Assembly: GCA_028713935.1 (NCBI GenBank)
Contig: JAQTNI010000010.1
Span: forward strand, 1-32,000
Direction: 5' to 3'
DNA: 32,000 nucleotides
Source: Candidatus Iainarchaeum sp.
GTDB taxonomy: Archaea; Iainarchaeota; Iainarchaeia; Iainarchaeales; GCA-2688035
Of this stretch, positions 1 to 32,000 are shown one piece after another (the first letter of the stretch is position 1; the number at the start of each line of letters is the position of its first letter). The position numbers and the translations under genes are program-made. Under the pieces are notes generated by a model. It was not told where the DNA came from, did no database searches, and worked only from the letters and a program-made list of their open reading frames with translations.

Positions 1-90
1 CAAGTTATTCAAACACTATCAACCAGAATACAACAACACGCCGCACTCAAGCTTAAAATATCTTACACCCAATCAAGCATATAGAAACAA

Positions 91-126
91 ACAAAAAAAT
101 GGAGCCATAAGCGCTGTCACGTAACA
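91..126 (+). repeat. 36-nt perfect direct repeat, copy 1 (ACAAAAAAATGGAGCCATAAGCGCTGTCACGTAACA)
   Basis: Identical 36-mer at 15167..15202. Both copies are preceded by AATCAAG (13 nt further upstream in copy 1). Contains small dyads ATGGAGCCAT, AGCGCT and TGTCACGTAACA, and reads as a T7 tract on the minus strand. Confidence 0.9.
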
Positions 127-294
127 CATAAGCTTTCATATCAGGCATTATTGTCATAAAAATATATTCCAAAAAAACATTTATAATATTAATTCCCATT
201 GAAAAATCCGGGCATTACTAATTAGGCAATGCTTTGGTATTTTTATTTTTTCTGCACGTTTTTTATTTACAAAGGTTCTTCAATGAAATTGTTC

Positions 295-3200
295 TCATGT
301 ATTGCACCGATAACAATATGTTCGCCCATTATCATAACCTTCTTTAAGCCAATTGATTTCATTTTCTTGGTAAGTGAATGGTAACTTCCAGCCATAAATC
401 TTTGCGGAGCCCCCGCCTAAATATGCGCCGAAAGTGTGTCCGAATAATTCCATTTTTCCATCTGCGTCAGTGTCTCCAATTACCAAGCCAGTGAGATAAT
501 CCAACCCGTTTGTAATCCAGGTAATTGGAATCGAATCAGATAGTACTTGCCCGCTTCCACTATAAACATATAATCGATCTTTTCCGACATTCATTATTTC
601 CGCTTTTTGGTCAAAATCAAAGTCATAAAGAAAAAAGTTGCCTCCCAGCAATTGCTCTTCTAGGGGTATTGATACCAATAAGTTTAGTTGGTTATCATAT
701 ACCCGTATATCATAATTTTCCATTGATTGGTCTGATTCAACTGCTAAAATTTCCGGACTTTCATCTCCGGAAACATCACTTATTTGAATTCGGACGGAGC
801 CATTATACTGGCTTGTTGTTGCAGAATACTGTATGCTTAAGTTTTTTAAGACAAACAACGTATTCGATTTGCTACAGATAAGTTCAAGCGTTCCATCTCC
901 ATCAAGGTCTGCAATTGCCCTTACAAGCATTTTATTTTGTGTTGTTTGTATTAGCTGATATGTTCCGTCAGTATGAAAATTAGCAATCATCAGCGGCCCG
1001 TTGTATCTTGTATAAACGATATCTTTCCCCCCATCATTGAACAAATCTCCGACCGCAAAAGAGGGATGCTCAAGCCTACCGTAATCAATTACTATTGGTG
1101 ACTGAGACAAAAATGACATGCGTATTCCTTTCATCCCTTGAGTGTTGTCATTGATATTTATTATTTCATATTGTCCGTCGCCATCTAAATCTGCAACTGT
1201 TGTTTGGCGCGAGGTTTTTTGTTCATTAAATAGTACTTGACCATTATCATCAAACAAAATGCCGTCCGCAAACAATTCGTTTTGTCCATCTTGATCGACA
1301 TTGACAAAGAATAGCGATTCTGCCCTGTCAACGAAACTTGTGTTGCTACCGGAAATGTCGAGGTTGTTTTGTCCTTGATAGTCAAACAAAAAAGAGGCAA
1401 GGGCAAGTGTCTCAGGATACGGGGTGTCTATGTCGCCAGCAATATCCATTGTGGTAGTGCCCCGAAAGTTCCCAATATTGATTGTTGTAAGAGCACTGTT
1501 ATTGGGAGTTTGTATTGTTTTTGGCCATCCCGGTGCATAATTATCATTGTTAATAAAGGCATTTCCAATCACTAGATATTCCTCAAATGATTCTTCATTT
1601 TGCGGGGTAACCGTGACTCTATAGACTTCCCCGGTGCTTTCTGGATTGGCAAAGTCAATTGTCAGGGCATCGGCTTGTGGCTCGCCAGAAGAAAATTCCC
1701 TGAAATAAATTAATTCCCAAGCTAAGTCTTGTTCTTTGAAATCATATGATGAAAAAATAGCTCTGTCAATTTTCACCATTGATTGATTTGGGTTATATCC
1801 TACAGAATAGGTTAATGTAAAAGGCTCGCTTTCATAGAAATCAGTTGATAATTCAGCTTCTATAACAGGGACAATTCCGTGATACTGAACTGCCAGTAGA
1901 CCATCTACCATTCCCACGCCCTCTTCTATGAACGGGTTATTGTAACTGACTGCAGTATGTTTCAAGAGGGATTTAATTTGGAGCGGAGACCAATCCGGGT
2001 GCTGTTGCTTTAATAATGCAGCTATGCCAGCCACATGAGGCGAGGCCATTGATGTCCCCGATATTCCTACATGGCTTTCATCAAGGCAACGATAATCTGA
2101 CCATGCATCATCAAATTCTGCAGCACAAATAACAGCCCCTGGGGCAGACAAATCCGGTTTTAACACGCCATATTTCCCTGGGCCACGAGAACTAAAACCA
2201 GTAATTTTTCCCGTTGGAGGATTAATATCGCCCCAGTATAGTCCATCATAATTTTTTTTGAATCCGGCACCAACACTAATTGCGTTCCTTGCTACGCTCG
2301 GTGAACAATTTGCCGAATGATGGGTTCCTTCCGGATAATTAATATTTCTACACACAACATTTCCGTAAGGCCCCGAATTGCCTGCAGATACTACGGCAAT
2401 AATGCCATTCTCTACGGCATTGTCAACCGCCAAACTTAGTGGGTCATCTGCACCCCCAATTCCTCCCAAACTAAGATTAATTACATCTAAAATATCATTT
2501 GGATCATCCTCTTCAGGATCAATTCCATAAATATATCCATCTCCATCCACATCAAATGAGCGGTCAACAGCCAGAATTATATTTTCCGTGTAGCCACTAC
2601 CAGAAGAATTAAGAACTTTGTAGGCATAAATGTTAGCTTCTGGTGCGACTCCTTTCAGGATTCCGTTTCCGGCTGCAGTTGCAGCCACGTGGGTGCCATG
2701 CCCCATGTCATCTATTGGGTCAGCATCATTGTTTACAAAATCCCAACCCCCCAAGACCTTGCATCCCAAACCAATGCAACCGCCTAAGTCCGGGTGGGTA
2801 TAATCCACTCCCGTATCAATGATTCCAATGCGGATTCCTTTTCCAGTTAGGCACTGACGGTGAGGCAGAGATTTTTCTGTTGTTGGGTTATCTCTTTGAA
2901 TAGGTATTGGATTTTCCGCTTCCATCAAGCACAAGGAACCGTGCCTATTTAGTTTCCAAACATCGTTTGCATTAATAAGGGGAACTGAGTCCATGAGCAT
3001 TGCATAAACTGTCGCGTTTGGATATACCTCTACCCCCCCTGGCAATTGGTTGAGCAAGTTTTTTACTATTGCCTCTTTTGGAATAAACATAGTATTCAGC
3101 ATATTTACTGTTTTGTGAACTTGGTTGCTTGAAACACCCAAGAGGGTAAGCAATCGTTCTTGTTCGGCTTTTATCTTATTTTTGTGGGCTTTAAGGGAGA

Positions 3201-3654
3201 AGGTTAAATTTTTTTCTAGTTCTTCGGCTTTTGAAATGTTTTCGACAATGCCTGTTTTTTTTAATCCCTCAATCTGCTGTTTCGTTTTTTGATTTTTTTC
3301 TAATATACTTTCGAATCCAAGCCTTTGGTCTATGAGAATTATTCCATTGTTTCCTTCGGATTGCAGGAAATTATAAATAGAATCCTCGCTTCTCAAATTA
3401 ATTGTTGGCGCAATATCAATTAAAGAATTTTGTTTTGGAATCAAGTTCTTTGGTTCTGTAGCAACAACATCACTTGGTGTTTTTTGGGTTACCTCAAATA
3501 CAGGAGCAGGATTTGTAGTTTGTGCCCCTTGAAAAGGCACAGTAAGAAGGACTGAACCAGAGTTCAGGTTCAATGCAGTTAAGGCAATTCCCGCAACAAC
3601 AATAATGCCCACAATTAGAAAAACAGCAATTCCTGCCTGGGCATTTGAATTCAT
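295..3654 (-). CDS. Membrane-anchored S8 subtilisin-like serine protease with C-terminal FG-GAP/VCBS-type repeat region
   Basis: ORF 295..3669. Catalytic motifs IGIIDTGVDYTHPDL (Asp), HGTHVAATAAGNG (His) and GTSMASPHVAGIAALL (Ser). Hydrophobic N-terminal anchor AGIAVFLIVGIIVVAGIALTAL after ATG at 3654. Seven DxDxDG-like repeats in the C-terminal ~430 aa (VNVDQDGQNE, DLDGDGQYE, DLFNDGGKD, DLDGDGTLE, DVSGDESPE, DFDFDQKAE, DTDADGKME). Confidence 0.9.
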   Translation of the reverse strand: MNSNAQAGIAVFLIVGIIVVAGIALTALNLNSGSVLLTVPFQGAQTTNPAPVFEVTQKTPSDVVATEPKNLIPKQNSLIDIAPTINLRSEDSIYNFLQSEGNNGIILIDQRLGFESILEKNQKTKQQIEGLKKTGIVENISKAEELEKNLTFSLKAHKNKIKAEQERLLTLLGVSSNQVHKTVNMLNTMFIPKEAIVKNLLNQLPGGVEVYPNATVYAMLMDSVPLINANDVWKLNRHGSLCLMEAENPIPIQRDNPTTEKSLPHRQCLTGKGIRIGIIDTGVDYTHPDLGGCIGLGCKVLGGWDFVNNDADPIDDMGHGTHVAATAAGNGILKGVAPEANIYAYKVLNSSGSGYTENIILAVDRSFDVDGDGYIYGIDPEEDDPNDILDVINLSLGGIGGADDPLSLAVDNAVENGIIAVVSAGNSGPYGNVVCRNINYPEGTHHSANCSPSVARNAISVGAGFKKNYDGLYWGDINPPTGKITGFSSRGPGKYGVLKPDLSAPGAVICAAEFDDAWSDYRCLDESHVGISGTSMASPHVAGIAALLKQQHPDWSPLQIKSLLKHTAVSYNNPFIEEGVGMVDGLLAVQYHGIVPVIEAELSTDFYESEPFTLTYSVGYNPNQSMVKIDRAIFSSYDFKEQDLAWELIYFREFSSGEPQADALTIDFANPESTGEVYRVTVTPQNEESFEEYLVIGNAFINNDNYAPGWPKTIQTPNNSALTTINIGNFRGTTTMDIAGDIDTPYPETLALASFLFDYQGQNNLDISGSNTSFVDRAESLFFVNVDQDGQNELFADGILFDDNGQVLFNEQKTSRQTTVADLDGDGQYEIININDNTQGMKGIRMSFLSQSPIVIDYGRLEHPSFAVGDLFNDGGKDIVYTRYNGPLMIANFHTDGTYQLIQTTQNKMLVRAIADLDGDGTLELICSKSNTLFVLKNLSIQYSATTSQYNGSVRIQISDVSGDESPEILAVESDQSMENYDIRVYDNQLNLLVSIPLEEQLLGGNFFLYDFDFDQKAEIMNVGKDRLYVYSGSGQVLSDSIPITWITNGLDYLTGLVIGDTDADGKMELFGHTFGAYLGGGSAKIYGWKLPFTYQENEINWLKEGYDNGRTYCYRCNT

Positions 3655-3687
3655 GAAAAAGAAAGGCACAAACTACTATTTAAATGT

Positions 3688-4428
3688 TCAGAGTATCATG
3701 TGCGCTAGCCTGAATTGCATGCTGCTTGGGCCTATTGAATAGGAAATTTTCATTGGAGAATCCGTTTTCATTTCCAGAAAGAGCTTTTTGTCCGAGTCTG
3801 CTTCCTTTATTATGTTCTGCAAAAAATTCAGGGAGTATTTTGAAATTATTTCTGATTTTTCGGGTTTTTCAAGGTTTTTTATGGAAGTGACTTTTGCCTG
3901 CTTGAGAGAGGCTTTAACTGCACCCGAACTGCCCTGCGATTCAATTGAAAAACAGGAATTTTTTATTTTAAAAACAGCGCTGCTTCCGAAAAGAGCTGCG
4001 TCTTTTATTGCCTCTTTAAGTATGCGCGAATTGATTTCAACTTTTGCGTCAAATTTTGTTTCGGGAATGTTTATTTCCTCTTCATTGATGTCAATCAAAG
4101 GCAGGGAAAAATTTCTCGTGGTTTCTCCGTCAAAGGAAAGCAAAAGCTCTGATTCTGTAAGGTCCATTGAAAGCTTGTCTTCGGGCATTGCCCTTCCCAT
4201 TATTTTGCCCAATTCAACCAAGTCAACGCCTACAAGGGTCGGTTCAATTGAATACTTGTCAAAAACTGTTTTTGGAAGGTCAAATTCCACAAAAACAACC
4301 TGGCTTGGGTCAATTGCCTTGAAAAAAATCCCTGAATCTGAAAAATGAATGTTTCCCTCTGAAATAAAGCTTGAAATCGAGTCAATTGCCTTTTTCCAGG
4401 GAACAGTGTTTTTCAGTTCAATTGCCAT
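3688..4428 (-). CDS. pcn: DNA polymerase sliding clamp (PCNA), divergent paralog 1
   Basis: 246 aa, PCNA length and pattern (AIDSISSFISEGNIHFSDSGIFFKAIDPSQVVFVEFDL...VGVDLVELGKIMGRA). Alignable along its length to the second PCNA at 7208..7954. Non-canonical C-terminus LAHMIL. Confidence 0.85.
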   Translation of the reverse strand: MAIELKNTVPWKKAIDSISSFISEGNIHFSDSGIFFKAIDPSQVVFVEFDLPKTVFDKYSIEPTLVGVDLVELGKIMGRAMPEDKLSMDLTESELLLSFDGETTRNFSLPLIDINEEEINIPETKFDAKVEINSRILKEAIKDAALFGSSAVFKIKNSCFSIESQGSSGAVKASLKQAKVTSIKNLEKPEKSEIISKYSLNFLQNIIKEADSDKKLFLEMKTDSPMKISYSIGPSSMQFRLAHMIL

Positions 4429-4455
4429 TCGGATTGCCTCTTACCTAATTGGCGC

Positions 4456-4471
4456 ATAAATATTATTTAAA
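4456..4471. promoter_or_regulatory. AT-rich TATA-like block in divergent intergenic region (PCNA1 / radical SAM)
   Basis: ATAAATATTATTTAAA lies ~25-30 nt from ATG 4428 (minus) and ATG 4495 (plus). This spacing fits archaeal leaderless promoters and suggests the radical SAM start is ATG 4495 rather than GTG 4480. Confidence 0.3.
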
Positions 4472-4479
4472 CGTTTCCT

Positions 4480-5802
4480 GTGGCAAAAGTTTTAATGCAA
4501 AAAAACCAAAAAAAGAAAATAGTATTATTCATGCCCCGGCCTTCAGAACACGGCTATTATCTGGGCTTGCCGCTTGCATTGATGGAAATTTGCTCTCTTG
4601 TTGACAAAAAAAAGTTTTCAATAAAAATAATTTCAGCAAACCCAAATTCCGATTATGAAAAGGAAATCCGCAATGCAATTGACGAAAATACCCTTCTTTT
4701 TGGCGTAAGCTCAATGACAGGCTATCAGATAAAAAGCGCAATTGGGGCAATCAAAATTGCGCGCAAAAAAAATCCTTTTATTCCTGTTGTCTGGGGCGGA
4801 TACCATTGCTCCTTATTGCCAGAAGAAACCCTGAAAAGCGAATTTGCTGACATTGTTGTTGTTGGGCAGGGCCAGAGGCCTTTTGCAGAGCTTGTGGAAG
4901 CGCTTTTGGAAAAAAAAAGCCTTGGCGCAATAAAGGGAATTGCCTATAAAAACAGGGGAAAAATAACAATCAATCCATGCAGGGAGCCTGAAGATGTAAA
5001 CAATTTTCCTGACATTGATTTTTCCCTTGTTGATGTTGAAAAGCATGTAATTCCTGTTGAAGGAAAAAGATACATTAACCTTTGCACTTCTTATGGCTGC
5101 CCGCACAGGTGTTCTTTTTGCGTTGAGCCGGTGCTTTCAAAAAGAAAATGGTTCGGCCTGAAACCTGAACGTGTCTTAAAACAAATGGAATTCCTTGCTG
5201 AAAAGCACAATATCGAGTTTTTTGGATTTAATGACAGCAATTTTTTTGTGGATAAGGAAAGAATAAAAAAAATTTGTGCCGGGCTTATAAAAAAAAAATT
5301 GAAAATCCAGTGGGGAGATGCAAATGGCAGGACAAAGCAATTGTTAATGTATGATGAAAAATTGTGGAGTTTGATGGAAAAAAGCGGCTGCAAAAGCATC
5401 CTCATTGGTGCGGAAGGCGGAAGCCAGGAAATACTGGATTTGATTGACAAGGACACTTCTCCGGAAGAAACAGTGAAGCTTGCTGAAACAACGCGCAGGC
5501 ACAATATTGACGTTGTTTTTTCTTTGATGGCGGGAATACCAAGATTTCCCGATTATCTTAACAAAAAAAAAGCCGATGAAGGCGTTAAAAAAGAAATTTT
5601 TGACATTATGAAAATGCTTGAAAAAAGCCTGCCAGAAAAAAAATACCATGCAATTCTCTTGTTTGTTTACACTCCTTATCCCGGCAATCCTTTGTTTGAA
5701 ACAAGCAAAAAGCTTGGCTTTAAGGAGCCGAAAACTCTGGAAGAATGGGCTGATTTTGAAATTGTTGCAAACAATGTTCCCTGGGTTTCAAAAAAAAAAT
5801 AA
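4480..5802 (+). CDS. B12-binding-domain radical SAM protein
   Basis: CxxxCxxC cluster motif CTSYGCPHRCSFCVEP. N-terminal Rossmann-like B12-binding-type region (VLFMPRP...GVSSMTGYQI...VVWGGYH). 440 aa, ending at TAA directly after an A10 run. Confidence 0.85.
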   Translation: MAKVLMQKNQKKKIVLFMPRPSEHGYYLGLPLALMEICSLVDKKKFSIKIISANPNSDYEKEIRNAIDENTLLFGVSSMTGYQIKSAIGAIKIARKKNPFIPVVWGGYHCSLLPEETLKSEFADIVVVGQGQRPFAELVEALLEKKSLGAIKGIAYKNRGKITINPCREPEDVNNFPDIDFSLVDVEKHVIPVEGKRYINLCTSYGCPHRCSFCVEPVLSKRKWFGLKPERVLKQMEFLAEKHNIEFFGFNDSNFFVDKERIKKICAGLIKKKLKIQWGDANGRTKQLLMYDEKLWSLMEKSGCKSILIGAEGGSQEILDLIDKDTSPEETVKLAETTRRHNIDVVFSLMAGIPRFPDYLNKKKADEGVKKEIFDIMKMLEKSLPEKKYHAILLFVYTPYPGNPLFETSKKLGFKEPKTLEEWADFEIVANNVPWVSKKK

Positions 5803-6006
5803 GCAATTTCACAGCAATTAATGGATTTTGTTTTTCCCTATGCCTGCGATTATTAAAAAGAAAAGCACATTGAAAAATTCGGTTTTGTGCAGAACGCCTT
5901 TCACAAAACGGCCTTATGGAGATGGAAACACAATTTTTTTGCCTTTCCAATTGAACATGAAATGCTAAGGCTTTTCAGGAAGGCAAGGGCAAAAGCGGAA
6001 AAATGA
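5803..6006 (+). other. Same-frame protein-like continuation of the radical SAM ORF beyond two TAA codons (possible decayed or read-through C-terminal tail)
   Basis: In the frame of 4480..5802: TAA(5800) AISQQLMDFVFPYACDY TAA(5854) KEKHIEKFGFVQNAFHKTALWRWKHNFFAFPIEHEMLRLFRKARAKAEK TGA(6004..6006). Confidence 0.35.
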
Positions 6007-6028
6007 AACTTTGAGAAATGAAATCGTG

Positions 6029-6244
6029 TCAAATCATTTTGAAGAATTCTTCTTTTTGCATTTTCAAGTCTTGCTTGATTATTTTTGTTAAAAGCTTGAT
6101 TTTGATTTCTTTGTGCATTGGCACTAATGTTGTTCTTCCATCCGGATGTTCAAAGAAAACATGAGAGCCTTTTTGCCTTATTTCTTTGAATCCGAGTTTG
6201 TGCAAGGCATCGAGAACCTTGCGGAGCTTGACGGAATTAGGCAT
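6029..6244 (-). CDS. hicA: HicA-family mRNA interferase toxin
   Basis: MPNSVKLRKVLDALHKLGFKEIRQKGSHVFFEHPDGRTTLVPMH matches the YcfA/HicA pattern (KGSH..., P.H). ATG at 6244 overlaps the hicB stop by 8 nt. Confidence 0.8.
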   Translation of the reverse strand: MPNSVKLRKVLDALHKLGFKEIRQKGSHVFFEHPDGRTTLVPMHKEIKIKLLTKIIKQDLKMQKEEFFKMI

Positions 6245-6461
6245 ACACTGAAACCTTTTCAACGGAAACAAAACCTGTTTTTTGCTTGTTTTCCCTTTCC
6301 TCTTCAATTTCCAGGCATAATTCTATTGCTTCCTTAATATTTGCCAAAACTTCTTTTTTTGTCTTGCCCTGGGTATGGCAGGCATGCAAAGCTGGAACAT
6401 CTGCAATAAACCAGCCATCCTCGTCTCTTTCAATAATAACATCAAAAGTCTTTGCTTTCAT
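6237..6461 (-). CDS. hicB: HicB-family antitoxin (UPF0150-like)
   Basis: MKAKTFDVIIERDEDGWFIADVPALHACHTQGKTKKEVLANIKEAIELCLE is typical of the HicB N-terminal domain. ATG at 6461. Immediately upstream of and overlapping hicA. Confidence 0.75.
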   Translation of the reverse strand: MKAKTFDVIIERDEDGWFIADVPALHACHTQGKTKKEVLANIKEAIELCLEIEEERENKQKTGFVSVEKVSVYA

Positions 6462-6617
6462 ACAATCCACCAATAAAATAATGCATCGATTCCAATAAAA
6501 AAGTTTTGAATCCCATCCAGGCAAACAGCAAAAATGCATCATCAAAGAATTGGAATAAAGGCAACTGGCAAACTGAGCCTGAAAAGACTTTTATATTCTT
6601 GTTGCGATTAGTTTGAT

Positions 6618-7211
6618 ATGTTCAAGCCGAATACTGAACAGAAAAAACTGATTCTGCAAATCGGGAAAGCCGCAAGGGAAGTTTGGAAATGGGAAAATTT
6701 GTGGGTTTTTATAGACTCTGAATCCCAAAGCGGGGCATTGCAACAATTCGGAGGTGAAGCACATATTGACCCTGAAAAAGCAAGGTTGCATCCCTTGGGA
6801 AAAAAATTATTATATTTAAAGGATTTATTCAAAAAGCGCGCAAAGTTAGCATCTAGCAATTTTAAATCTTTAGCTGAAAATGCCAAAATGGCAGGAGTGC
6901 CTTTATCACTAATCGACAAAATTTTTGAAACAGTTGGCAACAAGAGTGCAATGCCAACCATGGAAAAATTGTTTTCTTTTGTAAGGAAAGTGGTTGAACA
7001 GCCTGAATTGTCAAGGGCTGCTGCAATCAAAGGGCTGCGTGATGCAATCAGGAATGCAGACCCGCGCTTTGTTTCACAAAGGGAAATCAACCTGCTGGCT
7101 GACAGCCTTGCAGCGCTTGAGAGCAAGCCTGTTAAATACACGCCTGCTCCGCATGTTGCAGAATATTTGGAATTGAGAAAAAGAGTGCAGCAGAAGCGCA
7201 GGCGGGTTTAA
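6618..7211 (+). CDS. Hypothetical basic protein; possible distant member of the family at 30127 and 30758
   Basis: 197-aa ORF with ATG start and a TATA-like CTTTTATATTC ~25 nt upstream. Protein-like composition, unlike its antisense ORF 6608..7141. Shares short motifs LHPLGKK and MPTMEKLFSFVRKVV / YTPAPHVAEYLELRKRVQQ with the pheS-pheT insert proteins. Confidence 0.55.
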   Translation: MFKPNTEQKKLILQIGKAAREVWKWENLWVFIDSESQSGALQQFGGEAHIDPEKARLHPLGKKLLYLKDLFKKRAKLASSNFKSLAENAKMAGVPLSLIDKIFETVGNKSAMPTMEKLFSFVRKVVEQPELSRAAAIKGLRDAIRNADPRFVSQREINLLADSLAALESKPVKYTPAPHVAEYLELRKRVQQKRRRV

Positions 7212-7954
7212 TCGCTTTCAATGCGTGGCGCCAAAAAGTAAGTGATTTTTGCTTCGCCTATGCTGTATTTTATTTGCACTGGCGCATTTGTCTTGAGCTT
7301 CAATTCTATTTCTGAGTCTGATGAAGGCGCTTTGAGCATGTCCTGCAAATAGTCAAGTGGAAACATGCTGCTTGTTTCTTTTGTTGTTTTTAATTCTACA
7401 AGATTTTTTCCGTCTTTTTTTGTTTTGTTGTACAAGTTGCCTTTGCTCGAATTTGCTTTTACATAAAAATCTTCTTTTGTTGCGCCCAGGGAAACATGGG
7501 TGCTTATCAATGAGGCGTCTTTCAGGGCGTCTTGAATAATGCCTGCCTTGATTCTGATTTCAGTGTCAAATTCTATTTTTGGGTTTGGAAGCTCTGCAGT
7601 TGAGATGTCAATCAGGGGTATTTCAAAGTGCCTTGTTGATGCGCCTTCAAAGGTTACATTTAACCTGCTTTTGTCTTCATCCAGTTCAAGCACAAGTGAA
7701 TCGTTTGCTTTTGCCCTGTTCATTACCTGCCCGAAATAGGAAAGGTCTATCCCGATTTTTGTTTTTTCTTTTACATCATACTCCTTGAAGGCTTTTTTGT
7801 CAATTGCAAAGTCAACCATTGAAATCTGCGAAGGGTCTGTTGCCTTGAGGGAAAGCCTGTTTTCGTCAAGCAAAAATTCTGCTTCATCAATCAGCACAGA
7901 AATTGCGTCAATGCATTTCTGGAAATCAACTGCTTTTTCAAAAATTATTTTCAT
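7208..7954 (-). CDS. pcn: DNA polymerase sliding clamp (PCNA), paralog 2 (canonical-looking)
   Basis: MKIIFEKAVDFQKCIDAISVLIDEAEF...LKATDPSQISMVDF...IGIDLSYFGQVMNRA...YFLAPRIESD. ATG at 7954. Typical archaeal PCNA C-terminus LAPRIE. Confidence 0.9.
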   Translation of the reverse strand: MKIIFEKAVDFQKCIDAISVLIDEAEFLLDENRLSLKATDPSQISMVDFAIDKKAFKEYDVKEKTKIGIDLSYFGQVMNRAKANDSLVLELDEDKSRLNVTFEGASTRHFEIPLIDISTAELPNPKIEFDTEIRIKAGIIQDALKDASLISTHVSLGATKEDFYVKANSSKGNLYNKTKKDGKNLVELKTTKETSSMFPLDYLQDMLKAPSSDSEIELKLKTNAPVQIKYSIGEAKITYFLAPRIESD

Positions 7955-8066
7955 AATTATCACAATTAATTTTAAGGGCAATTAAGCTGAACTGAGAATT
8001 AAAATTGGAAAATTATTAATAAACTATGTTTTGGATGGCTGCTGAAATGCCCCTTGCACTGAAAAT

Positions 8067-8930
8067 TCAGCATATTCCTTTGAAGTCTGGCGGGAGTTTT
8101 CCTTTTGCAATCAGGCTGAATAAATCGTCAAAGAGCCAGAGTTTTGCGCAGCCGATTGCGGGGATTTGCAGGGCTGAAATTCCCTGAAGAGAGGATATTT
8201 TTACTGGGTAGAGTGTTATGCAGGGTTTTTCTGTTTCAACATACACAGTGTTTCCGTTTGTGGTTGTTGATACTTTTCCACAGTCCTGGTCAATTGTGGG
8301 GTTGTTCACTGAATCGCCTTTTGTAAGGATGTAGTCCCCGTCCTGAACATGAATTTTGGCTACTGCCCTGTGAATTATCGGGATTTGTGAAAGCTCCGAG
8401 AAATAAACAATAATGCTTCCTGTTTTTGTTATTTGTATTTCCTGGCCTGAACTGAACTTGATTTTATTCAGTATGAAGCCTGCTGTTGTTTCGCTTGTCT
8501 TTGAGTATTCCGGGACTGCAAATTCTGAAAAAGGAATGTTCTGCAGTGTTGGCAGGTTTAGGCTTGCTTCTTGCGCCTGTATGTTTTGCGTGTTTGCGCC
8601 GAACAAGGCAATTACATCTCCCCTGTGGTATACTGGCTCCATGCTTCCGCTTACAACAATCACCATTGGCGAGGAAGTTCCAAAAGCAATGCCCAGTCCC
8701 GTGTAAATCAGCCATGCAAAAACAAAGGCGGAAACAAGGTAAATTCCTGTGCTTATCCACTCGTTTTTTGAAGGATTGATTTTTGGCATGAGGAATAAAT
8801 CCACATAGGTAAAGGGGTCTATCCATTTTAATTTTCCGTGGATTTTTTTAAGCGCGGAAACAATTCCCTTTTCTGGTTTTTCCTGTGCACCAGGGAAAGG
8901 CAGATTTTTTTTGTTGTTCTTGCTCACCAA
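8067..8930 (-). CDS. Signal peptidase I, archaeal/eukaryotic Sec11 (S26B) type
   Basis: TM segment followed by VVSGSMEPVYHRGDVIALF (catalytic Ser box and HRGD box). TTG start at 8930, so the N-terminus is uncertain. Longer than typical because of a C-terminal extension. Confidence 0.8.
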   Translation of the reverse strand: MVSKNNKKNLPFPGAQEKPEKGIVSALKKIHGKLKWIDPFTYVDLFLMPKINPSKNEWISTGIYLVSAFVFAWLIYTGLGIAFGTSSPMVIVVSGSMEPVYHRGDVIALFGANTQNIQAQEASLNLPTLQNIPFSEFAVPEYSKTSETTAGFILNKIKFSSGQEIQITKTGSIIVYFSELSQIPIIHRAVAKIHVQDGDYILTKGDSVNNPTIDQDCGKVSTTTNGNTVYVETEKPCITLYPVKISSLQGISALQIPAIGCAKLWLFDDLFSLIAKGKLPPDFKGIC

Positions 8931-8969
8931 AAAAACCCCATAATAATAAGAAAATCCTGCCTTTTAACA

Positions 8970-9533
8970 CTATTTGGGCCTTGTGCTTTCCCCGATTGTA
9001 ATGCCCGAAGCAATCAGGTGTGCCAGCCTCACTGGTTCTGGCAGGTTGCTGTGCAGAATTGTTTTTTGCAGGGCAGTTTTTGCTTCCTGTTCTGAGCATC
9101 CGTAAAACTGGAAAAAAAATTTTTTGAATTTGTGGATTTCGCCTGCCTCCTGCACAAGCAAAAAGCGTTTTTTGAAATTTGAAACTTTTTTAAGTGCAGA
9201 AATGAATTTTTCCATTTTTGGGTGGCTTCGGAAAACAAATATTACTGGAATTTTTGTTTCTTCAAAAATTTTTTTTACGGCTGGAATGTTGGAGGCTGCA
9301 AAATTTTTTCCGCTGAGCAACAGGAAAGAAACCTGCCCCGAGAATTTTGTTTTTTTTGCCATCCAAATTATTTTTTTTGTCGAATCAAACCCGTCGACCC
9401 TGATTTTTGTGGAGAGAATCCCTTCCACTGTGTGGCCAAACCTGTAAACAACTCCAACAAGGATTGTCTGCGTTTTTGTCCTTGGCCTGAAAAAACCGTC
9501 ATCAATTCCAAGTGCGCGCAGAAAAGGTTTCAT
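8970..9533 (-). CDS. DUF99 / UPF0215 family protein (EndoV-like fold)
   Basis: MKPFLRALGIDDGFF...ILVGVVYR...VDGFDST...LLLSG...IPVI pattern typical of archaeal UPF0215. ATG at 9533. Confidence 0.7.
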   Translation of the reverse strand: MKPFLRALGIDDGFFRPRTKTQTILVGVVYRFGHTVEGILSTKIRVDGFDSTKKIIWMAKKTKFSGQVSFLLLSGKNFAASNIPAVKKIFEETKIPVIFVFRSHPKMEKFISALKKVSNFKKRFLLVQEAGEIHKFKKFFFQFYGCSEQEAKTALQKTILHSNLPEPVRLAHLIASGITIGESTRPK

Positions 9534-9562
9534 TTGCAAAGGCCTTTGCAAAAAAAAGAGAA

Positions 9563-9841
9563 TTAGTCTTTTAATGCTTTTTTAAATGCCTCTTCCAGTT
9601 CTTCAAGGTTAGAGTCAATTGTTTTTATTGCATCCTGCAGTGCTTTTGCGGCTGTTTTGCCGTCTGTCTTTACAATGAATTTTGTGTCATTGTCCTGCGG
9701 ATGGTTCAAAGTGCAGGCAACAAATTCAACCTTGGGATCATTGGCCAGGGCTTCCTTTAAAATGCCTGAAAAAGTATGCCTTTCCCCTTTTATCATGAAT
9801 TCAAGGGAATCCTTTTTGTTTTCCAAAACCTCTATTTCCAA
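9563..9841 (-). CDS. rpoL: DNA-directed RNA polymerase subunit L (Rpo11)
   Basis: 92 aa, (L/M)EIEVLENKKDSLEFMIKGERHTFSGILKEAL matches the RpoL N-terminal pattern (E..HT.GN.L). TTG start at 9841. Lies downstream of csl4, a commonly observed archaeal linkage. Confidence 0.75.
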   Translation of the reverse strand: MEIEVLENKKDSLEFMIKGERHTFSGILKEALANDPKVEFVACTLNHPQDNDTKFIVKTDGKTAAKALQDAIKTIDSNLEELEEAFKKALKD

Positions 9842-9917
9842 AGCAACACCTCAAAAAAATTTATTCATAAAAATAAATTGTTTCCTTTTCTTGGACAACT
9901 TGTTTATCCCCAATTCA

Positions 9918-10023
9918 GGATTCTTTCTTTTGGGCACCTTGCACTTTTCTTCCTTGTGAAGCAAAGCTTCACGAGGCCTCGCAAACCGCAAGGTTTGCAA
10001 GGTCTTGCAAAGAAAGAAAAGGG
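9918..10023. repeat. Composite polypyrimidine/polypurine element with nested perfect hairpins (copy A of the element at 28546..28598)
   Basis: TTCTTTCTTTT (9921..9931) ... CTTTTCTTCCTT ... AAAGAAAGAAAA (10009..10020). The loop contains GTGAAGC-AAA-GCTTCAC, GAGGCCTC and GCAAACC-GCAA-GGTTTGC. Flanks CAGGATT...GGCGG are shared with copy B. Confidence 0.7.
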
Positions 10024-10055
10024 CGGACCTCAAAAAAATTTTAGAAAAATTATAA

Positions 10056-10634
10056 TTACAATTCTGCAGTTTCTTGAAGAGCAGGCTGTGACTCGTATTC
10101 TGAGGAAAGCTTGCGGGTTTCTGAATTTCCACAGCTGGTGCATTTCAAGCCCCTGCCAGAAAGCTGCAAAGGATGCCTGCATTTGCTGCAAAAAGCCTTT
10201 ATCACTCCAAGTTCTGCTTCGTTTGTCCTAAGGTCAATTCCCCATGGCTTTGCTTCAGAAACCTTGGCTTTTACAAAATCGCCTATTTTGAATTCCTGCT
10301 TCAAATTCTCAATGTATTCCCTTGAAACATTTCTCACGGGAAGCATTGCATAAGAACTGCCAACAACCTGCCTTTCTGAAGCGCTTTTCAGCGAGGACAA
10401 TTCTATTGAAACAGAATTTGTCCTGACAAGATTTACAATGCCAAAAACAATGCTGCCAACCGCAATCGGGGCAAGCACTTTTGCCTTTGCAATTGAAATC
10501 ACTTTTCTCTTTGTGTCCTCACTTGGCTTTCCAATGGAGTCTGAAAAAATGTCTCCGTTTTCTTCAAAAGTATTTTCGCCTTTTGAAAATTCCTCTTCAG
10601 TAGCCAAAAATTCACCTGGCAAAGAACATTTCAT
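10056..10634 (-). CDS. csl4: Exosome complex RNA-binding protein Csl4
   Basis: N-terminal domain LPGEFLATEEEF, central S1-like region (GDFVKAKVSE...) and C-terminal zinc ribbon CSKCRHPL...CTSCG. 192 aa. Confidence 0.8.
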   Translation of the reverse strand: MKCSLPGEFLATEEEFSKGENTFEENGDIFSDSIGKPSEDTKRKVISIAKAKVLAPIAVGSIVFGIVNLVRTNSVSIELSSLKSASERQVVGSSYAMLPVRNVSREYIENLKQEFKIGDFVKAKVSEAKPWGIDLRTNEAELGVIKAFCSKCRHPLQLSGRGLKCTSCGNSETRKLSSEYESQPALQETAEL

Positions 10635-10729
10635 AAAAAAACCTCAAAAATAGGAAAAAGATTAATAATTCAGCTTTCCTCATTCTCTAATATAATAATT
10701 ATAAAATCACAAAATATTTAAAGCCACCC

Positions 10730-10753
10730 TTTCTTTTTCTTTAAAGAAAGAAA
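10730..10753. repeat. Short polypyrimidine/polypurine palindrome related to elements A and B
   Basis: TTTCTTTTTCTTT immediately followed by AAAGAAAGAAA, with a 14-nt perfect palindrome TTTCTTTAAAGAAA. Ends 7 nt upstream of ATG 10761. Confidence 0.5.
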
Positions 10754-10760
10754 CTCGGGA

Positions 10761-11660
10761 ATGATTTGTATGGTTCTGGAAACGCTTTTCACTGCAAAAA
10801 CAATCCACAGGCATCCCCTGCTAATGGTGCTTCACGCAATAATAATGAGCAGCATTGCAATGTTCATAGCATACTATGTTTTCAGGGAAAACTCGAGCTG
10901 GCTAGGAATAGCGTTTTTCACAATCGGCCTTATTCCCCTAATGGAAACACTTTTGAAGCACGAGGAAAAAAAAGAAGCAAGGCATCCCGGCTTTGCCCCT
11001 ACCTTCCTTGCAAGGCATTTTAACATACTCCAGGCATTTGCATGGATTTTCATTGGCCTGATAATCAGCTATGCCTTCTGGTACTCAGTGCTGCCAGTGG
11101 AAATGGAAAAAAACATTTTTTCTGCCCAGGAATCAAGCTTAACCCAGATAGGGCAGTTGAAAAGTGATCTGTCAGGAGAAGGAATGTTTGCTGCGGAAGA
11201 AAGCCCCTGTGGAAGAAACGCTTTCTGCTGGTTTGAAGCAATTGCAATAAACAATGCCTCTGTGCTTGCTCTTGCAATAATATTGTCAATTGTTTTCGGG
11301 GCAGGGGCGATTTTTTTGATTGCCTGGAATGCTTCAATAATCGGAGTTGTAATCGGAAAAGATGTCCTTGCGCTTGCAGCAAGCTATACCCAGTTTGGAT
11401 TGTTCAATGGGCTAATTGCTTTTTCACACGGCATGTTTAATGCATTAGGCCTTGTTCCTCACGGCTTGTTCGAAGCATCTGGCTATTTCATTGGAGCAAT
11501 TGCAGGCGCAATAATTGGAATAATGATTACAAAAAGGCATTATTACAGGCACGAGCCTGGCACAATTGCAAAAGATGCCTTTCTCCTGGTAATAACTGCT
11601 TTTGCCTGCATTGCAATAGGCGCGGCAATAGAAGCACTTGTGATTGTTTCAAGCTTTTGA
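10761..11660 (+). CDS. SpoIIM-like (stage II sporulation protein M / DUF95 family) integral membrane protein
   Basis: Multi-TM protein with NNASVLALAIILSIVFGAGAIFLIAWNASIIG and PHGLFEASGYFIGAIAG motifs typical of this family. Confidence 0.65.
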   Translation: MICMVLETLFTAKTIHRHPLLMVLHAIIMSSIAMFIAYYVFRENSSWLGIAFFTIGLIPLMETLLKHEEKKEARHPGFAPTFLARHFNILQAFAWIFIGLIISYAFWYSVLPVEMEKNIFSAQESSLTQIGQLKSDLSGEGMFAAEESPCGRNAFCWFEAIAINNASVLALAIILSIVFGAGAIFLIAWNASIIGVVIGKDVLALAASYTQFGLFNGLIAFSHGMFNALGLVPHGLFEASGYFIGAIAGAIIGIMITKRHYYRHEPGTIAKDAFLLVITAFACIAIGAAIEALVIVSSF

Positions 11661-11725
11661 ATCGCATAATGCTCCAAACCAAAAATAGTGAAATACGCCG
11701 AAATACGATTAATCACTTTTTTTAT

Positions 11726-11944
11726 TTATGCTGTGGCTTTTGCCGGAATTGTTTCAAAGCTTATTTTTTGAAAGGCCTCTTTTGGAAGATTTTCTGAAAC
11801 ATCCAAAATTTCTAGGCCGATTACTTTTCCTTTTTTGTCCAAGTCTAAAATAAAGCCTTCTTTTATTTCGTCACTTTCAAAATAAGGCTCTTCGCTGAAA
11901 CGAATGTAAATCGCGTCAGCTTTTGCATCGAATTTTACTCTCAT
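11726..11944 (-). CDS. DUF2283 family small protein (antitoxin-like partner of DUF4258)
   Basis: MRVKFDAKADAIYIRFSEEP...DEIKEGFILDLDKKGKVIGLEILDVS is the typical DUF2283 pattern. Its start overlaps the upstream gene stop (ATGA at 11941..11944). Confidence 0.75.
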   Translation of the reverse strand: MRVKFDAKADAIYIRFSEEPYFESDEIKEGFILDLDKKGKVIGLEILDVSENLPKEAFQKISFETIPAKATA

Positions 11945-12198
11945 TCTTTCACCACATATTTTTCAATTCTTGTTGTTTTGTAAGCGCTTAGCACTACAAA
12001 GTCAGAGTTCTCTATTACATATATTACTCTCAACAAAAATTTAAAGCCCTTTGCCTGAAAAACTTTCTGCGCAATCTTCCTGTTGTTTTTGGAGTCAACA
12101 ATATTATCGGGGTTTAGCAAAGTTTCTTCAACCTGCTTTTTATCCAACAAGCGCTCCTTAATTTGATTCTCAGCATGGGCTTCAAACTTTATTCTCAT
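11941..12198 (-). CDS. DUF4258 domain protein (toxin-like)
   Basis: MRIKFEAHAENQIKERLLDKKQVEETLLNPD...FLLRVIYVIENSDFVVLSAYKT fits DUF4258 architecture. ATG at 12198. 4-nt overlap with the DUF2283 gene. Confidence 0.65.
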   Translation of the reverse strand: MRIKFEAHAENQIKERLLDKKQVEETLLNPDNIVDSKNNRKIAQKVFQAKGFKFLLRVIYVIENSDFVVLSAYKTTRIEKYVVKE

Positions 12199-12363
12199 AA
12201 AAACCGCTCTTTCCAAATTTTGCTTGTTCGGATTATTTTTGCTTTTTCAAAATAACTTCTTTTTGGAACCAAATTTCCGCTGTTCGTTCTTGGAAAAATT
12301 TTGATCTGCTGCGTTACGCTGGGCTGAGTAAATCCAGGTGATTGCTGGCAAGTTATTCTTTGG

Positions 12364-12771
12364 CTATTCCCATTGCTTAACAGCTTTTTCCAATTGTTTA
12401 GACAAATCAGCAATATCTTTGTAGTAAATTATTTTCTTTGTGCAGGGAATTCCAGCAATCATTTTGGATGGTTTGATTCCTTTTTTGCAAAGTGCAATGC
12501 AGGGAATGCCATGTTCCTGCGCCATTTGGAATTCCATTCCAACTCCAATAGACGGGCTTGAAACCTCGCCAATAAACAAATCACAATCAGTTATGGTTTT
12601 ATATGTGCGGCCATAAAATTCTTGGGGGCTTTCCTTTGAATTCCAAAAATCGGGATATGTTCCAATGACCTTATCAAAATGTTTTTTGCATAGCTTTGTT
12701 AGGTGCCTATAAATGGGAAGGTAACTTTTTCCAAACAAATGAATCGGCCCAAAAACATAAACTTTGCTCAT
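12364..12771 (-). CDS. Nucleoside 2-deoxyribosyltransferase-like fold protein
   Basis: KVYVFGPI (N-terminal Rossmann strand) and ITDCDLFIGEVSSPSIGVGMEFQMAQEHGIPCIAL, resembling the D..(V/I)...G...E.G.A...G.P core of the family. Assignment by motif only. Confidence 0.5.
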   Translation of the reverse strand: MSKVYVFGPIHLFGKSYLPIYRHLTKLCKKHFDKVIGTYPDFWNSKESPQEFYGRTYKTITDCDLFIGEVSSPSIGVGMEFQMAQEHGIPCIALCKKGIKPSKMIAGIPCTKKIIYYKDIADLSKQLEKAVKQWE

Positions 12772-12822
12772 TTACTATCCCGACTTAATATTCAATTAGG
12801 CCAAGCTGGATTTGAACCCACA

Positions 12823-13788
12823 TTATTTTTCAAGTATTTTTTTCAAAGCCGGCTTGTATTTTTTGAATAGTGATTCAAGTTCATCTGAATCTTTAAGGGT
12901 TGCCCGGCTTGCAAGGGTTCCGCCGATTGCTTCCGCAAGCTTTGTTAATTCCATAGGAAAAAAGAATTTTGTGCTTCTTCCCTCGCCAAGCTTTTCAAGC
13001 GCCCTGATATAGTAATATGCAAGCGCCTTGTCTGACAATTGCTCTGCGGCTGCTTTTACTGCTTCTATTTCAAGCTTGTGGGCATCTGCAAGCTGGCTTC
13101 TTGCAAACTTTTGCTGTTCAGCGGCTTTCTGATTTGTCAATGCATCTTCAAGTTCTTTTGGAATTTTAATGTTTGAAATCTGGACAGCCTCAACAGTTAC
13201 TCCCCATGCCTCGGCAATTTTTTCAATTTCGGAAAGGACACGCTTGTTGAATTCAGAAATATTCGTGATCAGCTCTGTAAAACTTAATGTTCCTGAAACA
13301 TCTCTCACTGTTGACTTTACAAATTCCTCTGCCGCCTTTTCATAATCCTTTATTTCCACTACACTCTTGACTACTGACTGGTTGTCTGGCTTTACATACA
13401 AATAAATTATTGCATCAATTGTGAGGACAATCTTGTCGGAAGTGATTACTTCCTGGGGAGGAATGTCAATTGTGTGGGTTCTCAAATCAACTATTTTGAA
13501 GGATTCAATTATTGGCAAAACAAATGTCCAGCCAGGGCCTCCCACACGCACTACTTTTCCAAACCTGTAAATTACTGCCCTTTCATATTCTTTCAGAGTC
13601 AGGAGAAAATCGTATCTCCAAATAAGAAAGCCCAGAATAAAAAGAATTGAAACTGAAAGCAGGATATATGCAAAAAAAGTCATGTTTGTAAACGCCAAAT
13701 AAATAATTGTGATTATCAGGACAATTAGGAGCAGGAAAATTCCCTGCTTTATTTTGTGCGATTCCACATTTGAAAATCTTTTTGTCAC
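12823..13788 (-). CDS. SPFH/band-7 (stomatin/prohibitin-like) membrane protein
   Basis: Two N-terminal TM helices, then LKEYERAVIYRFGKVVRVGGPGWTFVLPIIESFKIVDLRTHTIDIPPQEVITSD and a coiled-coil tail. GTG start at 13788. Confidence 0.85.
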   Translation of the reverse strand: MTKRFSNVESHKIKQGIFLLLIVLIITIIYLAFTNMTFFAYILLSVSILFILGFLIWRYDFLLTLKEYERAVIYRFGKVVRVGGPGWTFVLPIIESFKIVDLRTHTIDIPPQEVITSDKIVLTIDAIIYLYVKPDNQSVVKSVVEIKDYEKAAEEFVKSTVRDVSGTLSFTELITNISEFNKRVLSEIEKIAEAWGVTVEAVQISNIKIPKELEDALTNQKAAEQQKFARSQLADAHKLEIEAVKAAAEQLSDKALAYYYIRALEKLGEGRSTKFFFPMELTKLAEAIGGTLASRATLKDSDELESLFKKYKPALKKILEK

Positions 13789-13871
13789 AAAAAAAACCTG
13801 CTTTGTACAAACACTTGGTACGATAATCCTTTAATTGTTAAATATAAATACTTAATTGAGTATATATTATT

Positions 13872-15128
13872 TTGGTAGCAACAAACGGTGGTTTTTTGGA
13901 AAAAATCCTGATTATTTGCGTTGACAGGGACAATGATTTGGGCAGAAAAACAGACGTGCAAGGCCCTGTCATTGGACGGGAACCAAACCTGAAAGCGGCT
14001 TCAAAGCTCGCCCTTGCAGACCCCACAGAGGCGGATGCAAACTGCATTTTTGCAGCAGTAAAAAAATTTGACGAATTAAAGGCAAAATTTCCCAACCTTG
14101 AAATTGCAACAGTAACAGGCATTGGAAAATCCGGATTTGAATCCGACAGGGAAATAAGCAGGCAGCTTGATATTGTGCTGGAAAAATTTCCTGCTGAGGG
14201 GCTTGTGCTTGTAACTGACGGAGCAGAAGACGACCAGGTATTGCCAATCCTGCAAAGCAGGTCGAGAATTGTTTCAAAAGAAACCCTGATAATAAAACAG
14301 GCAATGGAAATAGAATCAGCTTTTTTCACTGTAAAAGAAGCCCTGAAAGACCCTTACATTGCAAGAATTGCATTTGGATTGCCTGGAATTGTATTGCTGT
14401 TTTACGCATTGACATACATTTACGGGGCACAGGCGCTTTTCATACAGGGCTTAATGCTAATAGTGGGGATTTACCTTCTCCTGAAGGGGTTTGGCATAGA
14501 AGAAATAGCAATTTCAAGCCTGAGAAGGGTTACAAAGGGAATTTCTCTGCAAAGAATAAGCTCCTTGTTTTACATTGGGGCTTTTTTCATAATTGCTTTC
14601 GGCGCATACACTGCGTTCAATAATTTTGTTGGCATTCAAATGACAGACCTGCTTCTGGATTCAGTGAGCGTAATCCATTCAACATACATTTTCGTGGTTT
14701 TAGCGGCAATGAGCATGATAATAGGGAGAATACTTGATTTGCTGCATTTCAAAAAAGCATATCTGATAAGAAGATACCTGTTTACTGGTGTTTCAATAAT
14801 AATGGTCTGGTTTGTATTGGACGCGGGAACACTTGTTTTTCTCAGGCAGGCAGACCTTGCATGGTTCCTAATGACTTTAATAGGAAGCTTTGCAATACTG
14901 CTGGTTTCTTTCAGGGCACTAAGCATAATGGACATAAAAAAGAAAATAACAAAATTATTGATTGGATTGCCTGTTTACAACAAGGAAGGCAAATGGCTTG
15001 GCAAAGTTGAAAAAATCAACAAGGCCAAAAACACAATTGCATTTGTTGATTCAAAAACAAAAGACCTAAAGGAAATCCCGAAAGAAAAATTCAAAATGAG
15101 AGAAGGAAGAATACTGCTTATGCAGTAG
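13872..15128 (+). CDS. DUF373 family archaeal membrane protein with C-terminal PRC-barrel-like tail
   Basis: ILIICVDRDNDLGRKT...GREPNLKAASKLALADPTEADANCIFAAV...LVTDGAEDDQVLPILQSR, followed by ~6 TM helices. The tail GLPVYNKEGKWLGKVEKINK resembles a PRC barrel. TTG start is uncertain. Confidence 0.7.
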   Translation: MVATNGGFLEKILIICVDRDNDLGRKTDVQGPVIGREPNLKAASKLALADPTEADANCIFAAVKKFDELKAKFPNLEIATVTGIGKSGFESDREISRQLDIVLEKFPAEGLVLVTDGAEDDQVLPILQSRSRIVSKETLIIKQAMEIESAFFTVKEALKDPYIARIAFGLPGIVLLFYALTYIYGAQALFIQGLMLIVGIYLLLKGFGIEEIAISSLRRVTKGISLQRISSLFYIGAFFIIAFGAYTAFNNFVGIQMTDLLLDSVSVIHSTYIFVVLAAMSMIIGRILDLLHFKKAYLIRRYLFTGVSIIMVWFVLDAGTLVFLRQADLAWFLMTLIGSFAILLVSFRALSIMDIKKKITKLLIGLPVYNKEGKWLGKVEKINKAKNTIAFVDSKTKDLKEIPKEKFKMREGRILLMQ

Positions 15129-15166
15129 CTTTTCTAATGCTGATTTCAATGCGGCGATTAATCAAG

Positions 15167-15202
15167 ACAAAAAAATGGAGCCATAAGCGCTGTCACGTAA
15201 CA
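15167..15202 (+). repeat. 36-nt perfect direct repeat, copy 2
   Basis: Identical to 91..126. Lies 39 nt after the DUF373 stop and immediately before the open frame of ORF 15264..15581. Confidence 0.9.
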
Positions 15203-15263
15203 GCTACTTGCACCAATCCGGAAAAAACTTCTTAAAAGGCGTACACGAAAGCGAATCGCATTA

Positions 15264-15581
15264 TTGAAAAGACAGAATGAAATGATAGAATTGAATCGCC
15301 TAATGGAACTCGGCAACGTACGAAAAGAAGCTGCCAAAACAAAAAGGTTTAAAGAATTTCGAGAGCGATCACCCGACGAATACAAAGAGTATGTGGAAAA
15401 GTTGGGTCGTGACCCGATAGAAGTTGCCGAATTTTTCCGCCGTGTATCCGGAAAATTCCAAGAAGAATTAGGCGAAAGAGGGAGCCGCTTTCAACACCGC
15501 GTTGAACGTTTGCAAGCTCGCTTAAAACAATTGGAAGAAAAAAAGCCTCTTCCAACGTTTGAAAGGAAAGAAAAAAAGTGA
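15264..15581 (+). CDS. Hypothetical charged/coiled protein with atypical codon usage
   Basis: 105-aa ORF (TTG start; ATG at 15282). The frame is open back to 15201, directly after a TAA inside the 36-nt repeat. About 11 of 15 Arg codons are CGN, versus mostly AGR in neighbouring genes. The antisense ORF 15158..15385 looks like a shadow. Confidence 0.45.
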   Translation: MKRQNEMIELNRLMELGNVRKEAAKTKRFKEFRERSPDEYKEYVEKLGRDPIEVAEFFRRVSGKFQEELGERGSRFQHRVERLQARLKQLEEKKPLPTFERKEKK

Positions 15582-15627
15582 ATCTCTTCTAGTTCATTTT
15601 TAAATAAATTACAGACTATCAGCGCCC

Positions 15628-16281
15628 TTAAATTTTTTGGCTTGTTTTTTTTGCATCCTCAAGAAAAGCCTGGATTCCTTTTTCTGTCAGGGGATGCTTA
15701 ATCATTTTTTGCAGGACATCAAAAGGCACTGTTGCAATGTCAGCACCAAGCTTTGCTGCTTCCGCAACATGCATCGGGTGCCGAATGCTTGCAACAATTA
15801 TTTTGCATTTCAAATTATAAGCCCTGAACACCTGGACAGTGTCACGGATTAACTGCATTCCTTCTTGCCCTACATCATCAAGCCTGCCTATGAAGGGGCT
15901 GACAAAAGAAGCGCCTGCTTTTGCTGCAAGAAGAGCCTGGTTCACTGAAAAAACAAGGGTTGCATTTGTCCTTATTCCTTTTTTGCTCAATTGTTTTATG
16001 GCTTTCAGGCCTTCTGAATTCAAGGGAATTTTTATTACAACATTTTTGTGTATCTGCACAAGTTTTTCAGCTTCTGCAGCCATTTTTTGTGAATCGTCAG
16101 TGCAGAGCACTTCGGCGCTAATTGCCCCGTCAACAATTGAGCAGATTTCCCTGACTGTTTCCTTGAAATCCTTTCCTTCCTTTGCAATGAGAGAAGGATT
16201 TGTTGTTACTCCGTCAATTACCCCCCAAGAATTTGCCTCTTTTACCTGTTCAATGTTCGCGGAATCCAAAAAAAGCTGCAT
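15628..16281 (-). CDS. tal: Transaldolase / fructose-6-phosphate aldolase (short TalC/Fsa type)
   Basis: [31 protein letters not shown]...VVIKIP...NATLVFS...SPFIGRLDD are typical motifs. ATG at 16281. Confidence 0.9.
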
Positions 16282-16356
16282 CAAATCCACCAAAAAAACA
16301 ATAATTAGCATTTGAGGGCACATTAATTAAAAAAACAATGCATCTTATTTTCAAAA

Positions 16357-16656
16357 ATGGCGTTAAAAATTCTTTCCAGGGCCAGGCAAGGCCTGCTGAA
16401 TTCACAATTGGGGGTAAGGAATTACATAAGAAGAAGGACGAAACGAAAATTATTCAGAATGCTTGCTGAAAGAAAGCGGCTTATTGCAGAAGGCAAAAGC
16501 ACAAGCCGGATTAATGAGAAAATAGGTGTTTTTAGGAAGAACATGGATAATGAATCTGTGCATGCTGTCGCAAAACTCTGGCTTTCCCCCTTGAAAGACG
16601 TGAGAGCTGCAAGAAAAATCAGGAAAGAACTGATGGGGAAAAAATTCCCAAAATAA
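16357..16656 (+). CDS. Hypothetical small basic protein
   Basis: 99-aa ATG-initiated ORF, Lys/Arg rich, with no recognisable motif. Sits in the gap between two minus-strand genes. Confidence 0.4.
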   Translation: MALKILSRARQGLLNSQLGVRNYIRRRTKRKLFRMLAERKRLIAEGKSTSRINEKIGVFRKNMDNESVHAVAKLWLSPLKDVRAARKIRKELMGKKFPK

Positions 16657-16679
16657 TAATGTGGGCATTTAAAATTTTT

Positions 16680-24884: not shown

Positions 24885-25610
24885 ATGGCGAAGTTTTTCA
24901 ATATTCGGCGGCTATTCCAATGGAGAAATAAGACTAAGCTGGCTTCACCGGAAAGCAATTTGCCTTTGCCGAAAATAAAAACTACCAAAAGAAGAACACT
25001 GGCATTTTCCCCTAAAATAAAACAATTTGTGAAACAACACCGAGGGGTATTAATCCCTTGCTTTCAAATGATTCAGCAGCACTTGAAAGAATTAAGAGAA
25101 GGAATTCCCATAGCAAATAAAGAAACAGGAGTAAAAATTGAAAGAGCTGCCACAGGCGGGTATTGTGGGAATGTAAAAATAGTGACTGTTAAAGTACAGG
25201 CGAGTGGAAAAGAATTTTTTGTAACAGTTGATGACAACCCAGATGGTGCCAAACAAGTATTAAAAAACCTTGAAATTGCTGAATCTCGTTTAGAAACAAT
25301 TGAACATCGCATTGGAAAATACTCTGTTCAATTAATAAAACCTCATTTGGTATATGCACATTCTATTGCACCTGGAACTACAAACCAAACTGTTTTTTGG
25401 GTAACAAATTTCTATTCCCCGAAAGAGGTAATGCAAGTGTGGGAAACTCGAGGAAAGCTGCGGCAGAGCCTTTATGCCGCATTAACACAATTAAAAATGC
25501 AAGGAACCCTACTGCCATCTGTTACAAATACCTTTTACAATAGAAAAACAAGAGAAATTCTTATTTATGACATTGAAGACTACCCATTTCCATTTATTAG
25601 AGAGAAATAG
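24885..25610 (+). CDS. Hypothetical protein (orphan, basic N-terminus)
   Basis: 241-aa ATG-initiated ORF with protein-like composition and no recognised motif. Codon usage looks mixed or atypical (about half of Arg codons are CGN). Confidence 0.5.
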   Translation: MAKFFNIRRLFQWRNKTKLASPESNLPLPKIKTTKRRTLAFSPKIKQFVKQHRGVLIPCFQMIQQHLKELREGIPIANKETGVKIERAATGGYCGNVKIVTVKVQASGKEFFVTVDDNPDGAKQVLKNLEIAESRLETIEHRIGKYSVQLIKPHLVYAHSIAPGTTNQTVFWVTNFYSPKEVMQVWETRGKLRQSLYAALTQLKMQGTLLPSVTNTFYNRKTREILIYDIEDYPFPFIREK

Positions 25611-25700
25611 ACAAAAAAAATCGCTTTTGTTTAGGATGACTTGGAAAAAAAATTGTTGCTTCGCAAAATGGTTCAAGCACAAAACTAAGGAAAGAAACAG

Positions 25701-26393
25701 TTAAAATTTGAATTTCTTTTTTTCGCCGGGTTTCATTACGACTACTTTTGTTTTTAAGACGCTTTGCTCTATTTTTTGCTGGAATTCTTTCGGGTCCTGC
25801 TGGATCATTTTGAAAGTATTGTAATGCATTGGCACTGCAAAGCTTGGCTTCATTGTTTTTACTGCGCGGATAGCGTCAACGCAATCCATTGTCATTTCAC
25901 CGCCAATCGGCAAAAGAGCAATGTCAGGCTTTATGCCTGAAAAATCATCAAGCAGGTCAGTATCGCCTGCATGGTAAACGCTTGTGCCGTTCTGCTTCAC
26001 CAAAAAGCCCAGAGGGTAAAAACTGTTCGGGTGATGCGCAGGAGTTGCTGTAATGCTTGTGTCTCTCAGCATAATTGTCTGATTCATTGCAATGGGATGC
26101 CCCAAATGCTTTGGAAGATTGAGCTCTCCAAGGATATCGTCGTGTGCAACAACGCAGGCGTTCTGCTTCACTGCAATTTCCTGTATGAGTTTCTTGTCAA
26201 AATGGTCAAAATGCTCGTGCGTTACGAGAATAAGCGAAGTTTTCTTAAAGTCTTTTTTTGTTGCGGCACAGCCAACAAGCCTTTTGAAACTCGGGTCCTT
26301 GCAGTCGGAATTGATATAAGGGTCAATCAGGACATCGCCCTTGGGAAATCCTATTTTGAAAAAAGAATGACCGAAATATTGGATTTCAACCAT
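25701..26393 (-). CDS. UPF0173-type metal-dependent hydrolase (metallo-beta-lactamase fold)
   Basis: MVEIQYFGHSFFKI...VLIDPYI...LILVTHEHFDHFD...YHAGDT... are typical of the archaeal UPF0173 family. Confidence 0.85.
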   Translation of the reverse strand: MVEIQYFGHSFFKIGFPKGDVLIDPYINSDCKDPSFKRLVGCAATKKDFKKTSLILVTHEHFDHFDKKLIQEIAVKQNACVVAHDDILGELNLPKHLGHPIAMNQTIMLRDTSITATPAHHPNSFYPLGFLVKQNGTSVYHAGDTDLLDDFSGIKPDIALLPIGGEMTMDCVDAIRAVKTMKPSFAVPMHYNTFKMIQQDPKEFQQKIEQSVLKTKVVVMKPGEKKKFKF

Positions 26394-26573
26394 GGGCTCA
26401 CTAAAGATACTTCTGCGAAAGACAATTTAAAAAGAGGTAAGTCAATTTTGCTTTCAGAAGGCTGCATTCAAAAAAAAAGCGAAAACTGCCCCCAAAGAAA
26501 AAAAAGCAGTTGCGAACATAAAAAAAAGGTTTATTAAATAAATTCGCATTATTAATTACATTATCAGCTGAAT

Positions 26574-27389
26574 TTGATTGGTGGAAAATTGAAAAAAAAA
26601 TTTGTTTTTGCATTTTTGATTGCAATTCTTTTTTTTGTGTGCCCTGCGGGCGCCCAGTATTATACAATAAGCTCGCACAGCATAGACATTTCCATTGATG
26701 AAGATGGTTTTGCCCTGATAAGCGAAAAATTTTACCTGCAATTCCCCAACGAATTCCAATTGCAGGATTTCCTGAAAAAAAATGCGCAGATAGGGATAAG
26801 CCTTGACAGTTGGAAAACATTTGACAGCAGGATACACACTTATGTTGGAAAAGAATCAGAACTCAACAGGGCAGAAGTGAATTTTGTTGACAGCACCAGT
26901 GGAAAATACCTTGAAATAAAGTATTCCCTGAACACGCCAATTGCGGATAAAAAAGCTGAAACCAGCAGGCTCATTGAATTTTCACTGCAGAACAAGGCAT
27001 TTGACCAGTTTTTACAGGGCGGAGTCCTGATAATGCCGGAAAACACAACAATAACAGTAAAACTGCCGAATTTTGCAGAAATACAAAGCCCTGTAAAACC
27101 GGAAGGAACAATAAGCGCAAACCAGGTTACCTGGCAGGGCTACAAAAGCACAAATGTACTTGAACTTAATTATGTCCTTGTAAAGCAGATTGCAAGCATA
27201 AGCCTGCTTGACAGTGCAAATGCGCTTGTAAAAAGCCCATTGTTTATCCTGTTTGTTGCGGCAATAGCGGCAATAATAATAGTGGCTGCAATAAAAAGAA
27301 AAAAAATTTCTGAAAAAATAGAAAACTTTTTGGTTGAAAACTCAGAGCTTGGCGGAAAAGAAGAAATAGAACAGCAAGAAGAAGAATAA
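26574..27389 (+). CDS. Secreted / C-terminally membrane-anchored hypothetical protein
   Basis: N-terminal signal-like KKKFVFAFLIAILFFVCPAGAQ, C-terminal TM LFILFVAAIAAIIIVAAI followed by KRKK and an acidic tail. TTG start is uncertain. Confidence 0.55.
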   Translation: MIGGKLKKKFVFAFLIAILFFVCPAGAQYYTISSHSIDISIDEDGFALISEKFYLQFPNEFQLQDFLKKNAQIGISLDSWKTFDSRIHTYVGKESELNRAEVNFVDSTSGKYLEIKYSLNTPIADKKAETSRLIEFSLQNKAFDQFLQGGVLIMPENTTITVKLPNFAEIQSPVKPEGTISANQVTWQGYKSTNVLELNYVLVKQIASISLLDSANALVKSPLFILFVAAIAAIIIVAAIKRKKISEKIENFLVENSELGGKEEIEQQEEE

Positions 27390-27450
27390 AGATATTAACT
27401 AATTCCAGTTAACCAATATGTTTAAATAGGTTTTTTGGCCTGCTTATTTA

Positions 27451-27795
27451 ATGCTTTTTGAATTCTTTAGCCACCTGATTAGCCTTGACCTGGCATGGAT
27501 TATAGGCCTTATTATGGGCAATCTGCTCTGGCTTTTTTTGCTTGCCGCCTATGTTTTCATTACACACGAAGGAAAAAAAGTGTTCTGGGGCTTTATTTTT
27601 CTTGTAGGCTCAATCTGGATTGTGCTGGATATCTTCGGAGTGTGGCGCTTTGAAATGTCCCCTATCTGGTTGTTCCTTGTTTTCGCAATCGCACTTGATT
27701 TTTTTATTGCAAACACTAACTGGGAAAAGCACAAGCTGACCTTTCTTTTGGTGTTTTTCTTTGGAACCTCAATTCTCCTGGGAGTGTTAGGGTGA
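27451..27795 (+). CDS. Small hypothetical membrane protein (3-4 TM)
   Basis: 114-aa hydrophobic ORF with ATG start. Its stop overlaps the next ORF start (GTGA at 27792..27795). Confidence 0.45.
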   Translation: MLFEFFSHLISLDLAWIIGLIMGNLLWLFLLAAYVFITHEGKKVFWGFIFLVGSIWIVLDIFGVWRFEMSPIWLFLVFAIALDFFIANTNWEKHKLTFLLVFFFGTSILLGVLG

Positions 27796-27980
27796 AAAAA
27801 ATGGAAGAAGAGAAAAAAACAGAAGGCCAGAGAATATTGAAGGCACTGGAAAATTCAATAATAATAACTGTGTTCCTTGTGCTGGCTGGCTGGCTTTTTG
27901 GATTGGGATTTTATTTTGGAGAAATGGTTTCAACAATGGGCTTTGCGCTTATTTTCCTGTTTTTGTATGGCACAAGGTAA
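27792..27980 (+). CDS. Small hypothetical membrane protein (2 TM)
   Basis: 62-aa ORF (GTG 27792 or ATG 27801) with two hydrophobic segments, coupled to the upstream ORF. Confidence 0.35.
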   Translation: MKKMEEEKKTEGQRILKALENSIIITVFLVLAGWLFGLGFYFGEMVSTMGFALIFLFLYGTR

Positions 27981-27987
27981 AAAAAGG

Positions 27988-28488
27988 CTATCTGGTTTTT
28001 TTCAGGGCAGAATCGCAGATGTCGCAGCGCTTTTCTTCTGTTGTGTTTGGGAATTCTTTGGCGCAGTTTGAGCAGACTGTCCTGAAAGAAATTGTTTTTG
28101 AAATTTTTCCCTGGATTATCGGTTCAAAGGGAATTTCCAATAACAGGCAAAAATTTTGTATGCTATAATCATCAGTAACCACTGTGAATGCTTCCGGCAT
28201 TTCCCTGAATTCCACTGCAAGCGCAATGATTGAAAGGTCTGCGCTGCTCAGCCTCTGAAAGCCGCTTTGCATTGTTTTTCTTGCAACCCAGCCGACTGTT
28301 TCGGGTTTTGGGTCAAAAACAGAAATCAATTGCCTTTGCAGGGCTGATTCCAAGAGGCTTTTGCTTCTCAAATCCTTTATTTCCCAGACTATTTCAGAGG
28401 TTGTTGCATAAGCAAACTCTTCCTTGAAGGAAAAATTGAAGTCATTCAGGACAGCGGAACTGTCCAATAAGAGAACTTTTTTTGGCAT
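27988..28488 (-). CDS. nob1: Nob1-like endonuclease (PIN domain plus zinc ribbon)
   Basis: From ATG 28488: MPKKVLLLDSSAVLNDF... (PIN, acidic residues D9, E..., VVTDDYSIQN) and C-terminal CSNC...CDIC zinc ribbon. The upstream 134 codons of ORF 27988..28890 are antisense to pheS and its promoter and were discarded. Confidence 0.75.
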   Translation of the reverse strand: MPKKVLLLDSSAVLNDFNFSFKEEFAYATTSEIVWEIKDLRSKSLLESALQRQLISVFDPKPETVGWVARKTMQSGFQRLSSADLSIIALAVEFREMPEAFTVVTDDYSIQNFCLLLEIPFEPIIQGKISKTISFRTVCSNCAKEFPNTTEEKRCDICDSALKKTR

Positions 28489-28545
28489 AAAAAAACACTT
28501 TTTTGATACAACAAAAGAGAAATACTGCTTATTACAAGTCCAGGA

Positions 28546-28598
28546 TTTCTTTCTTTTTGGCAACCTACATTTTTCTTTCTTTTGCAAAGAAAGAAAAA
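28546..28598. repeat. Polypyrimidine mirror repeat plus complementary polypurine arm (triplex / H-DNA capable element, copy B)
   Basis: TTTCTTTCTTTTT (28546..28558), 11-nt spacer, TTTTTCTTTCTTT (28570..28582), TGC, AAAGAAAGAAAAA (28586..28598). Arms 2 and 3 form a 13-bp perfect hairpin. Arm 1 is the exact mirror of arm 2. Confidence 0.85.
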
Positions 28599-28630
28599 GG
28601 CGGGTATTAAATAATTCTTTGCTTAAATAG

Positions 28631-28643
28631 TTAATTAAATATT
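28631..28643 (+). promoter_or_regulatory. TATA-like box upstream of pheS
   Basis: TTAATTAAATATT lies ~30-40 nt upstream of ATG 28673. Confidence 0.3.
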
Positions 28644-28672
28644 GGTGTTTAGTGCAGTGTAAGTGATGTTTC

Positions 28673-30130
28673 ATGGATTTGAAGGCAATCGCGGCATCGC
28701 TCAGCGAAATTGAAAAAAAAGCCCTGAAGGCAATCGGCTCTGAAGAGAGTTTTTCCTTTGAGGAAATTGCAGGCAAAAGCGGGCTGCAGATTGATTCTGT
28801 CAGGAGGGCAATGGGCTGGCTTGCGGAAAAAAAGCTTGTTGAAATAAGCGAGGAAAAAAAATTTGAAAAAAGGCTCACTGAAAAAGGCAAAATTTACCTT
28901 GAAAAAGGCATGCCTGAAGAGGTTTTTTTGGATTGCCTTGAAAAAATTGGCGGAACAAGCGATTTTGAAGAATTGCAGAAAAAAACCTTTTTGCCAAAAG
29001 AAGAATTTGGGTTTGCGCTTGGCTTTAACAGGAAAAAAAATTTTGTAGTAATTTTGAAAGGCGAAAAGCCGCGCATACAATTGACTGGGCTTTCAAAGGA
29101 ACTCCCCCCTGAAAGCGGAAAAGAACTTTTGGAAAAAATCGAGGAAAAAAAACTTCTTGAAAGGGAAAAATTTTTGGAATTAAGGGAAAGGGGAATTGTT
29201 GAAGAAATTGAAAAAACAGCGAGAAAAGCAAGAATCAATGAACAGGGAAAAAAAGCGCTTGAAGCAATTGGCAGTGCAAAGGAACGCGCTTATAATATCC
29301 AGGGCGCTGTCCCGGAAATTTTTATTGGAAAAAAACAGCCTTATGTGAGGTTTCTGCAGGGCATAAGGAGAAAGCTCACTGAACTCGGCTTTGTTGAAAT
29401 GGATTCCCCTGCCATAGTGCAGGAATTTTATAATTTTGATGTCTTGTTTCAGCCCCAGAACCATCCCGCAAGGCAATGGGCCGACACTTACCAGTTAAAA
29501 CAGCCAAAATTTGGCGCGCTTCCCCCTGAAAAAATTGTTGAAAAAATAAAGGCTGCACATGAAAATGGTGCTGGCACAGGAAGCAGGGGCTGGCAGTACA
29601 AATGGGACATTGAAATCGCAAAAAAGCTCATGCCTGCAGCGCATGCCACTGCGCATTCAGCAAGGCAGCTTGTGAAAGGCGTTAAAGTTCCCGGAAAATA
29701 TTTTTCAATTTCGCGCTGTTACAGGCCGGACATTGTCGATGCAAAGCACCTTATTGAATTCAACCAGATGGATGGAATAATTATTGACGAACAAATGAAT
29801 TTCAGGAAATTACTGGGAATGTTAAGGCAATTTGCAGTTGAATTTGCAGGAACAGAAAAAATAAAATTTGTTCCAAGCTATTACCCTTTCACAGAGCCAA
29901 GCTGCCAGTTGAATGTAAAGCACCCGGAGCTCGGATGGATAGAGCTTGGAGGAAGCGGAATTTTTCGGCCTGAATTAACCTTGCCTTTAGGAATAAAACA
30001 GCCAGTGCTTGCCTGGGGCCTTGGAATTGACAGGCTTGCAATGGTAAAGCTTGGCATAAAAGACATAAGGCAATTGTTTTCAGACGATTTAAACTGGCTG
30101 AGAAAACAACCAATGGCGGCGATTGAATGA
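28673..30130 (+). CDS. pheS: Phenylalanine--tRNA ligase alpha subunit (archaeal/eukaryotic type)
   Basis: N-terminal winged-helix repeats, then class II core motifs FQPQNHPARQWADTYQL, HATAHSARQL, YRPDIVDAKHLIEFNQMDG, YYPFTEPS and GSGIFRPE. Confidence 0.93.
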   Translation: MDLKAIAASLSEIEKKALKAIGSEESFSFEEIAGKSGLQIDSVRRAMGWLAEKKLVEISEEKKFEKRLTEKGKIYLEKGMPEEVFLDCLEKIGGTSDFEELQKKTFLPKEEFGFALGFNRKKNFVVILKGEKPRIQLTGLSKELPPESGKELLEKIEEKKLLEREKFLELRERGIVEEIEKTARKARINEQGKKALEAIGSAKERAYNIQGAVPEIFIGKKQPYVRFLQGIRRKLTELGFVEMDSPAIVQEFYNFDVLFQPQNHPARQWADTYQLKQPKFGALPPEKIVEKIKAAHENGAGTGSRGWQYKWDIEIAKKLMPAAHATAHSARQLVKGVKVPGKYFSISRCYRPDIVDAKHLIEFNQMDGIIIDEQMNFRKLLGMLRQFAVEFAGTEKIKFVPSYYPFTEPSCQLNVKHPELGWIELGGSGIFRPELTLPLGIKQPVLAWGLGIDRLAMVKLGIKDIRQLFSDDLNWLRKQPMAAIE

Positions 30131-30684
30131 GTCCAAAACGTTACCGCCCTCCTCGAATATTACGCATGAGTGATGCTATCAATGCATTAACAAGTAAAGG
30201 GCTAAATACTTCTGACGCTGACATGGTGGTGCGCAAACTTCACACACGACATATTGGCCCCCAACGAGCACTCCTATTTCTCATGCAACACGCGACACCA
30301 GAAGAGCTAAGAAAAATCGCACAACAAGGCCAGACAATGGGAAAACAGCGAACTCCGATCACACAGCCACACCAAAGCCTTGCAAATTTTGTGCTTCACA
30401 TGGCACTGGGCAAAATTTCCCAATTGCACGCAAGCCAATCCGGGGCTGGAAAGTTCTACAAATCGCTTCAAGAAGGAATTGCAAGCAAATTAGGTTTTGT
30501 GGACATCACGCCGCTTGTCACAGACAGACTCAGACCCAGGCATAATCCTGCATTGTTTCAAACATTTATCCGCTTGGAGCGAGAACTCCTTCTGCACGAA
30601 AAAACAGGCAGGTTATTGACGCCTGAAGGAATAACCGCGCAAGAAAGATTTTGGAAATTTGTTCAACAGAGTATAAAAGAGTGA
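30127..30684 (+). CDS. Hypothetical basic protein, paralog of 30758..31291 (atypical CGN-rich Arg codon usage)
   Basis: ATG overlaps the pheS stop (ATGA). Alignable to the next ORF: MSPKRYRP/MRPKIRP, KGLNTSDADMVVRKL/KTGLQQRDFDFLLQAL, GPQRAL/GQTRAL, TPEELRKIAQQ/LPAEQLRGLAAK, HMALGKISQL/EHALGKIRSL, TPEGITAQERFWKFV/TPEFRETEKIFRRIV. Confidence 0.65.
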   Translation: MSPKRYRPPRILRMSDAINALTSKGLNTSDADMVVRKLHTRHIGPQRALLFLMQHATPEELRKIAQQGQTMGKQRTPITQPHQSLANFVLHMALGKISQLHASQSGAGKFYKSLQEGIASKLGFVDITPLVTDRLRPRHNPALFQTFIRLERELLLHEKTGRLLTPEGITAQERFWKFVQQSIKE

Positions 30685-30761
30685 AAAAAAAGCTTTCTTT
30701 AGAAATAAGCAAAAAAGGTTTGGAAATGCTTGCAAGAAAAAAAGCAAGGGTGATACTGTGA
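30681..30761 (+). pseudogene. Relic duplicate of the pheT 5' end, retained as a 26-codon mini-ORF
   Basis: GTGAAAAAAAAGCTTTCTTTAGAAATAAGCAAAAAAGGTTTGGAAATGCTTGCAAGAA versus the pheT start GTGAAAAAAATGCCTTCTCTTGAAATCAGCAAAAAAGATTTGGAATCCCTTGCAAAAA: about 52 of 62 nt identical with no gaps. It translates to VKKKLSLEISKKGLEMLARKK, versus VKKMPSLEISKKDLESLAKTK for pheT. GTGA overlaps occur at both ends (30681..30684 and 30758..30761). Confidence 0.6.
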
Positions 30762-31291
30762 GGCCAAAAATCAGGCCACTGGTTCAGGCAAGAGAAAGCG
30801 CAGTGGCTCTTTACAGAATGGAAAAGGTTATGCAAAAAACAGGTTTGCAGCAAAGAGACTTTGATTTTTTGCTGCAGGCTTTAAGGCCTGAAAACCCTGG
30901 GCAAACAAGGGCATTAAACGGAATTCTTGCAAGCCTGCCAGCTGAACAATTAAGGGGGCTTGCAGCAAAATTGCGCGCAGGGCAAACAACCAGGAACCAG
31001 ATATTGCCAAGGAAATCTTCTGAACACGCTTTGGGAAAAATCCGGAGTCTGGCTCCGGGCACATTTGGAAAAGAACTTTTAACATTAAAAACCAGATACA
31101 AAATGGGTTACAGGGACATAATCCCTGAAGCTGTGCGCAGGGCAAGCCATGTATATCTTTCGCGGGGAGAACGCGCGGATTTTGACAGGGCAAGCAGGGT
31201 TTTGATAGAAATGGAAAGACAGGGAAAAAAAGGGACTCCTGAATTCAGGGAAACTGAAAAAATTTTTCGCAGGATAGTAAAACATTTATAG
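30758..31291 (+). CDS. Hypothetical basic protein, paralog of 30127..30684 (host-like AGR Arg codons)
   Basis: 177-aa ORF with a GTG start overlapping the mini-ORF stop. The TAG stop lies directly before GTG 31292 and 9 nt before the pheT ATG. Motif alignment is given under 30127..30684. Confidence 0.65.
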   Translation: MRPKIRPLVQARESAVALYRMEKVMQKTGLQQRDFDFLLQALRPENPGQTRALNGILASLPAEQLRGLAAKLRAGQTTRNQILPRKSSEHALGKIRSLAPGTFGKELLTLKTRYKMGYRDIIPEAVRRASHVYLSRGERADFDRASRVLIEMERQGKKGTPEFRETEKIFRRIVKHL

Positions 31292-31300
31292 GTGAAAAAA

Positions 31301-32000
31301 ATGCCTTCTCTTGAAATCAGCAAAAAAGATTTGGAATCCCTTGCAAAAACAAAATTTGCCTCAAAGGAAAAGCTTGAAGAGGCATTGGAGTTTGCAAAAT
31401 GCGAGCTTGATGCAATTGAAGGCGACAAGCTTGCCATTGGAGTGAGCGATACAAACAGGCCTGATTTGTTAAGCGCAGAAGGCATTGCAAGGGAAATAAG
31501 AAGCCATTATTCAAAAGAAAAAGGAGTGCCAAAATACAAAATAACAAATTCCAGTGTTTCGCTTATTGTTGACAAAAACATTGAAAAAATCCGGCCCTGC
31601 ATTGCAGCCGCAATAGTGAAAAAAGTGAATGTAACAGAAGAATTTTTGGCGCAAATGATTCAATTGCAGGAAAAGGTTTGCCTGACTTTTGGAAGAAAAA
31701 GAAAAGAAGCAGCAATCGGCCTATATGATTGGTCAAAGCTGAAAGCGCCAATGCATTACAAGGCATTCAGGCCAAAAGAGCTGAAATTTATTCCGCTTGA
31801 TTACAAGGCAGAAATGGACCTGGAAGAAATTTTGCTTGAGCACCCAAAGGGAAAAGAATACGCGCATCTCCTCAAAGGATTCGAAAAATATCCCATTGTA
31901 ATTGACAACGAGGGAAAAGTCGCTTCAATGCCGCCGGTTATTAATTCACAGGCAACAGGCAAGGTTTCTGAAACAACAAAAGAGCTTCTTGTGGAAGTGA
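31301..32000 (+). CDS. pheT: Phenylalanine--tRNA ligase beta subunit, N-terminal part (runs off the window)
   Basis: Open frame from ATG 31301 (or in-frame GTG 31292) to the window end with no stop. MPSLEISKKDLESLAKTKF...LAIGVSDTNRPDLLSAEGIAREI...ASMPPVINS is typical of the archaeal PheT B3/B4 region. Not in the ORF track because it has no stop. Confidence 0.88.
   Translation, partial: MPSLEISKKDLESLAKTKFASKEKLEEALEFAKCELDAIEGDKLAIGVSDTNRPDLLSAEGIAREIRSHYSKEKGVPKYKITNSSVSLIVDKNIEKIRPCIAAAIVKKVNVTEEFLAQMIQLQEKVCLTFGRKRKEAAIGLYDWSKLKAPMHYKAFRPKELKFIPLDYKAEMDLEEILLEHPKGKEYAHLLKGFEKYPIVIDNEGKVASMPPVINSQATGKVSETTKELLVEV

Follow-up and report, generated by a model that had tools for sequence, protein, structure and literature searches.

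Two divergent paralogs of an orphan basic protein, divided by a relic of the pheT 5' end, between the pheS and pheT genes of a Candidatus Iainarchaeum sp.

In the DPANN archaeon Candidatus Iainarchaeum sp., two small genes, herein called P5 and P6, are located between both genes of the aminoacyl-tRNA synthetase PheRS, and a relic of the pheT 5' end divides them. This raises the question of how such a pair came to lie at this site and what its products may do there. The window, meaning the whole stretch of DNA analyzed, comprises 32,000 nt of contig JAQTNI010000010.1 (assembly GCA_028713935.1), and its features are collected in Table 1. The coordinates that an earlier note on this DNA had assigned to all ORFs and junctions were correct on re-reading. 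A mini-ORF of 26 codons starts at GTG 30681, in overlap with the P5 stop, and ends at 30761, and its own stop is overlapped by the P6 start GTG 30758; the P6 stop TAG (31289..31291) is directly followed by GTG 31292 and then by ATG 31301. The window pheS is 79% identical to that of L017, the closest relative, and 73% identical to that of L084. For pheT, identity over 233 aa amounts to 84% with L084 and 82% with L017, and the B3_4 and PhetRS_B1 Pfam matches are weak, lying under the gathering threshold. A 2350-bp contig from a separate, independent Logan assembly, spanning the pheS 3' end, P5, the stub, P6 and the pheT 5' end, is 100% identical. Hence, the arrangement is not tied to one assembler.

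Table 1. Coordinates of the features at the pheS–pheT junction of the window.
Feature	Position	Strand	Basis or remark
pheS, archaeal-type PheRS alpha subunit, 485 aa	28673..30130	+	Pfam tRNA-synt_2d, PF01409, E 1.1e-76
ATGA, overlap of pheS stop and P5 start, stop-start coupling motif	30127..30130	+	direct reading
P5, basic all-alpha orphan, P5-like subfamily, 185 aa, pI 10.8	30127..30684	+	homolog P0003 (L081)
Stub (left direct repeat), relic of the pheT ribosome-binding site plus 17-18 initial codons	30681..30742	+	51/62 vs 31292..31353
26-codon mini-ORF VKKKLSLEISKKGLEMLARKKARVIL, relic stub plus 19-nt tail	30681..30761	+	probably no gene
Junction tail upstream of P6, with SD-like GGGTGA at 30748..30753	30743..30757	+	sequence reading
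P6, basic orphan, P6-like subfamily, 177 aa, pI 11.0, host-like codon usage	30758..31291	+	homologs P0006, P0004
AGGTGA, Shine-Dalgarno-like motif for pheT	31290..31295	+	(G)GTGA-A5-6-ATG layout also in L001, L081, L083
Right direct repeat, 5' coding end of pheT with its functional ribosome-binding site	31292..31353	+	vs stub
pheT, PheRS beta subunit, begins at ATG 31301 with MPSLEISKKDLE..., leaves window at edge	31301..32000	+	MPS/MPN start in all relatives

P5 and P6 are divergent paralogs, as had been proposed. BLASTP aligns them with 28% identity over 158 aa (E 4e-7), and their Smith-Waterman score of 88 is reached by 0 of 2000 shuffles (mean 31.9, sd 5.3, max 57; z = 10.6). Likewise, neither resembles a known family or fold; for P5, matches were absent from Pfam, PHROG, NCBIfam, PADLOC, PDB and Foldseek. 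The AF2 model of P5, built from a five-sequence alignment, shows nine helices at a pLDDT of 74 and a pTM of 0.47; because this confidence is only moderate, the missing Foldseek matches are weak evidence of a new fold. The N-domain contains a turn of the form GL-x3-D/Q-A that is possibly helix-turn-helix-like.

A profile search, exhaustive over 1.84 billion cluster representatives in a library that stands for about 15 billion proteins, recovered the two window proteins together with P0003, P0004 and P0006, a total of five members, and no further member emerged from a second profile search or from a metagenome scan. Each of the five genes lies between pheS and pheT of an Iainarchaeum-like genome; P0003 sits in this slot of L081 just as P5 does in the window. 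Judged by pairwise Smith-Waterman z-scores, the family consists of two subfamilies, P5-like and P6-like (P5–P0003, 30; P6–P0006, 21.9; P6–P0004, 14.6; P0003–P0004, 1). This previously undescribed family of strongly basic, all-alpha proteins is best explained as tiny, fast-evolving and restricted to one lineage, with the pheS–pheT junction as its only known home. IMG/VR relatives, PHROG matches and BFVD Foldseek matches were all absent for the family. A viral or plasmid-borne gene was considered and rejected, there being no viral relatives and the flanking synteny being chromosomal and common to L084.

The same junction varies among relatives. In L017, pheS and pheT are adjacent with no insert; other relatives carry a single P gene of one or the other subfamily, and P genes are absent from most Iainarchaeia. 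The tandem state with both P genes was found in no other genome. L081 and L083 are near-conspecific contigs that hold one subfamily each, different from each other. Their flanks agree at about 25-28 positions in each 30-nt block, with 97% identity between the pheS C-termini, whereas the cassettes themselves match at only about 45%; the similarity ends sharply at the pheS stop on one side and at GTGAAAAAAATGCC, the pheT ribosome-binding site, on the other. The window combines both types of junction: its P5–stub junction reproduces the P5-like-to-pheT junction of L081, and its P6–pheT junction reproduces that of L083 and L001. Beyond this lineage, pheS and pheT are separated by other, unrelated cargo in 21 of the 75 DPANN species represented; toxin-antitoxin-like, NUDIX and nitroreductase genes are among it. 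The earlier notion of a hypervariable cargo slot thus stands as far as variability is concerned; however, the P genes are no arbitrary foreign cargo, since all five occur only here.

The element dividing the two genes had been described as a copy of the pheT start with about 52 of 62 identical positions. Positions 30681..30742 and 31292..31353 do share 51/62 ungapped identities, and the second-best match of any 62-mer in the 32-kb window to the pheT 5' end, on either strand, is 36/62. The left edge of the stub is sharp, as the 30 nt upstream of the two repeats match at just 8/30. It has no start codon left, the ATG having mutated to AAG (30690..30692), and the 11 differences from pheT are spread over codon positions 1/2/3 as 2/6/3, so that the stub is unlike sequence selected as coding. 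No relative contains a counterpart of the mini-ORF, and RNA structure at this site is not significant (z = -1.15). The 26-codon mini-ORF is probably not a gene, and the stub is best read as a decaying pseudo-fragment and not as a coupling device. The sequence that follows (30743..30757) possibly derives from a pheS 3' end, which would make the joint a fusion of a pheT 5' end to a pheS 3' end; the similarity of the tail (30743..30761, compared over 19-34 nt) to the pheS 3' ends of L083 (19/27) and L081 (14/19) is only suggestive and falls short of significance, with an empirical p of about 0.05-0.08.

Translation signals were read across all junctions. The earlier placement of the pheT start at GTG 31292 has to be revised: the real start is ATG 31301, as MPSLE is conserved in all relatives, and GTG 31292 is part of the Shine-Dalgarno-like motif AGGTGA, which overlaps the P6 stop TAG and precedes ATG 31301 by 5 nt. 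For P5, the NCBI annotation places the start at Met14 (172 aa); the start at 30127 is favored because a basic N-terminus is found family-wide and the ATGA overlap with pheS recurs in relatives. This overlap is present in L084 and L001, and in L081 if the 210-aa ORF is used; in L083 it takes the form TAATG. P6 has an SD-like GGGTGA of its own, 4 nt upstream of GTG 30758. A coupling chain through the mini-ORF, as put forward previously, finds no support, since the stub ATG is now AAG, the GTG is only an inherited ribosome-binding-site/stop motif, and P6 possesses its own ribosome-binding site. Between 30127 and 31301, a bacterial-type scan detected no terminator-like site on the + strand. The stop–start overlap and the closely placed ribosome-binding sites, with no such site in between, would fit a translationally coupled polycistron. 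Herein, the P genes would apparently lack expression signals of their own and be carried by the PheRS operon, with the P start overlapping the pheS stop as part of the scheme and the 3' end of each P gene providing the GGTGA-type ribosome-binding site for the following cistron.

The codon usage of the two genes differs in the way noted before: P5 uses mostly CGN Arg codons (CGN:AGR 10:6), whereas P6 uses mostly AGR (6:18), like the host (73:170 in 21 host ORFs). The codon score marks P5 as an outlier (0.001), with P6 at 0.20 and the host mean at 0.139 (sd 0.049). P0003, like P5, is an outlier in its own host, and P6 and P0006 are host-like.

On balance, we consider it somewhat probable that recombination fused a P5-type locus to a P6-type locus and that the P proteins are non-enzymatic nucleic-acid binders dispensable for PheRS. 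P5 and P6 are homologs that run in the same direction, and a direct repeat marks the unit boundary (51/62 against 36/62 for the next best match), as expected of a product of duplication or unequal recombination. The mechanism that we infer from these junctions is as follows. P5-like and P6-like genes would be old subfamilies and alternative occupants of one slot. A pheS–P5–pheT locus would have been broken about 53 nt into pheT by unequal or illegitimate recombination, and the broken end joined just upstream of P6 in a pheS–P6–pheT locus, which would leave a 62-nt stub of pheT ribosome-binding site and 5' end between P5 and P6. The order of events is drawn from a single genome, as the tandem arrangement is found in no relative. 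Most likely, already divergent alleles were joined, because the proteins are about 30% identical and the repeats 82% identical in DNA. Of the earlier proposal of recombination with a related donor, the recombination fits, with junctions matching those of relatives; the donor is not required, since the stub is nearest to the pheT of the window itself (51/62) and reaches at most 46 with that of any relative.

A less likely but serious alternative is an ancient tandem duplication in situ, in the ancestor of the entire clade, of a unit that ran from the pheS 3' tip through the P gene into the pheT 5' tip. Both copies would then have drifted apart to about 30% identity, relatives with a single P gene or none would reflect differential loss, possibly through recombination between relic repeats on either side, and gene conversion would keep the stub pheT-like. 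A tandem pair of ancient origin that was differentially lost explains the gene distribution just as parsimoniously, with the P5/P6 split predating the window and L081 clades: the age of the split follows from the presence of both subfamilies in the window clade and in the more distant L081/L083 clade, where pheS identity is 58%. Direct repeats around a paralogous unit are the classic signature of such an event, a stub nearest to the resident pheT is what gene conversion would give, and precise single-gene loci are the expected leftover of repeat-mediated deletion. However, a non-functional 62-nt stub would not be expected to stay at 82% while the proteins of its neighboring genes fell to about 30% identity; gene conversion over 62 nt is possible but ad hoc. 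Moreover, P5-type genes are codon outliers in two hosts, suggesting a later arrival than the P6 type, and no other genome has kept the tandem state.

As to function, the preferred reading takes the P proteins as tentative non-enzymatic nucleic-acid binders, which is suggested at low confidence by their pI of 10-11, a possible HTH-like N-domain and the lack of conserved catalytic residues; they would be dispensable for PheRS, and their genes would be kept at a junction that tolerates insertions and has essential genes close on both sides. It is improbable that P is instead a true accessory component of PheRS, such as an operon autoregulator or a subunit that binds tRNA(Phe) or mRNA in trans, with position and translational coupling as a functional, stoichiometric link and not the mark of a permissive insertion site. 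Such a role would suit the location of every known member between pheS and pheT with overlap of the pheS stop, the strongly basic character of the family (pI 10.1-11.0), the conserved C-terminal aromatic-basic helix (RFWKF / IFRRIV / EFRRIV) and a weak helix-turn-helix hint in P0004 (HTH_28, E 0.042, under the cut-off; Foldseek gave nothing with E below 0.5). Yet the gene is missing from L017 and from most Iainarchaeia, P0006 is without the whole N-terminal half, the P proteins are about 30% identical where pheS and pheT are 73-84% identical, hhalign gives a probability below 1% against any PheRS domain, and the same position in other DPANN holds unrelated accessory or toxin-antitoxin-like genes. 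A split-off piece of PheRS was rejected as well (hhalign below 1% against pheS and full-length pheT; pheS, with 485 aa, and the relatives' pheT, with 551 aa, are full length), as was a toxin-antitoxin module, P5 and P6 being paralogs of each other, without Pfam, PADLOC or NCBIfam matches, and single-copy in relatives.

More speculative, and rather doubtful, is the idea that P5- and P6-type genes are alternative, rapidly diversifying 'idiomorph' cassettes, swapped among Iainarchaeia at one fixed site within the PheRS operon, with PheRS, tRNA(Phe) or the operon mRNA as their target, and with the junction as a dedicated DPANN-wide safe harbor. If true, their action might, for instance, be immunity or counter-defense in a conflict targeting tRNA(Phe) charging, and toxin-antitoxin modules and other conflict genes at the junction would be protected from deletion by essential neighbors and expressed for free.

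A self-mobilizing cassette with homing or site-specific integration, in which P would act as the inserting enzyme at the pheT 5' end and the 62-nt repeats would represent att-like sites or duplications of the target site, is very unlikely. Presence/absence polymorphism among close relatives at one precise site, the direct repeats flanking P6 and the foreign composition of P5-type genes would agree with it, but a homing endonuclease or site-specific recombinase was rejected for want of any nuclease, recombinase or integrase family or fold match; invariance across the family is confined to the residues F, R, F, E and F, which form nothing like a catalytic motif, no relatives lie on viral contigs, and the single-copy loci of L081, L083 and L084 have no flanking repeats. 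Scarcely credible is a chimeric contig merging a P5 strain with a P6 strain: chimeras can arise where related populations carry, as they do here, alternative cassettes between near-identical flanks, but the identical Logan contig crosses all junctions, the stub–P6 joint contains no long repeat to mislead a k-mer assembler, and a stub differing from the resident pheT at 11/62 and with a dead start codon is unlike a strain chimera.

Several known systems resemble parts of this locus. Archaeal small basic nucleic-acid-binding proteins and HTH regulators are likewise small, helical and of pI 10-11, with a possible HTH-like turn; lacking any significant sequence or structure match, the P proteins share a resemblance only. 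Flexible genomic islets and integration hotspots of bacterial pangenomes also show one precise core-gene gap with varied cargo or none by lineage ('hotspot', as used for pheS–pheT, is a descriptive word and not a statistical one). Here, in contrast, the slot lies within an essential two-gene aminoacyl-tRNA synthetase operon, its cargo is co-oriented and integrated into the translational signals of the operon, and an integrase, a tRNA gene or other hallmarks of mobile elements are all lacking. Integrative elements that bring along a replacement for the end of their target gene (for example, a tRNA-gene 3' end or 5' end) similarly leave a doubled gene end, so that the element lies between the intact gene and a stub; this 'element' would span only 611 bp without a recombinase, and single-cassette relatives lack repeats. 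As in tandem-duplication or unequal-crossing-over junctions, a paralogous unit lies between direct repeats of 62 nt, 611 bp apart, one of which is the truncated, inactivated 5' end of the downstream gene and the other its intact functional copy, although here the units are only about 30% identical in protein and the repeats 82% in DNA. These 82%-identical repeats could in turn delete P6 again.

P5 and P6, the two ORFs between pheS and pheT (NCBI locus tags PHD95_02595 and PHD95_02600), form together with three homologs an undescribed orphan family, whose whole known distribution is one junction inside an essential aminoacyl-tRNA synthetase operon. That the two are paralogs, as an earlier note had read from the sequence, is borne out by BLASTP (28% identity over 158 residues, E 4e-7) and by a Smith-Waterman score of 88, which none of 2000 shuffles of P6 reached (mean 31.9, sd 5.3, max 57; z = 10.6). 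When 1.84 billion cluster representatives were searched exhaustively with a HMMER profile, four further proteins emerged: P0003 (193 aa, E 2e-9), P0004 (187 aa, E 9.5e-5), and P0006 (123 aa, E 6e-4) are family members, and P0005 (373 aa, E 1.4e-4) is discounted as repetitive. No members were gained by searching again with the five-member profile, word-index protein searches with P5, P6, and the five-sequence profile returned known members only, and single-protein scans of viral contigs gave no relatives. The family counts five members in a library representing ~15 billion proteins. In agreement with the earlier note, which recognized no known family, P5, P6, and the three homologs have no significant match in Pfam, PHROGs, NCBIfam, or PADLOC. 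Pairwise statistics divide them into a P5-like subfamily (P5 with P0003, z = 30) and a P6-like subfamily (P6-P0006, z = 22; P6-P0004, z = 15), and pairs taken across the subfamilies score weakly (P0003-P0004, z = 1; P5-P0004, z = 4.4). The pI is 10.1-11.0 throughout the family. Conservation in the alignment is too low for a degenerate-pattern scan, and synonymous sites between the P genes are saturated, given ~30% protein identity.

Features of the pheS-pheT slot in the window and in other loci, and further features of the window
Feature	Locus	Position	Strand	Description
pheS	window	28673..30130	+	485 aa; Pfam tRNA-synt_2d, E 1e-76
P5	window	30127..30684	+	185 aa
Mini-ORF (26 codons)	window	30681..30761	+	opens at GTG 30681
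P6	window	30758..31291	+	177 aa
pheT	window	from 31301	+	extends past window end
PIN_6 ORF	window	27988..28890	-	mechanical 300-aa ORF; PIN_6 ribonuclease domain at residues 140-227
P0003	L081, L082	5001..5582 (L081)		P5-like; between pheS and pheT
P0004	L083			P6-like; between pheS and pheT
P0006	L084-L087, L001, L088			P6-like; between pheS and pheT
pheT as two ORFs	L081	5603..7229		28 nt apart
Slot cargo: NUDIX	Aenigmatarchaeota			Pfam
Slot cargo: NTP_transf_2 nucleotidyltransferase	L031	7344..9142		Pfam; neighbours HEPN-like by eye, provisional
Slot cargo: PIN protein	L071	7572..8169		Pfam; small upstream ORF AbrB-like by eye
Slot cargo: NTP_transf_5/DUF6036 nucleotidyltransferase	L092	5467..6226		Pfam; small upstream ORF
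Slot cargo: toxin-antitoxin-like pair	L096	1324..2084		small upstream ORF; by eye
Slot cargo: nitroreductase				Pfam
Slot cargo: xylose-isomerase-like TIM barrel				Pfam
Slot cargo: tandem ORFs	L015	7537..9001		small basic or K/E-rich, 165 + 175 aa, 34% identity; plus 122-aa ORF
Slot cargo: four ORFs	L100	2268..4041		small basic or K/E-rich, 123-165 aa
LonB part	window	20076..21092	-	338 aa; Walker-A end of AAA+ domain only
LonB part	window	16680..18137	-	485 aa; remaining AAA+ domain, LonB lid, Lon_C
ORF between LonB parts	window	18801..19988	-	395 aa; no Pfam match
ORF between LonB parts	window	18201..18830	+	209 aa; no Pfam match
1124-aa protein	window	295..3669	-	subtilase S8 domain + FG-GAP-like repeats

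The window lies on a contig from a metagenome-assembled genome of Candidatus Iainarchaeum (DPANN). All junctions described previously were found: ATGA at 30127, GTGA at the P5 stop, GTGA at the P6 start, and TAG-GTG at 31289..31294. Window 29359..31708 is matched base for base by a 2350-bp contig assembled independently in Logan. Both the paralogy and the 62-nt repeat treated below stand. At the P5 start (window 30127..30166), NCBI annotates from Met14 (172 aa), and the Logan gene call gives 185 aa; the ATGA overlap with pheS and a basic N-terminal extension common to P6, P0003, P0004, and P0006 suggest that the longer form is correct. Rfam and tRNA scans of the whole window were empty. The promoter/terminator scan looked for bacterial signals and thus tells nothing about an archaeon.

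The mini-ORF between P5 and P6 contains a copy of the pheT 5' end, herein called the stub. The pheT-like 62-mer is real: 51 of 62 positions match ungapped between the 62 nt from 30681 and the 62 nt from 31292, as compared with 36 for the best other placement on both strands of the 32 kb window. The repeat starts exactly at GTGA, as the 30 nt upstream of the two copies match at 8/30 only. In all relatives, pheT starts with MPS/MPN...E at an ATG behind a (G)GTGA motif and an A-run, and the same order is seen in the window (AGGTGA at 31290..31295, AAAAA, ATG 31301). GTG 31292, formerly proposed as a pheT start, is therefore not a start codon; it belongs to a Shine-Dalgarno-like motif. The stub carries the inherited GTGA, doubling as the P5 stop, and the counterpart of the pheT ATG is now AAG. 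Its 11 differences from pheT fall on codon positions 1, 2, and 3 as 2, 6, and 3, with six non-synonymous and two synonymous codon changes; a decaying fragment would look like this, unlike one under coding selection. Upstream of the P6 GTG, at a distance of 4 nt, P6 carries a GGGTGA motif of its own (30748..30753), and RNA folding at the three junctions gave no structure beyond that of shuffles. We conclude that the mini-ORF is a pseudo-fragment. With its ATG lost, its pattern of decay, the motif of P6, and no excess of RNA structure at the junctions, the coupling chain that the earlier note had drawn through it is unnecessary and unsupported; termination-reinitiation may occur at the overlaps. 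The tail of the mini-ORF (19-34 nt between stub and P6), compared as a relic of the pheS 3' end, matches at 19/27 for locus L083 and 14/19 for L081, with an empirical p of ~0.05-0.08 on an A-rich background. This is not significant and only suggestive of a pheS remnant; if true, the stub-P6 joint would be a textbook unequal-crossover product.

Two near-conspecific loci, L081 and L083 (pheS C-termini 97% identical over 69 aa; pheT 5' ends 57/62 nt), differ in the type of P gene, P5-like in the former and P6-like in the latter. In their nucleotide alignment, each block as far as the pheS stop has 25-28/30 matches; matching drops to ~45% with many gaps through the P gene and returns to 27-28/30 from GTGAAAAAAATGCC on. 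The P5-stub junction of the window (...GAGTGAAAAAAAAGC) reproduces the P5-like-to-pheT junction of L081 (...GAGTGAAAAAAATGCC), with ~45 nt of the preceding gene end also conserved, and the P6-pheT junction (TAGGTGAAAAAAATGCC) reproduces its counterparts in L083 and L001. Because both junctions match those of relatives, the window locus resembles the product of joining a P5-type locus, truncated ~53 nt into pheT, to a P6-type one. We lean toward unequal or illegitimate recombination of two already divergent cassette alleles as the source of the tandem pair and its decaying pheT stub at a permissive operon junction. Herein, a P5-type locus broken ~53 nt into pheT would have been joined to a P6-type locus, leaving the stub between P5 and P6, where it would then have decayed. 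The P5-stub-P6 architecture works like a tandem-duplication/unequal-crossover junction, and the slot between pheS and pheT works like a pangenome hotspot between core genes. The main rival holds that a tandem duplication took place long ago, followed by differential loss and by gene conversion of the stub. It accounts for both subfamilies in two clades, but conversion would have to preserve 82% identity in a dead 62-mer over a period in which the genes diverged to ~30%, and we consider this rival rather unlikely. The earlier note had sought the donor in a relative. The stub is nearest to the window's own pheT (51 of 62, ungapped), followed by the pheT 5' ends of L001 (46), L017 (42), L083 (41), and L081 (38); the partner is thus placed within the window's own lineage or very near to it, and an L081-like donor is dropped.

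The codon bias noted earlier was confirmed: Arg CGN:AGR is 10:6 in P5 versus 73:170 in host ORFs, and P6 is host-like (6:18). The synonymous-codon score of P5 is 0.001 versus a mean of 0.139 in 21 host ORFs (sd 0.049, minimum 0.034), with a GC skew of -0.09, and that of P6 is 0.20, again host-like. P0003 scores -0.023 versus a host mean of 0.151 (sd 0.040), and P0006 in L084 exceeds the mean of its host. Both genes of the P5 subfamily stand out from their respective hosts in synonymous codons and GC skew; the odd composition characterizes this subfamily and is not specific to the window genome. The apparently poorer fit to host codon usage in two genomes favors a more recent or repeated lateral arrival of P5-type genes.

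All homolog genes likewise lie between pheS and pheT, with the P start overlapping the pheS stop. The closest relative of the window, L017 (pheS 79%, pheT 82% identical), has no insert. A scan with the window pheS covered one genome per species (GTDB) and JGI metagenomes. With pheS then pheT on one strand, 52 of 75 species-representative loci have a gap of <=60 nt and 21 one of >150 nt; in JGI metagenomes, the counts are 50 and 16 of 68. The variable slot suspected in the earlier note is herewith borne out descriptively, and the wider gaps usually contain co-oriented ORFs. By HMM and hhalign, no ORFs in these gaps, including the L015 and L100 arrays of other Iainarchaeum-like genomes, are related to the P family. 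The other Iainarchaeial slot ORFs (L015 pair, L015c, and L016), considered as hidden family members, showed no relation by hhalign. The one scanned neighbor of the NTP_transf_2 gene has no Pfam match. In addition, the slot holds several further small-ORF families, zinc-ribbon or unknown basic by eye, some as tandem paralogs. About one-quarter of the DPANN species sampled have co-oriented cargo of diverse kinds at this site, including toxin-antitoxin-like pairs, which is relevant to accessory-gene retention in ultra-small, deletion-prone genomes. Pairs of this kind lie in L031, L071, L092, and L096, all from other DPANN lineages. In a literature search, no description turned up of genes lying between pheS and pheT in archaea, DPANN included. 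Reported here are a novel orphan family and, in combination with it, a recombination intermediate documented in an accessory slot that recurs within an essential operon; the intermediate, holding both cassette types and a pheT stub, demonstrates the way in which such slots acquire and lose genes. The whole is a well-defined lead, clean in pattern and testable, and reveals no function or new mechanism. In L081, pheT is called as a 270-aa ORF with B3_4 and a 261-aa ORF with B5 and tRNA_synthFbeta, and could be split or frameshifted.

The AlphaFold2 model from the five-sequence alignment has nine helices in two blocks, 14-73 and 85-182 (pLDDT 74, pTM 0.47); pLDDT rose from 57.6 with 2 sequences to 74.3 with 5. 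The best Foldseek matches in PDB and BFVD reached an E of ~0.5 and were mostly to designed helical repeats, hence meaningless, and a sequence-profile search of the PDB gave no match. Apart from the initiator Met, only F110, R134, F147, E158, and F175 are invariant; with so few such residues, enzymatic activity is unlikely. The most conserved element is a C-terminal aromatic-basic helix, GITAQxRFWKF in P5-like and IFRRIV or EFRRIV in P6-like proteins. The N-domain of P0004 has a GL-x3-x-A-x2-L turn with a below-threshold HTH_28 match (E 0.042), and P0006 misses this domain altogether. With low confidence, the P proteins are regarded as putative non-enzymatic nucleic-acid-binding proteins expressed by riding the PheRS operon. 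Membership tests were negative for a toxin-antitoxin module, a homing endonuclease or integrase, viral genes, and a PheRS domain, hhalign against pheS and pheT giving no relation. A true accessory or regulatory component of PheRS would fit the basic charge of the proteins, their coupling, and their confinement to this location, but is improbable given that the distribution is patchy, one member is truncated at the N-terminus, divergence is very fast, and other lineages have unrelated cargo there. A self-mobilising cassette is very improbable, as no catalytic signature is seen, and an assembly chimera scarcely credible given the identical independent contig and the diverged stub.

Upstream of pheS, the window and L084 have in common the order Lactamase_B_3, two unknown ORFs, and PIN_6. 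The true PIN_6 gene of the window probably encodes ~165-173 aa, as in L084, so that the overlap of the long ORF with the pheS start is an ORF-calling artefact. Elsewhere, the archaeal LonB protease appears split (16680..21092, minus strand), possibly from an insertion, an intein remnant, or frameshifts. The 1124-aa S8 protein could represent a large protease of this archaeon, either secreted or at the surface.
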